A DNA stretch of 64,000 bases, taken from the NCBI GenBank assembly GCA_003693705.1, contig RBZT01000623.1, positions 124,001 to 188,000 of the forward strand, read 5' to 3'. The translations under genes were made by a program, and so were the position numbers. This DNA is from Polymyxa betae A26-41 (lineage: Eukaryota > Protista > Endomyxa: Phytomyxea). Within the stretch, counting starts at the first letter, position 1. Each line of letters opens with the position of its first letter. The notes below the pieces were generated by a model that ran no database searches, had not been told where the DNA came from, and worked only from the letters and a program-made list of their open reading frames with translations. Shown piece by piece: positions 1-64,000 of this stretch.

Positions 1-260
1 GCGCCGCTTCCGCCTCGACGCCGCCGCCCGCCAACGACCCATTGAAGATCGTCTAACATGAATCAGATCAGGACCGGGACCGGGACCACTACAACGCGTA
101 CCGGTGGCGACAGGTGACGACGCTGCTGCCGCTGCTGGCGCTGGCGGCGCAGGTCGGCGAGGCGGGCCCGCTTTCTCTCGATCTCCTCATTGCGAATCTG
201 GCGCAGAACCCGCCGCTGGTCTTCCGGATCGCCGCCAGCAGCAGAGCTTGGCGTGGTCAT
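1..260 (-). CDS. 5' end of a gene running off the window edge; probable cytoplasmic dynein intermediate chain (N-terminal coiled coil)
   Basis: ATG at 260 gives MTTPSS...EEIERKRARLADLRRQRQQRQQ, resembling the dynein IC N-terminal helix (ELERKKxRLAxIR). It is followed by a GTACGC...TTAG intron. No WD40 part is visible. Confidence 0.45.
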
Positions 261-397
261 GCCGCCCTCCGGGGGCCAGTACAAACCTTCTCCTCACGGT
301 CCCCTACAGCACTATTAATTGTTTCGGTTTTTTTCGCACAATTAATAATTTATTGACATGGTCATGCTGCTGCTGATTTCGATTGCTTGGCGGTGTG

Positions 398-490
398 ATG
401 GGATGAGATGGGGTCCTGGGGTGAGATGGGGTCTTTGGTCGATGGGAGTTAATGGGGTCATGGGGTAATTGATTATGGGGTCATGGGTTC
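398..490 (+). repeat. Cluster of ATGGGGT(C) motifs in a divergent promoter
   Basis: ATGGGGTC at 408, 426, 452 and 475; ATGGGGT at 460; variants ATGGG at 398, 442 and 483. Confidence 0.8.
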
Positions 491-541
491 AACCCTCTAT
501 AAGAAATGCGCTTTATTGAGTTTATTCAGTTCCCTAATTCG

Positions 542-1838
542 ATGTCGACGGACCATGACGATTGGGCGGAGCCGGTCGAATACGTTGGCAGGCGCGGATC
601 TGGCGGTCTCGGCTCAGCCCTTGCCCAGACCTCGGCTCTAGCTCTGGATGTGGCTCCGATCCAATTCCAGCCGCGCCGGGCTCCGGTGCCGCCTCGAACG
701 ACGTCGCTGTCGTTGCTGGACGACCATATTGAACGGCTGCATCGCATGACGCAACCGAACGTGGCAACTCCTGCGATAACGACGACGCCCGTACCTGACG
801 AGCCCGATTTCTCCGAGTTCGAACAGATCCAGAGCTCCGCTCCGGCATCATTGACACCGCGTCGCGTCCGAATGGCCAAGCTCGAGAAAGACGTGAAGAT
901 AATTAAACGACCAAAACTTGGCAATGATTCAATAGTGAAGCCCCGGACGCCTAAGGTGCCGTTATCGCAGATGATCGCTGCTGATATTCATGCGGTTGGC
1001 GGCAGCCCGCTTCCGAAGTCGCAAATCAAATCGGCGCCGCTGTCTGTCGCCATTGATCCGATCAAACCGATAGTGCATTCACCAACGTTGATCGCCTCCC
1101 AACATGACGGATTCGATCGTATCGAGCCATCGCAATCCGCTTTCGATTCGCCAACGGTAAAGGCAAGCTGCGGTCTGGGGAAGCGCCCTTCGTGGCTAAA
1201 CGATTTCGATGATGAATTGAGTTTACCATCACCGCGACCGACAGCGAGACGTCGCTCTGAGGCCGACTCTCTCTGCGATTCAGGACATCGTCCGAAACGT
1301 TCAGCAGTTGGCGAGCTTCGGTAATGACCTTTTGCTTAATGTTGCCATTCTTTGTTTGATGTTGTTATATTGCAAATTCATTGTTTAATTGGCAACATTC
1401 TCTATTCATCGATTCAAGATTTCGCTTGTTACTGATTTCTGATACAGTTCGAGATTGAAACTGATCGAATGTCGTCTTGTATCATCACGAACTATCTTTC
1501 ATAACAACGTCGCAAGTTCCTATTCGGGTTTAGATATGACTACAATCTATCTCATTCTCAGTGACATCTTCTATACCCGATTCGATCTTCATCTCTGTTA
1601 TTGCCGTTCACGGACGCAAGATGGCGCTTCCGATGAGTTGCAGGTTCTCATCTCGGACGACGAATGGCATGCGAGCGCCCTTCATACTGGCTCCCTGATA
1701 CGAATCTCGTCTCGAAACTTAAAAATGATTTGGCATCCACCCAACGATCTGCCCGTGATTGCTGCGACTTCCATTTCGGTCGAGACGCAGATTTCAGACG
1801 AGCTGCGGCAATGGATCGAAAGTCATTTGACAGGGTAG
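542..1838 (+). CDS. Hypothetical protein: disordered Pro/Ser-rich N-terminus, small folded C-terminal domain (spliced)
   Basis: ORF 506-1324 ends at a G|GTAATG donor. An AT-rich intron follows, then ORF 1455-1838. Confidence 0.6.
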
Positions 1839-1898
1839 CGTCATGTTTTTTCGTACTGGCCCAGCACGAACAGCTCGGTGTATAATAACATGATTAAT

Positions 1899-3416
1899 TT
1901 ATCTCGATGACTTGGCATAGTCTTTCTCGAGTATCTGCAGCTCTTTCGTCGTCAATCGGACGGAGAGCGATTTCTCAATGACTTCATCCGGGGCCAGTGT
2001 CCCGTAGAAATCCTTCATCGATGTCATGATTCCTTCAAAATCCATTTGCAAAAGCTTGTCTGAACACAGAGGCTTAAGTAAGTGAGCACATTAAGCAAAA
2101 TCGCAAACCACCTTGCAATTTTATGAAGAAATACAGCGCTACTCGAAATATAATTTTCGGTGACTTCTCATACAGAAAGATATCCCAAATTCGTAGCAAG
2201 ACACGGAATGGGAGATTATAGCAGAAATTTGTTATAAACCACTGCATGGTCAACGTCATAACATCGACGTTTTCCTGTTGCAAATGGGCCCAGAGCTTAG
2301 GAAGGCGACGTTCGATCAGCTTCTTGAGCTGAAATACGCGTAGAAATGTTAAAGGCATCCCTGAAATGAACAGGGTTCGCATCGCATAGCCTTCCCCGGT
2401 GAGGATTTGGACTAACATCCAGAAGGCGTCCTCCTCTCCCATATGCATTAACAGCATGCCGGCGATAAATCCCTTCAATGCAATCCCAGTTGAGATTTTT
2501 ACAAATTCAAAAGACGAATAAAAAAAGGGGTTTGATAGGCATCGAATCATAACAGGATAAGACATAATGATAATCAAATTCATAAAAAAACATGGTTTAA
2601 ACAATTGCCAAAGAAACTTAGAATAACTGAGTGCGGCACAAGAATTGATAGTAGAGAGTAAATAGAAAAGCATCAACGAACCATTCCCTGACAATAGCCG
2701 AGCTCGTTATCATAAATTGAATAAACCTAAGCAGAATCTGCGTTTAAAGCTGAACTGTTGACACAAATGGCATGGGGGAAACCTTGAGAACATTGAAGAG
2801 AGAATGCTGGCCGATGCCAGATTGATCTCGGAACAGAATGTGTTTCGGGAACGTCCGATGGATATCACGCTCGATCTGTGCCTCCCAGGGAGACGTTCCT
2901 ATGGCCAACGCCTGATGATAATAGCCTGTTTAAATTTCAGCAAAGATAGAGAGGCAGCAATCGCGAATGAAGACCTTTTGGAGCCGCTGTTTGCGCTTCT
3001 TCGGACCCAGTCAGCTTACGCCAGACGAACCCACGAACTGGGTCGGGAAGTCCTTTACGAACACGCCTCCTGACTGTCCGGGGATTCTTGTGAAATTCTT
3101 TCATATCGTTCGCAAGCATATGGGTCCATTTCACCAGACGTGAATTGTCCAGGCGGATTTTGTCAGGAGAGAACGAGCTACCATCGCTAGAAGCTACCCC
3201 ATCCTCGCTATCAAGAGTTCAGAATAGTGTCCCACGACACCACAACGACAAACCCTACATGAAAAAGCCATATTCGTCTCGAGACAGCCGAGACCAAGGA
3301 TCGTTCGACGATGCGGATTGATCGTGGACAGTGGACGCCGGCCCTAGATGGTGTCCATCGATGACATTGTCAATAACACTCTGCAGGACATGTCTACAGT
3401 ATATATCAGTCTCCAT
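1899..3416 (-). CDS. TBC-domain Rab GTPase-activating protein (multi-exon)
   Basis: Spliced motifs RDEYGF, RKGLPDPVRGFVW, DIHRTFP (Arg finger), GYCQGMGF (Gln finger), EEDAFW and LRIWDIF. Confidence 0.92.
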
Positions 3417-3542
3417 ATGATATGCTACACTTGTATGGAGGCCATTGCTGTGACGAGGCCGTATACACTGCGCCCATCATGTCTCATTCCAGATATTTTC
3501 ACACTGTTTGTTAGTGTTTATATATGCTGTGTAATGTATTAG

Positions 3543-4973
3543 TTAAAAGAAGATTTCGTCGAAAGTGTCGCGGTTACGAAGAGCCACGGGCAATAACGAG
3601 TCGGCCGGTATGACTCCATCGTTAGTTATAATGGACGTTAACAGCCGCGACGGGACCGTTTCGTAATTGACGTGGCGTACAGAGAGATATTGGGACGTTA
3701 TCTTCGAGGGATAAGCGTCCGTGACGTCTTGCCATGGAAGCTCTTCGAATTCGAACGGTGTAATACCATGATGGATTTTCGACATGCCAGCCAATACATG
3801 CATATCTACGGATCGCTCCTTGCATGCTAAAGCCAATCCATATGTACCAACTTTGGCCATGATATCGACTCCTGAATGGCTTGCACGGATAGTATGGGCG
3901 TCCACTAAAGCAATATCAGCATTACAAGCGAACAACGCCATCTGGGAATCAGTTATAAGCGTGCAAGGGATTCCACGCTCGCAGAGAAATGAAGCAAGTT
4001 GCTGCCCTTCGAATCTTGGGCGCGATTCACAGATAATCACGTTAGCAAGAGGATTGCCGTTCTTGTGAAATGCATATAAAGCATCGCGAATCGCGGGTGA
4101 ATCCGAATGTGTCAACACACGAAGCCCAACCCCAGAACCGTTCGAACGTTTTAAAGTCGCATCCAGCAAATGAGCTGCATGAGTTGTCAAATTTCTGGAT
4201 TCTTCGTTTAAAAGCTTCAGAAATTGATCCACTGAATCATGGACTGCTTGCGGTAGAATCAGACTTCTTGGCGACCTCTCAGGGGCTGTGATTCCTTTGA
4301 TTATCGATATGACAGCATTGCTAACTGTAGCCAGTAACGGGCGTGCAATGGCCAATGCCCATGCGAAATCAAGCAGAGATTTCATGTGAATTCTATTGGA
4401 GGGTGACGAAGAAGCGTATTCGTTGATGCATTCAGCGGCTAAGCACGCCAATACAATCGGATGCAATTCCCTGTCGACAGTTAGCTGACGAAGACCATTT
4501 TTGGCATTTTTGGGGAATTTGTTTAACGCTTGTGTTCGTTGCCAGGTCTGCGTCAGATTTGGAACAGTGTTCTCTATACAATCCAGTTGACCTGGATCTA
4601 TCCATTGATAGGCTTGATTCTCGCGATTAAGCATAACAATAGCGTGAGCATCGGCAACTTCAAACAGAACAGGGTGAACTAAATATTTCCCTTCAATGCG
4701 AATCGGTCGCGCATGGCAGATCAATCGCAATTCGGAAATGCCGGTTTCTTCTAATACCTCAGCCCGGGCCCGTTCCAGACAGCGCCCCGAATCTCGGACC
4801 TCCAGAGAGCCGCTGACAAAATGCCATCGTCCTGGATATTCTTTCATCAGCTGGGAGCGCTGTAGCATCAGCACATATCCATCAGATTGTCGCCGCAAGA
4901 TGACGGTCACGACACGCCGGCGCCCGCTACATGTATAGCAGTACTTTTGGCGAGACCGAAGCACGTCTGACAT
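3543..4973 (-). CDS. Nudix hydrolase fused to an IF-2B/ribose-1,5-bisphosphate isomerase-like domain (intronless)
   Basis: Nudix box SGSLE...RAEVLEETGI. C-terminal LTHSDS, CESRPRFEG, LITDSQM, KVGTYGLAL and YETVPSRLLTSIITNDG are typical of the IF-2B family. Confidence 0.85.
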   Translation of the reverse strand: MSDVLRSRQKYCYTCSGRRRVVTVILRRQSDGYVLMLQRSQLMKEYPGRWHFVSGSLEVRDSGRCLERARAEVLEETGISELRLICHARPIRIEGKYLVHPVLFEVADAHAIVMLNRENQAYQWIDPGQLDCIENTVPNLTQTWQRTQALNKFPKNAKNGLRQLTVDRELHPIVLACLAAECINEYASSSPSNRIHMKSLLDFAWALAIARPLLATVSNAVISIIKGITAPERSPRSLILPQAVHDSVDQFLKLLNEESRNLTTHAAHLLDATLKRSNGSGVGLRVLTHSDSPAIRDALYAFHKNGNPLANVIICESRPRFEGQQLASFLCERGIPCTLITDSQMALFACNADIALVDAHTIRASHSGVDIMAKVGTYGLALACKERSVDMHVLAGMSKIHHGITPFEFEELPWQDVTDAYPSKITSQYLSVRHVNYETVPSRLLTSIITNDGVIPADSLLPVALRNRDTFDEIFF

Positions 4974-5561
4974 ATAGGAGCACCAATTCAAGCCCGAGGA
5001 CTAATGGCTGGCGGTGATAGGCTTTTGAACGCAGATGATTTGCTGGGAACTCGAATGTCTCCGATTGCGCAGATGATCGTTAATATCGATTCAAAATTGG
5101 GTTGTAGTCACCGGGTGACGGCACAGAGTGTAGGCAGGCTCTGGCATGGTTTTTGTGAAGCACACCGAGCCGGACAAGTTTCATCCAATCAGTATTGTCG
5201 AAAATAAACTGAGCTGCCTTGTCATCGTTCTGTTGGCCGGATAGAAAGATGGGCAAACATCGTGCCCATAGACTGGCCTGTGAATATGAGACCTACTCGC
5301 TGGGAGATAGAGATTTGCAGTTATGAAAGCGCCAGGGTCGACTTGGGCTTGCTGTCTTCCATCGGTGTTGGTTGTCTTCGTCGTCGAATGAGTAGCTGAG
5401 TGATGAAAGAATTCTTCAACAAGATTGAGAGGTCTAGAGGGTAACGTTTCTAGACGTGACTGGATCCCAGTCGCGCTTATCATTGTAGCAGAGGTCACCG
5501 CCACCGTCTCATTGCACTCAACTGTCCTCTGTCATTGTCTTATTGATTTGTCTCTATCACC

Positions 5562-6212
5562 ATGGCTGATAATCTGCCGAGGCAAAGGAAGGCGAACCCG
5601 GCTTCAGATCCAGACCAGCGACCGCCCAGTCCAAACAAGCGTAAAGTCGTTCGGCGCCGGACGACTTGCTGGAGAGGCCTGGTTGTATCAGGAACGATCA
5701 CCATGACCATTATTGCTTTGACAAGTCTGCTTTATTTGCACTGGATGCAGGGTCGAAGGTATCCTTGGCCAGTTCCACATGAATTCACAAAGGAGGAATT
5801 ATCAAGTATGAAAAGCGATTGTCAATGATAGTGTGTTTGCTTATGTGATGCAGAATATACTGGCGCCAATGGAGGATTAATTCTGTTATCGATTTTAGGA
5901 CATGTCTATGACGTCACAGCTGCGCCAGAATATTATGGTCCTGAAGGCGGTTATAGGTGGGATGGAGTACATTGGTTGGATATCAGCTCACAGCTTTGCA
6001 GGTTTTTTAGTGGGAAAGATGCATCTAGATCTTTCGTCGATGGATGTTTCAATGATAGTTGCTTTGATCCTGACAAAACATTATCTGATCTGTCGAAAGA
6101 GCAACTCGATGGTATCCAAGAATGGAAAATTTTTTACGACAAGGAGGACAAATACAAATTTGTCGGCACACTTAAAGGCTGGAACTTGGGTGGACCTGCT
6201 GATCGCCAGTGA
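5562..6212 (+). CDS. Membrane-anchored cytochrome b5-like heme/steroid-binding protein (MAPR family)
   Basis: TM helix followed by FTKEELS, ILGHVYDVT..EYYGPEGGY, FFSGKDASRSF and YKFVGTL across three exons. Confidence 0.85.
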
Positions 6213-6489
6213 AGTTCACAACAGGGACATTCTGCTCTTTCACGTAAAGAGATTAATATAAGCCAGGTTAACAGTGACATCATCATCATCTGTCTGCCTT
6301 AGAAGAATCGTTTCCCACAACTGTTCTCAGTATCCTGAATTACACTTCTTGCACGACAGATCCCCGGCGTTGTTTGCTGGGTTCATCAGTTGGCTCAACA
6401 TAATTCTACAAATATTTCTCGCATATCCAGGTTTATGACGACAAAATCATAGGTAAGTTCGTTTCTGGTACGAATCGAACACTCGATAT

Positions 6490-8502
6490 ATGATCAAAAT
6501 GGGTACAGACAATTCTTCTGAAGATTGTCGCGATAGTTCCAAACTTGAATTCGATGTGGTCCCGATTGCTGAGCGAATCGATGGTCTCAAACAACGCGTC
6601 GCTGCATATCGCACCGCTCTCGATATCGCAAATCGTGATTTCCTTGCATAGTTTGGAGGCAGTTCAAAACCGATGCTGCACGACATGTTACGAAACAAAA
6701 AAAGCTGCCGACAATTCAGCACAAGCCGAAGCGGCTCGACCGAAATGAGGGCTGGTTCGCTGAACAACTACGATCTGTTACGCGAGCTCGCTCCGAATTT
6801 CAGGCCAACCACGACGAGAGCCACGACGATGACGCTAATACTGCAATGGAATTTCGTCATCGGTCCGCGGTGACATCCAACGTTGACGAGCTGAATGATC
6901 CTCTGACGCTGAGGGAGGCTTGGAGCCCAATCGATTTGCGACGCTTATCATGCCTATTGGTCTCGAGTTCTCCTGTTGCTGATCTATCGCGCTTACTGAA
7001 CGATTGGGGTCGCTTGAAGGAGCTTCAACAATGTGGAACGGGAATTGATGCTTTGGAAACTGTTCAGCAACGGCGTCTGAATTTGGAATGTGATGAAGCC
7101 GCCATCGACGAAAGCGTTGTTTTCGATATGATCATCGTTTCAATATCGCTGCCAGACGGTGACTTAACAGCCAGTGCTCTAGTACAGCAACTTCGTTCGC
7201 AGCGATACCATGGCTTTATCATCGTTTTCATTCCTGCAGATTACACAGAAATCAATCCGACCGCGAAGCCATTTCAGGACGCTGGCGCCCTCTTGGTGTT
7301 TCAGACTCAAGTATCGTAAGTGAGAAGCTGGTCTTAATGATTTCTGTCCGCTTTCTGCTTTGCAGTATTTTTCAGGATCTTAGCCATTTGAAAACTGACC
7401 GGGCTCTAAATCCTTTTTTGTAGTGTCGATTTCCTGGAAGATGTTATAGAGATCCGCCCGCATATCGAAGATCATCGATGGCGGATAAACGGCGACACAA
7501 CTCTGAATTTGGTTCCCAAGCGGTGGATGGCCCAAATCGTGCGTGCTGATATTTGCCCGGCATCACGAATCGATGCCTACATTCCAGTCTTTTTAGAATC
7601 AGATTCCATCTGTGAATTATTCGTGCACCTTTTTGGGTTGGTATTTGCTCGATACTTTCAGGTTCGATCGCTATCGATTCAATCAGCTCTGGTCCGTCGA
7701 ATCGCGGCATTGTACACGCGGTTCGGAATGGATCTCGCCAATAGCGAATCTTCGGTTGGCAATGGCCGTCGTCGCGATCGCATTCTGTTTCAGCTGCCAT
7801 TCGTTCTGAGCGAAGTAGTATTTGCCGCTCTTGATTGGATTTTTTTCAACAAATGCCCGAGAAGTTTCGACGAGAACTTTCGCCTTCGCCTGGCTAATGA
7901 TTTCAGTATGCCCGTACCAATTTCTCACCCTGCTTTGTTCATTTTTATTAGGCTTCTTGTTGTCTGGTACTATTCACAGCGACTTGTCACTGGAAATGAT
8001 CCAGAAACAGCTGTTTCCGATTCCTCTGAGAGAGAAGGTTTTAGTTTAGATTTGGTGTATGTCCAACTAACGCCTTCCGTAGCTCCAAGGAGTGTATATC
8101 AAGGACGTTTTCCATCACAATTCGCATGTCATCGAGAACGAGCACAACCTGGCAGTGTATGCGGAAAAATTACGAGCAGAACGTAGACGAATCCAGAATG
8201 GATCCGATCATGATCTGGTATCGTTGTCGCCACGGCCGCTGCATGTCGACTGGGACGACGACGAAGCGTCGTTGAAAGCCGCGAATCATAGCAGCGCTAT
8301 ATCTGTTTACCCGCGACAGTTCCGTTACAACAATGGACGATTGTCGCCTGCCATTCAGGTCCGGCTGCAGAGACTAAACCCAACCCTGTCGCGCATTACG
8401 ATTCAGCATCGGTCGTGGACGACATCGCAGTGTCTTTCTGGCGGAGAGCGAACTATACGGCGCTTGTTCTCAGTTCGGTTCACTGACGAAACGAAAAAAT
8501 GA
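6490..8502 (+). CDS. Hypothetical protein with a degenerate receiver-like domain and a FAM227 (FWWh)-like domain
   Basis: ORF 6846-7319 has a receiver pattern (CLLV..., G.DALE, FDMIIVSISLP, LVQQLR, FIIVF, AGA). ORF 7509-8186 has LFVHLFGLVFARYFQ...LVRRIAALY...LPFVLSEVVF, like FAM227. Ends are approximate. Confidence 0.55.
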
Positions 8503-8692
8503 TAGATGGCTCATTTGATAGCACATTTTCTAAGTTGACCAGATTATTAATGTATGTTTATACCAGAGCATATCGGCTAATCGGCGAAGCTCGCCCATAA
8601 ATGTGTTCTTGTTCAGAATCTAATGTTACAATTGGTGCGCCACGGCCTTTATCGCTGGTCCGTCCATTATTTGTCTCTATCACGTCAGAGCA

Positions 8693-10865
8693 ATGTCGGT
8701 ATCTGCAGCATCGCCATCCGGCTTCTTCGCCCTACGTCCGACCTCCTTGCTCAGGGCCAGGGTCAGAGCAGCTGGGCCGACTCCGCCAGCTCAGACGATC
8801 CCATCAACTCCAAGTACTTGCAGTCGGACCCTGCCGTACTGTCTCTCTGACCATAGTCTAGGCCGAGGCTATTTCCAGAGCTTATCTTCGCGTAAGACGT
8901 ACACGATCGATGAGGTCTTGGCACTTCGTACAAAGTATGCTTTGTGCCCTAAGGATCTCCCTGATGTATCCTGCGTCGAATCTGGCGCTGATGACACCCT
9001 CACCTGGGGACTTCGTTCCTCTTCGTCGGCGTCATCGTCTGTGACCGCCAATTCGGCCCAGACCGAAGCGAAGCGCACGAAATTGAAAGTGAAGATTTCT
9101 CGGTCCATGGAGGGCCCGATATCGGCGGCACCGTCCGCATCTGCTAACACCTTTGATCCCGATTCGGAATCGATTGTGACGCCTTTGTCGGTGTCACAGA
9201 ACCGATGGCGTCCACAAGCCAGTACCGGATTCCCAAGCACGTTGAAGAAGCTGAAGGTCGGTAGCGATTGTGATACACAGAACCCTAACTAAACCCTAAC
9301 AGGGTATTCTGAACAAGCTGACGGTCGATAAGTTTGATCAGCTGTCTCAGCAGTTTGTGCAGCTGGTTCTGACTGGATGCCCAACTCTGGTCGAGCTGCG
9401 TGAAGCCGTCCAGCTCGTTTTTGATAAAGCTCTCGAGGAGATGACATTCAGCGATATGTACACGAAGCTGGTCACTCTTCTATCCGAGAAACTGCCAGCC
9501 ATCGCTGCAGAGCATGGTGACCACCCCAGCAAGAAAGCCACGTTCAAATCGATCATGTTATCAATGTGTCAGAGCGAGTTTGAGAAGGCGTATCTCGCCG
9601 TCCTGCCCAATCAGGGAGAAGCTACAACGTTAGATGGTGCCGCTCAGGCCGAACTGTTACGTCTGAAACAACGTCAACGCCTGCTTGGGAACATGAAGTT
9701 CGTCGGTGAGCTGTTCAATAAGGATATGTTAACATTGGCTGTGATCGTGTATTGCGCTCGTCAGTTAACATCCGGTCTTCGCTCTGATCATCTCGAGGCC
9801 GTCTGTGCCTTGCTCGAGGTCACGGGCGCCAAGCTCGACTCGATCGCCGCCCGATCTCAACAAGGCCAGGCTCAGGTCCGCGAAATCTTCCAGCGTCTCA
9901 CGACCCTCTCCAACATGAGCCCGTCCAGTTCCGAGGTAGGAATCCCCGCTAGGGTTTTAGGGTTTTCTCTTATCAGATCGCAGTTGGATTCGCGAACCCG
10001 GTTCTTGATTCGTGAAATTCTGGAGCTGCGATCCGGTGGCTGGGTCCCACGTCGTAAGAAGCAGGAGGCCATGAAGATCGACGAATTCCGAGCTCGTGAA
10101 GAACCCTTCCGTCAACAGATGCGCACGGCGACTCTGCTTCCAGACGAGGCGCCGCCTGCACCGGAATCCTTCCGTCCTTCGGTCCCGATCTCGGCCCGGT
10201 CATCACGTACGACGCCCCGCTACCTGGACCGGTACGCCAGACCGCAGACGACCCAGGTCGTGTCGCCGGTTGTTAGCGACTCCGAGCTCGCCAAGAAATA
10301 TGACGTCCTCGTGCAGCAGGAGGTCGCCACGCTTGCGCCTGCTCCCGCTGCCGAATCCGCTACGAAACAGCCGGCTGCGATCGATATTGAGAAGATCAAG
10401 AAGGGTGTCAGTTCGATGGTGCGCGAGTTCATGCGCATCTCCGATGAGAACGAAGTGCTGCTCTGCATGGACGAGCTGGACCAGGCTGATAACTCGTTAC
10501 GTAATGTGATGATCGTCTCCAGCTGTCTGATCGAAGCGATGGAATCGAATGAGGCGAAAGAGAGGGCAAATGCCGCCCAGCTTGTCGTGCTCCTTTCGCA
10601 GAAATCTCTGATCTCGCAAAAGGATGTTGAGGCAGGGTATGTATCTGGGTTCTAGGGTTAGGGTTTCACATTGCTTACCGTTCTGTTCAGGGTTGAGGAG
10701 ATGCTCGAAGATCTGCCGAACATTGTCGTAGATCTTCCTGTGGCTCCGAAACGATTCGGTGAATTCCTGGCCATATTGGTGACCGATAACGTCCTGCCAG
10801 CTAGTTATATCAGCCCGTCTTCCGATGAAATAAGAGAGCAGGTATTTGCTTTGGCTCGAGGCTGA
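8693..10865 (+). CDS. eIF4G: Translation initiation factor 4G (eIF4E-binding motif, MIF4G and MA3 domains)
   Basis: YTIDEVLAL (YxxxxLphi), KGILNKLT, FDKALEE.TFSDMY, LGNMKFVGELF, RTRFLIREILELR.GGW and MA3 DLPVAPKRF. Introns at 9257-9302, 9936-9983 and 10637-10690. Confidence 0.92.
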
Positions 10866-10944
10866 TCCCATGATCTTGTGATCAACAAACCGTCGTGCCA
10901 ATTGTCCCGAATAAAATTCGTATTGAAGATCCTTTAATGTTGTC

Positions 10945-12123
10945 CTAAATCATATTATATGTTTTTATTCGAACAGATCTCAATGGCTCGTTCTCATCGG
11001 TCTTTCTCTTAGTCCTCAGTTTCTGACTTTTAAATAGAGCCAATTGCCATCCATTCGGTCCCCGTACACATGTCAATAATCGGCCTAAATTCAGAGGCCA
11101 GGCCCAATAATGTCCACCGTCGATCGTTTGCAATTCCAGGCCGGTCGTCACATCCCAGATTTGAAGCCAGCCGCGTTTCTCGCGGGTCGTCACGACCCAG
11201 GACCCATCCGGCGAGAACGTCGCGAACTGATTATCGAAAGGTTTCAGCTGGTGCGGGTTGGTAGCCACGTTCTGGCTCGGTGTCGATCTTGTTCTCAACA
11301 GATGTACGAGACGTCTCTGGCGCAGATTCACGACCGAGATCGCCGATCTGGTCGGAATCAGAACCAGGCGTCCGCTCGGCGAGAACTCCACGAAGCCTTC
11401 GCGACACGGCAGCCGATGCGCGCCATCCAGATCGATCACGGCTTCCAACGTTTGCGTCCGGACGTCGTACAGGTTCAGGCGGACGTTGTCGCTGCCGGCC
11501 ACGCCCGATACGAGCACGCGCCGCCCATCGTGCGAGAACCCGGCGCCGCGGGGCCGGAAATTATCGCCGGCCTGTAGCGCCGCGTACTGGCCCGTGGCCA
11601 GACTGCCGACGTTAACGATCGAGTTGCGGAACGGGAACGCCAGCCACTGTCCGCAGGGCGACAGGGCGATGGGCCAACACAGGCCGCGGAGCTCGCGCAG
11701 CAGGAATCGCTGGACGATGTCGCCGGATTCGGTGTCGTAGACGATGGCCTCGCCTTGGGCGTCGTTGAACATGACGGCCAGGAACCGACCGGTGGCCACG
11801 GCCCGGACATGGAGCGGGTACGACCGGAATGAGTCGCGGGCCATCTCGATCCCGGACCCGGCATGAAACCAGGCCTTCTGTTTCCGGTACACGACGCAGA
11901 CGCGTTCGGCATCGTTGCTGGTGACGATCCCGAATCCGAACGGCGACATGTCCGGCTCGCCGATCGTCCGGTCCAGGATCAGCGAACGAGCACGGCGTTG
12001 GGCCCGGGCACGAAATCGCACGACCGTGGCATTGAAGAGGCGCGAGACCGGGGCCAGCACGGCGCGGTCTTCGCATCCGAGACAGGACAGGATATGATGG
12101 ACGGTGAGCTCATCAAGGACCAT
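10945..12123 (-). CDS. Intronless GC-rich protein with an F-box-like N-terminus and a WD40-like beta-propeller
   Basis: LDELTVHHILSCL...LAPVSRLFN (F-box-like). Repeats LSPCGQWLA, FSHDGRRV, FSPSGRLV and FSPDGSWVVT...LQIWDVTTG. Confidence 0.7.
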   Translation of the reverse strand: MVLDELTVHHILSCLGCEDRAVLAPVSRLFNATVVRFRARAQRRARSLILDRTIGEPDMSPFGFGIVTSNDAERVCVVYRKQKAWFHAGSGIEMARDSFRSYPLHVRAVATGRFLAVMFNDAQGEAIVYDTESGDIVQRFLLRELRGLCWPIALSPCGQWLAFPFRNSIVNVGSLATGQYAALQAGDNFRPRGAGFSHDGRRVLVSGVAGSDNVRLNLYDVRTQTLEAVIDLDGAHRLPCREGFVEFSPSGRLVLIPTRSAISVVNLRQRRLVHLLRTRSTPSQNVATNPHQLKPFDNQFATFSPDGSWVVTTREKRGWLQIWDVTTGLELQTIDGGHYWAWPLNLGRLLTCVRGPNGWQLALFKSQKLRTKRKTDENEPLRSVRIKTYNMI

Positions 12124-12270
12124 CGGAACCGCGATCGTTGAGATGCGGGATTTAGAAGCGACCAGACATTTTTTTTGACGACGATAACGGCTGTGACAAC
12201 CGGCTTCAGGAGAACCGAAGGTCGTCAAACGTACCCCATGAAGGGGGCCCAACTTTATACAATACGATGT

Positions 12271-12918
12271 TTACTCGGATCTATTGGTCCTCTCGAACTC
12301 ATCGAGATCTTGTAGCATAGTTTGAATGGTGTTCTGTGTCTGCATATATAGAGCAACCTGATCCTGATCTGTCTTCTGTATCGGGAACCAGTTCGGTAAC
12401 CAAGCTGGGATCATTGCAACATATGACTCTGAAGATGGCTGACGAATCCAATCTAAAGCCCAATCTTTAGCTAGACGAGCAGAACCGCATACACCCGCCA
12501 TGAACATCGCGCTGCAATTCGATTAAGAACTGAATATGAAATAAACGACAACTGACCATTGGGCTGTGATGATCGGAGACCCCCGAAGACCTCCCAGCAA
12601 GGCGCCCGTTACAGCTCCAGCAAATGAGCTCTTGGTGACTTCAAATCCCGCCTGTGCTTGATCCAGACGATCACGAAATAGAAGATATAGACCAGTACCA
12701 AGGCCCATATTCATACCAATCCCTGAATATATTATTAGTATCATCAAACCTGGCTTGTTTATCTTACATGTCGATCGACGAAGGAACGGCGCCCCTGTGA
12801 GAGATAGATAGGCGGCCGAGATGGACGACGCTGCTGCTGCCGCCAAGCTGGCTCGCGGCCAGATAGGACGACGGTCTCCTGGTGATGCCTCATTATCCAT
12901 TTCGCACAATAACACCAT
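12271..12918 (-). CDS. Small Gly-rich membrane protein, possibly Tim17/Tim22 family
   Basis: GxxxG-rich helices (GMNMGLGTGLY, SFAGAVTGALLGGLRG) spliced to ORF 12271-12507. Confidence 0.45.
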
Positions 12919-12976
12919 AACAGTTGATAGAAACCCTAAACCCTAGCCCAAGCGAGCTATAATTCAATGGAAAGGT

Positions 12977-13855
12977 TTAGAGATTGGAAGTTTGTTGGGT
13001 GAATCGGGACAGGAATTGACGATATCTTTGCGCGGCTGATGAATATGTAGGAATTAGATGACCTTTCTCGTGGCGATAAATATCAGGATCTTCGAATAAT
13101 GCAGCAAGATCGAGGCTTAGCTGAGGACGGACCGTATCGTCGACATCACCGATTATATGCAAAGTTGGGATCTTGATCAGCGGCGGGAACATCTGCTTGA
13201 TTTCCGGATCTCGGGGAACGAATCCTCCAGATAGAATAGCGAATTTGAAGAGCGGTGGCGAATCTGTCTCGATGTTCTGCTGATGCTGTAATGCACATAG
13301 AACAGATAACATAGCAGCTCCTTGTGAGAATCCCAGAATGCCATCATATGGACCATTCTGTCGAATGAAATCATGGATATGACGAACACTGTCCTAATAG
13401 TTGCAGATTAGACAAATTATAACATCTTCCAAGATTTCGAGCTTTTTAGTTCCAAAATATAAATACGAAAAATTACTGAAAAGTTGAGGAAAAACGATAT
13501 GAAATCGATACCCTCCAGCCACGATTCTCGTTAGAATCTTTGAAGAAATACCACCATGTGAGCTGTTTCGGCACTTCTGATAGAGCTGTGAAGAGACTTC
13601 TATCAGTAAACTTATATTTGGAACGAAAGGACTATTGCAAACCTGTCCCATCAGGAGCTGATAGTGGCAGAATCTGAAACCTGCTTTCTACATAGTCGAG
13701 ATCGGCGACCTTCTGCAAGACCCGCCTGAGATCTCATCAGCTGCCAAACAAACTAACAAACAAGCCTGCGACGACCTGAGCGCCCCGGTCTTGCCTCTAA
13801 ACTTGATGGCGTTCTGCCCGAACCCATGCAGACAAAGAATTCTTAGCTTCGCCAT
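12977..13855 (-). CDS. FSH1/OVCA2-family serine hydrolase
   Basis: MAKLRILCLHGFGQNA, GILGFSQGA nucleophile elbow, IPTLHIIGDVD and HEKGHLIP. Confidence 0.9.
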
Positions 13856-14085
13856 TCCAAATGCCAATATGACAATGAGGTCACGAGTCCAATCGACTCC
13901 TCAACCCAAATTAATGTTTCAATGTCACAAAAAAAATTTATTTCGGTTTGTAAGGATGGCTCTACATTTCAAGCTGCTGCTTCTGGCTTGCAGCAAATAA
14001 GCATACGAGTGAATGTGAAACGAAATTGAGAAAGATCCTTGACAGTATTAAATTAATGATTACATTAAGAATGGAGGAATCAAGA

Positions 14086-14988
14086 TTATGGGCCTATCTC
14101 CGATAGGAAAGAGTTGTACGCGCTCTCAGCCGATTCCATGGCTTTCGGTGCAGACGGCGCCGGCCTCGAACTAGAAGCCGGTTTCGGGCGCCTTGCTGGA
14201 GGGGCAGTAGCTGGCCGTCGACGATTCAGCAGCATATTAGTCGGGACAAAGTCGGTACAGATGTCGGCGCTGCGAATGGCGGGAGCCGACATCATCGCCG
14301 CCGATCTATCAGCAGATTGCGGAATGGGTCTTGGAGCAGGTGGTGGTATGAAGGCAGGCGGTTGATGGGCCTCTGGGGGCACCCCACGACCCTTCTGTAT
14401 CCTCTGCTCTACACCAGGATAGGGAAGAGGAGGTCCATGAGGCTGCCATATAAGTGTTGGAGTCGGCTGAGCCCAGGGAGCAGGCGCCGGCATTCGAGGC
14501 GGTGCCAGGTTCGGGGGAGCCGCCAAGATGCCATCGTCGTCGGGCGGCGCTGAGGCTTCTTGAAGCTCTTTGAGCTCTTGCTCGATTTTGCTGTTGTCGT
14601 TAGAAGCAGGCTTGGCGGCGGAGCGTCCGAGGATCTTGGTGAGACCTTTAACGACGACTGACTTCTCTTTCTCCTGCCGTTCGAGCTCTAGCTGTTTCTT
14701 CTCGGAAACGTTCTTGTGGATTTCTAGCAGGCGCTTCTTCTGAGCCAACATCTTGGGATCGGCAATGCCTTGGCGTTCAGCCCATTGTATCCTTCGAATA
14801 TCGGCAAGAATCCTGTCGGGTTCCTTCTGCATTAATAATGCAGACCGAGCTTTAATCTTGTCTTCGGTGTGCTTCTTTTGAATTTTCTTCTTCTCCTTTT
14901 TCCTACGAAAGCGGTCAACTTAGAAACGGATAGAGATCAGAGCAGTTTACCTCCATTGCTCGACAGGATTGGCGGCTCCTTTACCCAT
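14086..14988 (-). CDS. WBP11: WW domain-binding protein 11 (splicing factor)
   Basis: Exon 1 MGKGAANPVEQWR; basic coiled coil; Pro-rich middle; FVPT motif; C-terminal AYNSFLSEI. Confidence 0.75.
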
Positions 14989-15247
14989 GACGACTGATCA
15001 GCAATTGGGTCGTCCTTGATAAAGCCGGGTCTAATAACCCAAGACGGCTCCTGATTTACAGCTATACAGAGAAGTCCTGCCGAATCACCATACAAACGAT
15101 AAATTCACCGATTCGGGACGGACATTTTTTCAACCACGCAGTAAAAAAACAACAAACTTAATGGCAGTTTTACTTTTTGTGCGCCTCCTCGAAAATGTGA
15201 AACACGTTTTAGCAACGTAATAACCTGTTACGGTGGCATCGCGTTCA

Positions 15248-16134
15248 ATGAGAGCACCCATCAGATCGATCGCATCAGGTCGTAGGGCACCACGTCCGAC
15301 AATCAGCAAATCGCATGCAGATCGACCATCCACCCGCCATGGGCCAGCATTACCGGCAGGAACAGCAGCAGCAGCATCGACTAGCCCACAGCTACAAGGG
15401 GAACCTGAATCCACACGTTATTGGCTTTTCAAATCCGAGCCTGGATCCAGAATTGTCAAGGGCCATGTAAGTTGAACATATTGTCAAAGACGGGTTTATG
15501 CTGGTCTCATGTGTGTCCGTCGTCCACCAATATCATAATCTGACTGCGATCAGGACGTGAAATTTTCCATCGACGATCTTGAAGCGATGCCGAACCAGAC
15601 GACGAGTTGGGAGGGCGTTCGAAACTATCAGGTTTGTCTTGTTTGTGGGAGACCAGTACGACCTCTGGTCCTGAATGTACATCTGGATATCAGGCTCGAA
15701 ACCTGATGCGTGATGACATGAAGTTTGGTGATCTTGGTCTATTCTATCATAGTTCATGTTCAGATCCAGCTATTGTTGCTATTGTGAAGGTATTCATTAT
15801 CTTACTATACAGCTTTCAATCATGTCTTCTTTTCATCTGGATTCATATATTGAATTTGTAGGTTGTTCGTGAATCACATCCAGATCCAACATCCTGGAAT
15901 AAATCCAGTCCATATTATGATCCAAAATCTACACCGGAATCACCACGATGGTTCATGGTCGATATTCAGCTCGTTGAACGCCTGCAGCATCCCATATATC
16001 TACGTCAGCTTAAACAATATCGTGATCAGTTCCAAGATCTCCCTTTATTATCTAAAGGATCGCGCCTATCAGTTCAAAGGGTGCCACCTAAACATTGGAA
16101 TTCCATACTTACATTAAATAATCAGCCAGAGTAA
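15248..16134 (+). CDS. EVE-domain (THYN1-like) protein
   Basis: YWLFKSEP, FSIDDL, WEGVRNYQARN, FYHSSC, YYDPKS..PRWFMVD and RLSVQRV across exons. Confidence 0.9.
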
Positions 16135-16199
16135 TTTCTTGTTCTCTAGAAAATCTGCACATGCTCCATAGATGTCGGTATTGCCTATATGGTCAAGGC

Positions 16200-16923
16200 C
16201 ACCGTGTCTGGGGACGGTAACCATGGGCACGTTTGCCCAAAGCAGCAAAACGTTCAAAACAGTGCACTTGAAGCAGAGTGTCTTGCGTTCTTGGTCTTAT
16301 CACTGCATCATCACATTCGCTTCACTCAGAGGCCAGAGCGCCATCTGTTTTAGTTCGATTCATTGATCTTGATCCCGGAAGGTCATGGACGATTTTTGCC
16401 CCCAAATGCAATTTTTTGGTCCTTTCAGCTTATACCATTTGCCTAAGCACAGGCTTCAGAAAACGAACGTTTGCATTTCGTTTGTGATGGAACAGTTTCA
16501 ACAGCGAAAAATGGAGCTCTGACATTCGTCTGCAACTAATTGGACCAAGCTCTCCGTTCCGCTAATCAAACAGGCGGTGTTCGGGCAATTACTGGAAAGT
16601 GCCGACTGGAACCTAATATGGGGAGCTCAGCTGGTTGATCCGTGGGTGCGATCATAGATGATGATAGGCCACTATCACACTTTGGCGCTGTCGGCGGAAA
16701 ACAAAGCAGTTTCTTCGAACTGATGTTAGAGGTTTCTGCAATCAAATTATCAGTCGGATGTTGACAGGGCACAATGACCCGGACTGGCGAAATCATTTCC
16801 GGTCAGATATATCACCAACTTCGACGCGTTTCATCATAGAAGGCAGGCTCTGGATCGCCAAAGTACCATCGCGAGAGCAAGAGGAACAGCTCCAAATCCC
16901 TTTTGGCAATTAAATGATGCCAT
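16200..16923 (-). CDS. Possible small spliced hypothetical gene
   Basis: An ATG at about 16923 and frame-consistent GT-AG introns join ORF 16566-16796. The 3' end is unresolved and no motif was recognised. Confidence 0.3.
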
Positions 16924-17132
16924 TTGCGATATAGGTCGCGTATATCATCCACCTCAGTGAATAGTGATGTGAGGTTCCAATTTCAGTTAGTAGTTGAGAG
17001 CAGAATCTATTAGAATTTATTGGATGATGCGAGACGATGCCGACTTAATCAGGAAACGGCTCGACTTAGGCAATTTGTTACGAGTTACAGGCCCGTTAAA
17101 TGAAATTCAATCCTCACAACAAAACGATTAAT

Positions 17133-17777
17133 CTACTTGTTTTGATGGATTATTCTTGGATGGAATTGGTTCGTCTCTCTACGAATGTTTTCTTGGTCCA
17201 GGTTCAATGCATGCAACAACGATAATGGTGACAGGGCTGCTGGCGATTCTGCCCTCTTTTGAACTTTGACGAATGCGGAAGGTTCGGCTGGCACCGTATC
17301 GACGAAAGACGGTGGAGATTTCGGCAAGTCTTCAGCGATGGCCTTCAGACGGGCATTCTCTTGTTCGAGCTCCTTGATCCTTTCTTCTAGCTCCTGAATG
17401 TGACGTTTCTGAGCGGAACCGGATTCGTTGGTTTTGCGAACAATCAAGGGAAGCATATCTGGACGATCTCGGATGAAATACGGATGACGAAACTCACATT
17501 GAGTCCTTGATAATGATGTCTTGGAGAATCCATAGAAATGCAATTGACGAATGAAACTGCTAAAGTTGGAATGATTGAAGTACAGAGGCAGCAATTCCGT
17601 CTGTAATCGATTCAGATCGTAGACGACGAAACTCAGCCCATCAGATTTCCAGCCGATGACTTCTTTCTGGCCCGATTCCACAAGTTTGTAGATTTTCTGG
17701 ACGAACATGGGCGTCTCCATGACCAGTTGAACATTTTCTAGAATCTCCTTTGGCAGCGGTGGAAGCATTGGGATCAT
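17133..17777 (-). CDS. HSF-type DNA-binding transcription factor with coiled coil
   Basis: PMFVQKIYKLV..IGW..DGLSFVV..LPLYFNHSNFSSFIRQLHFYGFSK..EFRHPYF. Confidence 0.93.
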   Translation of the reverse strand: MIPMLPPLPKEILENVQLVMETPMFVQKIYKLVESGQKEVIGWKSDGLSFVVYDLNRLQTELLPLYFNHSNFSSFIRQLHFYGFSKTSLSRTQCEFRHPYFIRDRPDMLPLIVRKTNESGSAQKRHIQELEERIKELEQENARLKAIAEDLPKSPPSFVDTVPAEPSAFVKVQKRAESPAALSPLSLLHALNLDQENIRRETNQFHPRIIHQNK

Positions 17778-17944
17778 GCAATGTTAAAATGACTCATTGC
17801 AGAATTCCGGGCTTGTCTATTGAAATTTCCACAGCAAAAGACTCATCCCGGAAGACTCATCCACGACAGTACAGCTGCGACCGCCGAAATCCCGGATTGT
17901 TTAGCTACAGAGCCATACAACTAGCAATCCATGCTGAACCAGAT

Positions 17945-18589
17945 TTATCTCCATCGGAAAAAATAAATTAGCAATCCGACGATGAGGGTTGTAACAATCA
18001 TGCCGAAATAGATAATCATCCGATCCTCTGTGTTCCTTCGTCGAATTAGTCTCATGACAGTATTACTCAGACCTAGTTGGCCTAATACGCTCAGCATCAC
18101 CGTCCGGGTACCTTTTAACGTATCTCGTTGGCGTCTCATCTCCTTCAGAGTTTCCGTTGCTTGGCCAATGGCGATCTCGACCTGCTCGTCGGCTCTTTCT
18201 AAGACTTTTCTCTCCTCCAGGAATTTATGCTCAACGCTGGTGGCAATTCTACTTGAAAGTCCATTCTCTGGTCTGGAAAAGAGCTGCTCTCGAACAGAGA
18301 CCTCATGATGATGTGATATCAGCCTTACGAACTCCGATCGATGCAGATTCGCCTTTTGCTGTAAACTATCGACTTTAGCTCGCCACTGGAACTGCCTATT
18401 TGGCGGCTCTCTCTGGATCAATGACGACAGCTGCCCGACCGAGCGATTCAAACTATTCAGTGCTTCGGAAATCATTTGCTTCGACTGGTCCATCGTCACC
18501 AGCGAGGCATCCTTCAGGTCGGCCAGCAGGCCGGCCAGGTGGTGCTCCTGGCGGTTAGCAGCGGCAAAGGCAGCGGTGATAGTGGTCAT
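17945..18589 (-). CDS. Golgi Qb-SNARE, membrin/Bos1 (GOSR2-like)
   Basis: Helical N-terminal domain, SNARE motif with LGLSNTVMRLIRRR, and a C-terminal TM helix. Confidence 0.85.
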   Translation of the reverse strand: MTTITAAFAAANRQEHHLAGLLADLKDASLVTMDQSKQMISEALNSLNRSVGQLSSLIQREPPNRQFQWRAKVDSLQQKANLHRSEFVRLISHHHEVSVREQLFSRPENGLSSRIATSVEHKFLEERKVLERADEQVEIAIGQATETLKEMRRQRDTLKGTRTVMLSVLGQLGLSNTVMRLIRRRNTEDRMIIYFGMIVTTLIVGLLIYFFRWR

Positions 18590-18891
18590 GGCGGTCGGAC
18601 GTCGAGATCAGGCATGCATGGCGTTAAAACGAATAAGATAATGATAAATGACCTCTATAGAGTCCTGATAGAGAGAGACTATTGACAGATGCTGCGCCCC
18701 CTATATTGGGGTCATGTGCTCATGGGGTCGGTTCGGGCTCCTTTTCTTACAAATTCTGCCATCGTCTAAACAGCTCACGTATAACAAACCTAGCCCAGAC
18801 AACTGCCCACAATCTCACCAGCAGCCAAACCCTAACCAAATTAGACCAACGACTGTGTCCATGTCGAATACTGTTAATGGGTTGACTGTTT

Positions 18892-21800
18892 TTAGTCCAC
18901 TTCTATAAAGTATCTTTGAATGGCTTTCAGCAGGCGCTCGCGATACTCGACCGGGCTGATAACGGTTGGTGACTGCAATCCGAACAAACTCGCCTGGGCC
19001 GTCTTCAGGCGGCTTTCGAGCTTCCGCTCCAACGTATACTGGCTGATGTAGTCGATGACACCGATCGCCAGACGCTGGTTTTCTTGGTCGACTCCAACCA
19101 GGATAGAGTAGTCGATGGAGCCAGGGTTCTGTTGCTGAACGAGGAAATCCGTATCTTGTTCTAATTGCTGAATGAAAGGCCCCAACTGCTGCCGACGTAG
19201 GGCAAATGGCATCCCATTTGTGAAGGTGAACAGGCGATTTTCCTGGCAGCCTGCAGTTCTGAAGCCACTTGACATTCTGGCGCCCTTCAAGTCGAATTCT
19301 GCAGAGACGTCCATTCCGTAAAGAATATTTGGAATAACAATGCAAATGTCAACTTCGTGTCGCATTCGACAGAACAGCAGATTGGAGATAGAGGCCGGCG
19401 TTGTCTTGGAATATTCGAGGCGATAAATACCCAAGATTGGGACTAAGCATGTTTCACCCTTCTGTTGATGCATGTAGGTCAAATATGGGATCGCGTTTGC
19501 CATGAAGATTTTATATTGCCGTTCAGTAAGAGATTTAAGAATCAGGCGCTTATCGTTTGACATGAAGAACCGAGCTCGAGACTTCCCACCATGTTCGTTC
19601 CAGGCAGTGCTTGAGGTCAGCGATGCGATGTATTGCTTATCACTGAGTTTGTACAACTGTTGACGAAGCTGACGAAATTGTCGAGCAAATGCAGCTTTGA
19701 AATTGATTTTAGTGTCGATAGATGCTACGAAAACGTCATTCTGAAAGTGGGAATCGCCATCGTCTCGGCTAGTAGCGCTCTGTCTCGAGCCTTCTTCGAT
19801 GCTTGATTCGGATGCACTTGATTCTGCAGTACAGAATGCAATGTGGGCTTTCGAGGCCAGCATATGAGCGATATGAGACGATAAATCGTCTGGGATAATC
19901 GGTACGATAACATCGTAATGAGATGGTTCGGAATCCATACACGCATTGATAATGGAGACCAGCGATTTCACGAAGAAATCGTGGCAGTGAGAAGCTCGGG
20001 TGGCTTTAACGATTTTTGGCTCTCCGATACTGTCAACAGACCGAGAACGTACTGCAGCAATACTTCGCCTTCGTTTGGTGGATCGCGATCGATACGGAAT
20101 CGTTCGAAACCCGATGGGTTTACTTAGCGCTGATTTTGCAGCATCTGAACTGGCATTTCCATTGTTGACAAAGAGAGATTCTGAACTAACAGTTACATTG
20201 TTGGCAAATAGAGAACCTGCAGTCCAAAAAAAGATTTTCTTTTGAAGCTCCAAACGTGCAAATTCGGAGATGTAATGCGGAGATAAGGCATGCCGATTTT
20301 CGAATCTGGCGATCTTACGCCGAAACCAGGATGTACGGATTAGAACGGCATCCGCCATTGCTTCTCGAGTTGTGCAATCGACATCGAGATGTGAAATTGT
20401 CTCGGTTAGGAACGACAAAAGGGTGTTGATAGAGTGAGTTAGCGATAATGCTTGTGATTGAATCAGCTGCCGATGTTGACGGGCATCTTCGCCAAGAACG
20501 ACCCAGAAGCAGTGAAGATCGTAGGCAAGACATTGCGATGACGAAATGGAGACCGTGACGTCGTTTTGAGCCATGAACCATGTATGGTCGCTGAATAGGC
20601 GATGCTTACAGAGAGGATTGTAGCTGATGGATTGATTAGCTGAGAGCCATGGTCGGAGGAAATCTTGCATCAGGATCCGTTCAGCACCTTTACTTAACAA
20701 AGATATTGGGCTGGTCCTGCAATCGCACGCTTTACATTTCGTCCAGGTCGCGATACGTTTTGCAGCCCGAGCTAATCGATGTGATCCAGCAACCAGATTT
20801 TGAGGGAGACGTTCGACTTTAAACCTGATCTGTCGTTCGTTACGAACAAATACCTGAATATGATCGAAAGGTTGCCCGATCGACACGCAACTCGGACCGC
20901 ACGCTATATTGAAGGCGTTAAAGCAGTCTTGAAGAAATTGCTGCAATGAGAGATCTTCAGTGAATAACTGAACCGAACAGAACTCGGGGATGCTCTTAGG
21001 TTCTGTGGCGACACTTTTTAAACGAATCCGCAGTGAGAGGCCATGATCTTCATCGCTTCCTTCAACGTATTCGCCACAATAATTGTTCATTAACGATGCG
21101 AATGTGATTTGTAAATGAGCGATTGCCGCCAGATCCTTCAATAACGTCAATGCAAGAATTTAGGAGCAGCACAACTCGATACTACCTGAACGGTGTCGGA
21201 GATCCGTTCCACATTGCACATGGCGTCTCCTCGCAAGACAATGGTGATCGCCTGTTCTTCAGGACAATCCGAGAACATCATGAGCGGGCTCGATTCAGTA
21301 TCCTCACCGCTGCGATCTGAAGTCGTCATGGTCTCGACCTGGAACTTTCCACATCTACCCAGCGGGTCGTCTTCCATCTGCTGCTCGATCATCTCTCGAG
21401 TAATGATGGTGGCGCCTGTCGATCGAGAAAGCTGCTGTAATGTCTGATGATCGACCTGTATCACGACAGCGACATCGTGATGGCGAAATATATCTTGAGC
21501 GAGTCGCGGCACAACCGTTGAGCTAACAACAATATCGGGTTCCAGTTGAAGAATTCGCGATGCGAGTCGGCGAATCATGGAACGTTCCTGTGATCGGACT
21601 CGTCTCAATGATAGCAGAACATCTCCATCTTCATAAAGACCAATCGGGAAATCGATCAGAGCAATTGTGGGAGAGAGGATACGTTTCGTCATACGACGAT
21701 GAACGACTATAACATATTAGGAGTTTGCATTCGGTTTCCAATCCTGATCTTTACCGTTTTTTCTTAGAACTATTCCTCGGACTAGGAACGAATCTGCTGG

Positions 21801-22706
21801 GGAGTTGGCACAGGTGGAAATCAAAGATAAATGAGATCGAAGAGAAGTATCTCTGAGAAGATACGCCGCTTGCCTGGAAAGTGAAGTGACGATATCAACG
21901 AAACGAATGGCAAAATCAGGGCCTTCAATGTCGTGAAGTAGATGACAAGCCCGCTCTCTGATTGCTTTCAATTGTCTTTGCATAAAACGTCCCATGACGT
22001 TAACAGCATCCGTGTGTTGAAACTGAATACGATGCGGCGCCGTATCGATCAATCGTAAAGCCGATTGTGGCAGAAGATGATCGATACGATCAATCACGAC
22101 AAGTTTCGATATGAAATTGAGATTATCAACAGGGCACGGTTTGATCCCATATTGCATTGTTTCTGTCCAAGCAAATCGATTACTATCATACGATAGCAAC
22201 GGACGCAGCTCGCGACGAATATCGGATTCTGATCTAGGGCTTTCTTTGCAGGCGAACGAATCAGAGACCAAATGCCGAACGCTAAATCGGCTGGGGACTT
22301 TCCGTTCATAGCAGCTTTTACAAGTACGAAAGCCGCTGATGGAATCCTGTCCAGTTTGCTCTCGTCCCCGATTAGCATATCGAACGAAGCAGCACGAGCT
22401 GCAGAAGATACTGCCGCAGATTCGGCAATGATGACGTCGACGAAACAACGAAAACTTTCGCTTGCATTTGTGGCAGGACATGGTGGCATCATCCGACTCC
22501 CAATAGCCCGATAGCGAAATCTTTTTGCCAGGATTCGAGGCCAAGACGTCGATGTCTTCGCCAGCGAATCCCGAACTCGATTCGGCCGACGTCTCGACAG
22601 ATGAGCGCGACGATTCCGTCGATGCCATATCTGATGACGACGAGCGACAGGGCGTCCGGTTCGAATCGGTTGACATCTCTGCATCTGTTGTAGTATTCAA
22701 CATCAT
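18892..22706 (-). CDS. FAB1: FAB1/PIKfyve-type PI3P 5-kinase (FYVE, Cpn60/TCP1-like and PIPK domains)
   Basis: FYVE WESD..C..C..RRRHHCRICG; CCT-like exon; kinase motifs GGKSRARF, FDLKG, DYSILVG, IGVIDY and PTVISPVEYRER. Three exons. Confidence 0.92.
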
Positions 22707-23234
22707 AATTTCATGTCATGTGCAGCTGCAGCTGCAGTGGGAAGGCCTCGGGACAACGGGTCGTGCTGGACCCAAATTGCAACGGCCTTAAAAGGTTGCA
22801 GTGACCGTTAACTGCCCCAAGGCTGCATGGATCGTTAACTGCTCTAATGCAGCAGCGCAGTGACCAGTGTTAGCTGCATTCAAGGCTGCCTGCCGATCCC
22901 TACAAAATTCGGTTGCGTTCCGATCGAGCCCCAAGGCCACAAATCCCGATGAAACGGGAATGCTCAAACTTCATGGCAGCGTTAACGACTGCATGTCCAG
23001 GGCAAACTTGTACCGAACGTATCTCATGCTGTCAGCTGAATATGACAATGCAAGTACAGCAATGTTTTAGGCCACGGATCTATTAAAGGCATTTCTCACA
23101 TGTTTAACGTCACAAATCAATGAAATCATAAACAAAGTTAATATTTTCCGGAAAACACTACTGCTTGATACAGTTTATTGGCTGCAATATAGGTGAGTGA
23201 TTCTAATGCCGCCTAGCCAGAATTTCAGCTTAGA

Positions 23235-26200
23235 CTAAACCCGAGCCATTCGGCTCCAGTCGTCAAGAGTGACGGTTGACAGGAGAGAGCCCAAAGCCAG
23301 CTTAGAAACGATTCTGTTATCGAGAAGGTCCTCTTCTTCCGAGCCGTTCTTGCCAATATTACAGTGGAAACGGCCAAGAGCTAAGCGAGACAATTTGCTG
23401 TTGTTCTGGTTCTTTAAGGCGTCAGCCAGAGATGCCTTCTAGACAAAATTTTAGGAAAACCAAGTTTTAAATGCAACAGAAGTATTACCTGGACCGAAGA
23501 GAGTCTTGTTATATTCAGCTCTGAGGCGTCTAATTCCCACAAGAACTCATTACTTCGTATCGCGGTTTGGAGAATGCCGAGAAAATCGGGTGCCGCTCCG
23601 TCGCTATCTAAACTCGAGCCTTCTGCATCATGACATGGAGCTAAGCCAGGAATACGAATGCGCAAAAGATGATCCCTATGCGCCCAATCAATAACGGTCA
23701 AAACCTCTCAATCAACCAAGACTTAATGAGAAAAACGTGACTATAAGTGACAAAATCTATAGAGCTGCTCACGAATTAGATTGAATGAGCTGCGCAATCG
23801 TTAGCAAGCTGCCATAATCAGCCGTGTTCCCAGCAAGATCAAGAACTTGAAATCTCTTATGTCTGGTCGCAATCTCACATAGATCCTTGTAATTAGTATC
23901 GGTGAGAGCGCAGTTAGACAGAACCAGGACCTGGACACGCCTCATGGCTTCTAAAAACCCTTGAAAAGAAAGTTCGTCGCCGAGACGGCAGCCATCCAGA
24001 CATAATTGCTCCAAGTTACAATATGGATCGGAAATGGCCAGTGTCAGCGCCCTGACTCCTTGGCTGAACAGACAGGCTTGCGAAATATCCAATAATTGAA
24101 TTGAAGGAATCGTGGTATTTGTAGGGAGGTTGTCCCAACTTATGTACGGCCCACCTAAATTCACACGAACCAAATTGATTGAGCTCAAAATCAACGACAC
24201 ATCAGCAGATGATAGTTGGCATCCGAACAGATTCAATGTTGTCAGATTGGGATGTCGTACTATGTCATCGATGAAATTATCACGTTGGGCAGGCAGGACA
24301 TGATTCGATAGATCCAGATGTGTTAAAGTTGAAGCGAACGTCGTCGAATTCTCAAGATCAGTTAACGTAGATAATTTGTTGTCATGTGAGATAGAGGCAA
24401 TAGCGATATTGCCTTTCGATAATAAATTGAGGTATGGCCCCAATAAATCGTTGTTGTTGCCGGTGAGATCGATCTTGATTAATGCAGGTAAAGATACCAA
24501 GTCTTGAGCCAAGTTAGCAAGACTCTGAGCTGAAGCCTGAGCATTATGCGCGATGTTCAGCGATGACAAGGACAACATTGAATGAAGCCACTGCCCTAAC
24601 AAATTCATTCCGTTGTCAGAAATATCGCAGTTTTGGAGGTTAATCTTCTGAAGCTGGCAGCCAATGGCAGTCTGTACCAATTGTTCGACGCCATTGTCGC
24701 CCAGATGATTCTCACTCAAATCAAGCGATATGAGAATCGCGTTCGATGCCAGGCTCTTGCCAATTTGCTGCAGAGCGAAATGATCGAAACCAGGGCTAAG
24801 TTCGCTGCAGGAAAACTGGATTGACTGCAATGATTTTGTAGATGCGAATGCTAGAAACAAAGGACGGGCATGACTCAATCGGTTACGGGACAGATCGACG
24901 CCGATTAGGTTGACGGATTCAGCGACAAGACGAGCTAAGGAGAGTGCCATCTCGCCGTCAGCAATGATGTCAGTATTGGATAGATCCAGGTACTTCAGCG
25001 ATGTGGATTTTGCCGCTGATTGCAACAATCGTTGAAACTGCCAGCTCTCTCCCACCTGGTTGTTACCAAAATCAGTATTTGCTGGAAATTTTGAGACGTC
25101 TAAGCAGTCTCAAGCATAAAAAAGAGAACAATCGAAAGCTGCAGTGTTGGCAACATTTTGACTAGGAAATAGAAACCGAGAAGTTTGGCAAGAAACTGAG
25201 AACCAACTTTGGTTTTGCCTCCTTCTGGAATCTGAACCATAGGAGCCTGCCCCAACCGATTATCGCTTAAACACAACGTCGTCAGGACAGGAGACGATTC
25301 AATGAGTTCAGCGATAAAATCTGAATCCTCATAAGACAAATGGCATCCTTGCAGAGTGATATGCTGAATATTCGCCCTTGGAAGGCGGCGAAAGGCAGCG
25401 TATAAACCCAAAGGCATCGAAGACCAACGATTCAGTTCCAGGCAGTGGCGCAGCGTTAATGACGTTATGGTCGGTGATTCCAGAACGGCGTCGGCGACAG
25501 CTTTGAGGCCGACAATCCCAATCGGAATCCTATCGATAGTGAGCGATTGGAGAGGTCGAGAGCGCGCCTGCCGAAGAAATGGCTCCCATGCCGAAACGAA
25601 TCCGCTTTCGGCGCAGCGGTACCAGAACTTGTCGACATCGCGATCGATATCGACAGCAGAGCGGTTATGACGTGGATGGCGGCTATCGGCGTCGAGACCT
25701 TCCAGCGAATAATCGTGCTCGCCGTGTGCTATTTCGGTCTACAGAATAACATTTGAATAATAAACACATTCAAAAAGGAAACATTAAAGACACAGAAGAG
25801 GCCGCACAAAGGTTGAAGGAGGGTTAAAATCGTCTTGGTTGAAACAAAGGGTCATTTGACTCATACCTGAAGAATCTCATCGCTTGTGACATGTTCCTGA
25901 TCGAGATGTTCGAGGTCGGAGAGCAGAAACACGAGATCGGATCGGTAATGTTCGACACCGGTGACAGCATTGCCTTTCAAGTTCAGATCCCGTAACAATG
26001 CCAAATCTGACAGATCCGCCAGCGCCAACAGCGACTCGATGGCATTATCGGCCAGGTCTAGTACGGCCAGATTCGGGAAGCAATCACTGATCTCGCCGAC
26101 ATGATTGATCCGGTTCCCGGAAGCATCCACGTATCGAAGCGACGAAATTGGCTCGGCAATTTGCAAGGTGGTTAAGGCGTTGTTTGAGATTTTTAAATGG

Positions 26201-26715
26201 GTTAAGTAAGAAGAACCTTGAAGACCTTCAAGATCGGTTATGTGATTGTGAGATACGTTCAGCATCTGTAAATTCGATAAAGATTGACACCAATTCACTG
26301 ATATCAGCGAATTCGACTGTAAATTCAAGTCGGTGATATATCGATATCTTGCAATATCGCCGCGTATTGACCCGATCTCGTTGAATGATAGATCGACCTT
26401 CGTCAATAGACGAGGATAGGCATCGCCATCGACACCATTGCCGAAATCAGGGAACTCTATCAATGCGTTGTGCGACGCGATCAAAACTCGCAGCTGCTCT
26501 AGCGGCGTCAACGCCTTCAGCGATCCGATCCGATTCGACGAGACATCGATCGACCGCAGGAATGTAAACTGAGACAATGGTGACAGGTCCCGTATAAAGC
26601 TGGAGCTCAGATCCAATGACACTCTCTCATGCTTATGGGTGCTCGACGATATCGAGATCGTCGACAGACGATTTGCGATCTGCTCTTCAGTAATCGTCCC
26701 ATTATTGTAGAGCAT
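23235..26715 (-). CDS. Large leucine-rich-repeat protein (SDS22-like LRRs and LRRcap, then RNI-like LRRs), one multi-exon gene
   Basis: ORF 25861-26715 ends at a GTATGA donor. The acceptor near 25740 continues in frame into ORFs 25100-25417, 23769-25055 and 23414-23701, with a last exon ending at a TAG at 23235. Confidence 0.7.
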
Positions 26716-26824
26716 GACGATGCAATTTTATTCCAGTCTGCATCTGGTTCTGTGACCAGTCGCAGAACGCATCATCATGGGCCAGCACGACGAGATCTGG
26801 TGGTTGAAAGGTCCAAACTTAGTA

Positions 26825-27365
26825 TCAGAAGGTTTCCGATTTGGCGGCAGGCGAGACGATTCGGAGGCGGTCTTGAAGCTGAAGCGACTTAAGCAAAATG
26901 TTGAATCGGGTTCTCATTAATAAAATTCGGCTAGAGAGTGAATGGTCTTTGTCTAAGGTAATCGCTGCCTGGCGAGTCTGTTCGATTGACAATTGTAGCT
27001 GCTGCAAGGCTCTCTCGGTTCTAAGCTATGATGTTAGTCGAGTGCGCTGTAGATGAAGAGAGATCCGACCTGGGGCTCAGCTCGATTATTTGGCGATTGC
27101 CCAGGTCGGTGACGGAATGGGCGAATCCTGAATAGTATCCAGCTTCGAAGCCAACACGCTTAGCCAGAGCTTGACCATGATTTCGAGCTGAATCGATCAA
27201 GGCCTGGCGAGCACACGAGACTCTAAACCGAAATGAATAATCGTGATCAGGAGAGAAATTGCAACTGGTTCACCCTTGATCATATCCAATTTTGACGAAG
27301 GTCTCTTCCAGATTCAGAATCTCGTCGAATCCTTCAACAATGTCATCAGTGATGTTCGCCTCCAT
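26825..27365 (-). CDS. LTO1: LTO1/ORAOV1 (Yae1_N domain) protein
   Basis: Three exons read FDEILNLEETFVKIGYDQG...G..GFEAGYYSGF. The first two exons are missing from the ORF track. Confidence 0.75.
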
Positions 27366-27603
27366 CGATGACAGACCGCGCCCATCAAAGTTAGTCCGGA
27401 ACGGGGAAATCCAATCGGATTTTGTGTCTGAACTCATTTCTTACAAAGAAAGCTAAGCATTTCGTAGCTACTGTATATCTATCTGATTTCATATTTTTCA
27501 AACTGAAGTCTGTAATTTGGTTTTTTGAATTCCAGTGTGTTGACATTTTGTTGGGAATTGTTTTTGCCGGCCAGCGAGACCTTGGCCGCCGGTACTTCTA
27601 GAT

Positions 27604-27922
27604 TCCAGTAAGGCGGAATGGTACCAAAACCGGTAGTAGGATCTTTACAACTAAGATCGGGCTATGTGGATTGGATTGGATTGGATTCGACTAGTTTAGG
27701 TGATTATAAACCAGGGCGGTGATCTTTCTCATAACACCGGGCTCTGCGATCGAAGTCGTAACGTAACAACTTCGCGGGATGCTCAGAGTTCTCTGAAATT
27801 CAGAGATACCGGAATGTCACCCTTCCACGGCAACATTTATGAAGGCGTTGCCTGATCGGGCTATGTGCAGGAAGTCTCTGTACCGCCTTTAGCAATGCGA
27901 ACCAGAGAAATCCAATCCAATC
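27604..27922 (+). mobile_element. Putative short non-autonomous retroposon (outer element, about 120 bp without the nested insert)
   Basis: Flanked by the exact repeat CTTCTAGAT (27595-27603, 27923-27931). It ends in a stem-loop (TCTCTG 27875-80 / CAGAGA 27903-08) followed by (AATCC)3. Confidence 0.55.
27669..27853 (-). mobile_element. Putative short structured retroposon (inner element, 185 bp) nested in the outer element
   Basis: Flanked by the exact 14-bp repeat GATCGGGCTATGTG (27655-27668, 27854-27867). The minus-strand 3' end is a stem-loop plus (AATCC)4 abutting the repeat. Confidence 0.65.
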
Positions 27923-27998
27923 CTTCTAGATGAAGGTGAGGGTGCTCTTTGGCTCAAATATTGAGTCCAGCGCGGTTAGCACGCTGCGCCGATCGTAA

Positions 27999-28170
27999 CG
28001 ACGTGACGGTGTCGGACACGTTGCATCGCTGGACAGTGGAGAGAGGTCAGACATGACACATGCCAGTCAGTTGAGGGTTTGCTCAACTGTCACATGGGGG
28101 AACCCTCGCCCCTTGTGTGCTTTATCATGTCATGTTGGTCATTTTCAAAACTAACTGCATCCGTTGGTTC
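27999..28170 (+). promoter_or_regulatory. Promoter blocks conserved with 29919-30101
   Basis: Ordered blocks CGACGTG, CGTTGCAT, GAGGTCAG, AGGGTTTGCTCAACTG, CATGTCAT and CATCCGTTGGT. Confidence 0.65.
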
Positions 28171-28181
28171 ATTCATCGCCA

Positions 28182-28654
28182 ATGCTTATGAAGCTTACGA
28201 TCATGATGGCGCTTGTCCTGCTGACCCTCGGGGTCTCAGCGTCAGACGGGTGTAAGTAATTTCACGTTATTGATCAACTACAAGTTTAAACATCTCTGTT
28301 ATAGATGATAGGCGTCCGAGATCATATACACCCACTCTACAATCTAAGATGATTAACTATGTTCTTTTTCCTATCGTGGCGCCACTAACGATCGTTTATC
28401 TGGTGATGAAGATCCTTTATGCTGACAGACTTGGCCTGTGGCTGAAATTGCTGTCTCTGGCTGGTGTCGGATACTTGCTCTGCCTACTGGTTTTTATGTG
28501 GCTTTATTACCAAACTGTTTCAGTCCTTCGACTATTCGCAACAGTGTCAGATGTCTGCAGTACATTCACAATACGCGATGTTGTTAGGGTTCTAATTGGA
28601 GCACCTAAAGCAACGTTCTTGTCTCTCCGAGAAATCTGCCGCGGAGACCCTTAA
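28182..28654 (+). CDS. Small signal-peptide multi-pass membrane protein, paralogue 1
   Basis: Exon 1 (MLMKLTIMMALVLLTLGVSASDG), then phase-1 intron 28252-28304, in frame with ORF 28349-28654. Confidence 0.75.
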
Positions 28655-29578
28655 CCGCAAGTCTAAAACAAGCCAGAGACTCAAACTGTTATGTTTAATA
28701 CAAGTGCATTAAGAGCGGGAGTTTGCATTCTAATGAGATCTTAGTAAGTCGCCGCATTGGGGCATCTACTTTACCGAAAAAGTACAGTAGATGCCCTGTT
28801 ATCATGTATTAGAATGAAAAAGAGAAAAAAGTTAGTATCAGACGAATTGAGGTTAGCATAGCCTGTGAATATGGAAGATGGTTGTTCATGTAGAGCGCTG
28901 CATTATTGGATGACAACGGTCTATCAGCCTAGAATCAACAACGTGTAATTGATATTTTGTTCTGTAGTGCGCTGCAGTGTCTCCCTAAACCCGATACTTA
29001 TCTGGATTTTTTCTGGTACAAGGAGGTGCCTTTTCAGACTGAAAAACATCGAGTGCCCTGAGTTCGTGAGCTGAGCTGAAGGGGGAAGAATCGTCACCTA
29101 CCTGGAGCTCTGAGCTTCCTTCATTCCAAAAAGGTGCGGGGGTGACGTTTAAAGGAACGGCCAACCTGAGAGGCCAATGTGGCTTTTCTAGCTGTCAAGA
29201 CCTTCTCGTAGCTCGCCTTTGCAGATGTTTGTCAAAATTTCGGATTCTAAAGTCTACCAACGTCTCTTCTATTCGCCAATGAAGTGTTATTCACAAGCAT
29301 ATGGGTGCAAATTTCGGGTTTTTTAGTCTTGAAATCGTCAAAATGACGCTGGTAAGCTTTTCAGACCACATATGCCCTCATATCTCGCAAGTCAGAGATT
29401 GTTTGGGTCGCTAAATCCCAATCTATGATCTATGTTTGGGAACATTTACGTCTCTTATTTTGCAGACGAAGATATCCCTTTGGAAGATGAAGAGAGTTAT
29501 CTGTCTGCTAGATAGCTGTGGTGGCAATCGGGAACGTTCATTAGGATTGTAGGATCGTGAATACGAACAAGCCATGCT

Positions 29579-29854
29579 ATGGTTGATGTTTCGCTAAAGG
29601 GAGGCAATGCAGAGAGCAGTTTCAATGTCATCCGCAAACTGTATCGTACAGGAAACAAACGTAAAAGTTTGAAACACTACCGCACGGAAATGCCATCTGA
29701 TCGGCTTCGCGCTTTGGAAACAGCGCCGCCTGTTGACAAAAATCAACGAGCGAAACCAATCGAATCTACCGGTAATCCAATCCAAATGCCATCTGATGTC
29801 GATGAAGTTTCAGTGCAAATAAAGCATGGTGAGCTAACTGGAGAGCAGCATTAA
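29579..29854 (+). other. Short ORF in an apparently decayed coding-like region
   Basis: 91-aa ORF. Upstream splice-like signals could not be joined into an intact gene. Confidence 0.2.
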
Positions 29855-29918
29855 CAGTCCACAATCGTAAACTGACCAACAGGAGCCATTTGACAAGATT
29901 CTTACTACTGTGCCAGTA

Positions 29919-30101
29919 GCGACGTGCCGCGTTGCATTGATGGAGGTCAGGGACACTTTAGATGACTGGAGCTACAGTAGAGCTAGGGTTTGTTCAACTG
30001 CAGCGCTAGGGAAACTTGTGCGCACATGACGCCGCAGCCCTTTCCATGTCATCGGCTCGTCATTAAAATAAATCGTGCCGACATCCAGGTCATCCGTTGG
30101 T
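29919..30101 (+). promoter_or_regulatory. Promoter blocks conserved with 27999-28170
   Basis: Ordered blocks CGACGTG, CGTTGCAT, GAGGTCAG, AGGGTTTGTTCAACTG, CATGTCAT and CATCCGTTGGT. Confidence 0.65.
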
Positions 30102-30105
30102 CGTT

Positions 30106-30620
30106 ATGAAAACCGTTTTCATCATCACGCTCTCGATGCTGGTCATGGCTATGGCTTCGCCAAACGGTATCGTTTCAACTCTGTCATTCGAACCCAATTC
30201 ATGTCTGTCGATGCAGATAAGTCAGCCTTGGTGACTTTGGAGAAAGACATAATTGCATACTTCCTGTTTCCGGTTTTAATACCTCTTGGTATCATTTATC
30301 TGATATCTAAGGTATTCGCAAGCAGTATGGGTGTGGGAATGAAGCTAGCATCCCTAGCCGGTATCGGGTATTTGACCTTTTTGGTCCCCGCTCTCTTCCT
30401 GGGGTTCACATGGTTCGGATTATTCGGAAGACGTGCTTGGGTTGCTTTATGGCACGAGTACTCAATCCCAATGATAATCTTGCTTGTCGTGAGAAGCATA
30501 CCATTATACTTATTTCTTTATGGACCTTATTGGTCATTCATATTCCTTAAAGGGATATGTACCTGCTTATTCCCTAAGTTCACTGATTTTATAACTTCGA
30601 TGGCTGAGAAAAGCGCATAA
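30106..30620 (+). CDS. Small signal-peptide multi-pass membrane protein, paralogue 2
   Basis: Exon 1 (MKTVFIITLSMLVMAMASPN), then phase-1 intron 30167-30216, in frame with ORF 30075-30620. Aligns with paralogue 1. Confidence 0.78.
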
Positions 30621-30933
30621 AACACGACACGTCGCTTTACTCGTGCCAATTTAAAATAAATCGCTACAGTTGCAATATCACCGCGTTTTTTTGTTGCTTT
30701 ATGACGGTTAAATTCATCACCGTACTTCAGTATCCAATCCATTACTTTGACGAATCACGAGATAAAAGCACTGGGTTTCAGAATAGATCTTTCATATCAG
30801 AATCCGAATCAAAAAGGATTTCGAGATTTTTGAATTGCGAATGGGTTGAGAAACTGCGTAACAATTTAGATTTGGAATTGCGAAAGGGCAACATCGAAAA
30901 TCGCGAAACTGCGTAATAATTTGCGCAGATGAC

Positions 30934-32718
30934 ATGGATTGTGGATTCACAGGTTGCGCAAATATCATTGACGTAACCTTCATGCGTGACTATGGCAATA
31001 GGCCAATTGTTAGACGTCATTCATTTCCTAATGTCAGAGACCTGGCTCAGGAATCCTCTACCTCCAACTACACACACAAACATGGCTCCCGTCCTCACCT
31101 GAAGAGGCTCGTTCGGGAACGGAATCGTTTATGGAACCATGCCATCTTATCTGTCATAGTAATTTCTTTGCAGATCGTTCTAAGTGCTTTCCTTATTTTG
31201 GCAATTTCGGTCATTTGGGCTTCCGTTTTTATGGAGCTTCCATCGATGGACTATAATTTCCACCGCGAGAAAGTGCCTAGTCATGCGGATGCGTTATCTG
31301 CCTGGAGTGAAATGGCACAATCCATATATCTATGTCTTGGCTATCGGCTGTTGACATCTGCTGAAATTAAAGAGGCCTTGAATAATAAGCTGAAAACTAC
31401 TTGGCATCACACTGCCCATAGAGCCAGCATTAATGTCTTCGATCTAATGCCTGAGGGGTCATATGATCCCCAACTGATCGTTCCGATGGTGTTGATCGTG
31501 AAGAGTTTCGATGAGAAGACCGGATGGTTTACAGCACATCTTGCTGGAGCGATGCCATTCCTTAGAATTCATATTTGGCCCGGCTTCCAGTACAATCATG
31601 GCATCTATGCCAACGGCACAGTCGTTCTTAAACTTAACGGCGTATATGATTCCACACTGCAATTCGACAAGATGTTTTCTCTAAAGCATCTTGAATCCAT
31701 GGATAGAACAAATGGTTTAGAGAACTGGAGCGTCGAGATGCTTCTGTCCGGAGTCCACCCGAACATTCCTTTATTGCCACAACCATTCCCAGCTGAATAC
31801 GCGCTGATCAGACATGAGCGGCTAACATCGATTCTGGAAGAATGGAGATGGGAAAAGTCTGGCTGGGTTAGCAGATTGGATGACTCGCCGCCAGTGAAAT
31901 CCTACATCGATCCAGGAGCGCCCGTGCTTCCACATTTTAAACGGCCCATTGCTGTCCCGGAACAAATAGCTTCGCTTTCTCCGCAAGAACGAAGAGCTCT
32001 ATTGCCTTTGTGGACTCTCTTCTTTCAGCGCTTGCTCTATACATTCGTTATGGGCTCCGAGATGCAGAAACGATTCCGTTCTCTGGTAGAGCGTATCGCC
32101 AGGAATGCAGGCGGCCCATTTCGTATCCGTGTTCTGGAAATGGACCTAGGGATGCCAAAATGGCAATCATGCCCAAAGCTGATTATGTTGAACCAGCTGC
32201 CTCAACCATACACATACAGAATGTTGCTGGATATTAATTGGCCATTGATGAAAATCAAGCTGGCTCTGGATGGTTCAGGGCATTCATCATCTATTGTATT
32301 TAATGTAAATTGTCTCAAAGCCAAAGGCCCGGTTGTGTTCGGGATTGAGCATCCATTGACTCGCGATCTCTCTGAAGGCATCAGGCCGCACTACATTTCG
32401 TTCTCGTTCGAGAGGGTGCCCGATATCGATTTCGAAGTGTCCCTAGATACTGAGTCAACTCAAGTCTTTGGAATTCCGTCTTCGATCTGTAGCTCATGGC
32501 TGCATACTCTGTTCAACGACTATTTGTTGAAGCCATTCGTGAGCAGATTCACCAAGATGTTTCTTATGGGCTGTGCCGTATCACCAGTGATTGCTTACAT
32601 TCCCTGGTTGGAGGATCCCGGCAATCTAAAGTTCAACTCGAATCATGCACAGAGCGTGTTTCGATGGGTGAGAGGTGTTTTTGCGACAATGCACTATGAT
32701 GCCGAGGCTGTTATCTAA
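30934..32718 (+). CDS. Intronless membrane protein with a C-terminal SMP/TULIP-like lipid-transfer domain
   Basis: TM at about aa 70-100. C-terminal WTLFFQRL..IRVLEMDLG..LKAKGPV..SFSFERVPDIDFEV pattern resembles Mmm1/PDZD8 SMP domains. Confidence 0.6.
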   Translation: MDCGFTGCANIIDVTFMRDYGNRPIVRRHSFPNVRDLAQESSTSNYTHKHGSRPHLKRLVRERNRLWNHAILSVIVISLQIVLSAFLILAISVIWASVFMELPSMDYNFHREKVPSHADALSAWSEMAQSIYLCLGYRLLTSAEIKEALNNKLKTTWHHTAHRASINVFDLMPEGSYDPQLIVPMVLIVKSFDEKTGWFTAHLAGAMPFLRIHIWPGFQYNHGIYANGTVVLKLNGVYDSTLQFDKMFSLKHLESMDRTNGLENWSVEMLLSGVHPNIPLLPQPFPAEYALIRHERLTSILEEWRWEKSGWVSRLDDSPPVKSYIDPGAPVLPHFKRPIAVPEQIASLSPQERRALLPLWTLFFQRLLYTFVMGSEMQKRFRSLVERIARNAGGPFRIRVLEMDLGMPKWQSCPKLIMLNQLPQPYTYRMLLDINWPLMKIKLALDGSGHSSSIVFNVNCLKAKGPVVFGIEHPLTRDLSEGIRPHYISFSFERVPDIDFEVSLDTESTQVFGIPSSICSSWLHTLFNDYLLKPFVSRFTKMFLMGCAVSPVIAYIPWLEDPGNLKFNSNHAQSVFRWVRGVFATMHYDAEAVI

Positions 32719-32912
32719 CCCGGTTAGCTCTGTGTCGTTTATTTCATATATTTATCATATTATCTGCTTAAATGTACCTAATAGAACATAACAAAACATG
32801 TCAATGTATGGAAGCGCGTGCCATCGCTGGAGTATGTCGCCTCATTGGGCCTGTACACACGCAGTCCTGTTTCCATTTGTTGCTTGCTTGATCTAAACGT
32901 TCTCCTTGAGGA

Positions 32913-35900
32913 ATGATAGGCAACGATAATGGCGACCTCAAACCGGGTACCTATACGGAGCACCTGATGTCTCTGCAAGAACTAGCTCAGAAGTTTAAGA
33001 CCTTGATCGAACCGAAAGATGTCATGAAAAGTAGCGGTTTGAAACCTAGTGAATGCGCTCAACGCCTGCTGGAATTCGGCCCGAATCGTCTAACGCCTCC
33101 TAAGAATATGACATTGTTTGAGCGTATCATTCGAATTGTGTTTCTGGACGCCTTCATGGTCATGTTACTGGGCGCCTCTATTCTGACCTTCATCACCTGG
33201 ATCCTGTCACCAGGCGATTACACCAACCTCTATCTTGCCATCGTCTTACTAGCCATCATTCTCCTTACAACGATGCTGACATTATTCCAAGAAGGCAAAG
33301 CCTCCGATGTCATGTCTGGATTCGAGAATCTGCTCCCCACAACTTCCTTCGTCATTCGGAACGGATCCAAGACCAAGGTTCTCTCATCCGAGCTAGTGAA
33401 AGGCGACATCGTCATACTGGATACTGGCGACAAGGTCCCCGCCGATATTCGTATCCTGGCGTCGAATTCGTTGAAGGTCGATAATTCGTCGTTGACGGGC
33501 GAGTACCTTCCTGTAAGCCTGACGGTCGACCCGGATTCAGAGGAAGCTCTTGAAGCCCGTAACATTGCTTTCAGCGGCACGTTGGTTGTTGAAGGTACCG
33601 GCGTTGGCATTTGTATTCGTACCGGAGACCATAGCTACGTTGGATCCATTGCCGCTCTCGCCTCGCAAACCGGCTCGGAGAAGTCAACGCTGACGAAAGA
33701 GATCGAGCTCTTCGTGCGGTTTGTCGGCATTATGGCGTTTTGCTCGGGTCTTGCTCTATTTACCGTCTCCCTGATCCGATCTGGGACGTCTTTGAACTCA
33801 ATCGTGGACGGCATCATTAGCACGTTTATCGTCGTTATTGTTGCGAATGTTCCGCAAGGGCTGCCATCAGCCGTCGCCGGCTGCTTGACCGTCGCTGCCG
33901 TTAATCTCGCTAATCGTAACGTTTATGTCAAGTCGCTGAATTCGATTGAGACGCTGGGTTCGGTGTCGGTGATTGCCTCCGACAAGACCGGGACGCTCAC
34001 CAAGAACCAAATGACGGTTACTTCCATCTGGCTGAACGAACAATCGCGACAGGTGAGCCGCCTGCATAAACCTGAAGATCGCGATTATCGGCACAAAGAA
34101 GGCGAATTTCCCAATGAGAATCCGGTACCCTATCTTCTTTATCCATCTGGTTCCTAGATTAATAGTCTTTTAGCTTTCGGATGCACTCAGCGCTATGCTA
34201 TTTGTCTCCGCTACATGTAATCAGGCCTCATTGATGGTTCAGACGGATACGGTTGTAATCGATGAAGAGGTCCTGATGACGTCCAATGAAGAAGGCAGTC
34301 TGGGCATTGGAAATCGTCGACCAACAGCCACCTCGATGCTGTTCTCGGGCCGTGACCCTCCTGGTGCAACATTGAGTGTTGCAGCTTTAGCTGCTGACCC
34401 TAATGCTCGTCCTGAGCCTGTCAAAACCAAGAACCTATCCGGAAATGCCAGCGACATCGCTTTATACGTATTCGCTGATACTCACGGAGTCAAACCTGTT
34501 CAGGCGGTACGAGAAGAATGGCGTCAGGTGTTCACGGTTCCGTTCAGCTCGGCCAGGAAATGGATGGCGACTGTGATGGCGCCTCCTGCAACTCATGCCG
34601 ATCAATCCAGGGTTCTCTGCGTGAAGGGCGCCCCTGAGCGTATCCTCGCGAAATGCACCAAGATTCTCGTCAATGGGCAGATCGTGCCGTTATCCCAGGC
34701 AACGTTGCAATCTTTCGAGCAGTGCAATAGCCGGTACATGAAGCAAGGCAGACGAGTTCTGGGTATGGCGTTCAGAATATTGCCCTTGAGCGACCATCCA
34801 TCAAAGCTGGAGAGCACGATGGAACAGGTGCGATTCCAAGGCATCTTCGACTCAGGCAAACTGGTTCCCGAACCTGAACAGATGAACGATGCTAATGCAC
34901 TGGTGTTGGTCGGGTGCACAGCATTAGAGGACCCTCCTAAAGATTCGGTACCAGAAGCTGTTCTAAGATGCAGAGAGGCCGGGATTAAAGTAGTCATGGT
35001 TACCGGAGATCATCCAGCTACAGCTGCAGCGATCGCCAAACAATGCAATATCATGGGTCTCTATAAGACCAAGGATGACCTTCCGCAGTCTGAGTCTAAC
35101 AAGGAGCAGAATGCGGCCAAAGATGGCGATAACGACAGTGAAATCGGTGGTGTCGTTGTCACTGGAAAAGAGCTTGCCCAGTTTAGTGATGCTGATTGGA
35201 ACCGGGTCCTGTCAAAGCCCGAGATCGTTTTCGCAAGGACGTCGCCTCACGACAAGCTCGAGATCGTCAGTCGCTTACAAAAACGTGGTGAAGTCGTGGC
35301 TGTTACGGGCGATGGTGTTAATGACTCTCCGGCATTGAAACGTGCGGACGTTGGGGTTGCCATGGGCATTAGTGGCAGTGAAGTTGCCAAGGACGCCGGC
35401 GATATCATTCTCATTGATGACGAGTTTATGTCGCTCGTGGCTGGTATTGAACAAGGGCGCATCATCTTCGATAACTTGACGAAGCTGGTGGCGTATACGT
35501 TGACCCATCTCTTGCCTGAGCTTGTCGCCGTTCTGCTCGGTCTTGGTCTGGGCGCACCTGTCGGTATGACCTCGCTCATGATTCTGTCAATCGATTTGCT
35601 TACCGAGATGGGACCGTCGATATCGCTGGCTTATGAAGGCGCTGAGGATATTGTCATGTTCCGCCCGCCTCGTGATATCAACAAGGATAAGCTCGTTTCG
35701 AAGAGGCTGCTTGGATACGCTTATGTCATCGCCGGTGTGCTCGAGACAATCCCCTGCTTGATCGCCTACTTCGGCGTCTTCATGCAGTACCACGTTCGTC
35801 TCTCAGATCTGATCAACACGCCATATTTCGCTGAAGGATCTGCTTCATATCGGAACACTATTGGTGAAGTTTTCGATGCCAAAATGCAGTTGCAGATCGC

Positions 35901-36234
35901 GGCGAATGCACAAACCGCCTACTATTGTACTTTAGTCTTGGGTCAATTCTTCCATATTTGGATGTGTAAAACACGAGTCGTCAGCATCTTCGAACATGGC
36001 CTATTCGGCAATGTGGTCATGGATTTGGGCGTTCTCGTGGCGCTTGGCTCGATGCTCACCATCACCTACGTCCCAGCATTTCAGACCATATTCGGGACGG
36101 CCATACACGACCAATTCTGGTTCTTCGTTCCGTCCCTGATATCCTTCGTCGCGCTCTGGCTATGGAACGAGCTGCGGAAATTGTGCTTCCGGCGCTATCC
36201 TAATTCACAATTCACGAAGGTATTCGGCTGGTAG
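32913..36234 (+). CDS. P-type ATPase, P2C (Na/K- or H/K-ATPase alpha-like)
   Basis: GPNRLTPP, KVDNSSLTGE, DKTGTLT, KGAPERIL, MVTGDHP, FARTSP, TGDGVNDSPALK and SISLAYE. Two exons. Confidence 0.93.
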
Positions 36235-36492
36235 AGAATCCCAGTCTTGTATATAATACATGTATAGACCAACTTAGGACAATAGACAAATGAGAGAGAT
36301 ATCGAAGAGCACTGTATTATACCGCTAGCCTTTGGTAACATAACAGCTGTGAAATGTTATGGAGCTGGCGTCGGGTTGCGCCCGCTCATCAACTCGACAG
36401 TGACAGGGAGCTTCAACAAATTGCGTCCCGTCTTAACTGTGGATCCGCCGTGCCATTCTGGAAAGAAGCAGCTTCCCTATTTACATCTTCAA

Positions 36493-37736
36493 ATGGCAGC
36501 ATCAACCATGGCTGTCAGGGTCACCAATGATCTTGCCAAGGAGCCGCCTGTCCACGACTCCGACGATTTACAAATCGCAGCGAAGCGTCGGAAATTGGAC
36601 AATAACGTGGAGGTGTCGGCAGCGTCTCTGGAACCCGAAACCGCCTCCGAATCCGTTCCAGCTCAGATCGTCGAGCCTGAACCGGCTGCTCAGGAAAATC
36701 CATCGAAAACTAACGACGCACCCGCTGGTGCGATTTTGTACGTTCCGGGCTCGGTTTTGCCGAAATTCAGCAAATACTTGAACCAGATCGTGGAAGTTCG
36801 TATTCCAGCCAAATATCTATCTACCAGGAACAAAGAGGTATCAACTCGTCAGATCTGGGGCACCGATATCTATACGGATGATTCCGATGTGGTGGCAGTC
36901 TGTCAGCATGCCGGTAAGATCATGCTGAGACCTATTGCCGCACAGCGATATGCTGGTATATCGGCCTTCCTTCGTGTCCTTCCTGGTCAGAGTCATTACA
37001 AAGGATCACTCAGGTATAAGATCCAATCTCGGAACTGGATCCCTCAGTACCATAAATGCAGCCTGGAACTTCTTCGAACTGTTCCCATTATGGTATTACC
37101 CTCAACATTTTAGTCTATCCTTTGAGACCAACAATTGATATAGCAGGCGGAAAAACTCGACCCGCGCGCTCCCGGGAATCAATTGAAAGTCCCGAAGAGC
37201 GTCGTCGGCAGCGGGCCAACACGTCGCCCATACACGAAGAGACGGTATGTGCTGTGTTGAAGGCGGATTCGTCAGATTGGTCTCAATTTCGGATCAGATT
37301 TTCGCCCGATATCACGATCATGTTCAATTTACATAACGAGCCGTGTCTGAAATATTACCTGGGATTGATTGCTGATCGAGGGATGGATTCTGCTCTATGG
37401 ACTAGGTGAGACAGCTGCATGCTGCACTTTCGTATTCGTTAAGATTGTCATTACAGTACGAGATTACAAAAAGAAGTGCTGTATCTAAATACAGACGATT
37501 CACAGTTCGAACTGGCCCGCTCCGGGAATAATGGCCAATTCGATACATACCGTTGGTCACGATGTTCGCAATCGGACCAGAACTTGTCAAGGAAGGTCCC
37601 ATTACCTGCTAATCAAGTCCAAGTATTAGAGCAGAATTTAGATTGGGAAGAAATCGAATGGGGTGTGTCTACTATCACAATCCGAGACACAGCATACACG
37701 ATCATGACCATCAAATTTCTACCCATAACAGCTTAA
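36493..37736 (+). CDS. RXT3: Rxt3-like histone deacetylase complex subunit
   Basis: VRIPAKYL..RQIWGTDIYTDDSDVVAVCQHAG..SRNW, plus downstream exons (FNLHNEPCLKY; LYLNT..FEL; WEEIEWG). Confidence 0.8.
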
Positions 37737-37769
37737 TTATCAATACACAGCATTGTCAAAGAATATTAC

Positions 37770-38081
37770 TTACAGTGTCATGTCTTGTACTGGGATGTGC
37801 TGCTTTCGTTGTTCTAGCCAGCCAGAGCGATCCAGTGAGGCAACGTTTTGCGAAGAACATCTCGCTGCGGTTAGTTCGGAGACAAGCCCTGGCTCTAACA
37901 ATTTGCGCGCCCAGTTCAAACAGCGAACAGACCGAGACCGCGGATTTGATCATTCGATGCATTTTGCGGCATGCTGTCTCGGCTAAGCAACCTACCAGAC
38001 CAAGAAATTGAACGAACCGATACCATAATCGTAAACGTTTCAATGCGAACGTGTTTCCTCTGTCAACTTTTTCAGGCTCAT
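37770..38081 (-). CDS. Possible three-exon small protein (about 77 aa)
   Basis: ATG at 38081 and two short GT-AG introns give an open frame to TAA at 37770. No motif was recognised. Confidence 0.25.
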
Positions 38082-38187
38082 TTCAACAGGCGCGACCCTC
38101 TGTCTTACTGACAGTACTGTAATTATCTCACATGTTAATGTTACATGATATTATGCGTCTCATTGATAATCTTCTTGCTGTATTGAA

Positions 38188-39668
38188 ATGGGCAGACGTC
38201 GTCTATCCCAGCCTGACATTCCTGTAAAGGCATCCATCCATGGTCGATACGCCTGGGCCATTGGCGCAGTGGTTGGCGTCCTGGCGCTTGTTTGGCAACA
38301 CCGATCCCCACAGCTCCCGTAGATTGCGCCCGGTTACTAGATGAAACATCTGGATTTATTTGGCAGATAGAGCTGTAATTGGATCAGGAACGAGACTCAA
38401 CGTGGACGATCTGTTACAATATGAAAATATGACCATTGGAGATACGATGAAACGTTTCCCGGGCGATACTCTCGGGTTTGTTACTCCATGGAACAGTAAA
38501 GGATACGATTTTGTCAAGAAATTCGCTAGAAAATTCACCATGATCAGCCCAGTCTGGTATCAAATAGGTCCAAGGTCAGCTCCTCAGAAAAATCAGTCCA
38601 TTCGATTTTAAATTGTTTCACGCATAGTCGTGCTCTTTCTGGATCTCACCACGTCGATGAAGCTTGGCTGAATGATCTCCGACAGAACAACGTCCAGATC
38701 GTGCCAAGGTCGGATCAGATAATCCGGCGAAAGTGTGCTGCTGAATAGGTTTGGTCAGGTTCACTCTTGAGGGATGGAATGCACAACATCTTTTTGAATT
38801 GCTAAGCGACCCGAAACCTTTCGTGGACGTCATCGTCAAAGAAGTCGAAAAACGTCGCTATGATGGCGTCGTACTGGAAGCGACCCAAGCGATACTGTTC
38901 GCCGATTACCTCGCGGCCAGTATCACCGATATTCCCATTCCATCGTTTTCTGAATCCGTCATTGTAACCCCCCTTGTTTTTGATTGGCGTTTTGTTCTTG
39001 CTGTCAACATGGCCTTCAGGCTGAGCTCGGAACGCGACTGAAATCTCTCCAGAAAAAGCTGCTTATTGTGGTATCGCCTGATAAGAACATTTCGAAAAAG
39101 TACTCGGTTTAGATTGGCTTTTCCGTGTTCAATCCTCAAACGTAACTGTAGTGAGGCAATGGTGGCATTTGGTCAGTACGTCTCCCATATCGTCGTCATG
39201 ACATACGATCACAGCAGCCGGGGCCGTGCTGGACCCAATGCTCCGTTCGACTGGGTCCGACAGACGATCACCCGGATCCGCGATCTGCCCGGAATCCGTC
39301 CCGAACAGATCCTGCTCGGATTAAACTTCTACGGTCTGGAACATGCTGGCCCTGTGGACCAGAGCGTGTTACGTCCGATCGTTGCTCACGAATATATTCA
39401 GGTTGGGATGTTTGATGAATTGCATTGCCAGGTTCGATTAATCGAGTCGCAGTTGCTGAAGGCGAACAAGATTGAAGAGATTTCTTTTCTTGAATCTGAG
39501 AGAGAACATGTAGTAAGGTTTCGCGACAAGAAGGGCGATGTGCATTCGGTGTTTTACCCGACAATGAAATCAATTCAAGACAGAATCGGACTGGCTCGCG
39601 AACTTGGTGTTGGCCTGCAGATCTGGGAGTTGGGTCAAGGATTCCAATGCTTTTTCTATCCGTTATAA
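38188..39668 (+). CDS. CHID1: Chitinase domain-containing protein 1 (GH18-like, probably inactive), N-terminal TM
   Basis: [32 protein letters not shown] (no DxDxE), [23 protein letters not shown] and IWELGQG. Confidence 0.88.
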
Positions 39669-39719
39669 ATGATGAATACAATTGTACGTAAAAAAAAGTC
39701 AATAATGAATTTAATATTT

Positions 39720-40716
39720 TTAATCAGTATGAAGCTGTTTGTCGTTCGCCTGTGAGAACTGAAATTGGAGAATCTTCTCAGTGATGAACTGGGACGCTTT
39801 GAAGATCGGCAGCCCTTCGGGTGTCTCGGTAACGGCAGGCACAGGTCGTGATGTGATCGCCAATATGATGAAACACGGAAATAAGAAGGCCAGAATCCCA
39901 TAACTGACGAACGACGGCCAGATTACGGTGAGAAGCGCAGCCGGGAACCCGAATCCGAAAAAGTACGGCCAACGCCTACAGAAGATTATAAACGAACTCA
40001 AGAAAATCGAATAACAAATAATCCGAACAGACCTTTGAAAAAAGATGATGCGTCTATCCATGGACCAACCCTGCAAAGCCCATTTATATTCCCACATGTA
40101 GAACGAATACAGCCAAGTCAGCATCACGAGCCAGACGTACCGGCCCAGGAGCGGGATGAACGACGTCAACGTAATGACGGTGAAGAACGAGCCCAGGAAC
40201 ACGATTCGGTAGACTTCGTCGGCCATGGCGCTGATCCATTGCGACAGGCTGGGCGTCCTCCGGACAGGTTTGTAGCCGTGCACGATGAAGGCACTATCGG
40301 CGATACCTTGATACCATAACGTGTTAAATAGAAAACTGAGGCAATACACCGGGTAGATCCATAACTGTTCATCACATCAATAAACAAATGATTGTCAGTA
40401 TGGTATTACATACGATTTGGTAAAGACGTTGAAGGACGGCAACGATTAGACCGCCTGACGAAATATCGCCCAGCATCTTACCAGCCAATGGGACCAGGAC
40501 CCAATTCGTCAGCAATATGGAGCCGCAGAACAGCAACAGATTCAAGACAGCACATCGGAACATGTTCCGCCGGACGTGATTCGAAGTCAGCACGAAAATG
40601 GCGACGTTGTGGATGGAGACGGCATCGAGCAGGCCGGCGACCAATGACGACCGAATCGTGGTCGGCGGCGCCTGCACTGCGCTTGGTTGCTGCTGACCAG
40701 AAGGCAGTCTTGCCAT
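39720..40716 (-). CDS. EI24: EI24 (etoposide-induced 2.4) family membrane protein
   Basis: CAVLNLLLFCGSI, FNTLWYQGIAD, YMWEYKW, WPYFFGFGFP and LFPCFII. Confidence 0.88.
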
Positions 40717-40964
40717 GATATTGTCTCTATGAGACCGACACCATTCAATAATGTGTTATGTACCGGTAGTTAATGGACGCACTCTATACTTTGACATCAA
40801 ATAGATAAACGGCCAATATCAATGGCCATAACAGGCGATCTGATACTGATACCCACAAATTTGATAGAAATCGATTCAAGGTGCGATGAAACGATTTCGA
40901 TGGAATGGAATCAAATCAGCAACTCTCGGCGTTCGAAATCTGTATTAAATAGGATGGAATCGGT

Positions 40965-42046
40965 TTAATAATTTAAGCGCTTGGCAAGACGCAACGAACG
41001 ACGAACGCGACGGGCGGTATCTGGCGTCTCCGGATAGCCTTTGGCGTATTTCTCGGCAACCGGCGACTGCATAGACGTCTCATCGTCGGCGGCGTCAAAC
41101 GGGTTCTTGACCGGGATGTTCTCCTTCTTGGCCTGGATATTGAGTGGTGGTCCTTCGATATACGCCTTCTCGAGAAGTTCGGATAGATGAACGACCTGAG
41201 CTGGGGTCGGCGATGGCGTCTCCTCTTCAGTGTACGGCTTGGCCGGATCGGTTCGCAACAACGAGATCTTCTCGGCTCGCGGCGTTCCGAATTGTAGCGA
41301 CATCGCTGACACGTGATCGCCATCCCGATCATGTTCTTGCAAACGCGCCTGCAACCTCTTAGTGATCGGTGTCGAGACAGGCGTTGTTTCCATTGCATTG
41401 TGATCGGCGACGTCGTTGTCACAAGGTGGACTTAAAAGATCTGAAATAGAGCCGCCGTTCTCGACGTACAGGTCTCTTAGAGCTTGTTCGATAGCATGCT
41501 TAGGCTGGGCTTTATGAACAAGTGCCTGCAAAAGCATGTGGAAATTGTTTCATAAATGTTCAGAAAAATAATGAAAACCTCTTGCAGATAGGAGATGGCG
41601 CGTTCTGGGTAATTCTGTTTCTGTGCGAGTTTAGCCAGGCAGGTCCATGCTTGAGCACGCCGCCGATAGTCGGCTCCAGTAGAGCCAGATGTCGCAGTAC
41701 GAAGCCGTGCTTCCAGATCGGCGGGCTTTAAGGTGCTCTGTTCGTTGATGATCGCCTCGATTTCGGCGATTTTCTCGTCTTTCTCGCTGGACGCTGCCTT
41801 GATGCGTTCCTGGATATGCAAGGCCTTCTCAACAGCCGCCTGAACCTGGCCGAAGTCAGGATAAGCCCAGAATATGGGCGATACCTATACCTTTAATCTT
41901 TGTGGCGATGGGAACATTCTCTGATGTTTCGCTGTAAGATCGGCAGCAGGCGTGTCCAGGCGCCCGCCTCTGAACGAAGGCACGGGCGGGATCGCATAGC
42001 CCCGGATGCTGCTGGTCGCTTTGGGCGTGCCGAAATTCGCCGGCAT
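40965..42046 (-). CDS. CKAP2-like cell-cycle protein (TPR-like helical domain, KEN box, many S/T-P sites)
   Basis: Spliced AQAWTCLAKL..AISYLQEALVHKAQP..IEQAL, KENIP and C-terminal VRRSLRL. Confidence 0.5.
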
Positions 42047-42270
42047 GATCAGCGTATAAATGGCTGGAATGAAGCCTATCACAGAAGAGTGGCTTCGTGT
42101 TGTGTATGGAAAGGGGAACCTCTCAAATCCAGAAACAAGAGCGCGCAATTTGAAAAGAACTCTGTCACACCAGTCACGAAAAAAGTTGTTTCGGCAGTTG
42201 GAAAATTCTAACATGGACGGTTTCTGAGAATAAACAGCGTTTGCTTTCATCAACTCAATTTCAACGAACT

Positions 42271-42300
42271 AATCAAATCCAATCCAATCCAATCCAATCA
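42271..42300 (+). repeat. (AATCC)n / tandem CCAAT microsatellite
   Basis: AATCAAATCCAATCCAATCCAATCCAATCA. Confidence 0.85.
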
Positions 42301-42793
42301 CGATTTCAAAAGAAATAGAAATAAATGTCAAGTATGCTTTATGGATGACGGAGGACGAATACTGATGCGACAATTGTGATGACGAGAATTTACAAGATTA
42401 CTATGATAAGGATAGTCAGTCTTGTTAGGGTTTTTTTCTGATGGAACAGCTGAAGGCGGCCCCATTTCTACCTGATCTTGGCACCATGGATCTTGAATTG
42501 TATACAAATAACTAATGATGCTACATTTTATGAGAATTTAAATTGCTTTCTGACGGTAAGCCCGATCGTATTGATCACATTTGTGAACAGCAATCTATCA
42601 GTTTGTACTCCCCATGATATCAGATCAATTCATGAAAACGGGATCAATCACTTCAAAAGTTCAACGGATACTAGTGAATTCAGTTATTTGACCAAGACAG
42701 TGATTTTACTGATTCTTAACAGATATTGGTTTGACATATACAGGAGAGATGTCGAGGCGATATTTCGGTTGCGTCCAGATGCAATCAATAGTC

Positions 42794-43645
42794 TTACCTT
42801 GACGCCGAAGTCCCGAGTAATTTTCTTAATTCGGCCTCGATTTTTTGGAAATCGGGAGTTTGTATGCGAGATATTGGCGTCCCAGATCGATCCACGAACC
42901 ACTAATTCAAACTGGATTAAGTGATCGTAACAATTGTTATATGTGTCACATACAATTCCATGAAAATTCCATGAGATGTCGCCCGGAAAGTACGATTTTA
43001 GGAATCTGAAAATGTCGTTGGCGCCGTCCCCGTTAACATCCGTCTGATGGAAAGAAATTAAAAAAGATGCCTTCGCCATTATGACAAACAACTTTGGAAA
43101 ACAAAGGAAATCGGACACCATATTCTGATTCAACGAATTCCTTGATATCTTGATCAGATTCGGGTTCCTGAGCTCCGAACTGATTGCATGGGAAGGCAAA
43201 AATCTCGAACCCTTTCGGGAATCAATACCAATTGCGATTATGAAGCACTAGGACCGACCGAGATTCTTATATTTGATATACAGCTGAACTAAATGATGAT
43301 ATGAGCTCTCTGTATAACCACATTGGCTGGCTACATTAACGACCAGGATCACCTAATTCACTATTAGAGCCAGCAGATACAGATTAGCAGGGAGACATTT
43401 CCTCTGTATTTCGATAGATCGACAACGTCTCCAGAAATACTGGTCGCCGTCATATCGAATAGGCTCTGAGCGGTCATAGGTTGAATCGTTTCGTCGAGCT
43501 TGGATAAGAGGGACGCCTTCCAGGACATCACCAGGCTGAACAGTTGCAGGTTGAAGTTTGATTGGGTCTGATAGCTGACCATGATGGCAACAGCTGCCGC
43601 CGCTGCAGCAGTTATGATGATATACCTCTTGCAGCTAATCGCCAT
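42794..43645 (-). CDS. GPX: Cys-type glutathione peroxidase with N-terminal membrane anchor (five exons)
   Basis: Spliced VDLSKYRGN|[12 protein letters not shown] (TGT codon), [22 protein letters not shown] and ISWNF. Confidence 0.88.
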
Positions 43646-43866
43646 AATAACAGACGGTCTTGTAACTGCTTGATAAAAGCGCTGAATGGCCACGCTGTTC
43701 AGAATCGAGGATGTGTTAGATGATTTTCAGGCAACAAAGTTCGCGATTCCACCATAAAGTAAGCTGTTGCTTTCTGAGGGCATTTTCGCAGGAACGGGAG
43801 ATCGGAATGCTGAACCTAAGATGGAGCATTGAGGGAGAGATTTTAAGCACCACAGACTTTATTTCT

Positions 43867-44852
43867 TTATGTCAAGTCAAGTTCGGCGACTTCAGAATTC
43901 GCTTTCTGCATGGCTTTCTTGATTTGCAGTAGAATACTGGTTTTCCATGAGTCCAGCTTGCTGATTTTATCAAACTATCAAACTAATGTCAAAACAGAAA
44001 TATCAGGCGGGTTCCGGCTTACTTCGTATAGAGCATCTTCGAATTTTTCAAGATCGCATTGGGATATGGATTCCAACAACTGTTCGCAGAACTTGCATTC
44101 ACGCGAGCCTTCAAAAGCAGGATACACATTCTTATATTGCTTGATTGCGTCGTCTGCACCAGAGATATCCAGTCCGCCAGCAACAGACAATGCTAAATGG
44201 CACAGCAGTGCCTGGAAATAATACCCTTTGGCAGACCATTGCAGAAGCTTGTTATCGAGAGAGGCGGAGGCGACCTCCTCGTAAATCACAATTGCTTGTC
44301 TATAATCTTCAACCATCGCAGATAAGTTCGCCACTTGAACTCTGCACTGATTTCCTGTCGTGACCTGGTCTTCGGCAGAAAATAACTCAGATGCCTGCGA
44401 ATACGCATCGATGGCGCTTTTCAAGTCGTGATCGCTTTCGTACATTTCGCCAATTTCTTTGTAGATTTTGGCAGCTGAAGACAGTTGGCTGGCCTCGCTA
44501 TGCATCGTCGCAGCAATTTTGTAAACGCGAATGGCATCCGCTGACGACACTTTCTTATAAGCTTTTGCTGCTTCCACATACATGTTTTTAGTTTTTGTGG
44601 TATCGTTGGCTTCTTTGAAAGCGTCGGCTGCAAGCATATATGTATCACCAGATTCTTTCCCTAATCATAAAAAGTTGATACGAACTTCTAGCAGCATCCT
44701 GATGCCAGCTTACATTCCTTGGCCAGTTTGTATTGGCCGCCTGCTTTCTCAAACAGCTCGCCAGCTTCGTCCGGCTTCCTGAATAACCCAAAGAAGCCCG
44801 GCTTCATTTTCTGGCGCGCCTCGGCGACCAATGCAGCTGTCTTGTCTGTCAT
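43867..44852 (-). CDS. SEC17: Alpha-SNAP (Sec17/NAPA)
   Basis: AAKIYKEIGEMYE, LLQWSAKGYYFQALLCHL, YPAFEGSRECKF and ISKLDSWKTSILL..DLT. Confidence 0.93.
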
Positions 44853-45139
44853 TGCTCAATATGACAATGAACTGTGATTCGGTCAAAGAATCTTATAAAC
44901 ACCGTGCAACGTAAACTTGAACGATGATGCTAAAAAGTTTCATGTAAAAAAAGATTCTGGCCGATAGCTGTTCCTACATTGCAATTCTACTCAGAAAGAT
45001 TTCATTTCCAAAACATTGCGGTTTTGTAGGGAATGGCTCTATGGAGATGAATGATGATCCATCAAAAAAGTATTGTTTATGTTTGAAAAAAGGTTTATTC
45101 AGCAATGGTTCAATTCAGTGAGCAGATTTAATGGTTTCA

Positions 45140-46342
<1,203 letters not shown>

Positions 46343-46697
46343 GTGAAATCGGACTTATGGCTACAAAACACCCACAAAAACAACCACAGCAATGTTAAGT
46401 GCCTGAGCTCGGTTCTAATAAGAGCTCACGAAGAAAAGTGTTCCAAAGACATGGGCGGTCTTAGAGAGGGCGTTAAGATTTCTGATGTTTCTTCGAAACT
46501 TGCAACATGCAAACCTCACTGTTTAAACACGTATCAAAATAAAGAGATTTTTGGCAATGAGAATCTCATGCGTAATGTTACAAATGAATTAACAAGCTCT
46601 GTCGATAACTGAAACCAGATGAGCTTGGTACATGATAGATGATCAGATCATGTGATTCCCACAAGGTTGCGTAACAATACATTTATTTGTGTCTGAG

Positions 46698-46773
46698 TTG
46701 TTTGAAGTCTCATTGTCTTTTTCGTATGATACTGTAGCATTGTTTGAAGTCTTATTGTCGTCTTCGTATGATA
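46698..46773. repeat. Tandem duplication, 42-bp period
   Basis: 46698-46731 versus 46740-46773, 31 of 34 bases identical. Confidence 0.85.
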
Positions 46774-47441
46774 GCATCTGGGATAACAGCTTCGAATGCA
46801 ATCTTATCCGACTTTGTCATCCTGGGCTTGCCGATCGGCCTCAGCCTCATAACGACTCGAGGAGCGCCTTTCAGTTTCGACATTTTGGGCAGATGCGGGC
46901 GATTCCTAGCTGCTTGTTCCAGGTTCTCGTAAACGAATACACCTTTGCCATTCGGGCGAACTTCATGCTCCAGACGATATTCAGTGACGCCATCGTACAA
47001 AGAAAAGTATCTGCCTCCAACCATTCCAACTAGTTTATAGTAATATGGCTTGACCTCTCTGGTCATTGTTTCGTAGGAAATCGATGCTGTTTTGCATGTG
47101 TTTTCGTGGGAAGGCGATGCCGTTTTGGCCTGTTTGTTGTCGAAGCTTGCGTATGCGTTACCGATGATTGCTGCCTCTACTACACGAACTTCTGCTCGTA
47201 TTTGCTGAATAAGGCGAACTAGAAGATCACGTTGCCGATCCTCATCGTGGCCATCATCGTTAATTTCTGTTCTGAGAAACAAATCAATACTTTGCCATCG
47301 TTCTTCTAAACTAGATTGTAGTTCTCGCCAATCTGTTGTTGCAAGCAGTCTATATGCGTCCATCTCGTATGTCCTTTCATCGGCAACCTCATTGTCGTTG
47401 AATTTGTCAGAAACCATTTTCAGCAGATTCCAAATCTGCAA
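46752..47441 (-). CDS. Hypothetical protein (5' exons unresolved)
   Basis: 229-aa ORF with a compact C-terminal domain (YYYKLV..YFSLYDGVTEY..GVFVY..PRVVMR). Confidence 0.6.
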   Translation of the reverse strand: MQIWNLLKMVSDKFNDNEVADERTYEMDAYRLLATTDWRELQSSLEERWQSIDLFLRTEINDDGHDEDRQRDLLVRLIQQIRAEVRVVEAAIIGNAYASFDNKQAKTASPSHENTCKTASISYETMTREVKPYYYKLVGMVGGRYFSLYDGVTEYRLEHEVRPNGKGVFVYENLEQAARNRPHLPKMSKLKGAPRVVMRLRPIGKPRMTKSDKIAFEAVIPDAIIRRRQ

Positions 47442-47748
47442 GTTTTCTGTTCCTGTACAACTCCGATCAATAATATCTAGAGATGCACAATTGTCTTTAG
47501 CTCAACTGATAGAATCCCGAGCCAACAGTACTGCTTTTCGACTGCAGGGTGTTTCAGATTTTCAACTGTTTGGTAACTAAGGTGAAGGTATATTGCGAGT
47601 TCGCCATTGTCTTTAAGGCTATAAAACTCATCTGATTGGGGTTTCTGGAAGATTTCTTAGTTATAGGTATCGGAACCGTTCATTTTAGAGATCACTTCAG
47701 ATGCGATCTGTGGTACTTCTGATATAGGCTGAGATTTGTTTCGTTTAG

Positions 47749-49884
47749 ATGGATGCTTCACTGGAACATGACACAGTCCGTCTAATTGCTGGTCATCGTC
47801 CAGGAACCGAAACACGTGTTCGGCTAACTTCGATCAAACCACTCTCGTTCGAGATTCCATATAAGCTTGTAAAGCAAAGCGCTGTACTGAACAATATGTT
47901 CAAGAAGGGTATTTACGTTTATTGGTTTCCGACGACTCTGTTAGTTCATTGATAGGCAGGGGCTTTTATGGAAGGAATTACGAAGACGGCAGTGTTTCCA
48001 GAATTTTCTAATCAGGTTCTGGCTGATGTTGTGGCATTTTTGCAGGGATCTCTACACCAGATTCCAACATCTAGCCACGCCATCGATCTTTTTCTGGCGT
48101 CTGAATTCCTTCAGCTGCGTCGTCTGCAAAACCTGTCTGCTAGATCGATTGCTAAAGACTTCGAATATTTCCATTCATTTGGGGCCTTACCTGATCATTT
48201 GGTTTTTTATATTCTTCGAGAGCTAGATCCGTTGCACCTATGTATGGCCGAGGCGATGCTCAAGAGAAATGGCAGAGCTACAGATACATCTGCATTGTGG
48301 AAAAGATTGCAGGAAAAGCATTATCCTGAAGCAACTTGTATCTCGGACGTCAAGGCATTTGTCATGCAAATGCATTTTGAAAAGACAGTATCACGTTTCT
48401 CTCCTTCGATCAAAGCCAAACATCCGATTCTGCTGGCGAACTATCGCCAAACGAACGACATCGAAGGCATCGATCACCTGGGCTCGCTTCGGCCTGCTTT
48501 AACTTTTATGGCATCTCACATTCGGCGTTTTGTGTTAAAGAACACTGGACTTGCTGAAAATGTCATCTACAGCATCATCTCCCGGTTGATATCGGCATCA
48601 GAATTGCGACTGGAGAATAACCAGCTGAACCAGAATGCAGGAATTGCAATTGCCCGGGCTATTAAGCAGAATCCAAAACGAGACCTGATCTCTCTGGATA
48701 TAAGCAACAACAACATCTCGGCTGTTGGTATGCGATCGTTGGCGACATCCAACAATCGAGCACTGTTTCGGCAAGTGTTGCCATCACTGCATCAGGAGAA
48801 TTGCCACGAACAGAAATTGTCAGTCTGCTTGGCGGATAACGCTATCGGAGACCCATTCTTAATAGAAATCGGTTGTTGTATATCCCGTATTCAAGTACTG
48901 AATGTTTCGAGTAACAAGCTGGGTTCTCAAGGAGGCCAGGCGTTGGCTTTAGCATTGAATCGAATGCCATCTCTTACCCATCTCTCAATGCATTCGTGTT
49001 CATTGGATGGCTTCGCCGTCACTTCAATCACAGAAGCTATAATCAAAACTCCCATTGCTTTGGTCTATTTCGACGTCAGCGACAATATCGACAAATGCGA
49101 TCGGTTTTATTCTGGAAAACTCGACCAGCTAATTGCCTCAACACCTACGCTAGCGCATCTCAAAGCCGGTGGAAACAAGTTTACGACTAAGAACCTAATC
49201 GGTTTAGCACAAGCTCTTAGATCATCACATCATTTACAGACTCTCGATCTGCAAGCTATAGATTTGGAATCTGCCATCCAGACAGTAGCTTTAGCTTGCC
49301 AACAGAGCACTACGATAAAATCGCTTAATTTAGCGAATGCCGGCTTATCAAGCAAGTCTATGTTGAGTATTGCATCGGTTGTTGCATATAATACCAGTTT
49401 GAAGACGCTGAATTTATCTGGAAATGCAATCGATGGCGAAGCATCGTTAGCGCTATCTTTGGCTTTGCAGCAAAACAGCACTTTAGCCACCTTGATTATG
49501 AATGCTGGTCTAGGGTCTAATACTCTTAGCTCTACATCTCTTCATAACATTATCAACGGCATGCAGCAATCAACAATTATAAAGAAGATCTCATTCGTAA
49601 ATCATAGAATGAAGAACGTTGAATGTGTTTCCGTTATTCAAATGCTTCCGACATGTACAAAGCTGGTTTCTATCGATCTCCGAGGGAATCGAGTTTGCGA
49701 CCGTGGTTTTAGCACCATTGTGAATTTCTTAATCGAGAACAGACGATCTATTTCGCGACCAGTATTGCTGGATCTGCGAGCGAACGATTTAACATTGGCT
49801 TTGGAATCCACACTTCGATTGTTCTCCAATCTATTACCGAATGTTCGTATTTTGGACGATGCCAGCCAATTCGTAAGAGTTTAG
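47749..49884 (+). CDS. BTB/Skp1-like domain plus RNI-like LRR protein
   Basis: LVKQSAVLNNMF..F.E..FPEFS..VL..LFLASEFLQL, then LDISNNNI, LNVSSNKLG, LNLSGNAI and IDLRGNRV repeats. Confidence 0.78.
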
Positions 49885-50142
49885 AGCTGGCTTTTAAAAA
49901 TAAGAGGTCCCAGTTACGTGAAGATTGTGAAGGCGCAGTGACTCCATAGGAAAGAGTTTAAGGCATGATAAGGTGTCCCTTGGGAACACGACTGGGCAAC
50001 CCTATCCGAGTTACGTACTATCTAAGCGCGGACATTTTGGCATAACAACGGGCTGCGCTCGCTCCGTCAGCAGTTGTCGCCGACGCTTTGTAACAGCAGC
50101 GTCGCCATTCACAATTGCTTGCTGTTATCGACGTTTATAACA

Positions 50143-51731
<1,589 letters not shown>

Positions 51732-51888
51732 TTTATGCTTTATTGAATACACGTTAGCTGAACGTATTGTTGATTAACAACTGGAATTTCTGTCGTTTAC
51801 GCCTGGCAGTGTAGGGACTTGTTGGATCGATTTCTCCGAGGCACTTCCTTTACCTTCTACATACCTCTGGCGGGCTGTTCAAAACGTT

Positions 51889-52745
51889 ATGGCACAGTCC
51901 GACCATCTGTCTGTCCAGTTTCACAGGCGACTAGCATCGTTCTCACGTATGTTAACCTATCTAACTAAAGCCTATTAGGGCTTACACATTTGGAAACAGA
52001 ATCGGCTTCTCAGCTGAAATGTAGCTTGGACCAGGTCCTCCCTCATTTAACAGCCTTGCATGAAATCCATGATTCGATTCGCCATTTCAATAGCTGCTTT
52101 GTCAATTTTCTCGATGCGATTGATATGCAAACATCTACATTAAACTTACCGATCTACCCTCAGCCCGATCATATCAGCCATGCATCATCCATTCCCAGCC
52201 TGGATCCAGCAGTGCTGAAAGCAAAGTTAGAAAAACAACAGCCTGAACCAGCAGAGATGACCTCTGATTCAGATGCGATGGTTGAACAACAACCATTAAC
52301 ATTACAAACAGTTAGTGTTAAGATCGTTTCAAGCGTCTGAAGGAGGCCTAAAAATTCCTCACAGAAACCAGTCAGCTCTCAGACAAAGCTAAATACAACC
52401 AAGTTGCCGCCGAAATATCGGGGTGTTGCAGAGCGTCGGGTCCTGCAAGATATTCTAAGTGCTCTGGAAGATGTCGGTCCTGAAGGATTGTATGACCGCT
52501 ACTGCTACTTTTCTTATGAATGCTAACGAGTTTGTAATGTCACAACAGATCCCTGTCTGAGTTGGCTTCGGTTTCTCGTCTGAGTGGCATTCAAGCCAAA
52601 GAATATGTTGCTGTACTGATTAAACAAGGTCAAGTAGGGAGAACAAAAACCCAAAAGGTTTGATATCAATCGAATGTTGACTTGTTTTAATGTTATGCAA
52701 TTGCAGGGTCTTACTTATAGATTAAAAGCAGTTTCTTTGGACTAA
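51889..52745 (+). CDS. Dam1-like DASH complex subunit with a C-terminal winged-helix-like domain
   Basis: LTALHEIHDSIRHFNSCFVNFLDAIDMQ..LPIYP resembles the Dam1 helix. Later exons read LPPKYR..ILSAL..GL.LSELA..EYVAVLIKQGQV..TY. Confidence 0.55.
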
Positions 52746-52970
52746 ATATCTGTAAAGCAAACAAGTGGATTTTTCTCTAACGTTGAGTCTCTGGAAATGA
52801 ACTCTCAACAAAACTGTAATGTCACGTACACTATATAAAACCGCCTTCCTTTAGAATCTAGATATTGCACATTTGCAAGATTTTTTTTGCGATCCTGCAG
52901 ATACTTTCTCCTGGCGCCACAAGTCATCACCTTCGTCATTTGATAGTGCAACTCGCTGCGAAACACCAAA

Positions 52971-54083
52971 ATGAAGAACGAAACAGGCGCCAAGAAGGCC
53001 TCTATTTTTGACAAATTGACCGATTCTTCCAAATAGTACCATAAATGAGAACTTTTTTGCAGACGCCACCTAACTAGATCTTAGCACAGGATCACATCAG
53101 CACAGATTTGATGCTGATGGTAAAGGACGTGGAATCGCTGGACGTGATCGTGTTGCAAAAGGCTCGGGAACCACAGATACACCATGTATGTTTATTGCAA
53201 TCATTTCAACAATCTCAATGATTTGCGGCAGACGACGACGGGACTCCCATCCGCGATCTGTCTCAGATCACACGAACCAATCTTCGATCGAAAGACGCTA
53301 AGAACCCTGCGCGACCAAAATCCAGTAAGAATGTTCAAGATGCGAAGCAGCACCGATGCCGAGAGAAGAACTGTGTCAACAGCTGCTCGCCGATTTCCAA
53401 GCAAGGATACTGCAGCTATCACATGTGGCAGGTTCTGTCTTTCAGCAAAGCTGTCGACAGAAAAGTTCCACTGAATCGGTGTCATTTAGGAAAGTGAATC
53501 AGGAAAGTTCCCGAAAACTGGAACAGGCGTTTCACCAACGTCCCCCGAGCCTGTTAATCGCCGGCACCAACGTTCCACATCTTCGCTTTGTCAAGTCCCG
53601 GAATGTGGCAATGATCGTAATGCTGACGGATTCTGTCTGGTGCATTCGAAGGCAGCTCAAGAGGTTGCCGTTGCTAAACCGGAAGCGATTAGCGAGGAAC
53701 AAGCTGAGGCGCCTCGGGAGACTTCCAGCGATAAGCAATGCATCATCCAGTCGTGTGCTGCCGCCGTCCATCGAATGGGATACTGCCGGGCCCATTTCCA
53801 GGAGATGCTGGAGATGGATGAAGAGCATCCTGAAGACAAGCAGGCGTCAGCGAGCGCATCTCCATCAGCTGCCAAAGCGAAAGGCAAAGCCGCTTCGGCA
53901 AATAAGACTCTCTCCCGCCTGACCGATCCGAAAAATTACACCGGAAGCCACCAGCATCGCTTCGATAAAAGCGGACACGGGCTCGGCCTGGATGGACGTG
54001 ATTCGGTCGTGAAAGGGTCCGGTACCGCCGCCAAATATCGTGGAGGAAAGATTGTCGACATATCTCAGGTCCTTCGTCAGTAG
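52971..54083 (+). CDS. Protein with two partial p25alpha (TPPP/apicortin-type) repeats flanking three Cys/His finger repeats
   Basis: [31 protein letters not shown] (spliced) and [30 protein letters not shown]. Confidence 0.82.
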
Positions 54084-54787
54084 ATAGCACGACATTCACT
54101 TTCTTCCGGTTTTTCAATACAATGTTCGTTGGTTATCGTCATTATCCATCTCAGAGAAAAGCTTAGGATACAACGAGACGTGATATCACTTGAAGAAATC
54201 ATTGATTTCACTATTTGATGGGCGATGACCTTTTGCTGTCGTTGTGGTTTTATTCTTTCCTAAACCTAAGGTTGCTGTTCATGTGGGATGGTTGATTCGA
54301 GACGAGGTCATTCTCCCGATGTCTGTCTGCAATTGAGAAATTGATAAGAAACTGCTGGGCTTGGATGATAGTGGAGTCAGATCCTTGTTCCAGTTAGTGA
54401 TGCCCAGATCAAATGTGAAGATACAATATGAAAGAGACTGGTTTTAACCGGCTTAATTGCCGTTATTATAAATGAAACGAATCATGAAGCGAGGACGCTA
54501 CTCCTCATTCTTTAATTGAATAGATGTTTCTGAATACCACGTTGAGGGAAGTTCTTTACCGCCATGTAGTGACGAACTCATCGCTATGGTGTCAATAGAA
54601 ATCCAGCTGTAACAGCTCAATAAAAACACCCACAGCGATGCATTGTAACCTCAGCAGCAAATTTCGTTGCAATCTGTGATTATACGGCCATTGGTTCCAG
54701 CATTCAACGCCATATCCCATTTTCAAACTTGTCATTTCTCTTGCGGTGAACTGTCTTTGGTTTTGATAGTGATAGCGACTCTCAAGT

Positions 54788-55978
54788 TCAAGTAGATGTA
54801 CCACCAGGTGCAAGATACGACTCAATCTCTCGAAGAGGAACGGGCTTGCGGCGACGAACAAAATGGTTGTGAAGTGAAGAGTCGAAATCACCATATATTT
54901 CCCCTAGATGGGTCTTGTTTCGGCTCTCCGAGTTGTGATTACACCGATGGAACTCTGAGCGACATTTAGAATCCACATCTGTTGAGATTGACTGCGGAGT
55001 GTTAAAGCTGGGCTTGTACCCAAGAGTGCTGCTGCTATTGAGAGTGCTTTCTGTATAAGAGCAATTCATCAGGCGATCCTCAAGGTCTTCGATACGCGTC
55101 AGAAGCCTCTGTTTCTCTGTATCATATTCAATCAGCTCCTTCCGACGTAGATGTTTTTGTTCTTCGATGCATTGTTCGCTCGTTTTTTGTTCCGATTTCA
55201 ATGCATCTTCTAGTCTTTGCATCTGCGCCATCAGATTCGTTTTTTCAGAATTTTGTTTTTCAAAGAATTCGTTATAGTGAGATCGTAACTTCATAACTTC
55301 CTGATCGCGATCAGCCAACTTACGTTGATATTCCAGAAATATGATGCGAGCCTTCTCTTCGTAAATACGTTGATTGAGCGACATTTCCTTCAAAAGCATA
55401 CTTTTCTCCTGCTCATATTTGGAGTTGAATTCTTGTTCAAGATTCCTCAAAATGGACTGATGTTTATCATTGTCAATCTGATTCAGATCATGATACTTTT
55501 TCAACAGCGACCGAAACTCATTAGCCAGTTGTCGACATTTTGTAACCACCAGATTTGCATATTCCATGTCGCTAGACAAAGTCTGCTTTGTTGGACGACA
55601 GTTCACAGCGCTCTTCAGCATATCCAATGCTATCTTCCCATCAACATTATACCCATCCTCCTTTGAATCAGCCAAACATGATTGCAGGAGTTGATGTATG
55701 TTGGTCAACGCTTGCCTCATGACATCATTGGATGCCTGATAGATTGCAATATGATAGCTGTTAGCATTCTGAGATGGAATTTTACTTCCTGTTGTCGAGT
55801 CTAGACTGGTTTTGCTGTTTGAATGGCCTGCTGATTCCATATAATCAATATTTAAGCCATTGCAATCGGCGTCGCCCCTTTGCGATTCGGTATGATCAAC
55901 GGAGCCATGGCATTCTCGAATGCTGGACATTCTAGCCAGCATCAGATTGGTCCTCAACCATGACAGGTCCATGAGCAC
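54788..55978 (-). CDS. Hypothetical coiled-coil protein
   Basis: 396-aa ORF with E/K/Q-rich heptads. Confidence 0.65.
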   Translation of the reverse strand: MLMDLSWLRTNLMLARMSSIRECHGSVDHTESQRGDADCNGLNIDYMESAGHSNSKTSLDSTTGSKIPSQNANSYHIAIYQASNDVMRQALTNIHQLLQSCLADSKEDGYNVDGKIALDMLKSAVNCRPTKQTLSSDMEYANLVVTKCRQLANEFRSLLKKYHDLNQIDNDKHQSILRNLEQEFNSKYEQEKSMLLKEMSLNQRIYEEKARIIFLEYQRKLADRDQEVMKLRSHYNEFFEKQNSEKTNLMAQMQRLEDALKSEQKTSEQCIEEQKHLRRKELIEYDTEKQRLLTRIEDLEDRLMNCSYTESTLNSSSTLGYKPSFNTPQSISTDVDSKCRSEFHRCNHNSESRNKTHLGEIYGDFDSSLHNHFVRRRKPVPLREIESYLAPGGTST

Positions 55979-56291
55979 ATTGCCTTGGCAACTCCAAGAC
56001 AGAATTAAAGACTACGCGCTCTTGATACAGAACAACAGAATAGGAAGCTGCTGGTAACGCCAAAACAACAAATGGGGCTTTGGGGTGACAGTTACCAGCC
56101 CACACTGTCTGTTCGTTGCAGAATTGGCAGCCCTCTTGAAACTTTTTCGTTGAAGTTTAACACTGGGCCCCGTCATCTAATAGCCATTGCCGAGACAGTC
56201 AGTCTATCATTTCACATCACAGTTGTAACTCGTGAATAGAGAGGTGTGAAGACGATATTTCCGTCTTTGCTTGTCATCATAGGGGACCTTC

Positions 56292-58945
56292 ATGGGTTTG
56301 ATTACATTGGTGCTAGTATTCGTCCTGGCTAGGTCAACTGCTCAGGCGGATCAGGATCTTGATGGGTTCGTGAGTAGGGTGCTTGGGCCAGTCATTGCCA
56401 CGCAAGTGGAATTTGTCCTGGTGCCTGAGCAGGAGGATGGCGATTTTTTCCAGTATGAAACCGTTGCCGATCGGTTAGTGATCAAAGGATCGTCGAAGTC
56501 AGCACTGACGTCTGGTCTTGGATGGTATTTGAAGTGAGCGTCTCTCGTTTTGATTGGAAACGCTGCTAATTTGTTTTCATAGATATGAGGCCAATGTTCA
56601 TATTTCTTGGAGCGGCGTTCAGAATCAATCGTTGTCTTCAGGCAAATTGCCAGCTGTAAAGGTTCCGGTCTCTAAGAAGAGGACTGTACCCATGACGTAG
56701 GAGTGCGATTTCGATAACATTTGCAATCTGACACTTTTCTTGCAGATACTATATGAACGTCTGTACGTTTTCTTATTCGGCAGTATGGTGGGACTGGAGA
56801 CGATGGGAACAAGAACTGGACTGGATGGCACTCAATGGAATCAATACTCCATTAGCCATTACCGGTCAAGAATATATCTGGCGAGAGATATTCACCAAGA
56901 AATTCAATATGACTCGAAACGACCTCGACGAGTTCTTTACTGGACCTGCTTTTCTGGCCTGGCATCGAATGGGAAATCTTCGGAATTGGGCGGGCCCATT
57001 GTCTGACAAATGGATTGATAGTCAGCATGAGCTACAAAAGTCGATTATTCAAAGAGCTCGCTCTCTTGGAATGAAAGTCGTTTTGCCGGCCTTTGCTGGC
57101 CATGTTCCAGAAGTAGCTAAAACCATATGGCCAGATGCTGATATATTTCCATCATCCCGATGGGGTGCTTTTGAAGAGCAATATACTCAAGTCTATATGG
57201 TCCAGCCAGATAGTCCTGTATTTACTGAAATCGGCTCTGCATTCATCAAAGAACTGATTGCACAATATGGAACTGATCATCTTTATAACGCTGATACATT
57301 TAATGAGGTAAAAGGTTAACAGCAACATAATGTTTGCTAAGCGTGTTAGATACCTCCCAAATCCACAGACGAAGCCTTCCTCTCTCAAACAGCTGCTTCA
57401 ACGGTCAGGAAAGCATTTATTATTGTTGAGAATGCCAAACGTCTTGGTACAGCTAGAAAGTATGGTGAGAGCAGACCCTGAAGCGATATGGGTGATGCAG
57501 GCCTGGTTGTTTACCGATTGGCACACATGGACCGAGCAGAATATCAAGGCATATTTATCCGGCGTTCCTGATGATAAGATGATTATCCTTGACTTGTTCT
57601 CCGAAGTTGTCCCGTTCTACAATAGGCCAAATGCGTTCTATGGGAAGCCATGGGTAAGATTTGCAGTTTAATGGATGGACCCAAAGGCTCTCCTTAACAG
57701 TTTTGCAGATATATAACATGCTTCACAATTTCGGGGGCAATCACGGGCTGTATGGTATGTACATTCAACACTGCTATGAACATTTAAATATTATCGGCTG
57801 AAGGTCGAGCTCAAGTGATCGCAACTGAGCCCTTGGATGCCCTTGAAAACTCGAAAGGGAAAATGATTGGAATCGGTTTAACTCCTGAAGGCATCGAACA
57901 GAACTATGTCATTTATGAGCTAATGCTGGAAATGGCATGGAGGCAGAAACCAGTCGATTTGAAAGAGTGGTTCCAACTCTACCAATGGAGGCGATATGGT
58001 GGCGATCGTATAAATGAGGATGCTTCTGAGGCGTGGGACATTCTGTTGAATACAGTCTATCAAAGTGATGACTTTCAATGGAGTGTAACCAAGGTAACCA
58101 ATTCAGTGTTTGATACCGCGAGCTCACAATCAGATAGAGCATTGCCGTACTTCAGCCTTCGCTTCATTTTCAGAAAAAGTTCTTCATGAATCCTATCTTA
58201 TTCTATGATCCAATTAAGCTTCTCGATTCGTGGGCAAAGCTGTTAAAATGCTCGTCGGCTTTCTCAGATCAGGCGACTTACCGCTATGACCTTGTTGATA
58301 TTACCCGACAAGTTCTCAGTAATTTATTACTGAAGATCCATACTGAATTTGTTGAAGCTTACGATCATCAAGATCTGGAAAATTTAGAATTACGAGGAAG
58401 CTTCTTTTTGGAAGTCCTGAAAGATTTAGACAAGATTTTAGGCTCCGATCCGCATTGGCTTTTAGGAACGTGGATAAACCAAGCGCGAATCGCTGCAACT
58501 ATCGATCCAGACTATACTGTCGATTCGTACGTCTTCAATGCCAAGAATCTGATCACATTGTAAAGCAATCATGGCTTGCTCAGACCACGCAGCGTTTATT
58601 TGAGCTTTTAGGTGGGGACCCAACGGTGAGATTGAAGATTATGCATCAAAGCAATGGTCTGGGCTTATTTCCGAGTACTACCTGCCACGTTGGCAATTGT
58701 TTATCGATATGATAACTGAAGCCGTCCGTTCTTCGAATCGGCTTGACGCAAGCGAGTTCTCGCGTTTGAGCCTGAAACAGTCATCAGACTGGCAAAAGAC
58801 GCCATCTGTTAACTTAGCCATAAATCCAGTAGGAGATTCAATTAGTATCTCTAACGAACTTTTCAGTAAATATTCTGGGCTGGTGTCTAATCCAATTCCA
58901 ATCGATCGCTGTATTAACGACGAGATGTTTTTTTCAATACAATAG
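56292..58945 (+). CDS. NAGLU: Alpha-N-acetylglucosaminidase (GH89) with signal peptide
   Basis: NVCTFSYS..WWDW.RWEQELDWMALNGIN, GPAFLAWHRMGN, PAFAGHVP, DTFNE, MLHNFGGN, PEGIEQN and YRYDLVDITRQ. Confidence 0.95.
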
Positions 58946-59196
58946 AAAACTACAAAGTGGTCGAAATTCTCAGTTTCCAACAGTATAGATGCTCCTTGAA
59001 ACTTGGTTCTATGATTGATGATCCCGCTCATCATGGCGAAAATATCAGATCCTAAAGCGAGCCTGTTCCTGATGTGATGACATTTCAATTCAAATTAAAG
59101 GAACAGAAAGCTAAAGGACGTCTATTCGAGCTCTATGGAACAGAACCCGACGATAATATAGAGACCGATGAATTTAGAGAATTTGTTTTAAGGTAT

Positions 59197-59679
59197 TCAA
59201 GCATTCTTCTTGATGTGCTCCAAAACCTTGATAAGAGCCTGAGACTGCTCACCCCAGGACTTAACAACGACACAAGAGCAACCGACAACCTTAACCGGCT
59301 TGCCTTCAGCATCGATCTTGCACAGGCCGGCCCATTCACCCAAAGTCTTGGCTTCTTCTACCATGACCAAAGGAATCTGGCGCTGCTCGCACATAGCCTT
59401 AACCAGCTTCTTGTAAGCAGCTTCATCACAGGAGTCGGCCAGCAGACACAGGTGGGCTTCACGGCGGTCCAGAGCCTTGACGGCTTCCTTCAGACCACGA
59501 ACCAGACCATCGTGGACAAGGGACTTCTTCAGGACCTCCTGGAGGCATTCTTCCAGGGATTTGGGGGCCTCTTCCACCAAGGACATGGGGGCGGCAGATT
59601 CATCGATGCTGTTTTACGAATCAACACAAGCAATATGAACCGATTTGCTTGGTACTGACGTTTCGTACTCTTCAGACAT
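59197..59679 (-). CDS. RPS12: 40S ribosomal protein S12 (eS12)
   Basis: [44 protein letters not shown], with short exon 1 MSEEYET. Confidence 0.95.
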
Positions 59680-59838
59680 GATGGTAGATGGAATCAGTTG
59701 GTCTTGGCGATAACTCTCCACAACGGTTGCTTCCTCGAGTAATGAGATCGTCGGAGTCCGTGGCGCAATCCTTCGTTTAGAGTCGTCTATCTATTGCTAT
59801 GAACGACCGCTAATATCTAACATCGCTTTTGTATTCTT

Positions 59839-61158
59839 TTAACTTTCGCCCTGAGCCAATGCCTGAAGCGTTTCCTGTAGTACCCGGATCTGTTCGTCTT
59901 TCTCACAGATCGTCTCTGATAATGTTGAAGTGACCACTTTCAAGTAATCGTTTAAGTCGGGCTTTCGGTCTTGTAGATGCTGTTTTGTCCAGCTGATAAT
60001 CTGCGATAAACCATGCTGAACTGACGACCTGGTATTGATGGCTTTTGCTTTGTTATCTTCAATCGGATTCTGTTGCGAGTTCTGTCCTCCTGGATTTGTA
60101 TTGGAATCACTCGTCGGTGTCCTCTGTAATCTCTCCACTTCTCTCTGCAGCGATTCGCATTTCGACTTGAGCGAGTTATTCATTACGATCAACTCGTTAT
60201 TGTCGTCTTCGAGCTCGTCGTTGCCGCAATCGATGTCGGTTAATGTGCTATTGTCCCTCATCGGTATCCTTGTCATATTACAACCTTCATGAATTTGAAT
60301 ATAGCCTTCCTTTATCCTCTCTGTTAGCTCTCGTTCTGTCAGAAGAAGCTCTTCTTGAAGTCGATCGCGATCGGCTCGTAGCGTCTCGACCTGACGCCTG
60401 AGTTCTATCATCTCGATCTGTTTCGAATAGATCTCTGCATATTCCTGCTGAAGCTTCGCTTCTCGTTTCCGTAATGATAACAGCTGCTTCTTCAGCTTTC
60501 GCCGTTCCTCCATGATGCAATTGGAATTGTCCCCTTCGCCTTGCACCTCACTTCCAATGTCGGTCGTTGCCGTTGGTTGCAAAGGCGATTTTCGTGGACT
60601 GCAACTCCTTTGCATTGATGCTGATAAAGATCGAAGGCCTTGCTCTAGCTGCATATTCTGATTTTGTAATTTCTCAATCACCTGATTGCGTTCATCGAGC
60701 TCTGATTTCAAATAATCGACCTGGGTTTTGGTTTCTAGAACGCATCGCTTCTGTTCATCAAGAAGTGTTCGTAATTTCGCATTATGTTCGTTAACTTCGA
60801 TGTTTAATGCTGATAGCGTCTGAAGCTGGCTCAGAACTTGGTGATAAACGCCTGGATCCGGATGCTTATTCTTCTGCAGATTGTTTTGATCTTGTACAGG
60901 GACTTGGATTTCGGCGAAATTGCCCGGTGTCGATTCGTTGTCTGGACAGAATCGGCAGGCGATGATGGCGCCGCAATCGTCCAACCGCAGATCGTACTGG
61001 ATCGGGGAGTCAGGACAGTATCGATCGGATTGGATGAGCTGCATTCCGGTCATCGGTGTCACCCGATACCACTGGAATACACCATCGGTTTCCTTGCTGG
61101 TGATCGAAGCATGAATCCGATTCGAGATCCTCTGCAGATGACAGAACAGCTGTGGCAT
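59839..61158 (-). CDS. Coiled-coil protein with an N-terminal AIR9(A9)-repeat-like module (5' end unresolved)
   Basis: FQWYR...YDLRLDDCGAIIACRFCP followed by long heptad repeats. Confidence 0.55.
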   Translation of the reverse strand: MPQLFCHLQRISNRIHASITSKETDGVFQWYRVTPMTGMQLIQSDRYCPDSPIQYDLRLDDCGAIIACRFCPDNESTPGNFAEIQVPVQDQNNLQKNKHPDPGVYHQVLSQLQTLSALNIEVNEHNAKLRTLLDEQKRCVLETKTQVDYLKSELDERNQVIEKLQNQNMQLEQGLRSLSASMQRSCSPRKSPLQPTATTDIGSEVQGEGDNSNCIMEERRKLKKQLLSLRKREAKLQQEYAEIYSKQIEMIELRRQVETLRADRDRLQEELLLTERELTERIKEGYIQIHEGCNMTRIPMRDNSTLTDIDCGNDELEDDNNELIVMNNSLKSKCESLQREVERLQRTPTSDSNTNPGGQNSQQNPIEDNKAKAINTRSSVQHGLSQIISWTKQHLQDRKPDLNDYLKVVTSTLSETICEKDEQIRVLQETLQALAQGES

Positions 61159-61367
61159 CCTGCTCTTGTTAGACGATCAACAGTACGGCTGAGCATTGTG
61201 CTTAAACTAGCTCAATCCTATCAATAAACATTCATCCTTCAGGATTATAGCTTCTTAAAGTATGATGCTTTAACATCGCGGCTCCATCTGTAAATGTAAT
61301 GTAAGTCTAGGGTTAGGGTTTGTTCATGACTTATTCAGTGGGCTGCGTCGTGGTCTCATTCAGCTTG

Positions 61368-62112
61368 ATGGCAGTTCATCATCATCTGCATCCGTCAGAT
61401 CCAGATTTGAACGATAAAATCGTCGCCATAGGCAAAACTTCAGATGCTGTCGTGATCGAGGTCGAGATTGGCCAGCAATCTGGTGTGTCGATTTTGTCAG
61501 ATCTATATTCGGTCCTGTTGCATGGCGCCGGGCCTCTGACCAACGCCTGCATCTGTCTCCGTTCGAATTATAGTCAGGATAAAGTGCATGGCGTTGTGCT
61601 TGGAGGCACATTCGACCATTTGCATGTTGGTCATAAGCTATTGCTGGCCTGTGCTTTGTATTATGTTCAAGGCCAGACACCGGCTAAGATTGTAATCGGA
61701 CTGACAACCGATCAGTATCTGGCGTCCAAGAACAAGCAATGGTCGAACTATATCGAGTCATATCAGCAGAGAAAGGACCGGCTCGTGTCATTCATCAGAT
61801 CCATTGACGTTCGTGTAGAGATTCAGGTTGAACCGTTGCATGATTGTTATGGTCCTGCTTTGAACGCCGATCTGGACGCGATCGTGGTATCAGAAGAGAC
61901 AGCAGCAGGTGCTGAAGAAGTAAATAGAAGACGACTGGAATTAGGATTGCCAAAGCTACGAGTAATCGAGACGAAGGCGATTGGGTAATGCTGTGTCCGA
62001 AGTATGTTAACGCATCTGCTGATATATTGTAAGTTTATCAGGCATGGATAAGGTCAGTTCGACGTGGATACGAGAGCAACTACATCGTCGACAGGATAAG
62101 TCAGAAGCTTAA
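61368..62112 (+). CDS. Phosphopantetheine adenylyltransferase (Cab4/CoaD type)
   Basis: VLGGTFDHLHVGHK, DCYGP, AIVVSEET, VNRRR..GL..L and last exon KVSSTWIR. Confidence 0.9.
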
Positions 62113-62219
62113 GGGTTAAGAACGTTCCTCAAGGTTGTTCTTCATGTCTTAAATCATGAAGGTGCGCGGATAGATTTGGCCGATGCAACATATTCAAGCG
62201 TTTATCACATTCGAAAACC

Positions 62220-62901
62220 ATGATGCACCACCCGACGATCAAGTTTACGTATTTCGATAAGGTTGATAGGCCCGAGCCTATCCGTTTGGCGATGATGATG
62301 TCCGATATTCCCTTCGAAGATAATCGCATATCGCAGGAGCAATGGCGTTCGCTGAAAGACAAGACACCGTTCGGCTGCTTGCCCATTATGGAGGTCGACG
62401 GCCGCGTCTTCTCGCATTCGAACGCCTTGTTACGATATGTTGGGCATATCGGGTCATTGCTGCCAACTGATCCGCTCCAAGCGCTACAGGTGGATCAGAT
62501 TATTGGCGTGATCGATGATATTATCTTTGCTGTGAAGCCGATCCTCCATATTGATGATCGAAGTCGGAAAGTCGCCGAACTGAATCGTCTAGCTGACGAG
62601 TTTATTCCTCGTCTGTTCTCCGGCCTGGATCGCGTGCTTGGTCGCGGTTCCAAAGAGTTCTGTGTTGGGAGCCAGTATTCCATTGCCGACATTGCCTTAT
62701 TCAATCTCGTACATTGGTTTAAAACAGGTTAGATTGGTCTTTGTCGCATGAAAACGTGATCTCTCAATGTTGTACTTAGGCACAGTCGAGGGTATTTCTA
62801 GCAATATCGTCGACAAGTACGAGAATATCTGCCGGATCTATAACAAGGTCGCCCGTCATCAGAAAATCTCCCATTGGCTTGAAGAGCAGCGCACCCAATG
62901 A
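62220..62901 (+). CDS. Glutathione S-transferase (sigma-like)
   Basis: FTYFD..RPEPIRLA..PFGCLPIMEVDG..HSNALLRYVG..SIADI. Confidence 0.9.
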
Positions 62902-63104
62902 GCAACAACGGCACACGTTTGATGGTATAATACAGCGGAATGAACCATTTCAGAGATGGAGACAAAGATCTGCTGTAACATGATAATGGCTGTAACATTA
63001 CAACGTTGGTTGAATTACTGCGTATTGATGCCCTCCCTACATTATCTGTCTCTGCTGTCTGCTCAGTCTTCCACGACACTTTGACATCCACAGCCCAATT
63101 GATC

Positions 63105-64000
63105 ATGCCCTATGATCATGATCGGGCGTCTTCAGAATCATCGTCGAGGGCGGCCAGCTCCGCAACGCTACATGAAGCGTGCCAGGTCCAGGAGATCAGA
63201 TGCCACGCCTGTGGAGCCATCCAGCTGCATTCTCCAGTTCCTGTAGGGCAAATTGGTCAGTTGACAGCCAGTAAATCGAATATGGTTGCATAGCCCAGGA
63301 AACCTTGGAGAAGGATTCTTTACGAACGCCAAGACTACCCTGATAACTTCGTAGATGACACATTTCTCAGCTGTCTCATAACAAATGGTAATAAACCGCC
63401 CCTGTTTGCTGACAAAGCAGCCTTGAATGACACCACCTTTAGCTAATGTCAGAAATCCAACATTTTGGTCCTTGGTGTTCGATTCGCTTGCTATCACTCA
63501 GCAAGTGTCATTAACCGGCATATTTCTGTATGACTCCAGTACTATTCTCTGTTAATCACCGCTCATTGCTTGCAGGTCTGTTTTCTGGAGCGTTTTACGT
63601 GGTGCTGTTAGCACTACAGCTTTAGTTACAGTTGATGTTCTCCTTATTCTGTTTGGAGGGACCTTAAAATACTATTTGAATCGGGCACCGTCTTCTAACG
63701 TAGTCGATCTGGGTAATGCTTTTGCTTTATCGTATCTCCACAATGCAGCTTAGTTGTCATTAGCTGCAATGACCGGGAATATTCTAGATCTGCTGAAGTT
63801 TCTTGGTATCCTACTTGGATTATCTCCCGTCTTGATGACGTTGACTAGCGCCTATAGCAATGACACGATATGGGCGTTGAGTCTTGTGCTTTGCTCTCTA
63901 CATATATTTTTACATGATTATTCCTGGACCCAGCCTCTGAAAAATACGGCGTATGTCTTTTGTTAACCGATATCATCGTCGCTAAAGGCCTTTGTACTAG
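63105..64000 (+). CDS. PIGC: GPI-GlcNAc transferase subunit PIG-C/GPI2, truncated by the window end
   Basis: PWRRILYERQDYPDNFVD..FL, GLSPVLMTLTSAYSNDTIWAL and HIFLHDY. Confidence 0.9.

Follow-up and report, generated by a model that had tools for sequence, protein, structure and literature searches.

The 64-kb window analysed in this study, which is the whole stretch of DNA under study, corresponds to C846:124001-188000 of a Polymyxa betae assembly of 27,085,814 bases in 1001 contigs, and this assembly was the genome searched. Two nested elements sit in the window between two divergently transcribed genes. The minus-strand gene begins at 27437 and is presumably continuous with LRR-encoding ORFs downstream (23769-26715). 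An exact-product look-up of one neighbouring ORF gave nothing on record. Contigs from four public runs were spliced, with a 51-nt intron at 27223-27273 (minus strand) and a 53-nt intron at 28252-28304 (plus strand); therefore, the four runs are RNA. One run contig was unbroken over 27274-28056, so both elements lie within a transcribed stretch. Since the contigs carry no strand or end information, the position of the elements is an inference, and they are most simply placed in the 5' UTR of the minus-strand gene. Contigs of the two divergent genes ended 36 nt from each other in one of the runs (28056-28092), which suggests a compact bidirectional promoter.

The sequence was read over 27300-28200. 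The outer element occupies 27604-27922 on the plus strand, with a perfect 9-bp target-site duplication (TSD) on either side. The inner element occupies 27669-27853 on the minus strand, splits the outer element, and has a perfect 14-bp TSD on either side. Both elements terminate in (AATCC)n. The coordinates of the parts are listed in Table 1.

Table 1. Parts of the two nested elements, with positions in the window
Feature	Position	Strand	Remark
Outer TSD, 5' copy (CTTCTAGAT)	27595-27603	+	Identical to 27923-27931; recovered by the TSD scan
Putative outer mini-SINE, 5' part	27604-27668	+	Profile R2; last 14 nt (27655-27668) double as the left inner TSD copy
Inner TSD, left copy (GATCGGGCTATGTG)	27655-27668	+	Identical to 27854-27867
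Tail of putative inner SINE copy, (AATCC)3.8 (GATTGGATTGGATTGGATT)	27669-27687	-	Sequence read, tail-pattern count
Inner element body	27688-27853	-	Putative SINE positions ~295-465 of 484; 5'-truncated
3' module of inner body	S2 27699-27712; CGCC 27715-27718; S1 27719-27737	-	One mismatch per stem in this copy
Inner TSD, right copy (GATCGGGCTATGTG)	27854-27867	+	Outer-element sequence; uninterrupted paralogues carry the 14-mer once
Putative outer mini-SINE, 3' body	27868-27908	+	Profile R1: 47 loci
Outer S1 hairpin (7 bp, 5-nt loop), closing directly on CGCC	27865-27883; CGCC 27884-27887	+	P=0.03 versus shuffles
Outer element tail, (AATCC)2.8 (AATCCAATCCAATC)	27909-27922	+	Sequence read, tail-pattern count
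Outer TSD, 3' copy (CTTCTAGAT)	27923-27931	+	Identical to 27595-27603

This layout had been proposed by a sequence-only reading of the window, and re-reading confirmed the nesting, the duplications and the tails at every coordinate. The boundary between tail and TSD was ambiguous by 1 nt in the outer element (C27923) and by 2 nt in the inner element, nucleotides that could belong to either; the microhomology of 1-2 nt described earlier was thus recovered. The two bodies had been called unrelated and non-coding, which holds apart from a common 3' module. No ORF of at least 60 aa on the element strand overlapped the inner element in the 64-kb window. The earlier description also held that both tails end in one register (CAATC before a final C). 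This was not general: tails of other copies end in various registers, and the shared register of the two tails is therefore coincidental.

A 14-letter tail pattern occurred 7 times in the window, compared with 0.07 expected from shuffles. The probability that a 9-mer after a tail recurs by chance within 330 bp upstream was estimated by us at roughly 0.01. A third (AATCC)n tract was observed in the window at 42271-42299 (plus strand), with 4.8 units at 42276-42299 and a linker, AACTAATCA, before the tract. The segment 42225-42299 (plus strand) may be a degenerate element of ~75 bp between ACGGTTTC and ACGATTTC, which differ by one mismatch.

Families of the inner and outer elements

A similarity search of the assembly with 27669-27853 gave 13 matches at 73-91% identity. 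Aligned in element orientation, the copies had one common 3' end with a tail and differing 5' ends. The longest copies were L002:1207-1690 and its counterpart in L003, of 484 and 486 nt and 97% identical. The copies in L002, L003 and L006 have a common start position and are flanked by TSDs of 14, 12 and 15 bp, respectively. The window copy corresponded to positions ~295-484, that is, to the last ~190 nt. The alignments assign the inner element to a putative SINE-like family of ~484 nt with at least 13 copies, as a copy truncated at its 5' end. It had been predicted that the inner body would be multi-copy with AATCC tails and differing TSDs, and this was borne out by the 13 matches and by the TSDs of 12-15 bp in three full-length copies. 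The description of the inner element as a 185-bp family has to be replaced by that of a truncated copy of the longer SINE.

The first ~85 nt of this SINE, its head, contained an A-box-like motif (TAGTGCGGTGG) and a B-box-like motif (AGTTCAACTCC), which were recognized by eye ~40 nt apart near the 5' end. Searches of the head with ARAGORN and Rfam (E up to 10) gave no tRNA and no other family. The head was found at only seven loci; three of these were head-only, and in two of the three the head was followed by T-runs. The head-only copies of ~85 nt are L021:1505-1597 (minus strand), L025:1501-1606 (plus strand) and L026:1122-1202 (minus strand), 88-93% alike. The T-runs follow the copies in L021 and L025, and tRNA-Gln and tRNA-Leu genes lie no more than about 1 kb from the copies in L021 and L026. 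The head-only loci gave no Rfam or ARAGORN match. These units are candidates for an unrecognized Pol III small-RNA gene.

Further features were observed around other copies. In L006, a 679-bp insertion (L006:1742-2420) breaks a full-length SINE copy at SINE position ~218, and no second copy of this insertion was found among the retrieved loci. The SINE copy in L006 lies 16 nt from a (GGATT)2 of opposite orientation. A second block common to the SINE body and LINE 3' UTRs was present at L002:1372-1418, at L053:1128-1173 and at the end of L092. Its version in the LINE has a B-box-like motif (GGGTTCGAGTCCC); the block also contains GGATTGG, which is complementary to the tail, and it sits upstream of the part kept in the window copy. 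Run contigs of other SINE copies had 10-40 times the depth of the flanking genes, which copy number alone could explain.

For the outer element, plain BLAST with the 5' half matched the genome only at its own locus, and the 3' half had one other genome match, in C86 (L031). The rejoined halves measure 120 nt and align to L031 over 84 nt across the inner insertion point, with the 14-mer present once. Profile searches were more productive. Profile R1 (3' 70 nt) matched the genome at 47 loci, of which 25 had E<1e-3, and profile R2 (5' 65 nt, from 27604-27668) matched 23 loci. The outer body looked single-copy by BLAST because its copies are too diverged; the earlier proposal that it is multi-copy is thus supported by the profiles, and plain BLAST did not support it for the 5' half. 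At no fewer than 16 loci, R1 and R2 matches abut on the same strand with the expected overlap of ~14 nt. They span about 95-122 nt, in most cases 109-122 nt. Among the R1/R2 loci are C667:6366-6487, C798:42962-43081, C460:8157-8272, C310:9898-10006 and C846:271122-271238. In most loci the R2 matches begin at model positions 5-9, which suggests a common 5' end near 27604-27610. The best reading of the outer element is that it represents a putative mini-SINE of ~115-120 nt in nearly full length, with 5' ends taken from match coordinates.

Judged by these matches, the loci (at least 16) are probable uninterrupted paralogues of the outer element and can serve as empty-site paralogues for the inner insertion. 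As they carry the 14-mer once, it would have been part of the outer element and have become duplicated on insertion of the inner element. An empty-site allele was not found in the four public runs over 27100-28400; all had both insertions, without differences. A check for empty sites in other isolates had been proposed. None appeared in the four runs, and for the inner insertion the uninterrupted paralogous copies give equivalent evidence.

Searches of 27590-27680 with ARAGORN and Rfam (E up to 10) gave no tRNA or known RNA family and only chance-level hits; by these tools, neither a Pol III promoter nor a small-RNA head was found in the outer element. An A-box-like motif (GGCGGAATGG), seen by eye, was the sole promoter-like motif. 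The hairpin search gave no convincing second hairpin in the outer element, and its 3' end had no match to the retrieved LINE 3' ends beyond the hairpin-CGCC-tail module.

Genome-wide tails and the shared 3' module

The pattern (AATCC)3 had 206 matches in the genome and the reversed control pattern had 0. The 100 listed matches collapsed into 72 tracts, from which a total of about 150 was extrapolated. Flanking direct repeats had been predicted for such tracts. An exact TSD of at least 9 bp from the tail end was found for 12 of 36 distinct tails, compared with 2-4 of 36 in shifted controls, so the predicted enrichment was observed; nine of the 36 real tails had a TSD of 12-16 bp. The elements defined by these TSDs were 91 to 1290 bp long, which is the pattern expected from 5' truncation. 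Tail/TSD microhomology of 1-3 nt was present in 8 of the 12 TSD-bearing copies, with a mean of 1.33 nt versus a chance value of 0.33 (binomial P=0.003), a result consistent with base pairing between the nicked target and the RNA tail.

A telomeric origin of the AATCC tail was considered and rejected, since contig ends carry TTAGGG-type repeats in telomeric orientation. Several contigs start with an AATCC tail (C92:1-20, C166:5-19, C382:4-18, C465:1-20 and C580:5-19). These starts look like assembly breaks at a dispersed repeat, not like chromosome ends. In C156:293-355 (L058/L059), two AATCC tails face each other with ~35 bp of telomere-like CCCTAA-type repeats between them; the target of these insertions may have been (sub)telomeric repeat DNA.

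The region before the tail was compared among 26 distinct 3' ends aligned with MAFFT. A near-invariant CCGCC was found about 35-40 nt before the tail; a linker rich in A and similar to AACTAGTCG came next, and then the tail. In 13 of 20 distinct 3' ends, a stem of 4 bp or more closed exactly on CGCC, and the mean stem length at CGCC in the anchored hairpin count was 4.0 bp versus 2.3 bp in shuffles. The stems showed paired changes between families: GTGAT/ATCAC, GTGCT/AGCAC, GCGTT/AGCGC, GCAC/GTGC and GCGCG/CGCGC. The stem of the outer element was GTGCAGG/TCTGTAC. In most families a second hairpin followed CGCC. Over its last ~65 nt, the inner SINE matched LINE-type ends in L012 and L040 at 80% identity, and this part contained the common module.

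RNAalifold predicted no pairs on the MAFFT alignment of the 26 3' ends, because the stem registers differ between families. Single-sequence folds were no better than shuffles (z from -0.1 to -1.4). In view of these two results, the structural claim is held with moderate confidence: the LINEs and both SINE families have in common, upstream of the tail, a covarying hairpin closing on CGCC, as judged by the anchored count and by covariation seen by eye.

LINEs with the same tail

RVT_1 matches with a LINE-like span of ~700 bp were found on several contigs. In C587 and C202, the RVT_1 match lies 1.9 kb upstream of an AATCC tail on the same strand. L084 and L073 contain Exo_endo_phos, RVT_1 and RNase_H domains; L084, L073 and L092 matched PF03372/PF14529 and PF00078, with PF00075 downstream. 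L013 has an (AATCC)4 tail with an RNase H ORF 735 nt upstream of it. Tail-bearing loci were linked to RT-bearing loci by tblastx, and the same tail was carried by two or more LINE lineages that differ in their 3' UTRs. The domain matches point to autonomous LINEs with AP-endonuclease, RT and RNase H that share the AATCC tail with the SINEs. The sequence-only reading had anticipated an RT-encoding LINE ending in the same tail, and such loci were found (C587, C202 and L013). It had also assumed one mobilizing reverse transcriptase. An RT-encoding LINE family with the same tail and 3' hairpin module is indeed present; it comprises at least two or three lineages, so "one LINE family" is the better wording.

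No intact LINE copy was found among the few copies inspected; all had frame breaks and several ORFs. LINE relatives from other sources had a weak zf-RVT match after RNase H. The names given to the LINE homologues in their sources were inconsistent ("Zorro 1 L1-like", "jockey" and "BS"). A sequence search of the RT against the PDB gave no match at E<=0.001. A 7-kb contig of a Beta vulgaris assembly (L092; GCA_000510975.1, contig KI812040.1) was observed to carry this LINE, with APE, RT and RNase H, at ~80% DNA identity to L084. The contig probably stems from Polymyxa or a relative that contaminated the beet assembly, and the LINE would then not be a plant element.

Proposed mechanism and comparison with known systems

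The nested pair is very probably the product of two successive target-primed reverse transcription events carried out in trans by a LINE family. In the first step, a mini-SINE RNA of ~120 nt would have been copied into the plus strand at the target CTTCTAGAT. Later, a SINE RNA of ~484 nt would have been copied into the minus strand inside the outer element, at the 5' edge of its 3' hairpin. The second reverse transcription would have stopped early, so that only the last ~190 nt were inserted and 14 bp were duplicated. Both RNAs would have been mobilized in trans by the LINE family encoding AP-endonuclease, RT and RNase H. The 3' module at the end of its copies is made up of a hairpin closing on CGCC and a second hairpin, after which come an A-rich linker (AACTAGTCG or a variant) and (AATCC)n. 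By analogy with stringent-type LINEs, the RT would recognize this module, the nicked target DNA may anneal to the (AAUCC)n tail and prime synthesis, and tail length may vary by slippage on the repeat.

Another origin was considered for the outer element, namely that it is not a SINE but what severe 5' truncation left of another LINE lineage, its 3' end. Very short truncated LINE ends with TSDs are common in this genome (91, 92, 103 and 130 bp), similarity to L031 is limited to the last ~84 nt of the outer element, around half of the best R1 matches lack an adjoining R2 match, and no small-RNA-like head was detected by ARAGORN or Rfam. However, the starts of the R2 matches are mostly confined to the few model positions given above and are not scattered, and no R2 match runs past position 1 into longer homology. 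The R1-type end was on none of the retrieved RT-bearing loci, and no R1 match lay near an RVT_1 match on the same contig. A truncated LINE end was therefore judged quite improbable as the origin of the outer element.

Two readings without nested retroposition were also weighed. Because the two tails are inverted relative to each other and about 220 bp apart, 27669-27922 could be taken for a single MITE or foldback element with (GGATT)n and (AATCC)n as terminal inverted repeats. However, this tail pair has no flanking duplication; instead, separate TSDs flank the two halves. Elsewhere, copies of either family have a single tail at one end only, and the tail-bearing elements grade into RT-encoding LINEs. 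The foldback reading was rejected on this copy structure of single tails and separate TSDs, and its probability is close to nil. The remaining reading holds that no mobile element is involved and that direct repeats lie by chance beside pentanucleotide microsatellites; only the shortness of the 9-bp repeat favours it. Against it, both bodies are multi-copy, the tail pattern outnumbers its reversed control by 206 to 0, TSDs are enriched over shifted controls, and tails are always at the 3' end of a conserved module. Chance was likewise rejected on copy number, tail counts and TSD enrichment, and hardly any weight is left to it.

Two successive insertions by a LINE family in trans, the preferred reading, can be compared with reported LINE/SINE systems. 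The eel pair UnaL2/UnaSINE1 is of the stringent type and has a tandem-repeat tail, (TGTAA)n (PMC3747384). In stringent-type LINEs and SINEs, the stem is variable and a few flanking bases are fixed, and tandem-repeat tails have been linked to template slippage (PMC3747384). The Polymyxa elements were similar to the eel pair in that SINE and LINE have a common 3' end made up of a conserved hairpin and a short tandem-repeat tail. Tail length is variable, TSDs and 5' truncation are present, and the stem varies while a few flanking nucleotides are fixed (CGCC here). They differ from the eel pair in the RNase H domain of the LINE, the AATCC tail unit and the plasmodiophorid protist host, and trans-mobilization is here proposed from sequence.

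In the I-clade, the Drosophila I factor has a (TAA)n tail (PMC3747384). The order of AP-endonuclease, RT and RNase H and the non-poly(A) tandem-repeat tail were consistent with the I-clade and other RNase H-bearing APE LINEs, whereas the weak zf-RVT match after RNase H in relatives is more in line with L1-like elements of the plant type. A 3' stem-loop with a conserved 3'-flanking CGAG is present in the stringent LINE/SINE pairs of the plant L1 clade (PMC3747384). These pairs resemble the Polymyxa elements in the variable, covarying stem followed directly by a short invariant motif, an end that SINEs borrow. The plant pairs have poly(A) and CGAG, whereas (AATCC)n and an invariant CGCC were found here. 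Entamoeba is a protist parasite with paired LINE/SINE families (PMC3118788). The compact genome, the pairing of LINE and SINE families and the insertions near genes are points of likeness to the present system. Entamoeba LINEs have a restriction-enzyme-like endonuclease and different tails.

The mobile AATCC-tailed retroposon system first suggested for this locus was upheld by multi-copy families, TSDs of variable length and a LINE with the same tail and 3' hairpin. Its interpretation as a putative stringent-type LINE/SINE partnership is supported, with the corrections given above. The mechanism is that of a textbook, ordinary LINE/SINE partnership. No description of SINEs or of an AATCC-tailed LINE in plasmodiophorids was found in the searchable literature, and the announcement of the Polymyxa betae draft came without repeat annotation (PMC6328671).

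The results provide the first worked-out LINE/SINE system for the Polymyxa betae draft. It includes two or more non-autonomous families and several LINE lineages, together with a defined 3' module and the diagnostic (AATCC)n tail. As markers, the families are of practical use in masking repeats, correcting gene models and typing strains by the insertions that they carry or lack. A further idea, speculative and on balance unlikely, is that the ~85-nt SINE head came from an unrecognized Pol III small RNA and that annealing between tail and target steers insertions to existing elements and gene-proximal regions. If this were true, the LINE/SINE system would shape the promoters and 5' UTRs of a parasite with a compact genome.
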